The notes under the pieces: generated by a model | What the model was told of the DNA's origin: nothing | Databases searched by the model: none | The model's input: the letters and a program-made list of their open reading frames with translations, nothing else | Shown: piece after piece, positions 1 through 64,000 of the stretch | How positions within the stretch are numbered: position 1 is the first letter of the stretch | Layout of the letters: every line of letters begins with the position of its first letter | Position numbers and translations under genes: made by a program | Origin: Octopus vulgaris | Taxonomy: Eukaryota | DNA: 64,000 bases | Assembly (NCBI GenBank): GCA_951406725.2 | Contig: OX597816.1 | Span: 16,182,001-16,246,000 of the forward strand | Direction of reading: 5' to 3'

Positions 1-619
1 GTGTTTCTACATCTGGATGCCCTTCCTAATGCCAACCACTCCGTGAGTGTAGTGGGTGCTTTTTACGTGCCACTGGCACAGGGGTTAGGGGAGTCTGGCA
101 ACAGCCACGATCAGTTGGTGCTTTTTATGTGCCACCAACACAGGAGCCAGTCAAGGCAGTGCTGGCATTGGCCATGTTCGGATGGTGCTTTTTATGTGCC
201 ACCGGCACAGGTATCACAACTACAATTTCCATTTGATTTTTGTTTTGATGTTGATGTAATTGACTCAATAGGTCTCCTCCTCAAGCACAGCAGGTCGCCC
301 GAATATATATATATATATATATACAATGGGCTTCTTTCAGTTTCCATCTACCAAATCCACTCACAAGGCTTTGGCCAGCCCAAGGCTTTAGAAGAAGACA
401 CTTGCCCAATATGTCACACAGTGGGACCAAACCTGGAACCATGTGGCCTAAATATATATATATATATATATATAATGTCAAACTGTGCAATCTATGCCAG
501 CATGGAAAGTGGATGTTAAATGATGATGATGATTATATATATGGTGGGTGGTGTTGTGGGAAAAGTGGATATACATTATAAGCAATGAATTGTGAATACA
601 TTGTATTTACACTGGACGC

Positions 620-1025
620 TTTACTCTTTTACTCTTTTACTTGTTTCAGTCATTTGACTGTGGCCATGCTGGAGCACCACCTTTAGTCGAGCAAATCGAC
701 CCCGGGACTTATTCTTTGTAAGCCCAGTACTTATTCTCTTTTGCCGAACCGCTAAGTAACGGGGACGTAAACACACCAGCATCGGTTGTCAAGCAATGCT
801 AGGGGGACAAACACAGACACACAAACATATACACACACACTTATATATATATACATATATCCGACAGGCTTCTTTCAGTTTCCGTCTACCAAATCCACTC
901 ACAAGGCATTGGTCGGCCCGGGGCTATAGCAGAAGACACTTGCCCAAGATGCCACGCAGTGGGACTGAACCCGGAACCATGTGGTTGGTTAGTAAGCTAC
1001 TTACCTCACAGCGACTCCTGCGCCT
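620..1025 (-). mobile_element. tRNA-derived SINE family A (representative full copy)
   Basis: Head aggcgcaggagt.gctgtg.ggtaag...ggttcagtccc, internal microsatellite, tail tgactgaaacaagtaaaagagtaaa. Other copies at ~7618-8020, 16585-16990, 18520-18920, 31940-32335, 36690-36940, 39770-40010, 45030-45325, 46280-46670, 52560-52960, 55985-56380 and 57180-57610. Confidence 0.85.
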
Positions 1026-2134
1026 TTGTGTACACTTTTCTCATTATGGTTTCACTGTACACTTTTCCTGAGGTTGTGCTACTGTTCAGTTTTTACCATT
1101 ATAATATTTGCTAAGCAGTCTCACTGGTGCCAGTGCCAAGTAAAAAGCAACAGTCATGGGCCAGACTCTGGCTGGATTCCCAAACTGGACCAACTGAGCC
1201 AATAGATCTCATTCTCAGTCTACTCTTAGGTCACTTGCTGGTTGGTTCAGTTTGAAGAACCTCTCTTGGGGTTACTTCTTGTAACATTCTAATCACATGT
1301 CCATAGTAAAGGAACTGTGACCTCTCAAAACAGTGAACAGATTCATCTGGAGAGACTTCCTGACCCCTCAGCTACATACCCTATCAAGTAATGTTACTCC
1401 AGAGACTTCTCATAGGTCAAATACAAATACCAGCTCTACACTCTGTGGAGTGGTTAACATCAGGGAAGGCATCTAACTGTAGAAACCATACCAAAGCAGG
1501 GGCTTGGAATAGCCCTCTGATTTGTCAGATGCTGTCAAACTGAAGCCCATGCTAGCATGGAAAATTAACATTAAATGGGGATGCTGTTGTAGCTGCTGAT
1601 GCTGCTGGTGATGATGATACTGATGCTGCTGCTGTTGCTGTTGAGCAAATGGTCTTTGTCCCAGAGCTCGCAAGATGGGAGAAGTCCGAAACGTGGTCCT
1701 TTGCTATTCATAAGACCAGCAGAAGAGAAAGCAGGTCAACCCCCGACACCAAGAGCATCGACGGATGGATGAATGCGCATCCAGGCTCAGCGGTTGCGTA
1801 GGAAGTCGGGGACAAGAAACAGGAAGAAAGAGTGAGAGAAAGTTGGAGTGAAAGAGTACAACAGGGGTCGCCACCACCCCCTGCCAGAGCCTTGTGGAGC
1901 TTTAGGTGTTTTCGCTCAATAAACACACACAACGTCCGGTCTGGAAATCGAAACTGTGATCCTCCAGCTATGAGTCCGCTGCCCTAACCATTGGGCTATT
2001 GTGCCTCCACTACTGCTGCTGCTGATGATGTGTGCTGATGCAGAGTGTTTAAGCTTGTCCTTTATTGTCATGAGATTAGCTATTGATGCTGTATTATTAT
2101 CTGCAGTAAGTCCTTGCAACTATAACTGATCGTG

Positions 2135-2600
2135 TCTTCAGCATGACATGATAGGCTTTCTCCATACTGATCCGTTTTTCACTCGAGTCTGCCTTTTATC
2201 ATGATCAGTTCCTTTCCACTCCATATTCCTTTTTGATGTGTCTTTGAATCTCAGACTTTCAAGGTTTCTGCTCCCCTTGCATAATTGTCTGGGGAGACTG
2301 CTGTTGACCATCTTGTGTATGTGTCCCAAGCAGCATCAATTTTTATCAATAAGCATTTCCATCATCAGAGGTAGACCAGCACACCATGGAACCTCTTTAT
2401 TCCTGATCTTTTCAAAGAGAATGATATTTATAATTTGTCGCAGTTGTCTCATCACCTGCATGTAACTTGTCTACCTGGGCTTTAAAGACCATCCAGCTTT
2501 CAGCTCCATACAGCAGAGAAGGAAACACAACAGCCTGAGACACCTTACATTTGACTTGCATAGAATTATGCCAGTTTTTTCACAGCCTCTCCTGCAGCCT
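2135..2600 (-). mobile_element. RTE-like LINE 3' fragment
   Basis: KVSQAVVFPSLLYGAESW...MGHIHKMVNSSLPRQL...LRFKDT.K. Confidence 0.65.
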
Positions 2601-3182
2601 AATATATAATTCATTTCTACTCTAGGCACAAGGCCGGAAATTTCTGGGGAGGGGACCAGTCGATTAGATCAACCCCAGTACACAACTGGTACTTAATTTA
2701 TCGACCCCGAAAGGCTGAAAGGCAAAGTCGACCCTGACAGAATTAGCCTGAATTATAATTCGTTTCTACTCTAGGCACAAGGTCCGAAATTTCTGGGGAG
2801 GGGACCAGTCGATTAGATCAACCCCAGTATGCAACTGATACTTAATTTATCGACCCCGAAAGGCTGAAAGGCAAAGTCAATCCCGGTAGAATTAGCCTGA
2901 TATATAATTCGTTTCTACTCTAGGCATAAGGCCCGAAATTTCTGGGGAGGGGAGGGGACCAGTCGATTAGATCAACCCCAGTACGCAACTGGTAATTAAT
3001 TTATCAAGGCTGAAAGGCAAAGTCGACCTCAGCAGAATTAGCCTGATATATAATTCGTTTCTACCTGAAATTTCTGGAGAGGGGACCAGTCGATTAGATC
3101 AACCCAGTACGCAACTGGTAGTTAATTTATCGACCCTGAAAGGCAAAGATGACCCCCGACGGAATTAGCCTGATATATAATT
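2597..3182. repeat. Tandem array of ~130-150-bp SINE-C-derived units (4 plus a partial)
   Basis: gcctgatatataattcgtttctac-like junction recurs at ~2597, 2746, 2896, 3041 and 3168. Confidence 0.8.
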
Positions 3183-4514
3183 GCAGTTTTAATGAATGCC
3201 ATATGGAGAATGTTTTACCCGAATGTCTATAATTATCTCATTCAAAGTATGGACTGCTCTGTGTATGTTGTTGATTGTGTTGTCATTTAATTCTGAGAAC
3301 TTTAATTTCCTTTCTTGATGAAACTTGTTCCACTGGCCTTTTTTATTTTCATTTCTTTTTTGCTTTCAATTTTGTAAAAGTGATTTCGAATTCTACATTG
3401 ATGTGGGTGCATAAATTATGATAATCAGTTTGTGGACTGAGGGAGTTGGGTGACTTCTTACCAAGTGTTTGTTGCACACTGGCATGGAACACAAGGTAGT
3501 TATCATGGGGGAGTTATTGAAGGTGTCATGGTGAGGTGTGTGTGCATGTGCGTGTGTGAAAAATTTTTTTGCTGTGACACTTATTGAAATCTCTGTACTT
3601 CCAAATTTGTAAAAACAGGATGCATTGTGTGTATTTATAGTCTTCTCCAATCATAATATTTAGGAAAGTGGTAAAATGTTTTAATTTGGGTGTGTTGTCT
3701 GATAAGATGGTTGGCATTGTCAGTATACATGTGTGTGTGTGTGTGTACATAAGTACATGCGTGTTTATTAATAGGCTTTGTCTTGCGGTTTTTATTTTGA
3801 AAAGCTTGTATATCTAATGAGGTGTAATCCCCAATTAGTTAATGAATACTGTTCGTGTGACATCCATGTACTGATGCATGAGTCATGTATATTAACCTGG
3901 TGGATGCATAAATTATGTATAGGTGGCACGTAAAAAGCACCAATCCAATCGTGGCCATTGCCAGCCTTGCCTGGCACCTGTGCTGGTGGCACATAAAAAG
4001 CACCCACTACACTCATGGAGTGGTTGGCGTTAGGAAGGGCATCCAGCTGTAGAAACAGTGCCAGATCAGACTGGAGCCTGGTACAGCCTTCTGGCTTTCC
4101 AGATCCCGGTCGAACTGTCCAACCCATGCTAGCATGGAAAACGGACGTTAAACGATGATGATGATGAAACCTTCTCCTTTGTGGTATGGTCTATGTTACC
4201 TGAGATGAGTGTCACTCAGGATATAAACCATCTGATACGACTGCAAAAGTCTTTTCTGAATTATAGCTATGGGAGTTTTGCGGATGATGATAAAATATTT
4301 GTTCCAGAAGCATACATTTTACACCATAAACTCTTTAGCTTTCAGATTACAATACCAAATGTAATTTTTATTTATTCACATTGCTTTGAATTAATCAAAA
4401 ATTATCTCATCACTTTGAGACTTTGATGATGTTAATGTCTGTTTTTAGAATGACATTAGTAGGTGTGAGAGGCCAGATATGGCTGGTTTAACTGTTAAAG
4501 GGTTAATACTATAG

Positions 4515-4557
<43 letters not shown>

Positions 4558-6149
4558 AAATATATATATATATATATATTGTATCTAAATACACATATAT
4601 ATACATACATACATATACATATATATACATACATACATACATATACACACATATATACATATACATACATGTATATTATATATATACATACATATATACA
4701 TACACATATATACTTACATATATACATACACGTATATACTTACATATATACATACATATATACATACATATACACATACACATTTATACATATATACATG
4801 CATACACACACACATACATATATATACTTCTATATTGTTGAGTTTGGAGGCACATAGGTTAGTGGTTAAGGTGTTGGACTCATGAATGCAGTTTTGATTA
4901 CTGGGTCAGGTGAGGCATTGTGTTCTTGAGCAAAATACTTCATCCATGGTGCTCCAGTCCACTCAGCTGGCAAAAATGAGTAATTCTGTGACTGACAAGT
5001 GTCTTGTGTAAGAGGGAATATACTTGCCACAGAAACCATGAAACTAGCCCTGTGAGCCTCTATGATGCAAGAATTCTTTATCTTTATCGAGATAGTTGAG
5101 TACTACGGTGGCAAGCTGACAGAAACGTTAGCACACCGGGCGAGATGCGTAGCCGTAGTTCATCTGCCATTATGTTCTGAGTTCAAATTCCGCTGAGGTT
5201 GACTTTGCCTTTCATCCTTTCGAGGTCGATAAATTAAGTACCAGTTACACACTGGGGTCGATGTAATCGACTTAATCCATTTGTCTGTCCTTGTTTGTCC
5301 CCTCTGTGTTTAGCCCCTTGTGGGTAGTAAAGAAATAGGTATTTCATCTGTCTTTACGTTCTGAGTTCAAATTCTGCTGAGATCAACTCTGCCTTTAATC
5401 CTTTCGGGGACAATAAATTAAGTACCAGTTGATTTAATCAACTAGCCCCCTCCCGAAAATTTTCAGGCCTTGTGCCTAGATAAGAAAAGAATATTTAGGT
5501 GGCAAGCTAGCAGAAACATTAGCATGCTGGGCGAAATGCTTAGGGGTATTTCGTCTGTCTTTACGTTCTGAGTTCAAATTTCACTGAGGTTGACTTTTCC
5601 AGCATGGAAAGGAGACATTAAACAACGATGATGAAGTATTTGTATAAAAGTATGTTTTATAGAACATACATTTGGTTGTGACACTTTAATACATGTTGTC
5701 ACACCTCTTATCATTTCTTGGCTTCATTCTCTGTAGATTTTTATTGTTCACAGTCCATTGAATTTATTCTTTAGATACATTTTTTTACTCCCACAAACTT
5801 TAATTTTTCATTGCTCTCAGCACTTTTTCCTGCACTGACTCATTCCCTTCTTTTGCACAACTTGTTTTTTATTGTTGTCAACATTCTTCCCAACACATAC
5901 CCCTGCTTATGCCTCCATCTTTCATTGGGCATGTCATGGTTCAACTAACAGTGTTTCTCATTATTCGGCTGGCTTCCACGTAAAAACATATTTCTTTATT
6001 ACCCACAAGGGGCTAAGCACAGAGGGGACAAACAAGGACAGACATAGGTATTAAGTCGATTACATCGACCCCAGTGCGTAACTGGTACTTAATTTATCGA
6101 CCCCGAAAGGATGAAAGGCAAAGTCGACCTCGGCGGAATTTGAACTCAC

Positions 6150-6522
6150 GTAAAAACCACCATCCATTTGTGGCTGTAGCCAGCTTACTCTGGCACCTGT
6201 GCCGGTGGCACGTAAAAAGCACCATCCGTATGTGACTGATGCTGGCGCTGCCTTGACTGGCTTTCATGTCGGTGGCACGTAAAAACCACCAACCAATCGT
6301 GGCCGTTGCCAGCCTCCCCTGGCCCCTGTGCTGGTGGCACGTAAAAAGTAACCACTACACTCTCGGAATGGTTGGCATTAGGAAGGGCATCCAGCTGTAG
6401 AAACACTGCCAGATCAGACTGGAGCCTGGTGCAGCCTCCTGGCTTCCCAGACCCCGGTCGAACCATCTAACCCATGCTAGCATGGAAAACGGACGTTAAA
6501 CGATGATCATGATGATGATGAT
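6150..6522 (+). mobile_element. SINE family B (Meta-domain-like core, internal ggtggcacgtaaaaagcacc repeats, (GAT)n tail), representative
   Basis: gttggc(a/g)ttaggaagggcatccagctgtagaaac...catgctagcatggaaaacggacgttaaacgatgat. About 18 copies, e.g. 1-260, 3920-4167, 8640-8935, 9495-9970, 12580-13015, 19255-19530, 30280-30610, 38810-39240, 48035-48300, 50730-51085, 53570-54225, 58080-58550, 63840-64000. Confidence 0.8.
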
Positions 6523-9500
6523 AACTGTAGGCATCTGCCCACTCTCTCATGTTCTTCACATATTTGTGTACATGCGTCAATTCAACTAACGTGGGTCTTG
6601 CCACTAATAGTAACCACACAGAACCTTTTCCTATTTCTTATATCTCCTACTCACAGACATCACTCTTTTGCTCTTTTCATTTTCTCATTTCCATTCTTGC
6701 ATCTGAAGATGATAAGACTTCTATTGACTCAGATGTTGAATTTTACTACAAACTGAAGCCAAATATTTCGTTTTTGGATTTGGTTTGCAAGATTCTTTAT
6801 ATGAGTTTGTGTGTTGAAGCATAGTCAAAACTATTGAAAAGGTTGCAAGACACAACGAAAATTTTAGGAAAATATAAATAAGAAAAAAGTGGAAATTTTA
6901 CTGGTGAGTGTGTTACTTTATAAGGCACAAAAAGAAAATGACTTTCCCCAGACACAACAGATCAAGCCAATTAATTCTTGTGTTAGTAAACAATTCATAA
7001 TGGCTGGAAAGAAGCCATCAAATAAAAGAAAAGGTGACAGTGGGAAACAAGCTTTGTGTTCTGGAATTCCATTTTCAAATGATGGCATCAGTCTGACATG
7101 ATTTGATGGCCTGCAGAGCCGTGTCAAGCTCCACTTCTGCTTTGGCTTGGTTTCTATGGCTGGATACTCTTCCTAATGCCAACCACTTTACAGTATGATC
7201 CAGGTGATTTGTTTTGTTGAGAACTTGCAAGACATAAAGAAAGAAAAAGAAAAAGTGACCTCAACTAAGTAGGAGTGTATCTGAGAGGGGGGGGTAGATA
7301 GCTTATGCCAGATGTTGAAGGCTAAAGTATGACAAAAGGTCAAGCACAGGTGTCTGGCTACAAAAGAGGTGTATGGCTACCCTACATATGATGGTGGGGG
7401 AGAACAGCTTCAAGGAAGATAAAGATGGAAGTGACAGGATGCCAGAGTGCTGGGGGGTGGGTGAACAAACACATACACATATGATGAGGTTCTTTTCAGT
7501 TTTTGTCTACCAGATCCATTCAAAAGGCTTTGGTCAGGCTGAGGCTATGGTAGAAAATACTTGCTCAAGGTGCCACACAGCGTGTTCACTATTTCAGTCA
7601 ACTGATAGACTGATTACTCTTACTCTTTTACTTGTTTCAGTCATTTGACTGCGGCCATGCTGGAGCACCACCTTTAGTCGAGCAAATCGACCCCGGGACT
7701 TATTCTTTGTAAGCCCAGTACTTATTCTATCGGTCTCTTTTGCCGAACTGCTAAGTGACGGGGACATAAACACACCAGCATCGGTTGTCAAGCAATGCTA
7801 GGGGGACAAACACAGACACACAAATACACACACATATATATATATATATATATACATAAATACGACAGGCTTCTTTCAGTTTCCGTCTACCAAATCCACT
7901 CACAAGGCATTGGTCGGCCCGGGGCTATAGCGGAAGACACTTGCCCAAGATGCCACGCAGTGGGATTGAACCCAGAACCATGTGGTTGGTTAGCAAGCTA
8001 CTTACCACACAGCCACTCCTGAGCAAACTGAACCATAAATACACCCAAAATGCATGTCGAAAATAGCTGTACATCTACAATAAAGTCCAATATTTATGTC
8101 TTTCCTTATACATCATCATGAAAAAAGATCAGATTAAATTTGTGATGCAACCTTGGATTTACAAAGTCAACTGGTGATGGACTTCCACTTTGGATCTTGC
8201 CTTACAATTACCTGGAGTAAATAACCAATCACAAAACAGTCTGTTTGCCTGGGGCATCACTATCAGCAGAGAGCTTAAGAAGTATTTTGTCCATGGCGGC
8301 AAGCAGGCAGAATCGTTAGCACGGCGAGCAAAATGCTTTGCAGTATTTTGGTCGCCACTTCATTCTGAGTTCAAATTCCGCCGAGGTCGACTTTGCCTTT
8401 CAACCTTTCGGGGTTGATAAATTAAGTACCAGTTTCACACTGGAGTCAATGTAATCGACTTAATCCGTTTGTCCCATCTGTGTTTAGCCCCTTGTGGGTA
8501 GTAAAGAAATAGGTATTTTGTCCAGATTGACAATCCCTTATTAATAACTCTTCACACACACACAAACATCAACACTATCTCAAGCATAATCCCACATTAC
8601 AATTTTAAGCCATTTCTAACCTTTACTTACCCTTACATAAAAGCACCATCCGTTCGTGTCCGTTGCCAGCCTCGCCTGGCCCCATGCCGGTGGCACATAA
8701 AAGCACCATTCGTTCATGGCCGTTTGCCAGCTTCGTCTGGCACCTGTGCGGGTGGCACGTAAAAAGCACCCACTACACTCACAGAGTTGTTGGCGTTAGG
8801 AAGGGCATCCAGCCGTAGAAACACTGCCAGATCAGACTGGGCCTGATGCAGCCTTCTGGCTTCACAGACCCCAGTAGAACCGTCCAACCCATGCTAGCAT
8901 GGAAAGCGGACGCTAAATGATGATGATGATGATTACTACCAGTATGTGCATTTCTTCAGTTGTGTTCACCTACTTCTCTCACAAATTTTTAAACTTCAAA
9001 TTAGGGCAGCTTTCAACTCTATTGAATTTTGAAATGTTCATATTACTTACATTTTCTTTTAAACTGAAAAGGCCAACCTACCCAAGTTAGTTTGAGTGAA
9101 AGTCTATTATACAAAATACAACACCATAGTCTTAGATACAATTCACTCTGTTTTGAATACTACAAACAGATCTTTGAACTTTCAACCAAACCAAAGAGCT
9201 TAGGGTAGTAGCACAACCACACCTAAATTAGTTTCAGTGACTAAAAGGTATTCAGTGTTGTTTAGTTCTAACTACATTACAATACACACCTAAAAACATT
9301 AACCTACTCTCTCACAGTCTGGATTCTATCTAACCTGACACACCCAATTTTAACTGAATAAACTCCAGATTTTTCTCTGGCCTTCACAGTCTTGAACTGC
9401 TCAGAGTATATTGACAATTTTGACACACACACACACACACTCACATACACACTCACCCACATATAGAGTTCTATGCCAGATAATGTTTACACAATCATCA

Positions 9501-11218
9501 TCATCATCGTTTAACGTCCGCTTTCCATGCTGGCATGGGTTGGACGATTTGACTGAGTTCTGGCGAACCAGACTCCAATCTGATCTGGCAGAGTTTCTAC
9601 AGCTGGATGCCCTTCCTAATGCCAACCACTCAGAGAGTGTAGTGGGTGCTTTTACGTGCCACCAGCACAAGGGCCAGTCAGGTGGTACTGGCAACGGCCA
9701 CACTCAAATGGTGCTTTTTCTGTGCCACCTGCACAGGAGCCAGTCCAGCGGCACTGGCAACGATCTCGCTTGAATGTTTTTTTCATGTGCCACCAGCATA
9801 AGTGTTAGTAAGGGTACACAGGTAACGATCACGCACGAATGGTGTTTTTAACGTGCCATCAGCACAAAGGCCAGCTTGTTGCTCTGACAACGATCTCACT
9901 CGTATGGTACTCTTAGTGCTCCACTAGCAATGGATGCCAGTCACCAAGTTTGATTTCGATTTCACTTGCCTCACAATGTGATATATATTATTGATATTTT
10001 ACTATTGTTATGTTATTACATATGTGTGTTATATAGTGTACATATATATTACACATAGAAATAATATATAAATATAAATCATTTGTGTTTGTGTGTATAT
10101 GCATACATACACACCCATATGTATGTATGTATACACACAAATATTATATCTATACTGACTACTTCCATCAACAATTTAAGAATCAAGTAAGGTGGCGAGC
10201 TGGCAGAAACGTTAGCTCGTCTGGCGAAATGCTTAGCAGTATTTTGTCTGTTTTTACTTTCTGAGTTCAAATTTCGCTGAGGTTGACTTTGCCTTTCATC
10301 CTTTCTGGGTCAATAAATAAAGTACCAGTTGCATACTAGGGTTGATCTAATTGACTGGGCCCCGTCTCCAAAAATTTTGGGCCTTGTGCCTAGAGTAGAA
10401 AAGAATTCAAGAATCAAGTAATGTTACATATAGTTTACAAGTCTCTAATGATTTGACAATGCGTTTTGGTTATGTCACCAATAATTATTTTTTGTTAATG
10501 AAATGTATGTAGGACAGTGTAACTAAATATCTTATAAACAATCTTCCTTGTTTTATTATATGTTATGTGTATGCCTGTGAAAGTGTGTGTGTGTGTGTGT
10601 GTGTGTTCCACATAAAAAGCTATTGTGCTAGTGTCACATAAAAAAGCACTTGTGCTGGTATGACATAAAAAGCACCTAGTACACTCGGTAAAGTTGTTGG
10701 TGTTAGGAAGAGATCCAGACATAGAAATCAAGCCGAAACAGGTCAATCTTTGTACAGCTCTCCAGCTTGTCAGCTTCTGTTAAAGTGTCATATTCATGCC
10801 AATATGTAGAAACAGGTGTTAAATAATGAAGATGAATGTGCTCACTGTCAAATTCACTCCCAAGACATTGGTCAGTCAGGGCCTTTAGAAGAAGACACTT
10901 ACTCAAGGTACCATGCAGTGGAACTGAACCTGAAATCACATGATTGCAAAGTGAACTTCTTAACCACTTAACCATGCCTGGTATATACTCAGTAAAATTA
11001 GTTATAATAAAAAACAAAACAAAAATAAATAAACTATCTCCCTCTTTGATATTCCTATCAACCCTTTAGCATTCAGGTTACGTAATCAAATGTAGTAATA
11101 TTAACTTATAATTTACATTGTTTTGGATTTATCCTGCATCTACTTGTAGCCTTGAGATTTCGATTATGTGGCTGTATATTTTTTAGGCTGAGCACTCCCA
11201 AAATATGTGTACCCTTAA

Positions 11219-11438
11219 CCCTTTTGATACCAACCCACTTGAAACCACCTCTCACTCTGTAATACAAATGTCTTGTTTTCAAAGGTTCTGAATTAAAATC
11301 TTCCAGCAAACCCTAGTCACAATTTATGTTCCTAACATTAGTTTAATGATAATTAAGTTATTTTACTAAATTCTTTTTTATTTAAAATTAATTGAAAGAA
11401 ACTCAGAATATCTCAACAGAAATATGGTAACAAAAGGG
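11219..11438. mobile_element. piggyBac-like MITE (second family)
   Basis: TTAA|CCCTTTTGATACC...GGTAACAAAAGGG|TTAA; other copies at 25900-26594 and ~58860-59077. Confidence 0.8.
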
Positions 11439-11905
11439 TTAATGTAGCTATGAGGGACACACAAAATGTGACAAGGATGGCTCTTTGAAATATGGGTACA
11501 ACTTGTTAATGTCAGCTGAGTGGTCTGGAGAAATGTAAAATAAAGTGTCTTGCCCAAGGTCACAATATGCAACTGGGTTTCAAACTCACAACCCTATGAT
11601 TGTGAGCTAAATACCCTAACCACTTAGCCAGGCACATTATTGATACCCCATGGTGTTTATTACCACCCTGTTTATGTTTCTTTACTTCAAGGTTGACATT
11701 ATCTTGCATCCCTGAAAATGACAATAAAATAAGCTATGTGAAGGACTTAATGATTGAAGCCAGTAAAAAGAATATAAGTACATTTATCTGTCTTTGTTTA
11801 AACAGAGCTTAAGCTAGAACAACACTACATACAATCAACATATTTATTAAGACATTGGCAAATTTGTAAAGCTCTTGAGATTATCATATTGGTGTGTATG
11901 TATAT

Positions 11906-14110
11906 TTAGGGTGGAGCGAAAAATGTACATTTTACACAGATTTTCAAAATATATTTTCAAGAATATATTTTTTATTGCGAAATCTTTTAAAAACAACTGT
12001 GTTAAAATCTGAAGTTGTTAAATTTACATCTTCAGGCTCCGCAACCCACTTGAAATTTTGAATAATGAGCCAAAAAATCGACTTATAAAACGTTTGCCAT
12101 TCCTCATTTTATTTTTCACATTCATAGTAACGAATTAATTTTCTTTTGCTAAATGCTTTGAAAACAAGCATGTTAAAATCTCAGGCTCCAAAATTTTAAT
12201 TTTTAGGCTCCGCAACACACTTGAAATTTTGTAATTATGTGAAATAAATAGACTTGTTAGCTTTGTTTACTTTATTATATATGTGTTACATATGAGATGG
12301 CTTCCAAATATATGTGTTACATGAGGTCTAGATTACACATATATTAAAATAAATTTAGCAAGTTGTCGAGATTGTAGCAGAAAAGACAATTCTTCTTTGG
12401 AAAAAGGCATCCATCCCTTGTGTTATGACTGAGTCAGTTAAACTGAAAATCTTAAACTTTCCTTAGCTGACATAGAAGGGCGACTGTGATCTGGCTGATT
12501 CTCTCTAATCCACCTCTAACATTCTGTTTAGATACTGCTTGATCTATTCTGCCAATGATCATTTTGCAATTTGTCCGTTCATCATCAACATCATCATCAT
12601 TGTTTAACGTCCGCTTTCCATGCTAGCATGGGTTGGACGATTTGACTGAGTTCTGGCGAACCAGATGGCTGCACCAGACTCCAATCTAATCTAGCAGAGT
12701 TTCTACAGCTGGATGCCCTTCCTAACGCCAACCACTCAGAGAGTGTAGTGGGTGCTTTTACGTGCCACCGGCACGAGGGCCAGTCAGGCTGAACTGGCAA
12801 CGGCCACGCTCAAATAGTGTTTTTTTATGTGCCACCTGCACAGGAGCCAATCCAGCGGCACTGGCAACGATCTTGCTTGAATGTTTTTCCACGTGCCACC
12901 AGCATAAGTGCCAGTAAGGTGGCACAGGTAACAATCATGCTCGAATGGTGCTTTTTTTTACATGCCATCGGCACGGAGGCCAGCTTGTTGCTCTGGCGAC
13001 GATCTCGCTCGTATGGTTGATCCTGATCTTGTAAGAAATTTTCTTCTCTCTCTGGTACATTTTTGTCTCCACTACAACTGCAGCTTTTAACCCTTTAGTG
13101 TTCAGATTATTCTGTCAAATGTGATGTTTGTTTATTTAAAATGGCTTGAATTAATCATGCATTATCTTGTAGTTTAGAGATTTCGGTGATGTGATTTTTT
13201 AGTTTTAGAACGACATGGTAGGGCTGAGATGAAAGGTGAGATCTGGTCAGTTTCAATGTATAACAGGTTAAATATTTTGGCCAGATATGGCCGGTTTGAA
13301 TGCTAAAGGGTTAAAGGAGTTGCACTTGCGACAGGAAATGTCAAATAAATCTTTTGTTGTATTATTTTTAAACATATTACACTGTGTTTGAAATGATGGC
13401 ACATTTTTTTCTCTATTTTTCACAGATTTTAGTAATGCTTAGTAATTTACATAAAAGTTTAAGATTTTCGGTTTAATTGACTCAATTATAACACAAGAGA
13501 AGGATGCCTTTTTCTGCCAAAGAAGAATTATCTTTTTTCTTACAATCTTAACAATTTGTTTAATTGAAGGATCTTTCTTAACTACATTCTGTTCTTTTTT
13601 CTCATTCAAATAAAACACATTTTAGTACATCCTTGTAAGTTGGCAAAACTCGCCCACTAAGATCAAATGGAGCACCAAATATTGGGTATTCACTATCATG
13701 CTTGTGAGTCATCACTAAATGTAAAGAATACTAAATTTAACACGGTCATTAATTTTAATATAATGGCCTAAAGTCAAGGTACAAAGCAGAAAACTTCACA
13801 CATGTATGACATACATCCACACACAATGACCATTGCAGCGGCACTAGAGAGAAGTTCACACTCCTATTCTCTTTATTGTCAATGCAGAACCTCAAGCTAT
13901 TAGTCATTTGTATTGAAACTTGGTATGCAACCTTTTAAGGACACTATATTTACTGTTTTGCTTTCTGCTACGTAGAAATACATTGCAGAGCCTGAAAAAA
14001 TATACTTAACCACAAAGTTCTTTATACACCTTTCTTTTAACCTAAATTTGCAACAAAATATCAATTCTTGGTTACCAATTTTGAAAGTTGCATTTTTTTC
14101 TCCACCCTAA
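11906..14110. mobile_element. TIR DNA transposon remnant with nested SINE and MITE
   Basis: ttagggtggagcgaaaaatgtaca ... tgcatttttttctccaccctaa terminal inverted match, plus an internal inverted copy (12355-12415 vs 13500-13560). Superfamily unresolved. Confidence 0.55.
13091..13310. mobile_element. piggyBac-like MITE
   Basis: TTAA|CCCTTTAG...CTAAAGGG|TTAA; related copy at ~4330-4502. Confidence 0.8.
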
Positions 14111-14389
14111 TGTATATGTATGTGTGTATCTGTACATATTATATATATATATATCACCGTGATCACCGGTGATATCACCGTGACCGACCAGGCTATCAGA
14201 TGTTGCTACACGTCGCTGGTCACAATGCGCTTCGCATTGTTTTAGCCTTCAAATGACGCCACCCCGCTGGCCAAGCGAGCAGGCCAATATATATATATGT
14301 ATATATATATCTGCACCACCAAGCCACCCATCACACCAACACCATTTCTACTAATAAATATAAGAGGTCCGTTACAGTTTAATGGACAG

Positions 14390-15670
14390 AGGTCCGTTAA
14401 ACTTCCCAACATGCTAAAAGAGGGTACAATATGCCCTGTCCATAAAGGAGGGAACAGAGCAGATGCTAAAAACTACAGGCCCATCTCTCTGGCCTCACAT
14501 ATTAACAAGGGAATGGAATTCATTGTCAGAAAAAGACTGATCATATTCCTAGAAGAAAACAACCTTCTCACAAGTATGCAACATGGCTTCTGTCCAGGGA
14601 GGAGCTGCAGCACTTTGACTGGGTACTGACACAACAGCTAAACCAGTCAGCTGTAGATGTGATATACCTCAACTTTGCCAAGGCCTTTGACAAGGTTGAT
14701 CATGGCATGATACATCACAAGCTGCAAAACCTTGGTATTACTGGGAAACTGGGAGAGTGGCTGCATGACTTTCTGAAGGGCATGAGTCAGACAGTTGTAG
14801 CCAGTGGTGCCCACTCTGAAGAGACACCAATTCTCAGCGGAGTCCCACAGGAAACTGTACTGGGACCACTACAATTTGTGGTGGCCCTCTCAGACATGCC
14901 CTCTGTGGTACAGTCAGCCAATCCGACCAGTTATGCTGACAACACAAAAGTATTGCAGGCAGTTAGGAACCCAGAGGACATCATAAAATAACAGACAGAC
15001 CTGAATGAAATATATAAATTTCTATAAGGTTGACTGGAAGTCACTTGAAAAATAGATACTTCAGCAGGGCTGACCTAAAAACCTCTCTATGCAAGACATA
15101 GAATTGAAACTCAATAAATTCATGTCAATAATACGAGCCATATGCATTAAATATGTCCAAGAGAAGAGAGATCAATGCTATGAAATTTCAGCCCAACAAT
15201 AGGTTAAAATCAGAATACACTGGATCAGAAGGTAATGCGATCCCAGAGTCAGTGCATGACCTGGGGGTTCACATAAGCAATGATGCAACATTCCATGTTC
15301 ATATTACCAAGATGGCAACACTGTGCAGGTGAGTGGCTGGCTGGATTCTGAGGACATTCAGAACCAGATAAAGAAAGGCCCTGCTATTCCTATGGAGGAC
15401 TTTTGTTCTCAGCCACTTAGACTACTGTTCCCAACTATGGTCCCCAGAGTGTGTGAAACAAACTGTGGAACTTGAAGCAATCCACAAAGAAGATTGACTC
15501 AATGCAAAAGATGGCCTACTGGGAGAGGCTAAAGGAGCTGAGTCTCTATTCCCTGGAGAGAAGATGAGAGAGACATGCAGTGATATATATTTGGAAGATC
15601 TTGGGGTGTTTAGCTCCCACTTTTGGAATTAACAGCCATGCCAATCCTTGAACTGAATGGCATTGCATCA
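14390..15670 (+). mobile_element. CR1-group LINE reverse transcriptase fragment (degenerate)
   Basis: PVHKGG...NYRPISL...QHGF.PGRSC...VIYLNFAKAFDKVDH...SGVPQETVLGPL...YADNTK; later DLGVH...LDYCSQLWSP...YWERLKELSLYSLERR. Confidence 0.9.
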
Positions 15671-15674
15671 TACC

Positions 15675-16062
15675 TTAGTTGGCATATATATTTTATGATT
15701 TCGTACTGTTATTGTTCACAATATAGCTTATTTCTCTTTTTACGAGATCAGTGACAGATTGTCACTGGAAAAAGCAAATAGTATTTTGTGAGTGAAATGA
15801 GTTTTCATCACCAGCTGGTGATTATCACACACTGAAGACAGGTAATTATCCAGAAACCCGGGTCTGTGTGTATCACATCAGGCTAGAGTTGGGAGCGATG
15901 ACCTACCCTTGCAAATACTAATCGGACACAGACAGTGTGTCATTAGCCAACTGGAGGAGATGTCTTCCTGGGGCTATAAACTACAGTAACATCGTCCTCT
16001 ATGGAGCTGCCACATTTAGTTGGCAAATATATTTTACAATTCCGTACTGTTACTGTTTACCT
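15675..16062 (+). mobile_element. Retrozyme-like unit (341-bp period, ~45-bp terminal redundancy)
   Basis: ttagttggcatatatattttatgatttcgtactgttattgtt at 15675 recurs as ttagttggcaaatatattttacaattccgtactgttactgtt at 16016. Non-coding and contains the HHR. Confidence 0.6.
15815..15881 (+). ncRNA. Type I hammerhead ribozyme (helix II degenerate) in a retrozyme-like unit
   Basis: ctggtgat-tat-cacaca-CTGAAGA-caggtaattatcca-GAAA-cccggg-TC-tgtgtg-t-atcacatcag. Helix I has an internal loop, helix III is palindromic, and the cleavage triplet is GUC. Confidence 0.72.
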
Positions 16063-17859
16063 CTCGCTCAGAAATTTAATATAGCATATATATATATATA
16101 ATATATATATATATAAACATATATATGTATATCAACATATATATAGTATATATCTTCTATATAAGTAAGTATGTATAAAATCATGTTGTTGTTCTGGATA
16201 GAATTTTTGTTGAAACTTTTTTCACAAATCCAAGTCAGTTCACATTGACAAGCATACACCCTATTTACATCATAATTGCTACAGCAATTTGACAATTAAC
16301 AATCTCACGCTCCACTTAAACCGTGGGTATTCATAACAAACACTGCTGAATATCACAATGAAAAGAAACTTGAAACACCAAGAAAGAAAGTGAAGTAAGT
16401 TTGTATTATTTTAAATAGAAAAGAATAAATATATTCGAAAGGTGGTTTATAGATATTTGCAAACAACGCTGCAAGAATGGGAAATAACCAGAAATAGAAT
16501 GCAAGAGGTTTTGGTTACAATCCTATGAAACATTTTTACAAAAACATTTCACAGGAGCATAGAAATATGAATACATATTGATACTGTTTTACTCTTTTAC
16601 TTGTTTCAGTCATTTGACTGCAGCCATGCTGGAGCACCACCTTTAGTTGAGCAAATCGACCCCGGGACTTATTCTTTGTAAGCCCAGTACTTATTCTATC
16701 GGTCTCTTTTTGCCGAACCGCTAAGTTACGGGGACGTAAACACACCAGCATCGGTTGTCAAGCAATGCTAGGGGGACAAACACAGACACACAAACACATA
16801 TATATATATATATATATACATATATACGACAGGCTTCTTTCAGTTTCCGTCTACCAAATCCACTCACAAGGCATTGGTGGGCCCGAGGCTATAGTAGAAG
16901 ACACTTGCCCAAGGTGCCGCGCAGTTGGACTGAACCCGGAACCATGTGGTTGGTAAACAAGCTACTTACCACACAGCCACTCCTGCGCCTATGTATATCA
17001 GTTTCCAGTTAATTTTTTCTTTATTTTTGCTTATTTTGTTTTGCTGTCTTATAACTTTCACTTGGACGGATATTATTTTTTTTGTTTTTGCTATGCAATC
17101 TATAATACATAAAAGTCAGTTTCAATCTTGCTTGCTTGCTTGCAATGTTACTCAGCGAAACTGGTGCATAATGGGAAAATACCATGAATTAAGTTTACCC
17201 TGAAATGTTAATAAGAATCGAATGAAACAAGTTTTGCGTAACTCAATAGTTTTCAAGATATTAGAGATTTTCAGGGTATAAATACCCCAAACGGTGCAAA
17301 ATGGGGAAATTGTCCCAAAAATATTCTTCATCCTGAAAGAGAAGAAACTCTTATCACTGCCCAGTTTTTGCTCCTGACTTTGACTCTCCATAAGTCCCAA
17401 ATTTTATTTTGGTACTTACAGGAGCGACTGTCTTTGAAGACTCATATTGTCATTCAATGCTTGAAATGAAGAGTAGATAGACAGCCAACAACTGATGAAG
17501 GGTCGTTCTTTATGTCATTTCTCCTGTTTTCCATTTGTTTATCTCATTGTTTGCATATTGAACTCATTTGTTTTCGTATTTCATGTTGTTTACTGTTGGT
17601 GACATCCTGTACCCATATACGCATATGTATATATACATACATACATACATACATACATACATACATACATACATACATACATACATACATACATCATGAT
17701 AGATCAGTAGACACTACACACATTTTTTTCTCTCCTTGTTTCTTTCTGTGGAAGAGCATAGGCTTGAAACATAAAAGACTTCTTCATTTCCCAAGTGTTA
17801 AACTAATACATCTGTTTGTTTTCTACACCACCTGTCTTTGTCTTTTGTTTTTTGTGTGA

Positions 17860-17985
<126 letters not shown>

Positions 17986-18441
17986 GAGGCGCAATGGCCT
18001 AGTGGTTAGGGCAGCGGACTCGCGGTCATAGGATCACGGTTTCGATTCCCAGACCGGGCGTTGTGAGTGTTTATTGAGCGAAAACACCTAAAGCTCCACG
18101 AGACTCCGGCAATTTGGTACAATTGTTACTTTTCGCACTACAACATTTTATTAAAAGTTGTAAGTATTACAACAACTTTTAATAAAATGTTGTAGTGCGA
18201 AACAATTGTACCAAATTACCGGAGTCATTCTTGTTGCTTATTTTTATTATATATATATATATACATGGAATGATACAGTTATGGAGACTCACATACAAGA
18301 CTTCAAGTTTCTGTGTCAATGATAGGATTAGTACATTTCTTTAGCTGTCTTCAGTCTGGAGCCTGCAGCACCATCAATTACAAACATAGTAAAACCCTAC
18401 ATCACTAGTGGGAAGGAAAACAACTCTATATGGTCTGTCAC

Positions 18442-18522
<81 letters not shown>

Positions 18523-18916
18523 TCTTTTTCTTGTTTCAGTCATTTGACTGTGGCCATGCTGGAGCACCACCTTTAGTTGAGCAAATCGACCCCAGGACTT
18601 ATTCTTTGTAAGCCCAGTACTTATTCTATTGGTCTCTTTTGCCGAACCGCTAAGTGATGGGGACGTAACCACACCAGCATCAGTTGTCAAGCAATGCTAG
18701 GGGGACAAACACTGACACACAAACACACACACACACATATATATATATATACATATATACGACAGGCTTCTTTCAGTTTCCGTCTACCAAATCCACTCAC
18801 AAGGCATTGGTCGGCCCGGGGCTATAGCAGAAGACACTTGCCCAAGATGCCACGCAGTGGGACTGAACCCGGAACCATGTGGTTAGTTAGCAAGCTACTT
18901 ACCACACACCCACTCC

Positions 18917-18977
<61 letters not shown>

Positions 18978-19789
18978 ATCAGGCTGGTCAGATTTGACTC
19001 ATGTGGCCCAGCCACAAAATTTAGACCACTAATATTGAGAAATTAAGATGACGATCACTTTTCCATTTTGTTGCAGAGTTCTGCAATAAAACAAAAAACA
19101 AAAAAAAAGGCACTTCAATTGGCTCTGGAACTATGCTGGTCTTGTATTCAAAATTACATCCTGTAAATCTTTTTTGTTCCCTTTTCAAACAGCATGAAAC
19201 AATTTCAAAGAGAGGAATGACCTGCAGCGGCCAATAACTGCATGAGCACTTCCTCATCATCATCATCATCGTTTAGCGTCCGTTTTCCATGCTAGCATGG
19301 GTTGGACGGGTCAACTGGGGTCTGTGAAGCTGGAAGGCTTCGTCAGGCCCAGTCAGATCTGGCAGTGTTTCTACGGCTGGATGCCCTTCCTAACGCCAAC
19401 CACTCCGCGAGTCTAGTGGGTGTTTTTTTACGTGCCACCTGCACAGGTGCCAGACAGAGCTGGCGAACGGCCACGAACGGATGGTGCTTTTACGTGTCAC
19501 CGGCACGGGGCCAGGCGATGCTGGCAACGGACAAATTTGGACACCTTTATTTACCAGTTAAGTACTCATTGGTTAGAGGTTTTATTCATATATGATAGCA
19601 AGAATGGAATGTATAAGGAGGAATGCTTTGGTAACTAATGTTTTCAAGTTTGAGAGGAGTGTCACAGTGGCTGTGTGGTAATGAGCTTGTTTCTCAACCA
19701 CAAGGTTCTGGGTTCAGTCCTGCTGCATGTGTGGGACCTTAGGCAAGTGTCTTCTACTAATGCTGCAGACCAACCAAATCTTTGTGAGT

Positions 19790-21260
19790 GAATTCAGAAC
19801 CTTCAAGTATTAAGGGGTAGGTACCACAGTTAGGGTGAGCACATTTTCTAACTGATGGGGGTGGATGTGGTGTGTGAAGTTTGGCATTTGTTAAGAGCTT
19901 TTTCAATGGTTTATGTTGCCTTTTGCATTTAAGGATTTTATGTGTATTGATAATATTATTCATTTTCGGGTCCATGGACAGTAAGGGGAGGTTTTGTATG
20001 ATTGTGGTGTGTGCTTCGATGTTTTTGGGGTTGTGGGTGGAAATGTATGGAAGTATTTTGAGGTTGGGTATGTTACTGTGTTGGGTGGTTTTCAGTGTGT
20101 TATTGTCGACTTCCTTGGCACGTTTTATTCCATGGTCTGAGTGTGGAGGGATATTGGTGTTGTAATAGTGTTTTTTGAGGTCTTGAAGGCATATATCCCG
20201 AGTGGTTGGGTCTGAGACAATGGTGCAAATCCTTTTAGCTAAGTTGAAGGGGATACTTATCTTCATGTGTTTTGGGTGGCATGAACTGAAGAGGAGGTAT
20301 TGTTGTGAATCTGTAGGTTTGTGGTAGATGTCGGTTGTGATTTAGTTGTTAGGTGTTTTTATAATTAGGAGATCAAGAAAAGGGAGATGATGTTTGTTGA
20401 ATTCCATAATGAATTGAATGTTGGGATGTATGTTGTTAAGTGCGGTTTTGAAAACCAGAAGTTTTTCATAAGATTCTTTCCATATGACGAAACAATCATC
20501 TAAGTATCTTTTCCAGTTTTCCATTAAGTAAATGTGGAAAAGGTGTCCAAATTTCTGGCGTGATATCTCATAAAGTGATAGTTCGAAGAAGCCCATTATG
20601 AGGTTTGCAAGGACTGGTGCAGCTTTGGTACCCATTGCGATACCACATTTTTGACGGAAGTGTATGTTTTCAAAGAGGAAGTAATTGTTTGTCAGAATGA
20701 ACTTGAGTGATTCTGTAATGAAGGTCTTACTAATGTGGTTAGGAAATGCTTCTGGGTGTTTCTCCAGCCAGAAATCAATTGCCTCAATACCATATTCATA
20801 TAGTAGCAGAAGAGTAGCAGTCCATAAAGAACAGATAAATCTCCCACAATACCATCAAATTCCACTCAGTCGCCACATAGACTCTTGCACTAGAAATAAA
20901 AATCCCAAATTTCGTATATTCCCTTTCTATCAATGTAAAGACAGAATCTCTACACAAGAAAGAATCAACAAGGAGAATCTTTTAATTAAAAAATTCCAAA
21001 CGCTTCTTAATAAGCAAACTCCACAGTGACCGTATTCCTTTTTCTAGCATCCTGTTTGACAAAAAATCCAGCATTCCAATTACAGAGCATAAAATCCACG
21101 GAATTGTCTCCCCTTATTCACAGGAACTGGATAACTTCTACCCCATTTCCTGTTTTGACACAAACATCCAACCTTCTCAAACAAAACACTACACTAAAAC
21201 ACATGTACCCTATCTTTCAAAGAAGTTTTCCCATGGAATAATATTGAACTTAAAAGCATA
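19790..21260 (-). mobile_element. Penelope-like retroelement (RT + GIY-YIG) with inverted segment
   Basis: Minus strand: ILTNNYFLFE...GIAMGTKAAPVLANL...WKRYLDDCF...LPFLDLLI...SIPFNLAKRICTIVSD...LPYISTHNP. Plus strand 20800-21030 encodes the endonuclease C-terminus VHKEQI...FRIFPFYQ...KENLLIKKFQTLLN. Confidence 0.88.
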
Positions 21261-21522
21261 AAGACACTATGATGTATTGGTATACTTATTTTAATATGTT
21301 TGTATATATTTATTATTTTTTGAAAAAAACATTAGAGATTTTTCCCCTTCCTCATCTTGAAAATTTGCCTTGCCATGAAAGCTGGTTTGATTTCCTTTTT
21401 TAATTTTTCTTACACCCATTTATATTAAAATTTGCTTTCAGTTTAGCATTCTGCCTTATTATTTTTTTCCTTTCCTATCATTTCTCCATGTGCGGTTAAC
21501 ACAACCCACCATTTACTGACTT

Positions 21523-21583
<61 letters not shown>

Positions 21584-21599
21584 AGAGAGAGATTTATAC

Positions 21600-21639
<40 letters not shown>

Positions 21640-21655
21640 GGAGAGAGAGAGATTT

Positions 21656-21687
<32 letters not shown>

Positions 21688-22549
21688 GTATAGGTGTGTG
21701 CATGGCTGTGTGATGGTTAAAGAGCTTGATTTGCAACTATGTGGTGTCTGGCTTTCCCAACCACATCGCACCTTGGGCAAGTGTCTTGTGTTATATTCCT
21801 GAGTCTCATGAATGAATTTGGTAGACAGAAACTGTATGGAAGCCTGTAATGTACATATGTGTATGTGTGTGTATGTATGTGTGTGTATAAATACATATAT
21901 CTCATATAACTTATAAAATTGTAATGGTAGGGTGAGCTATTTTGGGGTAAAATGAGAAGGGTGCAAGAGTGTTAGTGTGAAGGAAATGAGGTGAGATAGG
22001 GAGAGTGACTGATATTAGAAAAGGGGAGATTGGAGTTGTGTAAGAGACAAATATGGAGTGGTAATGGTAACATTAATATAGCTGTCATTTAAGGATGCAC
22101 ACATGCGTGTTTTCAATCAGTTTACAAAGCCAAGTTGTAGCCAGCAGATGAAAGCTAATAGAAATATTGTTTGTGTGTGTATGTGTATGCATGTATATAT
22201 TTCACACGCTGTCACCTTTAAGAAAAGAATGATTTATATGAAAAGTTTACTCCATTCACGCGTACGCATACATTTATAACATTAGACACACGGATGGAAA
22301 TCACAAATGGAAATAACTTAATCCTATAACAACTATATTAATCAGAGATATTAAATTTCTAAATATCTCAGAGAGATATATGCGATGGTGGAGCGATAGA
22401 GTGGTTGTATACTGTCAACTTGACGTGACAGTCCCGTAAAGGAATTACGCCACCGGTATGTAGCCCTAGGAAGCATCGACGCTTCCTGTTGGCCTTGACA
22501 CATTTCCTGTGTCCTTATATATTTACAAAGGAGAGACAAACACCCCTAA

Positions 22550-22629
22550 CAGCTAGGCCTGCATCTAGAGACATGCATGTTTCTGGATCTTGCCCATCAT
22601 CAGTCTAGAGTAGCAAGGCCTGCTAGCTG
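22550..22629 (-). ncRNA. Type I hammerhead ribozyme with extended helix I
   Basis: Minus strand reads cagctagcaggccttgctac-tctaga-CTGATGA-tgggcaagatcca-GAAA-catgcatg-TC-tctaga-tgcaggcctagctg. Core is intact, all three helices can form, and GUC cleavage is predicted between 22570 and 22569. Confidence 0.85.
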
Positions 22630-22817
22630 AAGATTAACTCTTTATTATAGGCACAATGGCCTGAATTAAGAGGGGATATTACAATACAAGACATGGGCTA
22701 CATATAATAAAAAAAAATTAAAAAGTATGGTATGACAATGAATTATTTGTAATGAATTAAATGGAATGGCTTTCGAGCCCCCCAAAGCTCGCAGTTTCAT
22801 TTATAATTACAATTGTG

Positions 22818-24078
22818 TTATTCAGGGTGTTCATCTGTTATGTAATAGAGTACTTCCTCCTGTTCTATAATACCTGGCAAACTGTCGTAACGAATGTATT
22901 GCATTATACATACACCTGTATACACATTTCTCAGTTTCATCACTGTTTCTCTTTCCACAATCGCTGCCTTCACCTGGTCATCAAACATCTTCGGGTTCAA
23001 CTTCACTCTGGTTAGACTTTTTATATTTGCCAACTTCTTCTCAATTTCCTTGTCCTTCTTGTACAACATTATCGCTTTAAGATTTCTTCCTTTTGGTCTA
23101 TTTCCTTCCTTACATATTCTCAGCCAATCTTCCACTTTTCTTTCCCATTCTTTCTCCTCCTGCCACCTTGAAACTTCGCTCGCTTTCGTTTCTGTATCTT
23201 CCTCTTCGTGCGTTCGATCCTCTATCTCATCGGTAGTCTTCTTTTTAGTTTTTTTCTTTTTTTTTGTACTTTAGGTGGTGATTCAACCCACGTTCTCTTT
23301 CTATCCTCTTTTTCTGTTGTTCTTCCCTTTTCTTCCTCCTTCACCAACTCATCACCACTTTCTACATTATCTGTGGTCACGATTTCCTCTTCCACATATG
23401 CCTTATGTAACTCCTCTGTCAAAGCCTCCAGTGTTATCATTTCCTCTTGTTCTTCTCTTAGCGGACACATATCTTTCATGTGGCCTCTAATTTTACATTT
23501 GTAACACACTGGGGGGTCTCCCCTCCACCACGACTCTGAGACGTGTCTCATCGGGGAACACCAACTCCTCCGGGATGTTATACATGTCTGGCATGGTTAT
23601 GTGGACCAAAGCCTGTACCGCATAACCCCACCACTTTAGACTTTTCTATCTTCAATATCTCGACATTCTCGGCACAGTTAAATATTGTTGCCACTACAAT
23701 TCTCTCCATGTTCAGTTCTGGTGAAATTTTACTGATTCTTATTCTCACCGCTTGTTTTCCACAATAGCTAGGTAGTAATACCCATTTTTCATTTTTCAAT
23801 ATTTTCGTGGCGTTCTTCTTTGCTTCAGCTTCGTTCTCAAAATGAACTACCACCGTCGTGTACTTTCTACCTCTATTGTAGAAGGTAGTTTTTTCTTCAA
23901 TCTCTTGCAAACACCTCTCGATTTCCTCCACCTCTGCCACTTCTATTCTCTTCGAAGCCACGCTCCACGTTCTGTATGTCACACTACGTTTCTCTGCTTC
24001 TTTCGCTTCTTCTTCTGGTGGTGTGACCCTCAGGCAATCACCTTCCTTCTTGAAACTGTTGAATTTGGTTAAAGTGAT
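22818..24078 (-). mobile_element. ORF1/gag-like protein with CCHC zinc knuckle (L1/Tx1-type ORF1-like), ~420 codons, 3 frameshifts, no RT
   Basis: Joining minus-strand frames gives ...RSVTYRTWS...YTTVVVHFENEAEAKK...AVRIRISKISPEL...IPEELVFPDETRLRVVVEGRPPVCYKCKIRGHMKDMCP, then an acidic/basic low-complexity region, ending YYITDEHPE*. The Cx2Cx4Hx4C knuckle preceded by V.EGRPP resembles non-LTR ORF1 proteins. Confidence 0.75.
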
Positions 24079-25064
24079 TCAAACTGCAAACTCAATGCAA
24101 AATGGTCACATTTAATTCAAAGCATTAAAAATGTTATGAAAACAATTGGTATGTGTTCACAAAGTCCAAATGATTAATACGAAAAAACCCTCCAGGCTAC
24201 ATCCTGAAAATTCATTTCTTTGCCGAATTTCTACAATGTTTACGGCGATTCAAGTTGAGTTTTATATATATAGATTTTGTATATTTATAGATAAATATAT
24301 AAATATACGATAAATAAGACCCCAAGGTACGATATGTAGATGCATATAATGGTGTTTTCCCAAATTATTTATATTATATATATATATTAACTACATACAG
24401 ATATATGTATAAATACATACATACGTAATAATAATAATAATATTGTAAACACTATTATTCATAGCTTTATCTACTTCAAGTTTCACTATTAAAAAGGATT
24501 TATATGTGTATCGTGTGTGTGTGTGTACGTGCATGTATGTATGTGTGTGCATCTTGTGTGTATCGTGTGTGTGTGTATCTTGTGTGTATCATTGTTCTAG
24601 TTGGTTTTGTAATCAATAATTTTAATAATTAGCATTTTCTTAATTGATATCTTAAAGGTATTCAGGAAATACTAGGGAAATTGTATTTTGTTTTATTCAG
24701 TCAAAGAAATTCGCCCTTTCTATCTACATGTGCATATTTTCACATGTGCATGCACTTGTGTGTGTGTGTGTGTGTGTATGCTGCCAGTACTGAAAAGAAC
24801 TGTAGCAAACTGTATGTTTTGCCCAAAGAGTTGCACTCAATCACCTCATTTCCTGCTGTTGCAACTCTGCTTGTGGTCAACCATCCCTGGTTGTTGCTAG
24901 TTAAGGGAAGAAATCGGGAAGAACACAGCCAAAATACTGTATATATATGTGTGTGTGTGTGTGTATGTGTGTTTGTAAACATTCTGCGTTTGTCACCCCA
25001 GCTAGATTGCTTGACAACCGATGCTGGTTTGATGTTTGAGTTGTCCCCAATGAATAGAAGGAAA

Positions 25065-25430
25065 TGGAAGAAGAAGAAGAACAACAACAACAACAAGTAG
25101 TAGTAGAAGAATAAGAAGAAAAGTAGTAGAAGAATAAGAAGAAAAGTAGTAGAAGAATAAGAAGAAAAGTAGTAGAAGAATAAGAAGAAAAGTAGTAGAA
25201 CAACAACAACAAATGGAAGAAGCAGAAGAAGAACAACAACAACAAGTAGTAGTAGAAGACAAAGAAGAAGAAGAAGAAGATGAAGAACAAGTAATAATAG
25301 AAGAAGTAGTGGAGAAAGAAGTAGTGGGGAAAGAAGAAGTGGTGGTGGGTGATGATAGTGTTGGTAGTAGTAGTAATAGCAGCAGTAGTAGTAGTGGTAG
25401 TAATGGTGTTAGTAGTAGTAGTAGTGGTTA
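25065..25430. repeat. Compound (GAA)/(CAA)/(GTA) microsatellite with a 23-bp higher-order unit
   Basis: agtagtagaagaataagaagaaa repeated 4-5 times. Confidence 0.85.
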
Positions 25431-25899
25431 ATGTTGGGGCATGAGAAAAGTATTGTAAAAACTTTTTGATTACATGATAATGAATTCCATTCAACTACTC
25501 ATAATATCAGCTTCACTTGTTACACAATGTGAAGTAATGTATTCAAATGAATTTATTTAATCAACTCTAATAGAATGAAGCTACATAATGATGAGGTTTT
25601 TCACTCTTACTGTTCATTATTAAATCAGCACCATGCAAATGATTCGCTGATCTTTCTTGAAACTCTTTATAAGACTATAATAGATCGAACCGCCTTTCAC
25701 TAGACAACAACTAAAAGAAAAAAACCTACCCCTTTTAGGCATTTAAACTAAACATATCTGGCTAAAATATTTTATCCATGATCTAGTCTCTCTCAGCAAC
25801 CCTACATTGTCTTTCTAAAAACAAACAGTCACATCATTGAAATCTCTTTCTCCTATAAGCACAAGGCTGAGATTTTGAGTGAGGGCGCCATTTGATTAA

Positions 25900-26594
25900 C
25901 CCTTTCGATGCCAACCTGGCTGAAACTGGCTCTAACTCTGTAGAACAAATGTCTTGTTTTCATAAGTACTGAATTAAAATCTTCCACCAAACCTTAGTCA
26001 CAATTTATGTTACTAGCTTAATGATAACTAAGTTATTTTACTAAATTCTTTGTTATAGTTTAAATTAATTGAAAGAATCACAGAGCATCTCAACAGAAAT
26101 ATGGTGACAAAAAGGTTGATATATAATAGAGAAACAATACTTAACCCTTTTGATACCAACCCAACTGAAACTACTTCTGGCTCTGAGTACAAATGTCTTG
26201 TTCTCATAAGTTCTTCCACCAAACCTTAGTCACAATTTATGTCTCTAACATTGGCTTAATGATAACTAAGTTATTTTACTAAATTCTTTGTTATAGTTAA
26301 AATTAATTGAAAGAAGCACAGAGTATCTCAACAGAAATATGGTAACAAAAGGGTTAACAAATGATTAATTTTAACCCTTTTGATACCAACCTGCCTGAAC
26401 TCACCTCTAGTCGGTAGTACAAATGCCTTGTTTTCATAAGTTTTGAATTAAAATCTTCCACCAAACCTTAGTTACAATTTATTTTCTTAACACTAGCTTA
26501 ATGGTAACCAAGTTATTTTACTAAATTCTTTGTTATATTTAAAATAATTGAAAGAAACACAGAGCATCACAAAATAAATACAGTAACGAAAGGG
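25900..26594. mobile_element. Three adjacent piggyBac-like MITE copies
   Basis: Copies at 25900-~26115, 26145-26353 and 26375-26594, each starting TTAA-CCC; the last two end GGG-TTAA and the first has a degenerate right end. Confidence 0.8.
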
Positions 26595-27839
26595 TTAAAT
26601 CAAATTCCAGTGCTTCACTGGTCCTTAATTTATTGACCTCAAAATGATGAAAGGTAAAGTAGACCTCAGTGAAATTTGAACTCAAAATGTAAAGACAGAT
26701 GAAATATTGCTAAACATTTTGTCTCACATGCTAATGATTCTGCCAGCTGACTGCCTTCATATTTTTGAAATCTCAAAGCTACAAGATAACGCATGATCAA
26801 TTCAAAGCATTATATTTGATAGTAATCTGAATGTTAAAGGTATATATATCATCATCATCATCAACATCATTTAACATCCGTTTTCCATGCTAGCACGGGT
26901 TGGATGGTTAAACTGGGGTCTGGGAAGCCAGGAGGCTGCACCAGGCTCCAGTCTGATCTGGCAGTGTTTCTACAGCTGGATGCCCTTCCTAACGCCAACC
27001 ACTCCAAATACATGCTCTCACTATCTCTCTCCCTTTCCAGCTTGGGAAACAATGTATTCACCTCTCCAGCTAGAACCCTGTTTCTGTCCCCTCAATTTCA
27101 CATCTTTCGATACTGTGCTCCTTTCAATTGAAGGGTTTTGTCTTGCAAGTATTTGGTGATCTTACAAGTGCTGGTGCCAACCAGTACATACTGTAAAGTG
27201 GTTGGCATTAGGAAGGGTATCAAGCTGTAGAAACCATATCAAATAAGGCACTGGAGCTAAGCACAGCCCTCTGACTCAACTGTTTCTGTCAAAACCGTGC
27301 AAATTATGTCTGGAAAAGGAGATGGGACAATAAATAAGGAAGATGATTTTGATGGTGTTGATGATGATGATTCAAATGCTAGGGATTATATATATATAGA
27401 CATACATACATATATAAATACACACATACATATATACACATACATAAATATATATAATTATATATATATATATATAAATATATACATATATATATATATA
27501 GGGCAAATGAAAGACATTCATTTTATTATCCATTAGCCACGCATGTCTGGCTCTGTTAAGAATACTCCTGATGCATTGGGTAATCAGTTTTGATTTTGTT
27601 GGTTTCAACTTTTGCAGAGGAAATTGTAAAGAAACTCTTTATGAGTTGTATTACCAGTTTATCTTGTAACTTGTTGTTTTCTTGCATTTAAATAAACATA
27701 CACAGATGAAAACTAACAGCAAAATCTACTTCATCAACATAAGAAAAGCAATCCTTTTCTTTTATAACAAAGACAGACAGACTGACAAGTAAAAAGAGAG
27801 AGGTGTATGTATGTATGTATGTATGTATGTATGTATGTA

Positions 27840-27871
<32 letters not shown>

Positions 27872-28045
27872 CACTTTATTGAAAAGAGTTTCTTTCAGGT
27901 TCCCATCTGATGAACGGGAACGTGAAACTCTGAATAACAGGGTTTGTGATATTTTTGCTGCTTTTCAATAAAGCATGTTACTCTACCTCTGGTATTCAAG
28001 TATTTACTACTTTTCCACCTTGTTTCACATTTATGTGCTTACTCT

Positions 28046-28081
<36 letters not shown>

Positions 28082-28082
<1 letters not shown>

Positions 28083-29950
28083 TAGCAGAGATACCCGGCG
28101 TTGCTTGGGATTAAAACGCTATAGTCTATATATATTACAGTTATGTTGAAACAGGTGATACGGGAAAGTGCAGCATTGACAACAAAACATTTGTGGAGTA
28201 AATGATGGGCTAATTCGACTAAGCAACATGCTAAGCATCTGTTTCAGGCCCTAACCTGTGGGGGTTACGTGATTTTTGAATGCACCGAGAAGCTGTCAGT
28301 GGATATACTCTCTTTTGCAACAATCGGCACTGTGTCTAACACGACCCATCATCTGAAATGTTGACACCTTCTTCGGGTTTGTTGTCCTACATCACTCATA
28401 AAGTAAATTTGGAGGAACTGTGGTTGTTCATTTGTGGGTAACAGGGAACCAATGAGGTGATAGACTTGCCCTTGAACTTTGATGTTGTCGTAAATTCATG
28501 TTTATGTATCTTCTTAGATGCAGCAAATGATGTCATTTGCAGAGTTGTATTGTCTGATATTGTTCAGAAAATCCTTTGACTGAGTGGAAATGCCTTCTAG
28601 AAGACCCATAAGAGGTTGAGAAGGAGCTGGTAGTGCTGGCAATGTTACCTGACCGCCTGAGCAGCACATACCATTTGTTTCATTTGAAAATTTTAAAGCT
28701 CTACAGAAAAGACAATTTGTGTTTAGCACACCAATTTGGACAGGGTTATTATTTTTATAAGAATGGGATGGATCATATCTGAAAACAGCTTCAGGAATTG
28801 TGAAGAATGAATTTGTACATAGTCTGTTTCTGAGAGCTATTCTATTGGATCTCTGTCTATACATTAAGTGCATCTAGCTTCTCTCTTCAGACTCTTGCAT
28901 TCGGTTTTCTACAATCCTCCTTGCTTTATACTTGTTTCTGGAGAGATTACATCTTTTCTTTGGTGGCATATTTTTCCCAATATTGTAAACAAAAAATTAT
29001 GGACATAGAAAGAAATTGTACATTAATCACTATTTTTGTAAGCAGTTGTATCCGTAAAAATTTTATTTTAAGAGAGCAGAAATTGAAAGAAGATAAAGTG
29101 AAAAGAACAGAGAAAGAAAGTGAAATATGTATGTATGTCTATATGAAATGGACATGTGTGAGTGTGTGTGTGCACGTGCATGTTTGTGCATGTGTATGTG
29201 AGAAAGAAAGAGGATGAGAAAGAGAGATAGAATGAGTGAGTGAAGGTGTGTGTCATGATGATTGACGTCTTTTAAGGTACACACACATAGAAAACGTGAC
29301 ATCGTATAAAATTTTTACGATAGTTGATTTATGGAAAAGATTATGTTAAATTTTTGATATGCAAATATGTGAATGAAAATTAAGTTTAATTTGTAGCCAA
29401 AATAGTACTGAATCTTTTGATACGGCATATGTCAAAATCTGTAACTCAGTTTTAGAAAGCATAAGGAATATATAATATCAATGAGGCAGACCTCTACATG
29501 GTAGCAAGACCTTGTAGAAATAGCAGCCAAATCTCCTTCAAAATACCCTTCTGTGTTAATCCGACAATTCTGCCTATTATGTAGTTTGAATGAGAAACTG
29601 TTATTAAGATTAAGATTATTAACCCCACAGAGAGAGGAAAGAAGAGAGACAGCATAGCGACGGTTTTGGCTGACTGCCATCCTGTACTCCCCTTGTTGCT
29701 AGCAAAATGGCATGTGCTGGGTGTCTGAGCAACTGGTTGTTTTAATGGCGGAACAAACAGGACATTAAAGATTACAAAAATAGCGATTCTCACTTTGAAA
29801 CTAACAATTTTGAAAATCTTTTTTGATTATGGAACACCCTGCTCTCTTATGTATCCATTCTTAAAATTTCAGTGTGATCAGATGAACAATACTTGAGTTA
29901 TAAGTACACAACCAGACAGACAGACAGGGAACAATTCAATTTAGAAATAC
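28082..29950 (-). mobile_element. Helitron deletion derivative with RepHel N-terminal fragment
   Basis: Minus strand CLFCRALKFSNETNGMCCSGGQVTLP...FLNNIRQYNSA and KVQGQVYHLIGSLLP...QFLQIYF. The 3' end is cccaagcaacgccggg hairpin + CTAG|T at 28082. The 5' boundary is approximate. Confidence 0.85.
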
Positions 29951-30929
29951 TAAATCAAATTTCACAAAATATAATATATATATAAAAATTAGAAAAAAAA
30001 GAAGGTGCCACGCAGTGAGACTGAACTTGGAACTGTGTGGTTGGGAAGCAAGCTTTGTACCACACAACCACTCCTACAGCTATGTATTTTTTCTTGTCTG
30101 GATTGGTTCAATCTCCCTGCATGGCACTTTGAGTGAGTGTTTTGTACTATAGCCCCAGGCTCACGAAAGCCTTGTGAGTGGATTTGGAAGAGAGGAAACT
30201 GAAAGAAGCTTGTATGTATGTGCATGTGTGTTTATGTCTCCTTGTGTTGATATTGTCATGAATGAATGTCATTCATTTCCATCATCATCATCATCATCAT
30301 CGTTTAACGCCCGCCTTCCATGCTAGCATGGGTTGGATGATTTGACTGAGGACTGGCGAACCAAATGGCTGCACCAGGCTCCAATCTTGATCTGGCAGAG
30401 TTTCTACAGCTGGATGCCCTTCCTAACACCAACCACTCTGAGAGTGTAGTGGGTGCTTTTACGTGCCAGTCATGTGGTACTGGCAACGGCAATGAAAACA
30501 CCGTGTTCTATTACGTGTCACCTGCACACCTGCACAAGTGCCAGTAAGACGACACTGGTAACGATCACGCTCGAATGGTGCATTTTACATGCCACCAGCA
30601 TGAATGCCAGTTAGCTGTCTGTAAAAACATGTTTGGGCCATTGGGAAGTATTACATTACTTGGTAACTGGTAAGGTTTGATGACAAGAAGGGCATCCATA
30701 CAAGCAGGGAAAAATGTGGACATTAAAATGATTATGATGATGATGACAGTGATGATATATAACAACCACATTACTAGTGAGTCACATTTCAGAATCCAAA
30801 CAATCTGCTGTTTACAATCCTGTTGAAATTACGGCTCAAATTAGCAGCGACACGCTTCTCTCTTGACAATTAAACCCAGGGTTTGTGTTGATCACGCCAC
30901 AGACGATGTATGAACAAACAAACAATAAA

Positions 30930-31660
30930 CAGATATACAGATGACACTGATATCAAGAAATCCTCTTGCGAGCGTGACCTAGGTATCACTGTCAGCAGTG
31001 ATTTGCGTTGGACAAAGCATATCTCTAAAATTGTCAAGAAGGCCGAGGGTGTCTTGGCATTACTCAGCAAGACTTTTGTTAGCCGCTCTCCAGCCATCTA
31101 TTTAAAGCTGTATACAGCTATGGTACGACCACACTTGGAATTCGCATCATCAGTTTGGAACCCCTATCTTGCTCAGAACATTGACCTCCTGGAATCTGTT
31201 CAGAGACGTGCAACCAAACGCATACCCTCCATCAGACACCTACCATACTCTGAGCGCCTTGTTTCCCTGGGCATGGATTCACTGAAGCTCCGGCGTCTGG
31301 CGATGGACTTGGTAAACACCCACAAAGTTATCAACCAACTCACCAACAACAACACTGAACACATTTTTGATCTCCATGTGTCCAACACACGTGGACATGC
31401 CTACAAAGTCAGAAAACAACACAGCTCCCATGACTTTTGGAAACATTTTTTCATACTCAGAGTTGCTGAAGCATGGAACAAACTGCCTGCGTCAGTTGTT
31501 GACTGCCATGACACTGCATCCTTTAAGGCCCTCATGCTTTCCGAAATCCACCGAAACTACACCTGATTATACATACACTTTAGATGAGTTGTAGTGCATC
31601 TGAGTACTGTACACAATGTTTTATTATTATTATTATTTATTATTATTATTATTTATTATA
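30930..31660 (+). mobile_element. CR1-group LINE 3' end with (TTA)n tail
   Basis: ERDLGITVSSDLRWTKHI...LYTAMVRPHLEFASSVWNP...LESVQRRATK...TRGHAYK...AWNKLPASVV. Confidence 0.9.
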
Positions 31661-32739
31661 ATTCTTTAGTTGTATTTTACAGTTTATTTCTATTCCACGA
31701 ATATTCTTTCTGTCCTTTAGTGACAAAACTAATTTATTCCACTTATGTGAATCGTAAATATTTACACAACCAAAGACTGTAACAGATTTTACCGGTTTCA
31801 GATTGTAGTATATCTTCTTTGTTTTCTAATTTTAGATAGTTCTTGATGACTCCTTACTGTATACACAAAGCTACACCTTTGATAGTTTAAGAGAGCAGTC
31901 TGTTAAACTGCACCTACAACTTGACTTGTTCATATTTTATCATACTCTTTTACTTGTTTCAGTCATTTGACTGTGGCCATGCTGAAGCACCGCCTTTAAT
32001 CGAGCAACTCAACCCCAGGACTTATTCTTTTGTAAGCCCAGTACTTATTCTATCAGTCTCTTTTGCTGAATCACTAAGTAACGGGGACATAAACACACCA
32101 GCATCGGTTGTCAAGCAATGCTAGGGGGACAAACACAGATACACAAACACACACACACGCATATATATATATATACGACGGGCTTCTTTCAGTTTCCGTC
32201 TACCAAATCCACTCAACAAGGCTTTGGTCGGCCCGAGGCTATAGTAGAAGACACTTGCCCAACGTGCCACGCAGTGGGGCTGAACCATGTGGTTGGTAAG
32301 CAAGCTATTTACCACACAACCACTCCTACGCCTAAGAAATAACATATTTTTGTGGTCCTTGACACCATACATGTCTCATATTTGCAGAATTTATCGGCAG
32401 ATATGCCCACACTTTGTTCAATGTAGTGTGACTATCATTGCAAACTAGATGAGACATGTTTTGTTGAACTTTTAACTGTCTCTTAGGAAAATTGGTATTT
32501 TGAATGTGCCCTTAGTGTTTTGATTGTGAGGTCACATGGGTTACGGTCACTTTCTACTAAGCAGGGTCAAAGAACTGTAAAAAGAACTTCATGGTTTGTA
32601 TGCTCTTTATGGAGCTTTGCCATCACAAATCTGCAATTGCTTACTTTATAACTGTTGACTATTCTGAAAATGCTTTTCCCAGCTGACAACTGGCTTCAAC
32701 ATGTCTTTTATTTCAGAAATACGGCCAGTTATGAAAGAG

Positions 32740-33080
32740 AAGAAAATGTAAAAATAACCCCGATGTCTTCTGCTTATTTCTGGATTTGGCAGTGAAACAA
32801 AATCACAGATTTTGTGAAGGAAGCTTACCTTCCTTCCTTACTTATTTTAGCATGAAACTGGGAGACAAGACAAAGCTTGGGCATCCTGTATAATGTGCAA
32901 AACATGTGTTGAAACAACGAGACAGTGACTGCTTCAAATACTTAAGTAGAAAGTTTCCAGCTTTGTCTTGTGAGAAAAATAAGGTTGTAGTGTTTGATGG
33001 GCCACATATTAGGTGACTATCGTAGGTCGAGCTATTTTTGGAGACCATTGAAAAAGAAGCATGAAATTCTTTTGTTGAGT
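32740..33080 (+). mobile_element. Internally deleted transposase remnant, probably Chapaev (CMC)-like
   Basis: Frameshifted translation KCKNNPDVFC...ITDFVKEAYL..YFSMKLGD.DKAWA..MCKTCVE joined directly to DCFKYLSRKFPALSCEK...FDGPHIR...EKEA*NSFV. The superfamily assignment is from memory of the motifs. Confidence 0.6.
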
Positions 33081-33126
33081 CTGCCCCTGGATAGTTAAAT
33101 TTCTGTTGTGATATTCTTTACAAATA

Positions 33127-33512
33127 CTAGCAGTATCACCAGGCGTTGCTCAGGTTTGTTTCGACCCTTTAGAATTGGAATTTTTGAAAAGTATTTGCAT
33201 TATGTAGCTTGTTATTCTCTTTAAGTGGACATTTTTCTGGTTGAAATACACCGACAAATGGTGACACAGCAGTCAAAAAATCGTAAAAAATAGGGATTTT
33301 CATAGAAAAAAAGCACCTTTTTGATGTAAATAATTTTTGGGGTGTTACATGGACTGATTTGAATTTTTTCTTCAACGGAAGGAAGAGCAAGCCTTCTTCT
33401 ATCATACTCTCAATTTTCGTTAACTTGCGCCGCAGGGTCTCGGAGGAGATAGTGTTTGTTGAAGGCTACTAAACCTGCCATACACAGACAACTTCAGTTT
33501 TATATATAGAGA
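33127..33512 (-). mobile_element. Non-autonomous Helitron
   Basis: A|TCTCTATATATAAAACTGAAG...GCAACGCCTGGTGATACTGCTAG|T on the minus strand; near-identical to 35284-35665. Confidence 0.8.
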
Positions 33513-34880
33513 TTTACAAATCACTTTCGTCAACAATTTGTAAATAATCCTTTCTACTCTAAGGATAATGTCTGAAATTTGGTGGGAAGGGTCTAGTCAA
33601 TTACATCGACCCCAGTGCTCAAGTGGTTCTTATTTTATCGACCCCAAAAGGATCAAAGACAAAGACGACCTTGGCGGCATTTCAATGTCGTTCAGCTCGA
33701 AATGCCGCTAATCATTTGTCCAGTGTGTGAACGAGTCTATAAGCTCTCCGCCCTAGCAATTTTAAATAACATCAACAGTTTCTTTCTTTAATGAAATATA
33801 TTTTTCAAAGAAATAATTTATTGCTGTTTCACGGTTTAATTCTGTATTTTAATAAGAGAAAATTCTTTCGTTTGCTCCACTGACAACTTAAGAATCTCCG
33901 TTGGTATTTTAATTCGCTTTCTAAGCCTTACAATGAATGTTTTATTGCTTCAGTGTTTGGTGCCACAATCAATTGCTCTCAATCGGTCGCTAATTTACTG
34001 TTTGTGGTAAATAAACATGAAAATATTGAACAAAATAGTCATTGTTTTCCCACTTGTTTTACATGTCGTCTGTCGTTCTTACCAATATGGTTACACTCGG
34101 TTTTAGGGCACTATTTTATTCAGCAAAACTTTAATGTCTAGATTTGATGGTTTTACAGTTGTTGATAATCTACTTTTGTATTTACTTATTGTGAACACAC
34201 TTTTAATTCACCATCGACAGCTACCTACCTTTATTGACATATTGTCATTTTATATCCCGCGTGCTTCTGTCGAAAGGTTGCCCGGTTCCAGCGACAGCTC
34301 AACCAAACACGACCCCAATTCTTCCTGTCTTGTTGGGACCCAAATACTTACCTGTTGGTTGACACATTTATTATAGCTTTGGCGTGAAGATTATAATGAT
34401 TTATTTCGTAACTTAACAAAGTTTGTGGCTTTTAAAAGACAGCCTAAAACCAATTATTCTAACGAAATTCAGAATTTTTCCTTTGTTAATTCTTAAATTA
34501 TTTATACTGATGTATTTCGTCTTAATATATTGATGTCAATGAACTAAATAGAACAGAATATATTTTCATTTATATATTATCGCAAGATATTAGGTCCAGT
34601 ATACCCTTAGCACATTATGTATATGCATAAACACGTATTTTTTTTTTAATTAGAAAGAAGAAATCTAATTATTATTAAAGAAATCACATATAACCAGAGA
34701 TACAAAATGAAGGGTCGATAGTATTCTGTTGTTTACTTTCACTTTATAATTATAATTGTAATGCGAAATAAACAGAATATAAGCATTGTTCTTTTATATA
34801 GTTACCTGTAGCAAAAGAGGAATCAGTGAAATAAATTTATGAACGTAAAATTTGCTATATAGTATCACTTACCTGATTTG

Positions 34881-35146
34881 GGTACTACTTAGGAAGTGTG
34901 GTCCCGGTGCGCGCACTCATGTATTCGCGCATCCGCGCTAGCTAGTCGTGACTAGTCGATCCTACAACGACTACCTAGCAAAGTAAATAAAACACAAAAT
35001 AAATAATTTTTTTTTGCACAAAGTAAATAATTTTTTTTAAAACAAAGTAAATAAAACAAAAATACGAAGTAAGGATCGACTAGTCACGACTAGCTAGCAC
35101 GGATGCGCGAGTGCGCGCACCGGGACCACTCTTCTTAAGTAGTACC
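34881..35146. mobile_element. MITE with ~75-bp TIRs and 9-bp TSD (Mutator- or Merlin-like)
   Basis: GGTACTACTTAGGAAGTGTGGTCCCGGTGCGCGCACTC... / ...GAGTGCGCGCACCGGGACCACTCTTCTTAAGTAGTACC, with CCTGATTTG duplicated at 34872-34880 and 35147-35155. Confidence 0.88.
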
Positions 35147-35283
35147 CCTGATTTGATTAGTGTAGTTGTGATTGTAGTAAGTTGATAGCATTTTGGAAAA
35201 GAACATAGAGGAAGAAATTCATGGAGCTTCTGCTTATAATGGGTGGAGTAATTAAAGGCAGACAGTATAAGCTATATGTAAAA

Positions 35284-35665
35284 CTAGCAGTATCGCTCGG
35301 GTTTGTTTTGACCCTTTAGAATTGGAATTTTTGAAAAGTAAAAATTTTGCATTATGTAGCTTGTTATTCTCTTCAAGTGAACATTTTTCTGGTTGAAATG
35401 CACCGAAGAATGGCGACACAGCAGTAAAAAAAATTGTAAAAAATAGGGATTTTCATAGAAAAAAAAATCACCTTTTTGATGTAAATAATTTTTGGTGTTA
35501 ACATGGTCCGATTTGAATTTTTTCTTCTACGGAATGAAGAGCAAGCCTTCTTCTATCATCTCAATTTTGGTCAACTTGCACTGCAGGGTCTCAGAGGAGA
35601 TAGTGTTAATTGAAGGCTACCAAACCCGCCATACACAGACAACTTCAGCTTTATATATAGAAAGA
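35284..35665 (-). mobile_element. Non-autonomous Helitron (second copy)
   Basis: Same body as 33127-33512, with TC...CTAG termini between A and T. Confidence 0.8.
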
Positions 35666-35959
35666 TGTAAAATGTGAGAAGATGTTCAGTAGAGATTCGA
35701 ATATTGAATGTGGACGGTCTTGCGAGACGTTTAATATGGACGTGTAGACAAGACATTAACTTTGATGAAAAGTGAAATAGCATTGAGTTGAGAGAGTGGC
35801 TAAACATTTAAGACATCTGATGCTATTGTTATTAACTCCAGCTCAGCCCTCATCGAACAACTTTATGATCAGAGGATTCCAGCCATGACCAACTAGTTTT
35901 TTAGCAACATCAAAGACTATATTACTTAATACGTCTTTTCATTAATTAAGGCGTTTAAA

Positions 35960-36480
35960 AGCGGTGAGCTGGCAGAATCGTTAGCACGCCGGGCGAAATG
36001 CTTTGTGGTATTTCGTCTGCTGCTACGTTCTGAGTTCAAATTCCGCTGAGGTCGACTTTGCCTTTCATCCTTTCGGGGTCGATTAAATAAGTACCAGTTA
36101 CGCACTGGGGTCGATATAATCAACTTAATCTGTTTGTCCTTGTTCGTCCCCTCTGTGTTTAGCCCCTTGTGGGTAGTAAAGAAATAGGTATTTCGTCTGC
36201 TGCGACGTTCTGAGTTCAAATTCCGCCATGGTCAACTTTGCATTTCATCCTTTCGGGGTTGATTAAATAAGTACCAGGTACCCAGATTTCAGGCCTTGTG
36301 CCTATAGTAGAACGGATTAATAAAGGTGGATAAGGTGGGGAGCTGGCAGAATCTAAGTTCAATTTCCGCTGAGGTCAATTTTGCTTTTCATTAGTTCAGG
36401 GTCAATAAAATAAGTACCAGTTGAGCACTGGGGGACAATGTAATCAACTAGCTTCCTCCCCTCAAATTTTAGGTCTTCCT
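35960..36480 (+). mobile_element. SINE family C (Nin/Deu-like core), internally repeated
   Basis: gagctggcagaatcgttagc...gagttcaaattccgc head plus gcctttcatcctttcggggtcgattaaataagtaccag core. Other copies at 5105-5600, 8295-8520, 10190-10405, 33550-33750 and 2600-3170. Confidence 0.75.
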
Positions 36481-39400
36481 CCCACCACTGTGTAATTTTA
36501 GTGGAGGTGCATGATTTACTGTGGTTAGGGTGCTACATGCATGACCAGAAGATTGTAGATTCAATTCCTGGACCAGGTAGTGTATTGTGTTCTTGAGCGA
36601 AACACTTACTCCAGTCCACACAGCTGGCAAAAAAGAGTAATCCTGCAATGGGCTAGCGTCCTATCCAGGGAGGAATATATATATGCCAGACATTGTCAAG
36701 TGATGTCAGGGGCGCAAACACAGACATACAAACATATACACACACATATATATATATATGTATATACATATATACATATATACGACGGGCTTCTTTCAGT
36801 TTCTGTCTACCAAATCCACTCACAAGGCTTTGGTTGGCCAGAGGCTATAGTAGAAAACACTCGCCCAAGGTGCCACGCAGTGGGACTGAACCTGGAACCA
36901 TGTAGTTGGTAATCAAGCTACTTACCACACAGCCACTCCTTTTCGGAAATTTCAGCTGGTTCTATGTTCTGAGTTCAAATATTACCAAGGTCAACTGTGC
37001 TTTCATCCTTTTAAGGTGAATAAAAGTATTGGTGGCAATGGGATGGACTACTGCCCACCCCTCAAAATTGCTGGCCTTGTGCCTAAATCAGAAACTATTA
37101 TTAGTGCTATTTTTGTTTTCTTCATTGCTTTCAAATTTTGGCTTGAGGCCAACAATTTTAAAGGAGAGGATAAGATAATTACATTAACCTCACTCTTTGG
37201 CTAATACTTATTTGACTGGCTTTTGCAGAATTTGAACTCAAAACGTAAAGACCCAGAAGCATTTTGTCTGACATGCTAATGATTCTGCCAGTGTACCACT
37301 TGTTGATATCATCGTGTTTTAGGCATTTAATCTCTGTAAATTACTGAAGGACGTGGTGGTTCATGGCTTAGTGGTTAGGGTGTTGGACTCATGATTGTAT
37401 AATTGTGGTTTCAATTCCAGGAACAGGTTGTGTTTTTGAGCAAAGCACTTAATTTCATGTAGCTCCAAAAGCGAGTCGTCCTGTAACAAATTGGTGTCCT
37501 GTCCAGTGGGGAAAGATATGTGTCATAGAAGCTGGGAAAACTGGCCCCTATGAATCTTTATAACTTGGGAAGGATCATCATCATCATCATTTAACATCCG
37601 CTTTCCATGCTAGCAGGACAATTTGACTGAGGGCTGGCGAACCAGATGGCCGCACCAGGCTCCAATCTTGATCTGGCAGAGTTTCTACAGATTGATGCCC
37701 TTCGTAACGTCAACCATTCAATAAAGTGTTCCTCTGGTGACACATTTTGGTTCAATGTCCCACTTACTCTTGGAACACTCAATGCTGTAACTCTAAGCAA
37801 CCACAATGTCGAAACATATGTAGTGAACAAATAATATAAACTTGAGTTTGCCATAATTTCTCCTATCATCGTGTTTTAAACAATTTCATGCAACTTTCTA
37901 TTTTTGCATCGTCATGTACCCCTCTGTACTCCTAAAGCATGTTTATAATTGTCCTTCGTGGGTGTATTGTTGTGTTTACAATATGTTTTTTTGCGTTGTG
38001 GAGAAGTTTGTTTTCTTGTTTAATGCATTACTTTTGTGCTTCTTCGTTTCATTGTATATACTTTTATATGGTGTTGTCAATGTTATGCATGCCACACAAA
38101 TTATATTATTTTGTTTAGAATGTGTTTTATATGATCTGCATGAAATGTATAATATGCAAGTTAATGACTGGTGGTGATTGTGTTGAATGTCTTATGCTTA
38201 TTGTGTTATACTTACCCTTTGGAAAGTGTATGTTGAATAGAATTTCTGTGAACTTTTACTTGTGTGTAGGTTGCATTATAACATCAGGTGTTCATAATGC
38301 GACAACTATAGGTCATGATATTTTATTGGGTTGTGACTCTGTATAACATGATCTTAATAATCATGTTAAATTATCAGGTGACATTTCTATGGAATATGAC
38401 TCAGTCGTATGACTTGGTTGCGTATGGGATATTTTATTTATCATGAATCAATTATATTTTGTAAGTATTGTATTGAGTTGTGATTGCCTAAGAGTATGAC
38501 CTTCGGGTTTTGTGCTGTATTATCAGGTGATATTTGTGTAGAGCAGTAATGAACAAACTGTGGCCTGTGGGACATTCTTGAATGGCATGCCTAACAAAAA
38601 AATTACTTTGTATTTTTTTAGCAGTGTGGCCCACCTAATGATGAATCATATCTCCTGCAGCTTTCTTCTTGAAAAAGACTGCTCATGCTTGATGTAGAAT
38701 TTGGCTCAGTTATATAAGTTGGTTGTCTGTGGGGTATTTTACAGTACTGGATGTTGATTATGTATTATATATGTTGTATTATTTTATCGTATGATGACTG
38801 TGTTAGACTCATCATCATCGCTTAACGTCCGCTTTCCATGCTAGCATGGATCGGACGATTTGACTGAGGGCTGGCAAACCAGATGGCTGCACCAGACTTC
38901 AATCTTGATCTGGCAGAGTTTCTACAGCTGGATGCCCTTTCTAACGCCAACCACTCTGAGAGTGTAGTGGGTGCTTTTACATGCCACTGGCATGGGGCCA
39001 GTGAGGCAGTACTGGCAATGACCTCGCTCGAATCTTTTACACATACCACAGGCACAGGTGCCAGTAAGGCGATGCGGGTAACGATCACGCTCGAATGGTG
39101 TCTTTTATGTGCCACAGGCACGGAGGCCAGGTGGCCACTCTGGCAACAATCATGCTCGGATGGTGCTCTTAATACCCTACTAGCACAGGACTCGAGTGCC
39201 AGTAAGGCGATGCCGGTAACAATCACACTCGACTGGTGCACACAGAATTTATGTTTGTTTTTACTAGTTGAATCTAGAAAAAGGAGCAGTGTCTATGGCC
39301 TTTGTAGGCCTTCTGAGACCAGTGTACGCAGTGATACTAATATTCCTAAACAGTTGCAGGTCAACAACAGCAGGAAAGACACAAGTAAAGAGAAGGTTTC

Positions 39401-40344
39401 AGCAGGATGATATTTTCTGGAGGAAGAACTGAGCATAGTTGTTAGTGTGAGGCTGAAGGTGGGGTGGATACAATGTGGATGACAAAAGTTGGGGAGATGA
39501 ATACAAGAAGGTTGAGGTTACTCAGCTGGTGGAGATATGAGACTAGCTAGCTTCAAGGAACAGAAATCATAATAGACAGAAACTGAAAGAAGCCTGTCAT
39601 TTATGTAGCATGGAAAACGGACGTTAAACGATGATGATGATGATGATATATATATATATGAATAAATGAAAGAATGGAGTCGAACGAAGATTTTGACAAA
39701 ATTCCTTTACTCTCAATACTAGGATAATTACTATCCATACTAGGATAATTCATTCACCTACTTATATATATATATATATATGAATGTGTGTGTATATGTT
39801 TGTGTGTCTGTATTTGTCCCCCCAACATCGCTTGACAACTGATGCTGGTGTGTTTACATCCCCATAACTTAGAGGTTCGGCAAAAAATACCAATAGAATA
39901 AGTACTAAGCTTACAAAGAATAAGTCCTGGGGTCGATTTGCTTGATTAAAAGGCAGTGCTCCAGCATGGCCACAGTCAAATGACTGAAACAAGTAAAAGA
40001 GTAAAGAGTATATCTTCTTAGTATATAATAGTGGCAAGTTTTAAATCATCTGGGGGACATCGGAGTGTTTGAGTGACATTAGACCCCCAACAAATGCCCA
40101 TAAATTAAATGCATCTATCTGGGCCACAATCATGGCTCGTCATGCTTTATCTGTTAAATATCCATTTTATTGTAAAGATTGTTTGCCAACATAACATGGC
40201 AGTCCTGGTTTAGGACAAAAGTTGCTATAATTTAGCCCCAGGAGACATTGTCTCCGGCTGGCAAACAATCTTTACTACAAAGTACTGTTGCTGAATATCT
40301 CACGTTGTGAGATTCAAAAATAGTAATTTTCTAATCTACTTTAT

Positions 40345-40696
40345 CATACTGAAGTCTTGGCCAGAATACATAAGCAATATGGAGCCATGGCAAAGAACAA
40401 ATCAAGTTTCGATTAGGGAGCAAATATTTAAGAAAAAGTGGAAGTGGATTGGTAGCACAATTAGAAAAGACACACCAAATGTAGCAAAAAGTGCTTAACA
40501 GTGGAAACCGGATGGATATAGAAGGAGAGGTAGGCCTAAGAACTCGTGGCAGAGATCAACAGAAAGGGAGCTAGAGAAAGGGGGACATTCATGGCAGAGT
40601 ATAAGTACAGAAGCCAAAAATCATGCGACATGGAATTCAACTATAAGTGGCCTATACTCCGTTTTGGAGGGTTAAAGGCATAAAGAAAGAAAGAAA
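40345..40696 (+). mobile_element. RTE-clade LINE 3' end
   Basis: WPEYISN...KKWKWIGSTIRK...WKPDGYRRRGRPKNSWQRS followed by an (aaag)n tail. Confidence 0.8.
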
Positions 40697-41150
40697 CATT
40701 GAGTTCAGTGTCTCTACTGTTCTGAAGTCCTCTTTCCTAAATTATTCTGTCATTTCGGTGCATTTTTTCTCTTGAATTTTTAATCACTCACATGTATTTT
40801 GTATGGGTAGTTCAGGAGTTCTGTCCTAATTCCCTGATTTCAGTTTCTGGATCCTATTTAATATTCTCACATTTAATTAATTTGCTTCTTATCACAGTAG
40901 CTTTTAATACATTGTTATATCCTCGACTGAATTCCAGTAACATATTTAGTAATTTCACCAACCAAGTACTGTCTTTTGTCAACAGCTTTAATCAACCACA
41001 TAGAGGAGGAGATGGTTTCTAATTAACCTGTAGCACATATGTTACTACTGTTGGTTTCAATAATAAAACTGTTTTATGGGGCCAGAGTTAAGTAGAAACG
41101 AAAAAAGGAGTAAGGAAGTTGGAACGTAAAGGGAATACAGCATTGAGAGT

Positions 41151-41540
41151 GGAGGCGCAATGGCCCAGTGGTTAGGGCAGTGGACTCGCGGTCATAGGAT
41201 CGCGGTTTCGATTCCCAGACCGGGCGTTGTGAGTGTTTATTGAGCGAAAACACCTAAAAGCTCCACGAGTCTCCGGCAGGGGATGGTGGTGATTCCTGCT
41301 GTACTCTTTCACCACAACTTTCTCTCACTCTTTCTTCCTCTTTCTGCTGTACCTGTATTTCAAAGGGCCGGCCTTGTCACTCTCTGTGTCACACTGAATA
41401 TCCCCGAGAACAACGTTAAGGGTACACATGTCTGTGGAGTGCTTAGCCACTTACACGTTAATTTCACGAGCAAGCTGTTCCGTTGATTCGGATCAACCGG
41501 AACCCTCGTCGTCGTAACCGACGGAGTGCTTCCACAGCAT
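41151..41540 (+). mobile_element. tRNA-derived SINE family D
   Basis: ggaggcgcaatggcccagtggttagggc (A box) ... ggtttcgattcc (B box), followed by a non-tRNA body. Relatives at 1680-2010 (-) and 17983-18110 (+). Confidence 0.8.
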
Positions 41541-41544
41541 TGAG

Positions 41545-42632
41545 AAAACGCTTTGTGGTATTTCTGGCTCTTTGTTATTTTCTTAAGTCTTCTCTCATTT
41601 GATCTTCTGCTGCTACAATTAGGCTCCCTGTATCCTTTTTTTAATCGCCTCTTTTTTAACCAAGTCCAGGGTTTTGTTCCACATACGTCTTTAGTGGTTC
41701 TCCAAAATTGACCATACAAGGGTTTCTCTCCAATCTGTCTGATGTGCCTTCTTTGTATTTCATTCTTGTCCTTTTCTCCTATTACATGCTTGATCAGCTG
41801 TTCTTTATTTACTGTCTTTAGTAGTTTATTATTATTATTATTATGTTTTTTCCTTCTTTCTTCAAATTTTCTTCCGTTTCTCGCCGAGTGTTTTCCATAC
41901 ACCTAGGGCAGAGAAGGGCATTGTATGCATTCCCAGATTACATGCGCAAATTCACAGATAAAATATGTATTTAAAAATTAATAAATAAATAAATTCATGG
42001 ATGGATGTTATTTTCACAGCGATAGTGCTCTTCTCAGTACATGAGCTGTTCCAGTTAATATGATTTCTTGCACTTCCTGTAGGGATGGTAAGCCTGGAAT
42101 CATTTTCAAAAAGGTTTCAGTACTTTTTTTTATCATTCCTAGAGATCCTACAATCACTGGTACTGTAGTCATCTTGAGATGCCACATTTTTTCATTTTCT
42201 ATTAGCAGGTCTTTATATTTACTAATCTTGTCAAATCTATTATTATTATTATTATTATTATTATTGAGTGAGAGAGCAGTTCATGCCATCAAAGTGATAC
42301 TGGGGTAAAATATAAGAAGCCCAATATACCCATCATGACTACCCGTCTGATAAGGGTACACCAGGCACATGCATCACAACCATATGTGCGCGTCATGGTA
42401 ATCTCATATCAAGATAAACAGCACATGACCTTGCAGGTGGGGCCCAGTTAAAATTTTCTTCAGGTTGAGTAGCCCATCCCGCTCAAAAGGTCCCTGAATA
42501 AGGGTTGTTTAAGGATGTTGAAAGAACCACCTATGTTTCCAGAGGTGAACTATTCAAACCCCAAACAATCCCTCTCAACACATGGCTATGATGCTCCCCA
42601 ACTACTTCTGCTCATGATCAGAGATGCACATA

Positions 42633-42687
<55 letters not shown>

Positions 42688-43075
42688 AAATAAATAGAAG
42701 AGTGCTATAGTTATCATGTGAAATTGGTTGAGCGATATTTCGGCATCTAGCGTGCCTTCCACAGGTTCAAAATTACATGACAGTCCACTTCATTGTTTGT
42801 TTGGATTATATAGGCTACATGTAAACTTAGATGCCAAAAACCCTCCTAAGTATCCTAGCTGTCCCTATTACTACTATTTCCTGGAGTGGCACTAAAATAG
42901 GTTTTATGCCTATTTTCTCTCTCCATCAGTTCAAATCTTTAGGGATAGTTCCCAAGGCACCTATAACTACAGGGATACATTTTACCTGCACTGTCCATAG
43001 CCTCTGTAACTTAATGGCTAGGTCCTGGTACTTTGGTATTTTCTCTCTGTACCGCTCATGTTGACTTTCTCATCA
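41545..43075 (-). mobile_element. Cluster of R4/Dong-like (RLE) LINE fragments in a (TTA)n region
   Basis: KPLYGQFWR...WTWLKK (41600-41800); SKYKDLLI..KMWHLKMTTVPVIVGSLG (42050-42237); KYQDLAIKLQRLW.V..IPVVIGALGTIPK...GTARILRRV (42800-43075). Confidence 0.72.
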
Positions 43076-43084
43076 TTATTATTA

Positions 43085-43351
43085 ATACTCTTCTTCTTCT
43101 CCTCCGCCTCCTCCTCCTCCTTCTTCTTTTCCTCCTCCTTCTTCTTCTTTTCCTCCCCTTCTTCTTCTTCTTCTCTCCTCCTCCTCCTTCTCCTCTTCCT
43201 CCTCCTCCTTCTCCTCCTCCTCCTCCTCCTCCTTCTTCTTCTTCTCCTCCTCCTCCTCCTCCTTCGTCTTCGTCGTCTTCTTCTTCTCCTCCTTCTTCTT
43301 CGTCTTCGTCATCTTCTTCTTCTTTTCCTCCTCCTCCTCCTCCTCCTCCTT

Positions 43352-43420
<69 letters not shown>

Positions 43421-43435
43421 ATTATTATTATTATT
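43085..43435. repeat. (CTT/CCT)n + (TAT)n compound microsatellite
   Basis: Direct inspection. Confidence 0.9.
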
Positions 43436-43589
43436 GAGTGAGAGAGAGCAGTGCATGCCAGCAAAGTGATACTGGGGTAAAATATATGAATCCCAGTATA
43501 TCTATCATGACTACCTGGCTGATAAGGATACACCAGGTACATGCATCTTTTATACCAAGACATTATTATATCAAGATTATTATTATTAT

Positions 43590-44137
43590 TGAGTGAGAGA
43601 GCAGTGCATGCCATCAAAGTGACACTGGGGTAAAATATAAGAAGCCCAATATACCCATCATGACTACCCGTCTGATAAAGGTACACCAGGCACATGCATC
43701 ACAACCATATGTGCACGACATGGTGATCTCATATCAAGATAAACAGCACATGACCTCGGAGGTGGGGCCCAGTTAGAATTTTCTTCAGGTTGAGTAGCCC
43801 ATCCCGCTCAAAAGGTCCCTGAATAAGGGTTGTTTAAGGACGTTGAAAGAACCACCCATGTTTCCAGAGGTGAATTATTCAAACCCCAAAGAATCCCTCT
43901 CAACACATGGCTATGATGCTCCCCCACTACTTCTGCTCGTGATCAGAGATGCACATATCGTCAGCCACTAAGGGACATGCTCAACTAGTTAAGGTAAAGC
44001 ATCTGACAAGCAAATCTGTGGTATTGAGCAGAATATTTGCTGTAGTCCGTCTTTTATACCGACACAAAACAATGTACATGATAACACTTCCAATCAGTTA
44101 AGATCAGAAGCCATGAGAGCCACTGCCTGGTACTGCA

Positions 44138-44140
<3 letters not shown>
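43590..44140 (-). mobile_element. Non-coding repeat inserted in (TTA)n; further copies at 42266-42632 and 43436-43550
   Basis: All three copies begin gagtgagagagcagt(g/t)catgcca..aaagtga directly after (tta)n. Confidence 0.75.
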
Positions 44141-44174
<34 letters not shown>

Positions 44175-44219
44175 CATCATTATTATTATTATTTTTTTTA
44201 TCTCTTTTACAGCTCCACA

Positions 44220-44579
44220 ATGGCTATCAGCTTCTTAGAAAAGTCAAAAAACGCTTTCACTTCTGCCGACTATGTGATGTTTGCTCTTTTGTTGGTGATA
44301 TCAGCATCCATTGGGATCTTCTATGCCATCAAAGACCGTAAGAAGACAAACACAAAAGACTTTCTCTTGGCAGGAGGCAACATGAACCCAATTCCTGTGG
44401 CCCTTTCACTCGTTGCGAGCTTCATGTCGGCCATCACTTTATTGGGGACTCCTTCCGAGATGTACAGCTATACAACCATGTATTGGTACATTGCAATCAG
44501 CTATTTTTTCGTCTGTGGAGCCGCTGCACATTTGTTCACACCAGCTTTTTATCGGTTGCGTGTGACAAGTGTATATGAG
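44220..44579 (+). CDS. SLC5A8: SLC5 sodium/solute symporter (sodium-coupled monocarboxylate transporter / SMVT-like), first coding exon
   Basis: 120 codons MAISF...DYVMFALLLVISASIGIFYA...DFLLAGGNMNPIPVALSLVASFMSAITLLGTPSEMY...FYRLRVTSVYE match the SLC5A5/6/8/12 N-terminus. Polypyrimidine tract and AG acceptor at 44211-44212; GTAAGA donor at 44580 (phase 0). The symbol is family-level only; orthology among SLC5A5/6/8/12 is not resolved. Confidence 0.93.
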
Positions 44580-44689
44580 GTAAGACTTATTGTTGTCTTT
44601 ATTTTATTTTATTTTTTTTTTTTTTTTTGTTATTTTATCTAGTTTCAGCTCATGAGCTGTGGCCATGCTGGCGCACCACCATTTGGTGT

Positions 44690-44960
44690 TGCTACATGAT
44701 TTTACTTCACGAATGCTTTTTAGCAACTGCCATTTGGTGCATGAGAGAGTTCGATGCAGCTGCCCTCATCTGCACCTCCTGCCGTGAAGTTGGTTCATCT
44801 GGGACACCTGACAGGAAGAGATCCAGTTTTATTTTAAAGACATCTGCATCCACCCCATGCAGGCCTCTCAGGTTCTTTGGGAGGATATTGAAGAGCTGTG
44901 GGCCTCTGAAGCCCAGGTTATCACAGTATCTTATCCTACATCTTGATGGCAAATTGTTGG
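44690..44960 (-). mobile_element. CR1-group LINE 3' fragment
   Basis: GFRGPQLFNILPKNLRGLHGVDADVFKIKLDLFLSGVPDEP. Confidence 0.7.
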
Positions 44961-46464
44961 TGCATTTCTATTTTGCTTCCATCTTAGTTTCTTTTTCTTT
45001 CTCTTCTCTCTTATTTTGTTTTGTTCTTGTCTCTCTTTTACTTGTTTCAGTCATTTGACTGCGGCCATGCTGGAGCACCGCCTTTAGTCAAGCAAATCGA
45101 CCCCAGGACTTATTCTTTGTAAGCCCAGTACTTATTCTATCAGTCTCATTTGCCGAACCGCTAAGTGATGGGGACATAAACACACCAGCATCGGTTGTCA
45201 AGCAATGCTAGAGGGACAAATACAGACACACAAACATACACGCACACATATATATATATATATATATATACATATATATGACAGGCTTCTTTTAGTTTCC
45301 GTCTACCAAATCCACTCATAAGGCATGATGCAGTCATAGGATCTTCCAGCAGCCACCCTTTTCACCCAGAGCAGACTACCTCCTCCAGGCACTTGATGTA
45401 GGCCTCCATGTTGAGCGTGAGGCTGTGTAGGAAGATGAATGGAGGAATAACGTTGCCCTGTTGCCTCCAAATTTCTGGCAGAGTGAATTGCTGTTTTTCT
45501 CACCGGTGGTGCCCAACTGACCCTACTATACTGGTGCGGAAATGTGTAATACATAGGTGTGTAGTGGGTTGTCTACCAGGCTTCTATCACACTTAAAGTC
45601 AGTTGGTTAATCAGAGCTTCACCAGTTCTTGGCTAACTGTTCCTGATAGCATCATGAGCTTCATTCCTGAACTTTCAGAAGAAACAAGGCCATCATCTTA
45701 GATGTGTTCCTCCACACATATAAAATTCACAACCCCCAAATGACTTCAGGCAAATATCATGGCCTCAATGGTTGGTTGAATTCATCCACTCCTACAAACT
45801 TATCTTCTATCCCTTATGTTTTATTTGTTTCAGCCATTGGTTGGTGTTGCCCTTCTTAACGCCAACCACCCACTACACTCATGGAGTGGTTGGCGTTAGG
45901 AAGGGCATCCAGCTGTAGAAACACTGCCAGATCAGACTGGAGCCTGGTGCAGCCTTCGGGCTTCCCAGACCCCAGTTGAACTGTCCAACCCATGCTAGCA
46001 TGGAAATCAGACGTTAAACGATGATGATGATGATGATGATTAGACTGCGACCATGCTAGAGCACCACCTGAAGAATTTTTAGTCGGATAAATCAATTTCA
46101 AAAGTAATTTTTTTTTTAAGTACTTATTCATTAGACTCTTCCTGCCCTCTAGACCTCAACTTTGATAGTTCTGTAAGCAGTGCTCATGCAGAGAAAGCCT
46201 CTTTGCAACCATCTCCCAACTGCAAACATGAAGTTGATCCTCCACAAAATGACACTTCTCTATACAATAAAGCCACACATTTACTCTTTTACTTGTTTTA
46301 GTCATTTGACAGTGGAGCACTTCCTTTAGTTGAGCACATCAACCCCAGGACGTATTCTTTGTAAGCCTAGTACTTATTCTATCGGTCTCTTTTGCCAAAC
46401 TGCTAAGTTATGGAGATGTAAACATGCCAGTATCGGTTGTCAAACGATGTTGGGGGAACAAACG

Positions 46465-46496
<32 letters not shown>

Positions 46497-48666
46497 CAAA
46501 TATACGACAGGCTTCTTTCAGTTTCCATCTACCAAATCCACTCACAAGGCTTTGGTCGGCCTGAGGCTATAGTAGAAGACACTTGCCCAAGTTTCCACAC
46601 AGTGGGACTGAACCCGGAACCATGTGGTTGGTAAACAAGCTACTTACTACACAGCCACTCTTGCACCTACAAATTTTCTATACTAATATCACTGTGATAT
46701 ACTTAAGCATAATCAACACTCACCAAATATAAACAGGAAAACAAACCATAACTATTACCAAACCAAAAATAAACATCGCCATTCACCTACATTCTTTTGT
46801 GAACCCTGAAATACCAATCTTTTAAAAGCTAATACGCCTAAATACTAAGCTCAAAACACTGGACTGAACTCTAGGATTTAACCTTCACATTCTCAAAACA
46901 AAAGGCGAACATCTCATTAATTTCTAAATAAAACCAGCAACAACAAAATCATGTAACACATATGCTGACTAACAGCCTTACTAAAATCTTTTGTGAAACC
47001 CTTTGACCAGAAGATGACACGCCTAAACATACCTAATTGCAAAGATATACATGCATGAATAACTTCTAACCATTAGCACTTGCCCAAGTTTATTCAATTG
47101 AAACTATCTATTCAAGCTTACTACAGCATAACATGCAGTGCAATTACTATTCAACAGAACTCAAGTTAGCGTTGAAAATTTTAACTTACCAGAGAAAATA
47201 TAAAGTCAAAACGGACTTAAATGATTTACAGCCCAATGATGGCTTAGGTGACCAAATCTTTGAAGTCATTGTCAATCCTATTCTTAAAGAATAATAAATT
47301 TGTAGTCTATTGAGTAATCCTTCAATTTAATGTAAAATTGTTTTTACTATAACGAAAACAAACATTAAGATATAAATATACTTGGTCTTGACAGCAATGA
47401 GCATGAAAAATGCAGCTTCACAAAGATACGTGGATGCAAACATAGCTGAAATCCAAAGAGCCTAATGTGAGATCAGAGGGTAAACAGGAAGGGACTTGAT
47501 CCAGAACGTTTCAAGATCCAGTTCTTTGAAGTCTTCCTTAGCTCAAGAGACTCCTCTCACGCTTCATCAAAAACATCAGTTACTTCACACTGAAATGAGT
47601 TCTTGATGAATTTCCAAGCTTCATGCTTTTCATCTATATCTAGGAAGAAGTATCTGATGAATTCTGTTTTCAAGCCAGTTAGATGAGTGACTATTTATTT
47701 CTGTAACTCAGAATTAAGGTTATCATGAATGAGAGCAGAATCCAAGTAACTAAAACTGGCTGTATTTTCCTGCTGAATTTAACATTTCCAGCAGTTGAGT
47801 TTGGCTATGAAAGTTCAAAAGGTGTCATGGTGTGTGAGAACATTGATGTTTTTCCCTTGTAGTTTAAGGTTGAGAGCATTCAACACTTCAAAGATATCCA
47901 TCAGGTAAGCTAGAGATAGCTGAAAGTCTTCAGAATAGAACTTGTCATGGAGATCTACCTTCCATTAAAAAACTAGAAATGTTGCTACTTCTTCTTGTAG
48001 TTCATAAATCTGTCCTAGTATGTTCTCCCTTAATAGCTTGCTGGTGGCACATAAAAAGCACCAACCAATCGTGGCCATTGCCAGCCTCGCCTGGCACCTG
48101 TGCTGGTGGCATGTAAAAAGCATCCACTACACTCACAGAGTAGTTGGCATTAGGAAGGGCATCCAGCTATAGAAACTCTGCCAGATCAGACTGGGCCTGG
48201 TGCAGCCTCCTTGCTTCCCAGACCCCGTTCGAACCGTCCAACCCATGCTAGCATGGAAAGCGGATGTTAAACGATGATGATGATGATGATGATGATGATG
48301 TATGTTCATGGGAAAAGCAATGCTTCATGTTCAGATTCTATATCTTTACATAACAGTTTGGAAAGACGACTGTTTAAGGCTCCACCTTTAACAAAGTTGA
48401 CAACTTTATTGATAGCAACGTTCAGGACATTTCTCATTTCAGTAGGTAATGTTCAGGATGCTCAGGCTTCATGATGAAGCATGCAGTGTGTACCTACAAC
48501 AGATGGATTTTTTATCTTACCCTAATAATGAATCCAGACTGCAGACCAAGCATGGCTAGAGCTTCATCAGTGTACATCCCTACAAACAAATCCCACGAAA
48601 GTTGGTTTTCCTGAAAGAAGTTTGATATATCATGAAAAATAGTGGTGACAGAACAACATTTCCTCT

Positions 48667-48806
48667 ACATTATTTACATTCGACGGATATTTGTCCTCAT
48701 CTTGTTTGTTGTTAACACAACGTTTCAGCTGATATACCCTTCAGCCTTCTTCAGGTGTCTTGGGGAAATTTCGAACCTAGGTTCTCATTCCTAATGTATT
48801 TTTAGA

Positions 48807-48866
<60 letters not shown>

Positions 48867-49204
48867 CATTATTAGTATTATTATTATTGTTGTTGTTGTT
48901 GCTGTTTAGGTCACTGCTTGGAATTGAACTTGGAATCTTGGGGTTAGTAGCCTACACTCTTAACCCCAAGATTCCAAGTTCGATTCCAGGCAGTGACATG
49001 AACAACAACAACAACAACAACAATAACATCGAAAAATATTTTAGGAATGAGAACCCAGGTTCAAAATTTTCCCAAGACACCTGATGAAGGCTGGATGGTA
49101 CATCAGCCGAAACGTTTTGTCAACAACAAACAAGATGAGGACAGATATCCTTTGAATGTAAATAATGTAAATAATTCCTCATCTCTTAAATATAGAACTG
49201 TAAT
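48667..49204. mobile_element. Fold-back insertion of a tRNA-headed element with minimal hammerhead tail
   Basis: Arms 48667-48946 and 48961-49169 are reverse complements. Each has a gttc(g/a)attcc B-box-like head, a trinucleotide tract and a CTGA(T/A)GA-ggctg..cagc(c/t)-GAAACGTT motif. Flanked by catttcctct (48657-48666) and catatcctct (49205-49214). Confidence 0.7.
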
Positions 49205-49590
49205 CATATCCTCTTTTACACAGTTGCCTGACACAAAACGAACATATGCCAGTAGCTGAGAACACTGCACAATGTCAGTTGTTTCATCACACTGGATGAC
49301 AAAAACAGGAGAATCTCTTACTTGGTCAAGAATTTGATCTTTGGTGTCTTGAGACAAGTTGTTGATCCTTCCCTTGACTTTATCATTTGATAGTGAAATC
49401 CGGGAAAGCTTGTTTGCATTATCTTTCTCCAGAATGAATTCTGCTGCATGGAGTGGACTTGGTTCTTTGAGAGACTCTCTGATGTTGTGGCTCTTCTTTC
49501 TCTTTGCAATCGCCACGGCGATCTCATAGGAAGCCTCAGCAACCAATGGAATTTGATGACGAAATACCCCAATACCATCCAACTTAGCTT

Positions 49591-50445
49591 GCCTCAAAGA
49601 ATGTCCTTTCGTTTCAAAGAATGCCTTGGGCTTTTGCCTCAAGAAATGTCCTTTTGTTTCAAAGAATGCCTTGGGCTTTTTCCCCAAGGAATGTCCTTTT
49701 GTTTCAAAGAATGCCTTGGGCTTTTTCCCCAAGGAATGTCCTTTTGTTTCAAAGAATGCCTTGGGCTTTTTCCTCAAGGAATGTCCTTTTGTTTCAAAGA
49801 ATGCCTTGGGCTTTTTCCCCAAGGAATGTCCTTTTGTTTCAAAGAATGCCTTGGGCTTTTTCCTCAAGGAATGTCCTTTTGTTTCAAAGAATGCCTTGGG
49901 CTTTTTCCCCAAGGAATGTCCTTTTGTTTCAAAGAATGCCTTGGGCTTTTTTCCTCAAGGAATGTCCTTTTGTTTCAAAGAATGCCTTGGGCTTTTCCTC
50001 AAGGAATGTCCTTTTGTTTCAAAGAATGCCTTGGCTTTTCCTCAAGGAATGTCCTTTTGTTTCAAAGAATGCCTTGGGCTTTTTCCTCAAGGAATGTCCT
50101 TTTGTTTCAAAGAATGCCTTGGGCTTTTTCCCCAAGGAATGTCCTTTTGTTTAAAAGAATGCCTTGGGCTTTTTTCCTCAAGGAATGTCCTTTTGTTTCA
50201 AAGAATGCCTTGGGCTTTTTCCTCAAGGAATGTCCTTTTGTTTCAAAGAATGCCTTGGGCTTTTTCCTCAAGGAATGTCCTTTTGTTTCAAAGAATGCCT
50301 TGGGCTTTTTCCCCAAGGAATGTCCTTTTGTTTCAAAGAATGCCTTGGGCTTTTTCCTCAAGGAATGTCCTTTTGTTTCAAAGGATGCCTTGGGCTTTTT
50401 CCTCAAGGAATGTCCTTTTGTTTCAAAGAATGCCTTGGGCTTTTC
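49591..50445. repeat. 45-bp minisatellite, ~19 copies, inside the hAT transposase
   Basis: Unit cttttgtttcaaagaatgccttgggctttttcctcaaggaatgtc; the minus strand encodes KPKAFFETKGHSL(R/G)K repeats. Confidence 0.95.
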
Positions 50446-51574
50446 TGCGAGAGCAGGATGTGTTGTCCTCAAGTGGCGTTCCAAGCGTGAAGGTTGCATT
50501 CCATCATTGCTCAAAGTTTTGTAACATATCACACACTGGGGGGCTTCTGTGTCACCCTTTTGGAGGGAACGAATCTAAACCGAATATATTCATCAAGATA
50601 CTTCTGTTTCTTTTGCACTCATTGTGAATTATTTGCTGTGCAGTGGATAGCACAAATATATGAACAAAAGATAAGCCATGTGTAAGGTAATATCAAGGCC
50701 CAAGTTAGAATGCTTGTAGTAAAAAGTTATCATCATCATCATCATTTAGCGTCCGCTTTCCACGCTAGCATGGGTTGGACGGTTCAACTGGGGTCTGGGA
50801 AGCCAGAAGGCTGCACCAGGCCCAGTCTGATCTGGCAATGTTTCTACGGCTGGATTCCCTTCCTAATGCCAACCACTCTGTGAGTGTAATGGGTGCTTTT
50901 TACGTGCCACCGGCACAGGTGCCAGATGGCGCTGGCAAACGGCCACGGTCAGATGGTGCTTTTTATGTGGCACCGGCACGGGGGCCAGGCGGGGCTGGCA
51001 ACGGCCATGATCGGATGGTGCTTTTTACGTGCCACCGGCACGGAGGCCCATCGGGGCGGGACTGGCAACAGCGACATTCGGATTCGTTCACGTTCTGAAA
51101 AAAAAAATTAAAACAAATTTGAAATAAAAGTTAAATTAAAAGAAAAGTTATATGAAAAATTTGTACAATAAAATATTGTATTTATTTGTACGCAAATAGA
51201 AAAAAACTTTCTTTAAAAAAGAAAAGATTTTGCATAGCTTTTAGTTTTATCTACTACTTTCTGTAATACTTAAATCTGAATTTTAGTTTAACATTTGGCT
51301 CTATATAAAAAAATTTTTCTCACAAAAAAAATTTATAATATTTTTAACATAAACATTTAATATTAAATATTTTGGTTTTATTAAAATTTTTTATTTTTCC
51401 AATCTGCGTTATAATGTTTTTGAGACTTTATTAAATTGAGCAATAGTAGAATTTATTACATACTTTTTGTTTCATTTCCTATTTTTAGATATATCATACT
51501 TTCATCTTGCTAAAATATAAAAATAGTTTTCAGTTTTTAAAATTAAGTTAATATTTCTAAGTATGTTACTATGT

Positions 51575-51910
51575 GAAGGCGCATGGCTCAGTGGTTAGAG
51601 TGTCGAGCTTACAATCGTGAGGTTGTGAGTTTGAATCCCAGACCGGGCTGCGTGTTGAGTTCTTGAGCAAGACACATTATTTCACGTTGCTCCAGTTCAC
51701 TCAGCTGTAGAAATGAATTGCGACATCACAGGTGCCAAGCTGTATCTGCTGTTGCCTTTCCCTTGGATAACACTGGTGGTGTGGAGAGGGGAGGCCGGTA
51801 TGCATGGGCGACTGCTGGTCTTCCATAAACAACCTTGCCCAGACTTGTGCCTCAGAGGGTAACTTTCTAGGTGCAAGCTCATGGTCAGTGTCGTGACCGA
51901 AGGGGGTCTC
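51575..51910 (+). mobile_element. tRNA-derived SINE family E
   Basis: ggcgcatggctcagtggttagag...gagtttgaatcc head, followed by a ttcttgagcaagacac core. Confidence 0.7.
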
Positions 51911-52149
51911 AATGTTAGTATAATGTTTCAAACAATGACACTTTGGACTAAAAAGAGTGGAAATCCTAGAATCACATACAGTGTGTGATCTTGGGACTGA
52001 TATGAGCAACAATGCTTCATTTCACATGCATGTCACCAAGATGGTGGCAGTGAGTAGCCAGATGAATTCTGAGAACCTTCAGAACAAGGGACCAAGAAGA
52101 TATGCTGGTCCTATGGAGGACATTTGTCCTCAGCCATCTGGACTACTAC

Positions 52150-52500
52150 TCACAAGTGATGGCAACGTTATGCCTCCATTCATCTTCCCACATGGCCTCA
52201 GACTCAAAACGGAGGCCTACATCAAGTATCTGGAGGAGGTAGTCTGCCCTGGGTGAAAAGGGTGGCTACTGGAACATCCTATGTCTGGTAACAGGACCTT
52301 GCACCATGCCACAGAAGCAGGAGAACCCAGTCATGGCTCTCAGACAATTTCTGCAGCCACATCACCCCTAACATTTGGCCCCCTAACTCCCCAGAGACTG
52401 ACAAAACTCCTTGTAACACCAAAGATGAACTGAAGACAAGGATTATGGCATCATTCACCAACTTAAACAAAGAGACCATCCAGAAGAATTGCAGAATTTT
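52150..52500 (+). mobile_element. Tc1/mariner-family transposase fragment
   Basis: SDGNVMPPFIFPHGLRLKTEAYIKYLEEVV..WVKRV....YVW*QDLAPCH...TQSWLSDNF....IWPPNSP. A related fragment lies on the minus strand at ~45335-45720. Confidence 0.8.
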
Positions 52501-52760
52501 CTCTTGAGTATTTCAAGATATTTTTCTGTAATTTCAGTAAATATATCTGTTAAAATGAGATATTCTCTCTTTTACTTGTTTCCGCCATTTGACTGCGGCC
52601 ATGCTGGAGCACTGCCTTTAGTCGAGCAAATCGACCCCAGGACCCACTCTTTGTAAGCCTAGTACTTGTAAGCCTCGGTCTCTTTTGGCGAACCGTTAAG
52701 TTACGGGGACATAAACACCCCAGCATCGGTTGTCAAGCGATGCTGGGGGGACAAACACAG

Positions 52761-52795
<35 letters not shown>

Positions 52796-53444
52796 CGACG
52801 GGCTTCTTTCAGTTTCCGTCTACCAAATCTACTCACAAGGCTTTGGTCGGCCTGAGGCTATAGTAGAAGACACTTGCCCAAGGTGCCATGCACTGGGACT
52901 GAACCCAGAACCATATGGTTCGGAAGCAAGCTACCTTACCACACAGCCACTCCTGCGCCTATGTGTTATTTTCAGTTTTGTATAATTTAGATGACAGTTT
53001 ATTCACTGCACTCTGTATATATATATATATATACACACATACACACACACATATATATTCATACATATGCCTTTGTATATATGTGTGTTTTTCTGTCTGT
53101 TTGTATGTATGTGTGGGTGTGTGTAATGTACCTACATTTAAGCATAAAATATAATTCTTCTGCATAAACACCTGTAAATTATTCGTATTTATGGGTGCAA
53201 GCTATGGCAAGAGTGGAAGGCAAACTATAAAAAAGCAATAAAGGGGAAAAAAGACAACAAAAATTTACATCAAGGAAAGTGTGTGAAAATATATATACTT
53301 ATACACACAAATAAACTGGCAAATATATTCATATGCACTCGCATTTAAATTTGCTATACACACATATTTATGTATACATATATATGTACACATATATATA
53401 TATATACATATGTACACATGTATAAATATATATATATTTATATG

Positions 53445-53489
<45 letters not shown>

Positions 53490-53917
53490 TTATATGTATA
53501 TATATATATGTAAGAATGTATTGTGCTTGAGAAGACCTATTGAGTCAAGTATGTCATCATCAAAAGAAAAATCAAATAGAAATTGTAGTTGTGATACCTG
53601 TGCCAGTGGCATGTAAAAAGCACCATCCGAACATGGCCGATGCCAGCGCCGCCCCAACTGGCTTCTGTGCCGGTGGCACTTAAAAAGCACCAACTGATCG
53701 TGGCCACTGGCAGCCTCCCCTGGCACCTGTGCCGGTGGCACGTAAAAAGCACCCTCTACACTCATGGAGTGGTTGGCGTTAGGAAGGGCATCCAGCCGTA
53801 GAAACACTGTCAGATCAGACTGGAGCCTGGTGCAGCCTTTCTGGCTTCCCAGACCCCGGTCGAACTATGCAACCCATGCTAGCATGGAAAGCGGACGTTA
53901 AACGATGATGATGATGA

Positions 53918-53960
<43 letters not shown>

Positions 53961-54669
53961 CCGGTGGCATGTAAAAAGCACCAACTGATCGTGGCCGCTG
54001 CCAGCCTCCCCTGGCACCTGTGCCGGTGGCATGTAGAAAAAGCACCCACTACACTCATGGAGTGGTTGGCGTTAGGAAGGGCATCCAGCCGTAGAAACAC
54101 TGCCAGATCAGACTGGAGCCTGGTGCAGCCTTTCTGGCTTCCCAGACCCCGGTCGAACTATGCAACCCATGCTAGCATGGAAAGCGGACGTTAAACGATG
54201 ATGATGATGATGATGATGATGATATATATTTATATATATATATACACATACACACTTGCACCCACATATTTTTGTGTGTATAGATAAAGAAAAACTGAGA
54301 GTAGTACACAGCGAGTGTGAAAGAATTTTGCAAAACGCAGTTTACATAATGAAAAGAACTTAAGAATTTGCTTTCGCCTTTTCTGTATATTTTCTGTGTA
54401 GTTTTTTTATGTTCATGTTCAAATGATCAACCTTGTTTTATGGAGGTCCTCTATTGAGGTCTATGAATCACATTCAATGGTTAACATTTCGAGAAACAGG
54501 TACACCCAACTGACATTGTGTTTCATCAATGCTGTTTACTGCAGACCATTGACTGATGTATATTTTTGTGTATTTATTATTATTATTATTTTTTTTTGTT
54601 GTTGTTATTTTTAAAGACAAATGTGTACTGGATAACTTTTAGATTAGTATCAGCAAGATTGCATCTATG

Positions 54670-55647
54670 TTGGTATGTATGAGTGTGTGTGTGTGTGTGT
54701 AAGTGAGAGTGTGTATGTGAGTGGGGTGGTTGTGCAAGCATGTGTGTGTTTGTGTGTTCAGATGTGTGTGTGTGTGTGTATGCGAGAGTGTGTATGTGAG
54801 TGGGTGGTTGTGCATGTATGTGTGTGTGTTTGTGTGTTCAGATGTGTGTGTGTGTGTGTGTGCAGATGTTTGTGTATGTGTGAAGATGTCTGTGTGTATA
54901 ATTGCAAGTGTGAGTGTATGTTTGTGTGTGAAGATGTGTGTGTGTGCGTGTGTGTGTGTGCGCGCGTGCAGACATGTGTGAATTTGCAGGTGTGTGTATG
55001 TGTGTGTGAAAACAGATAAGTGTACATTTCCAGATGTATGTATGTGTGTGTATTTGTGTGTGTGTGTGTGTGTGTGTCTGTGTGTGTGTGTGCAGACATG
55101 TGTGAATTTGCAGATGTGTGTATGTGTGTGTGAAAACAGATGTGTGTGCATTTCCAGATGTATGTCTGTGTGTGTGTGTGCAGACATGTGTGAATTTGCA
55201 GATGTGTGTGTGTGTGTCTGTGCGGATGTTTGTGTATGTTTGAAGATGTCTGCGTATGTATAGGTGCAAGTGTGTGTGTATGTTTGTGTGTGTGTGCAGA
55301 CGTTTGTGTATGTGTGAAGTTGTGTGTGTCTGTGTGAATGTTTGTGTGTGCAAATTTTGTGTGCATATGTATAAATACAAGTGTGTGTATGTATGCTGAT
55401 GTGTGTGTGTGTGTAGATGTTTGTGCATGTGTGCAGATGTGTGTGTATGTGTTCAGATGTATGTGTATGTGTAAAGATGTATGTACGTGTGCAGATGTGC
55501 TGACTGTGTGAGTACAAGTGTGTGCTTGTGTATATATATATATATGTATGAGTATGTGTGTGCATGATTCAGTTTGTATGTATATATTTGAGTGTATGGT
55601 TGTGCATCTGTGAGTGAGCAGCTCTGCATGTGTGTGCCTATGTGTGT

Positions 55648-55722
<75 letters not shown>
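54670..55722. repeat. Degenerate (TG)n satellite with higher-order repeats
   Basis: gcagacatgtgtgaatttgcag recurs three times within ~1 kb of TG-rich sequence. Confidence 0.85.
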
Positions 55723-55723
<1 letters not shown>

Positions 55724-56602
55724 ATAGGTGTTTTTCTAGTTTTGTTTCTTGTATTTCTCATCAAAAAGGAGCTGATTTCAAATCTAGAAACAAGTTTTTT
55801 CATTGGAATTTTGACACCAATGGAAATAATTCATGTAAGATTGTATGCATTTATGAATGTATATTCAAAAGATATACTCATATACACACATGCATAAGTA
55901 TGTAAATATAAAAGCAATTACATGTACACATTTGTGTATGTACATATCTATACAATCATTCATGCATATACATATACTCTCTACTCTCTCTTTTACTTGT
56001 TTCTGTCATTTGACTGTGGCCTTGCTGGAGCACCGCCTTTAGTCGAGCAAATCAACCCTGGGACTTATTCTTTTGTAAGCCCAGTACTTATTCTATGGGT
56101 CTCTTTTGCCGAACCGCTAAGTAACGGGGACATAAACACACCAGCATCGGTTGTCAAGCAATGCTAGGGGGACAAACACAGACACATGAACACACACACG
56201 CATATATATATATACAACGGGCTTCTTTCAGTTTCCATCTACCAAATCCACTCACAAGGCTTTGGTCGGCCCGAGGCTATAGTAGAAGACACTTGCCCAA
56301 GGTGCCATGCAGTGGGACTGAACCCAGAACCATGTGGCTGGTTAGCAAGCTACTTACCACACAGCCACTCCTGCGCCTATACATATGCATATATATCATT
56401 AACTTTATGGATCTGTAATAGGATTTACATAACCAGTATTCTAACTTAAGTATGTATATACATATATATTTTGTGCTTATAGTTGTGTATATGCATTTTA
56501 TGCATACTAATCATTTTACATGTCATGCATATTTAGATTGTATTATTCATTGGGTTGCAGCTGTAACTTCCAAATTATGGATGTTCTTTCTGGTTTTGTA
56601 AT

Positions 56603-57135
56603 GTTAGTTAGTTAGTTAGTTAGTTAATTTTTGGGCTCAAAAAGCAAAAAGCAAGGCCATGTAGGGGGACATGGAGTTATGTACAGGGTGGTGTTCATGT
56701 AAAGAGTTCAAGCCACTTGTGGTCAAGGGAGACTTTGAACCGAGCGGTCGTTGGCATCTTCACCATCTCGTCCTGCAGCTTATTCCACGGATCTGCAACC
56801 CGGACGGAGAAAGCCCCTCTCTTTCAATTGAGATGAAATCGTCGCAGATAGAGCTTCTCAGAATGACCCCGCAGCCGACGCTCTGGAGCAGGAGTGAAGA
56901 ACAGCTCTTTCAAGAGGTTACTCTTTCCGCTTATGATATTGTGAGCAAGAATGAGATCACCACGGCATCGTCGTTTTTCTAGAGAATAAAGGTCGAGCGT
57001 CTTCAGCCTTTTTTCATAAGACAAATGCTTGAGACCAAGAACCATGCACGTAGCCAGCTTCTGGACTCTTTCGAGATGCTGTATATCTTTGAGGAGATAA
57101 GGAGAAGAGGCTTGAATCCCGTAATCCCAAGGTTC
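56603..57135 (-). mobile_element. CR1-group LINE 3' end with (TAAC)n tail
   Basis: LKHLSYEKRLKTLDLYSLEKRRCRGDLI...RLRGHSEKL, with (gtta)n at ~56603-56626. Confidence 0.85.
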
Positions 57136-57679
57136 TCAGGATTTGGTGTTGTGATTATTGTATGTATGTCTATTATTAGTGCCGGCATGGCTGCATGGTA
57201 AGATGTTTGCTTGACAACCACATGGTTCCAGGTTCAGTCCCATTGTGCAGGTCCTTGGGCAAATGTCTTCTACTATAGCTTTGGGCTAACCAAAGCTTGG
57301 TGGGTGGATTTGGTACATGAAAACTGAAAGGAAGTCCATCATTTATATATATGTATGTGCGTGTCATTGTGTCTGTGTTTGTCCCCACCACCACCAACAC
57401 CACCACCGCCACCACTTGACAACTGATGTTGGTGTGTTTACATCCCCCATAACTTAGCAGTTTGGCAAAAGAGACTGATAGAGTAAGTACCAGGTGTATA
57501 TAAAAAAAAAAATGTAATATGTACTGGGGGCAACTCATTTGATTAAAAATTCTTCAATGCCATGCTCCAGCATGGCCACAGTCTAATGACTGAAACAAGT
57601 AAAATATAGAAAATATATGTGTATTTGTGTTTGTGTGTGTATGGATGTTTCAGGAATGAAACGAGATAGCTTTATTTAG

Positions 57680-57940
57680 TTCACTACTTTAAACATGAAT
57701 TGGCATATTTCGGTCATATTATGCAGAAAAAATCCCTGGAGAAGGACATCATGCTCGGAATGGTCAGTGGCAAGAGAGGAAGAGGCCGACCAAGAACCCA
57801 CTGGCTTGACACCATCAAGAGTGATACCAGAATGGACATAGCCAGTCTGAAAGAAGCGGCCCAGGATAGAACTGACAGGAGGACACTGATCCAACGAGTA
57901 ACCGAGAGTCGACTTCAACTGAGCGGATAGATAGATAGAC
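57680..57940 (+). mobile_element. RTE-clade LINE 3' end
   Basis: YFGHIMQKKSLEKDIMLGMVSGKRGRGRPRTHWLDTIK followed by a (gata)n tail. Confidence 0.85.
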
Positions 57941-59643
57941 TTTAAACAACACAACACACACACACACACAAACACACATGGTTATGTATATATTATGTAT
58001 GATATCTTGCTGAAACTTTTGAAAGAGATGAACTTTATATCATAGCCAATTACTAAATACATATTTATAATTACTAAATACATCATCATCATCATCATCA
58101 TCATCGTTTAACGTCTGTTCTCCATGCTAGCATGGGTTGGACGGTTCGACCGGGGATCTGGGAAGCCAGAAGGCTGCATCAGGCTCCGGTCTTATCTGGC
58201 AATGTTTCTACAGCTGGATGCCCTTCCTAACGCCAACCACTTCATGAGTGTAGTGGGTGCTTTTTATGTGCCACCTGCACTGGAGCCAGGTGAGGCTGGC
58301 ATCGGCCACGGTTGGATTGGTGCATTTTACGTGCCACCTGCACAGAAGCCAGTCGAGGCGGCACTGGCTTCGGCCACAATTCGGATGGTGTTTTTACGTG
58401 CCACCGACACGGAAGCCAGTCGAGGCGGCGCTGGCATCGGCCACGATTCGGATAGTGCTTTTTACATATCTCCAGTCCAGGGGTCCTGGCATCTGCCAGG
58501 TGCCAGTCATAGGATTGGTTCAATTTCGATTCCGATTTCACTTGCCCCAGGTAAATACTTATATTACTTCATATGAAGATGTGAACTTATGTAGTAAAAT
58601 TCCCCTCTGTTTAATAATAAAAAAAATATACTTTATAAATAAATATCAATGTAAATTTAGTACATTGTGTTTTAACTAATATGCCTTTTATACATCTCTT
58701 GACTAACTTGATAGAGTCCCTTTGATATTGTACCCCCCCCCCAATATTAACATGTTTACACTCAAAGCCATGATCCTATTACTATTATGGAATGACCTGT
58801 AACTGTTCATGTTCATTTTTTGTTCTTGTTGCTTTTGCAATTAGGTGAAAGCATTAAGACCATCGTTACTGTATTTATTTTGAGGTGCCCTGTGTTCTGT
58901 CCAATCACTTTAAATATAACAGAGAATTAAGTAAAATAACTTAGTTATCATTAATCTAGTGTTAGGAACATAAATTGTGACTAAGGTTTGGTGGAAGATT
59001 TTAATTCAAAACTTATGAAAACAAGACATTTGTACTAAGAGCCAGAGCCGGTTTCAGCCAGGCTAGTAACAAAAGGGTTAAAAGAAATAAGAAAAAATAT
59101 TTTGTGACCTTGATCATTATGTGTTTAAATTCAGAACTATGGCTTTGTTATCACTATGGGAATGAACAATAAAATATTTACTGTCTTCGAAATTACTCAG
59201 CTAAAGTTGAAACCGGTAGGAAATGATCAATGCTTATTTACATTATACACTGTATTTTGAAATCATATAAAAGTTTTAATACATTTTCAATTTTATTCTC
59301 CTATGTCATGTGATTAGCAGGAATCTTTAAACTTTTTCTCTGAATCATGCCATACAAATTTCTGAAAATTCCATGTAAAGCAGAAACATTGTCCAAAAAA
59401 GAAAAAGAGATAATTCTTTGAAACTGCAGTGAATTTCTTATGTAATTACCCTTCCTCATAGAAAAAAACTGAAAGAATTTCACAGATTTACAAGGGGCTA
59501 TGCAGCAGAAAAAGAAAGAAAATAGACAAAAACTCAGATCAATCATAATGTAGAACTGTTATGCAAAAACATCCATTCAGAGAAGACCATCAAAGGATAA
59601 CAAGTTACAGAGACATTTGACAATATTCTCAGAGATACTACAC

Positions 59644-59719
<76 letters not shown>

Positions 59720-59915
59720 AAGAAGAATATGTTATATGTGGAATAAAAGCTTTGATTTGAAAGAAGTTTTTTTTTAAGCTTAGCAAAAGATATTGAAAGA
59801 AAGTGAGAAAGAAACAGGCAAAAGGTAAAAGCCGCTATGTATGTATGTATGTATGTATGTATGTATGTGTGTGTGTGTGTGTGTGTGTGTATGTATGCAT
59901 GAATTTACATGTGTG

Positions 59916-59958
<43 letters not shown>

Positions 59959-60142
59959 AGGATGCAATATGTTTATATACATACACATAGACACAATATA
60001 GTAATATGTTCATATATTTATATGTATGTATATGTAGGTGTTTGTGTGTGTGTGTGTGTCTATATGTATATCTATCTAACTTCCTATCTATATATATATA
60101 TATATATATATGATATATATATATATATATATATACTTACAA

Positions 60143-60186
<44 letters not shown>

Positions 60187-60188
<2 letters not shown>

Positions 60189-60555
60189 CGGGAAGCTTTA
60201 TGAAAATAAACAAAAGACGAAGGCAGGTGGAAAACAAACGAACAATTGTATTAGTATGGCGCTCAGGAAATATAAATAAAACAAGTCTTTAACGTTTCGA
60301 GCCTACGCTCTTCAACAGAAAGATACACAGAGAGAGAAAAACACAGAAAGAAGGAGAGAAAAAAATGCGTGCAGTAGCTAACGAATCAACATGGCGATCT
60401 GATTTCGGCCAGAGGTCAAAGATCAAACATGAGACGCGAGAGCGAAATAAGGGGAGATAATAGGGTTGATAAAAGGGTTGAGGGACCAGCTAAAAATGCG
60501 TGGGAGGGGTCTGGATGTGTGTATGTATAGGGTTGGTGTATGTATTAGTATGTAT

Positions 60556-60590
<35 letters not shown>

Positions 60591-61277
60591 AGAGAGTATT
60601 AGTGCGTAAGATTGGTCTGGACGTGCGTATGTATGGGGTTGGTGTATGTATTAGTATGTATTAGTATGTATTAGTACGTATTGGTATGTATAGGTGTGTG
60701 TGTGTGTGTGTGAGAGAGTATAAGTGCGTATGCGGGGTCTGGACGTGTGTATGTATAGGGTTGGTGTAAGTATTAGTATGTACTAGTATGTATTAGTACG
60801 TATTAGTAGGTATTAGTTGGTGTGTGTATTAGTATGGCACATCATATGTGATGTGATGTGTAAAGTCATGTGGTGTAGTGAGGAGAAGAGGGGGAGGGGG
60901 AGAAGAGGGGGAGGGAGAGAAGAGGGGGAGAGAAGGGGAGGGGAAGAAGAGGGGGAGGAGAAGGGGGGAGAGGAGAGGATGGGGGAGAAGGAAGGGGATG
61001 AGGGGGATGAAGGAGGAAAGAGGGAGAGGGGGAGAGAGAAGGGGAGAGAGGGAGTGAGGGAGCAGAGGGAAGGGGAAGAGGGAGGGAGAAAGAGGGAAGA
61101 AGGGAAGGGGAGTAGGGGTGAAAGGATGAAGGACTGAAGAAGTAGGGGTCGGGGGAGAAAGGATAGGTGAGGAGGGGGGTGAGGTTAGATGAGGAGGGGG
61201 GAGAGTTGAGACCAAATGGCGTATAAGAGCGAAGAGAGAAGATTAATTCCTGTTCACGGCGCAAACGGGAATCCGTT

Positions 61278-61278
<1 letters not shown>
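60187..61278 (-). mobile_element. Penelope-type non-coding repeat in (TA)n with HHR-like motif and purine tract
   Basis: Minus strand TTGAAGA-gcgtaggctc-GAAACGTT at 60291-60315; related to 17715-17865; aacgggaa at both ends. Confidence 0.45.
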
Positions 61279-61320
<42 letters not shown>

Positions 61321-61680
61321 ATTAATCACTGAAAAATCTTCTGCATACTTTGTGTTTTTTTTCTTTCTGAGTTCAGACCCTACTGAGTTCGTCTTTGCCT
61401 TTCATCCTTTTGGGGGTTTATAAAATAAAGTACCAGTGAAGTATGGGTGATGAGAGTATTGTCTTATTGTGCTGTATACTCAAATTTTGGAATTTGAACT
61501 CAGAATGTAAAGACGGATGAAATGCTGCTGAGCATTCAGCCTGGTGTGACAATGATTCTGCCAGCTTGCCACCTTATCTCTTCATAGAAAAATGAGAAAT
61601 AAAATAATCATCTATGCATTATACTTAATCTATATAAACCTTTGACAGGCAAGATACTGCTATTTTTGTCTGCTATAAAA

Positions 61681-61933
61681 TCTTTATATATAAAACTTAA
61701 GTTGTGTGTGTGAGAGTCTGTCTACTCCGATTTAGATTCCTAACTACTCCCACATTTTGCGGTGCAGTTTAACCAAAAGCGGGTATCTTATAGTCGTGAT
61801 TCATATCGAGCCCTTCTTGGTATTAGCACACGTCTACGATGAGTCTACGATTTAAAAAAAAAATTACCATCATTTTTTCGTTTTTTTAATGCATTTTTTA
61901 CTCGGTAAGTAAGTAACCGGGCGATACTGCTAG
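61681..61933 (+). mobile_element. Non-autonomous Helitron
   Basis: A|TCTTTATATATAAAA...CCGGGCGATACTGCTAG|T. Confidence 0.8.
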
Positions 61934-62196
61934 TCTCTTATAGATGTGATGTGTAACAAGCACAACATATATTGGAGGGAAATGAAAAATCATCCCCGTA
62001 GCAGTTACCAAGAATGCTAGATGCATTTTGGCCTTCCTGAGCAAAATCAATGACATTTACTTGCAGCTGCATGCCTAAACAGAAAAGTGAATAATGCATT
62101 CATTGACACTGCAAAAAGCTGCCAGGCTGAATAAAAATCCATTGTATGCAATTAATGCAGGATTAAATTTAAATAGCCATCTATGCTTCATATTTA

Positions 62197-62794
62197 TCTT
62201 TATATATAAAAGAGAGGTTGTGTGCTGTCTGTCTCCTACGATTTAGATTCCTAACTACTCCCACATTTTGCTGTGCAGTTTAACCAAAACCGGGTATCTT
62301 ATAGTCGTGATTCATATCGAGCCCTTCTGGGTATTAGCGCACGTCTACGATGAGTCTACGATTTTAAAAACAATTTGCCATCAATTTTTCCCATTTTTAA
62401 TGCATTTTTGGCATATATAAGGGAAGTAATTCTCTAAAAATTTATTATTAAATCTCAGAACGTAAAAAGCTACAGTAACACCCACCTTTGTGGTTAACCA
62501 TATTGAGATGGCTATTATACTTTACGGGCATGGCTGTGTGGTTAGGGAGCTTGCTTTCTAGCTACATGGTTTTGGGTTCAGTCCCACTGCGTGGCACTTT
62601 GGGTAGGTGTCTTCTGCTATAGCCCCGAGCCAACCGAAGCTTTGTGATTGAATTCGGCAGGCGGAAGTTACTGCCGTGTGTGTATATGTGCGTGTAGGTG
62701 CTTGTGCCTCTCCGAAAGAGAGAGAGGGATCTCTAAAAATGCTTATATAGTTATTTCCTTTACAAACCCGAGCAATGCCGGGCGATACTGCTAG
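62197..62794 (+). mobile_element. Non-autonomous Helitron containing a SINE head
   Basis: A|TCTTTATATATAAAA...CCCGAGCAATGCCGGG hairpin GATACTGCTAG|T. Body shared with 61681-61933; SINE fragment at ~62525-62700. Confidence 0.78.
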
Positions 62795-63026
62795 TTGGAT
62801 ATAAACTATTGATAGGCAAAATGCTGCAGTTTTCATCTGAGATAAAATTTCTTATTGGCATGTTGTCTTTAAAAACACTAATATTGCACAGAGGCAAAAG
62901 TTTGTCCCAGTAGCGGCTAGCAAGACTACCAGATAAATATTAGTCTTCTTAGGCCTTTTTAGTGCTGTATACTCAAAGTTACATACTTAGAGTTACGGTA
63001 ATATTTATATTTTTTTTATTTTTCAG

Positions 63027-63092
63027 TATCTTGAGCTGAGATTCAGTAAAGGTGTTCGAACAGCAGGGTCTATAACCTTCAGTGTTCAAATG
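63027..63092 (+). CDS. SLC5A8: SLC5 symporter, second coding exon (66 nt, YLELRFSKGVRTAGSITFSVQM)
   Basis: TTTTTTCAG acceptor and GTAAGT donor at 63093. Phase 0/0, and it continues ...SVYE|YLELRF..., the canonical SLC5 motif. Too short to appear in the ORF track. Confidence 0.92.
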
Positions 63093-64000
63093 GTAAGTTT
63101 TTCTTTTAAATTGTTATAAAATGTTTGTTATTTTCTGTATCAAAGCTTATTTGCTTGAAAGTAAAGTTAAATTTTTTTTCCTTCAAAGCTTTTGTTTAGG
63201 ATTTCTGGCTTTCACCCAGGCAGCTTGGCTTTGATTCCTGGCACAAGAACATTTATATTTTTAGGCACGGTAATAGGTGTGTAGTGATGAAGTGTGCATA
63301 TCAGCCATGTGGTTTCAGGTTCAGTCCCACTGCATGGTACCTTGGGCAAGTGTCTTCTACAATAGTTCTCGATCAACTAATGCTTCAAGAGTGAATTTGT
63401 GAGAAGGAAACTGTGTGGAAGCTTTTCACACACACACACATACATACTCACACACATACATGAAACAGGCTTCTTTCAGTTTCTGTTTGGACCAAATCCA
63501 TTCTCAAAGCTTTTGTCAGCCTCTGGTTATAGATTAGAAGACACTTGCTCAAAGTGCCAGGCAGTAGAACTGAACCTAAGACCATGTAGTTTGAAAGGGA
63601 ACTTCTTAACCATCATACTTCAGCAACATATTGAGAATTACGGTTATTATTCTCTTATCTGTGGAATGATGGACCATTTATTTGCTCCCTCATAGAGTAG
63701 GTACTTATACTCTCACTCAACGAGGAGCTACTTAGATGCTAATGAGTAAGCATTTAGTTCAACCACTTATATTTTAACTCAATGAAAATTTACTGACCAA
63801 ATTGACAGAGATCAAGTTTTGAATATGTATGTGTGTCATCATCATCATCATCATCATCATCGTCATTTAACATCTGCTTTCCAAGGTGGCATTGGTTGGA
63901 CGATTTGACTGAGGACTGTCAAGCCAGAAGGCTGTACCAGGTCCCAATCTGATCTGGCAAAGTTTCTACAGCTGGATGCCCTCCCTAATGCCAACCGCTC

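Follow-up and report, generated by a model that had tools for sequence, protein, structure and literature searches.

Within the window (the whole 64,000-nucleotide stretch of Octopus vulgaris DNA that was analyzed), a minus-strand ORF remnant lies ahead of a hammerhead ribozyme. Very probably, this arrangement is a dead, 5'-truncated, ORF1-only LINE derivative (here called the cassette) abutting base 1 of a hammerhead repeat that is distinct from it and has no ORF, where it was likely inserted by the enzymes of an autonomous LINE. Judged by comparison of loci, the ORF cassette and the hammerhead repeat are two elements, not one. The component parts are of known kinds. The features discussed below are as follows (window coordinates).

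24064..24288, minus strand: unrelated high-copy repeat, cut at the 5' junction of the cassette, remainder missing (apparently with Helitron-like ends in locus L063)
22818..24063, minus strand: 5'-truncated, frameshifted ORF1 of an ORF1-only cassette (family A), from alignment to intact copies and 32% identity to a LINE ORF1
23465..23506, minus strand: CCHC zinc knuckle, from the sequence and from Pfam zf-CCHC on intact copies
22639..22817, minus strand: cassette 3' UTR, ending in CCTATAATAAAGA and having no poly(A); the tail resembles those of autonomous LINEs
22620..22634, minus strand: downstream copy of the target-site duplication, equal to the first 15 nt (likely from +1) of the retrozyme unit; no upstream copy is present at this locus
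22550..22629, minus strand: type I hammerhead ribozyme (core motifs, covariation), predicted cut between 22570 and 22569
22334..22634, minus strand: ORF-less retrozyme unit (family 1) minus its promoter-bearing linker, from comparison of loci; the full monomer is ~357 nt
19788..21046, no single strand: fragment of a separate Penelope-type insertion, with an RT on the minus strand and an inverted piece; it does not belong to the element

The ORF remnant and its cassette family

The remnant runs on the minus strand from 24063 down to a stop at 22820-22818. Compared to natural intact copies, the assembled sequence featured three frameshifting indels: an 8-nt gap near 23638, one surplus base in a C run near 23511-23516, and surplus bases in an A run near 23255-23265. 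There were zero stops in the reading path before its end. The alignment confirmed the reading path, CCHC knuckle, three frameshifts (two of them in homopolymers), and lack of internal stops described in the initial annotation, which did not record that the window copy is without the first 34 codons and the 5' UTR of intact copies. The AATAAA (22646-22641) was also found where it had been reported. The sequence of a reported stem-loop (22791-22768) is present as well, but that 3' region folded no better than shuffles (z +0.33). No ORF2 is located 3' of the ORF, in agreement with the earlier statement that neither RT nor endonuclease follows; the Penelope-type RT fragment ~1.3 kb downstream, which had gone unmentioned, is a separate insertion. 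On the alignments, the window copy is a dead fragment of an ORF1-only cassette.

A word-indexed protein search with the ORF returned zero matches; a profile search, by contrast, located relatives. The named homologs were octopod proteins (seven named among the ten looked up), and a protein from Octopus bimaculoides aligned across the cassette-type C-terminus, which suggests that the cassette lineage is common to octopods. Of 914 first-look candidates for the family, 150 were scored, and part of the 150 were fetched. Intact copies encode 450-463 aa, and zf-CCHC was found on them by Pfam at E-values of 0.0009-0.02, slightly below the cut-off. Over 219 aa, the protein shares 32% identity (E 1e-35) with the ORF1 of an autonomous LINE (L123). 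These LINEs are 5.3 kb long, and their ORF2 contains APE, RT, and zf-RVT domains. Like members of the Tx1 clade, the autonomous partner has an ORF1, an ORF2 with APE, RT, and a C-terminal zinc domain, and a target preference. The solved endonucleases closest to its APE are those of L1, and there was no named Tx1 reference among the 120 matches listed; the label L1/Tx1-type is used for it.

The cassette tail was also compared to LINE tails. Against two of them, only 0/500 and 2/500 shuffles scored as high, and against a third, 132/500 did. An APE start within 700 nt was observed in 0 of 141 alignments of the cassette C-terminus (the loci are redundant). The cassette is flanked by short duplications, not LTRs, and forms tandem arrays with a period of ~1.8 kb. 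The homology of both ORF1 and tail to the autonomous LINEs shows the cassette, at the sequence level, to be an ORF1-only (HAL1-like) derivative of an L1/Tx1-type LINE. HAL1 is a non-autonomous LINE derivative encoding ORF1p only, as described in PMC5753468. The cassette resembles it in having a single ORF homologous to LINE ORF1, no ORF2, a 3' tail shared with the autonomous LINE, and target-site duplications. It differs in that it descends from an octopod L1/Tx1-type LINE, not from mammalian L1 as HAL1 proper does, and in its lack of poly(A), its position specificity, and an additional ~100 aa at the C-terminus. Thus defined, the cassette works like HAL1 but is of other origin and is not a member.

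The dN/dS for residues 1-240 was 0.14-0.35 (27 natural open frames; the pairs are not independent). The protein is under purifying selection and, because of these values, is taken to be useful to the element. A low-confidence predicted model (pLDDT 46) contained two RRM-like domains ahead of the knuckle (Z about 7). The fold matches listed for this model were RRM or ferredoxin-like, with no capsid among them. Of the earlier description "ORF1/gag-like", the ORF1 half is thus borne out by the LINE homology and the RRM-like folds, but the gag half is not: as modeled, the protein resembles a LINE ORF1 (a pair of RRM-like folds and the CCHC) rather than a retroviral gag.

The C-terminal ~100-aa region (L003:1051-1500, residues 350-450) is conserved (dN/dS about 0.26 at high dS). 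It could not be aligned to the partner ORF1 and carries no family or fold assignment; the model is poor there (pLDDT about 25). Further divergent ORF1-like units, 37-55% alike to family A, were noticed in the 3' flanks of L008 and L127 and at L041:4771-5385, and one such unit type starts exactly at the 3' end motif of the retrozyme.

The hammerhead and its ORF-less repeat

The core of the hammerhead (22629-22550) is complete: stem I (TCTAGA), CTGATGA, stem II, GAAA, stem III with the palindromic CATGCATG, and GTC, with cleavage predicted after 22570. In a covariation analysis of 15 hand-picked copies from families 1 and 2, 90% of the cells paired, versus 26-40% in slid controls, and compensatory changes were found in 12 of 23 pairs, C3-G8/U3-A8 included. 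The hammerhead was not called by Rfam, neither at the gathering threshold nor at E<=10, and was not recovered by MFE folding of the region (z -1.2). A strict descriptor found 18 distinct motifs only and missed family 3; the hammerheads of that family are therefore known from visible core motifs, outside the covariation test. Judged by its core and covariation, the window hammerhead is a real type I hammerhead, as had been claimed.

Variants of the core were also observed. A U3-A8 pair replaces C3-G8 in some hammerhead families (family 2, and family 3 with TTGATAA/TTGACAA), and U4C occurs in family 1b. These variants were noted at L111-L113, L123, L124, L147, L177, L178, and L180 and in family 3 (L133, L135, L137).

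The ORF-less monomer is ~357 nt long (the period in L043). The unit is non-coding and multicopy, occurs in tandem forms, is of a size within the range for non-LTR retrozymes (~170-400 nt), and carries a type I hammerhead with a conserved core. By these sequence features it fits the metazoan non-LTR retrozymes, which have type I hammerheads in units of ~300-390 nt (PMC7229834). ORF-less copies exhibited 5' truncation, partial tandems, and inverted 5' pieces, which are marks of Penelope-type copying (PMC8557442). Metazoan retrozymes have been proposed to be non-autonomous Penelope derivatives (10.64898/2026.07.22.740005). An autonomous Penelope partner was not found in the one PLE family compared: the window fragment at 19788-21046, tried as a partner or part of the element, was rejected, as it has no similarity to any retrozyme unit. 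The young Penelope-type family to which this fragment belongs (also L231-L234) has a 753-aa frame with RT and GIY-YIG, and its many near-identical intact copies are accompanied by inverted 3' pieces.

Like metazoan retrozymes and newt satellite 2, the octopod units have a type I hammerhead; newt satellite 2 is also reported to have an snRNA-type promoter (PMC2220036, citing Coats 1994), and the present results would extend that finding to molluscs. The octopod units differ from metazoan retrozymes in that they are mostly dispersed monomers or partial tandems and are landing sites for the LINE clan. In retrozyme families 1 and 2, the snRNA-type motif is one arm of a short inverted repeat (L068 linker; L123:1920-1960) and is followed by an AT-rich/TATA-like run near -30 (L068, L123). 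The second arm is absent from U1/U2 genes.

In the 2.8-Gb genome searched, there were 2935 first-look candidates for the 3' 441 nt versus 204 for the ORF/UTR query, figures that are not copy numbers. In DNA-like runs, the summed contig depth (again not a copy number) was far greater over the 3' part of the repeat than over the ORF. No run recorded as RNA was among those listed as carrying the sequence. Contigs from two runs guessed to be RNA cover both the ORF and hammerhead parts; none is identical to the locus, and they show no ends or strand.

Junctions between the cassette and the retrozyme

The cassette 3' UTR was present at 0 of the 29 loci nearest to the window hammerhead. Most of these had a linker remnant joined directly to the hammerhead arm, and one (L065) had an autonomous-type LINE tail at the same base. 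When the linker-hammerhead junction of another unit was used as the query, the best 40 matches all spanned it uninterrupted. The reverse comparison started from ORF-ascertained loci (L131-L210, 20 of which were hand-picked, blind to flanks, out of a list of 150) and yielded 66 distinct cassette 3' junctions, the window copy being one of them. Forty-three joined a retrozyme (28 of the family-1 type, 8 family 2, and 7 family 3) within a few bases of its first base; the remainder were 1 retrozyme fragment, 1 U2, 8 nested cases (another cassette or LINE), and 13 other DNA. Autonomous LINEs begin at the same bases in retrozyme families 1, 2, and 3 and at position 1 of U2.

Target-site duplications of about 12-20 nt matched at both cassette ends, differed from copy to copy, and were also found at non-repeat sites; one truncated cassette (L017) retained both linker and duplication. 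A tree of 52 cassette 3' parts (rows <450 nt and nested copies were left out) required 17 target changes, the minimum being 4.

The initial annotation had envisaged a protein-coding retrozyme, i.e. ORF and hammerhead as a single unit. As a one-unit claim this fails: the ORF is missing from the nearest hammerhead loci and has copy-specific duplications of its own. The possibility it had named against itself, targeted insertion, is what the co-occurrence comparison revealed, with the ORF standing before three hammerhead families, U2, and other sites. Its broader suggestion of a non-autonomous retroelement with its own RNA-binding protein survives insofar as the cassette is ORF1-only, lacks RT, and adjoins a real hammerhead; the ORF and the hammerhead, however, do not make up that element together.

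A distinct family might nonetheless be imagined in which the ORF and hammerhead are cut, circularized, and copied as one unit by a Penelope-type RT. Several structures favor it. Full composites resemble partial tandems with inverted 5' pieces, and L140 holds an inverted copy of the 3' part of the repeat that starts exactly at the truncation point of the cassette. By eye, 9 of 11 truncated cassettes before a retrozyme (window copy included) have no upstream duplication, which counts against simple insertion because simple insertion should leave one. There are also sister composites (L042/L150; cassette 98%, hammerhead part 97%), and three loci (L169, L180, L185) share one odd 5' junction. Target labels were clustered on the tree (17 changes versus 21 on average after shuffling; 1 of 200 shuffles gave so low a number), as would also be expected from the copying of composites. 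Yet copies without an ORF have the same partial tandems and inversions, and the cassettes most closely related to that of the window (94.5% and 91%) carry hammerheads that are just 84% and 65% alike to its own, while ORF-less units reach 91-96%. Together with the cassette's own duplications, its U2 and other non-hammerhead targets, and the 17 target changes, these observations make an independent coding family improbable. Recopying of ORF-plus-hammerhead composites by the machinery of the repeat, as a side process, is a different matter: the truncated composites lacking the upstream target half, the inverted arm of L140, and the close sisters indicate that it probably happens at times. For the window copy itself, the evidence points neither way.

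Terminon/Athena elements combine many ORFs in the same orientation, each closed by a hammerhead repeat, with an EN-less RT, and are telomeric. They were rejected as a model; the multi-ORF arrays seen here are nested insertions at one site, and the partner RT carries an APE.

The window copy has no upstream target-site duplication, and no contig joins the two flanks as an empty site would. A deletion occurred at its 5' end in any case, because the remainder of the abutting unrelated repeat is also missing. The continuation of that repeat (window 24064-24075) in L063:2530-2550 is TTAGCAGGCC. At 1-2 nt from the break, this shares 9 nt with the hammerhead target (TAGCAGGCC), a match that is possibly the trace of a second-strand cut or of a homology-guided deletion. 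The genome is dense in repeats, and the 5' junction of the window copy does meet an unrelated one, but a mere chance encounter of an ORF1 fragment with a hammerhead repeat is hardly credible and was rejected, given that 43 of 66 cassette ends join a retrozyme no more than a few bases from its start.

Insertion sites and promoter motifs

The insertion site keeps a fixed distance from a promoter motif, with the motif at -53 to -60 if it is of the snRNA type and at -25 to -32 if it is a TATA. Of 10 U1 genes, 8 had an ATCAGT(G/C)-type motif at -56 to -59, as did all three intact U2 genes. Retrozyme targets had it ahead of the insertion site, within the range given, in 15 of the 16 cases that could be assessed; these count as three independent families, not 16, and L147, which was mis-anchored, is not among them. 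The background for the stricter motif pattern was 0.7%; family 2 matches the looser pattern only. Among the 12 target types that were neither retrozyme nor U2, 8 had a TATA start at the distance given (background 3.1%), the distance window having been chosen after data inspection and the duplication having been called by script. A ninth target (L207) fits by eye only, three (L127, L149, L166) have no TATA, and one of three LTR-like copies read -35. The tail match was absent in L239, L240, and L246.

The snRNA-type motif would correspond to the proximal sequence element and the insertion site to +1, the latter on the basis of the motifs and U2. Because the site sits a fixed distance behind a U1/U2-type motif or a TATA, the LINE clan likely inserts at RNA polymerase II start sites. 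Every assessed copy was in the sense orientation of the host unit, with a positional spread of about 7-8 nt. Remnants of the donor duplication were found within the 5' ends of new insertions (L049, L193, and U2-inserted LINEs), as expected if the RNA starts at the +1 of the host. Broken copies also occupy these sites, which argues that survival of transcribed copies alone cannot explain the pattern.

Individual targets were varied. In the U2 array, the autonomous LINE sits singly or in tandem at position 1 of U2 genes, and U2 is left full-length and promoterless downstream of it (L114-L116, L120). One cassette subfamily (L235, L249, L250, L236, L241, L245) occurs in an LTR-like repeat that has a pair of CCAAT boxes and a TATA, apparently a CCAAT/TATA promoter; its insertions lie 26-35 nt past the TATA and form ~1.85-kb tandem arrays. 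In a multicopy target (L237, L238, L251, L252, L210), the TATA sits at -28 to -30, ahead of a stretch resembling a 5' UTR and then an ATG.

In the proposed mechanism, the cassette RNA would be made from the host promoter and would start with the old duplication. It would be bound by its own ORF1, ORF2 would be provided in trans by the autonomous LINE, and insertion would proceed by target-primed reverse transcription at another start site, with ORF1 as the most likely adaptor tethering insertion to the initiation machinery. The high number of retrozyme units, each with an snRNA-type promoter motif, would make them the main target. With the hammerhead arm restored by the duplication, a transcript that reads through would be cleaved about 65 nt past the end of the cassette. 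Inspection by eye revealed no accumulation of cassette copies terminating at the hammerhead cut site.

A more general proposal is offered tentatively, as one that could well prove wrong. The LINE clan would find polymerase II start sites by position, via an ORF1 that binds some factor shared by TATA and snRNA-type promoters, for which TBP is the obvious choice. Being promoterless, it would take that of the host, and ORF1-only elements would keep their protein as a targeting adaptor. Retrozymes would supply a promoter in front and a self-cutting 3' end and would occasionally carry an ORF off as a protein-coding circular retroelement.

Two other accounts of target choice were considered. The target could be chosen by the sequence preference of the endonuclease, in the manner of Keno, the link to start sites then arising from the similar 5' ends (ATC-N5-CYGG-like, by eye) of U1, U2, and the retrozyme. 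U2, family 1, and family 3 sites do start with ATC, often with CnGG some 8-11 nt on, and target choice in Tx1 elements is reportedly set mainly by the endonuclease (PMC4494074). This account is nevertheless rather unlikely: family 2 and the TATA-type sites lack this shared sequence but still lie at a set distance from the promoter motif, and sister cassettes switch between unlike targets. Alternatively, insertion could passively follow open or melted DNA at start sites with no transcription-factor tether. A promoter-linked position would also be expected from such a process, and three targets have no motif; however, the narrow positional spread and the all-sense orientation seem tighter than open chromatin would give, and we give passive insertion a similarly modest chance. 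The data are compatible with tethering, with endonuclease preference, and with passive use of open DNA.

For polymerase III genes, targeting of start sites by position has precedents in yeast Ty3 and Dictyostelium TRE5-A. These elements resemble the octopus clan in inserting position-specifically near start sites. The octopus sites differ in having U1/U2-type and TATA motifs, a probable +1, and sense orientation. TRE5-A, the ORF1 of which binds TBP, Brf1, and Bdp1 (PMC5911963), is the nearest mechanistic precedent. Target-specific Tx1 elements (Keno in U2, Tx1L in Tx1D, and Tx1-Mar plus SINEU in Mariner-N4) are likewise APE-type LINEs with passengers; they are reported to target U2 or other transposons, with tandem re-insertion around the duplication and non-autonomous passengers (PMC4494074). 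In contrast, the octopus targets share a distance to promoter motifs, not one sequence. The Keno/Utopia site is described as flanked by U2 fragments (PMC4640811); compared by that description, Keno differs from the octopus LINE, downstream of which a full-length U2 (model positions 1-192) stays. As proposed, the cassette would resemble Drosophila HeT-A in its use of the promoter of a neighbor and of RT in trans. HeT-A is ORF1-only and, unlike the cassette, is telomeric, with no ribozyme neighbor and no promoter targeting. Its transcription from the upstream promoter of the neighbor, with RT probably supplied in trans, is described in PMC1636488.

In the literature searched (Repbase and most subscription papers lie outside it), there was no LINE inserting at the polymerase II +1 of both snRNA-type and TATA promoters; nor, with Repbase again outside, was there a LINE targeting retrozymes. 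An octopus repeat library with 13 recently active L1-Tx1 families has been reported (PMC13282606), and its supplements may already list the present ones. If the proposal is true, the clan would allow the role of ORF1 as a targeting adaptor to be put to the test and would explain why ORF1-only elements keep their protein under selection, and its insertions would map germline-active promoters in a non-model animal. In any event, an ORF beside a hammerhead need not denote a coding ribozyme element.

The U1/U2-type motif was found at the corresponding place upstream of 0 of 10 U6 genes, several of which resemble pseudogenes. U6 genes with a TATA at -30 (L212, L214, L217, L218) have an octamer-like ATGCAAAT/ATGCTAAT near -75 and no U1/U2 motif, which suggests that polymerase III snRNA genes here use a different proximal element.
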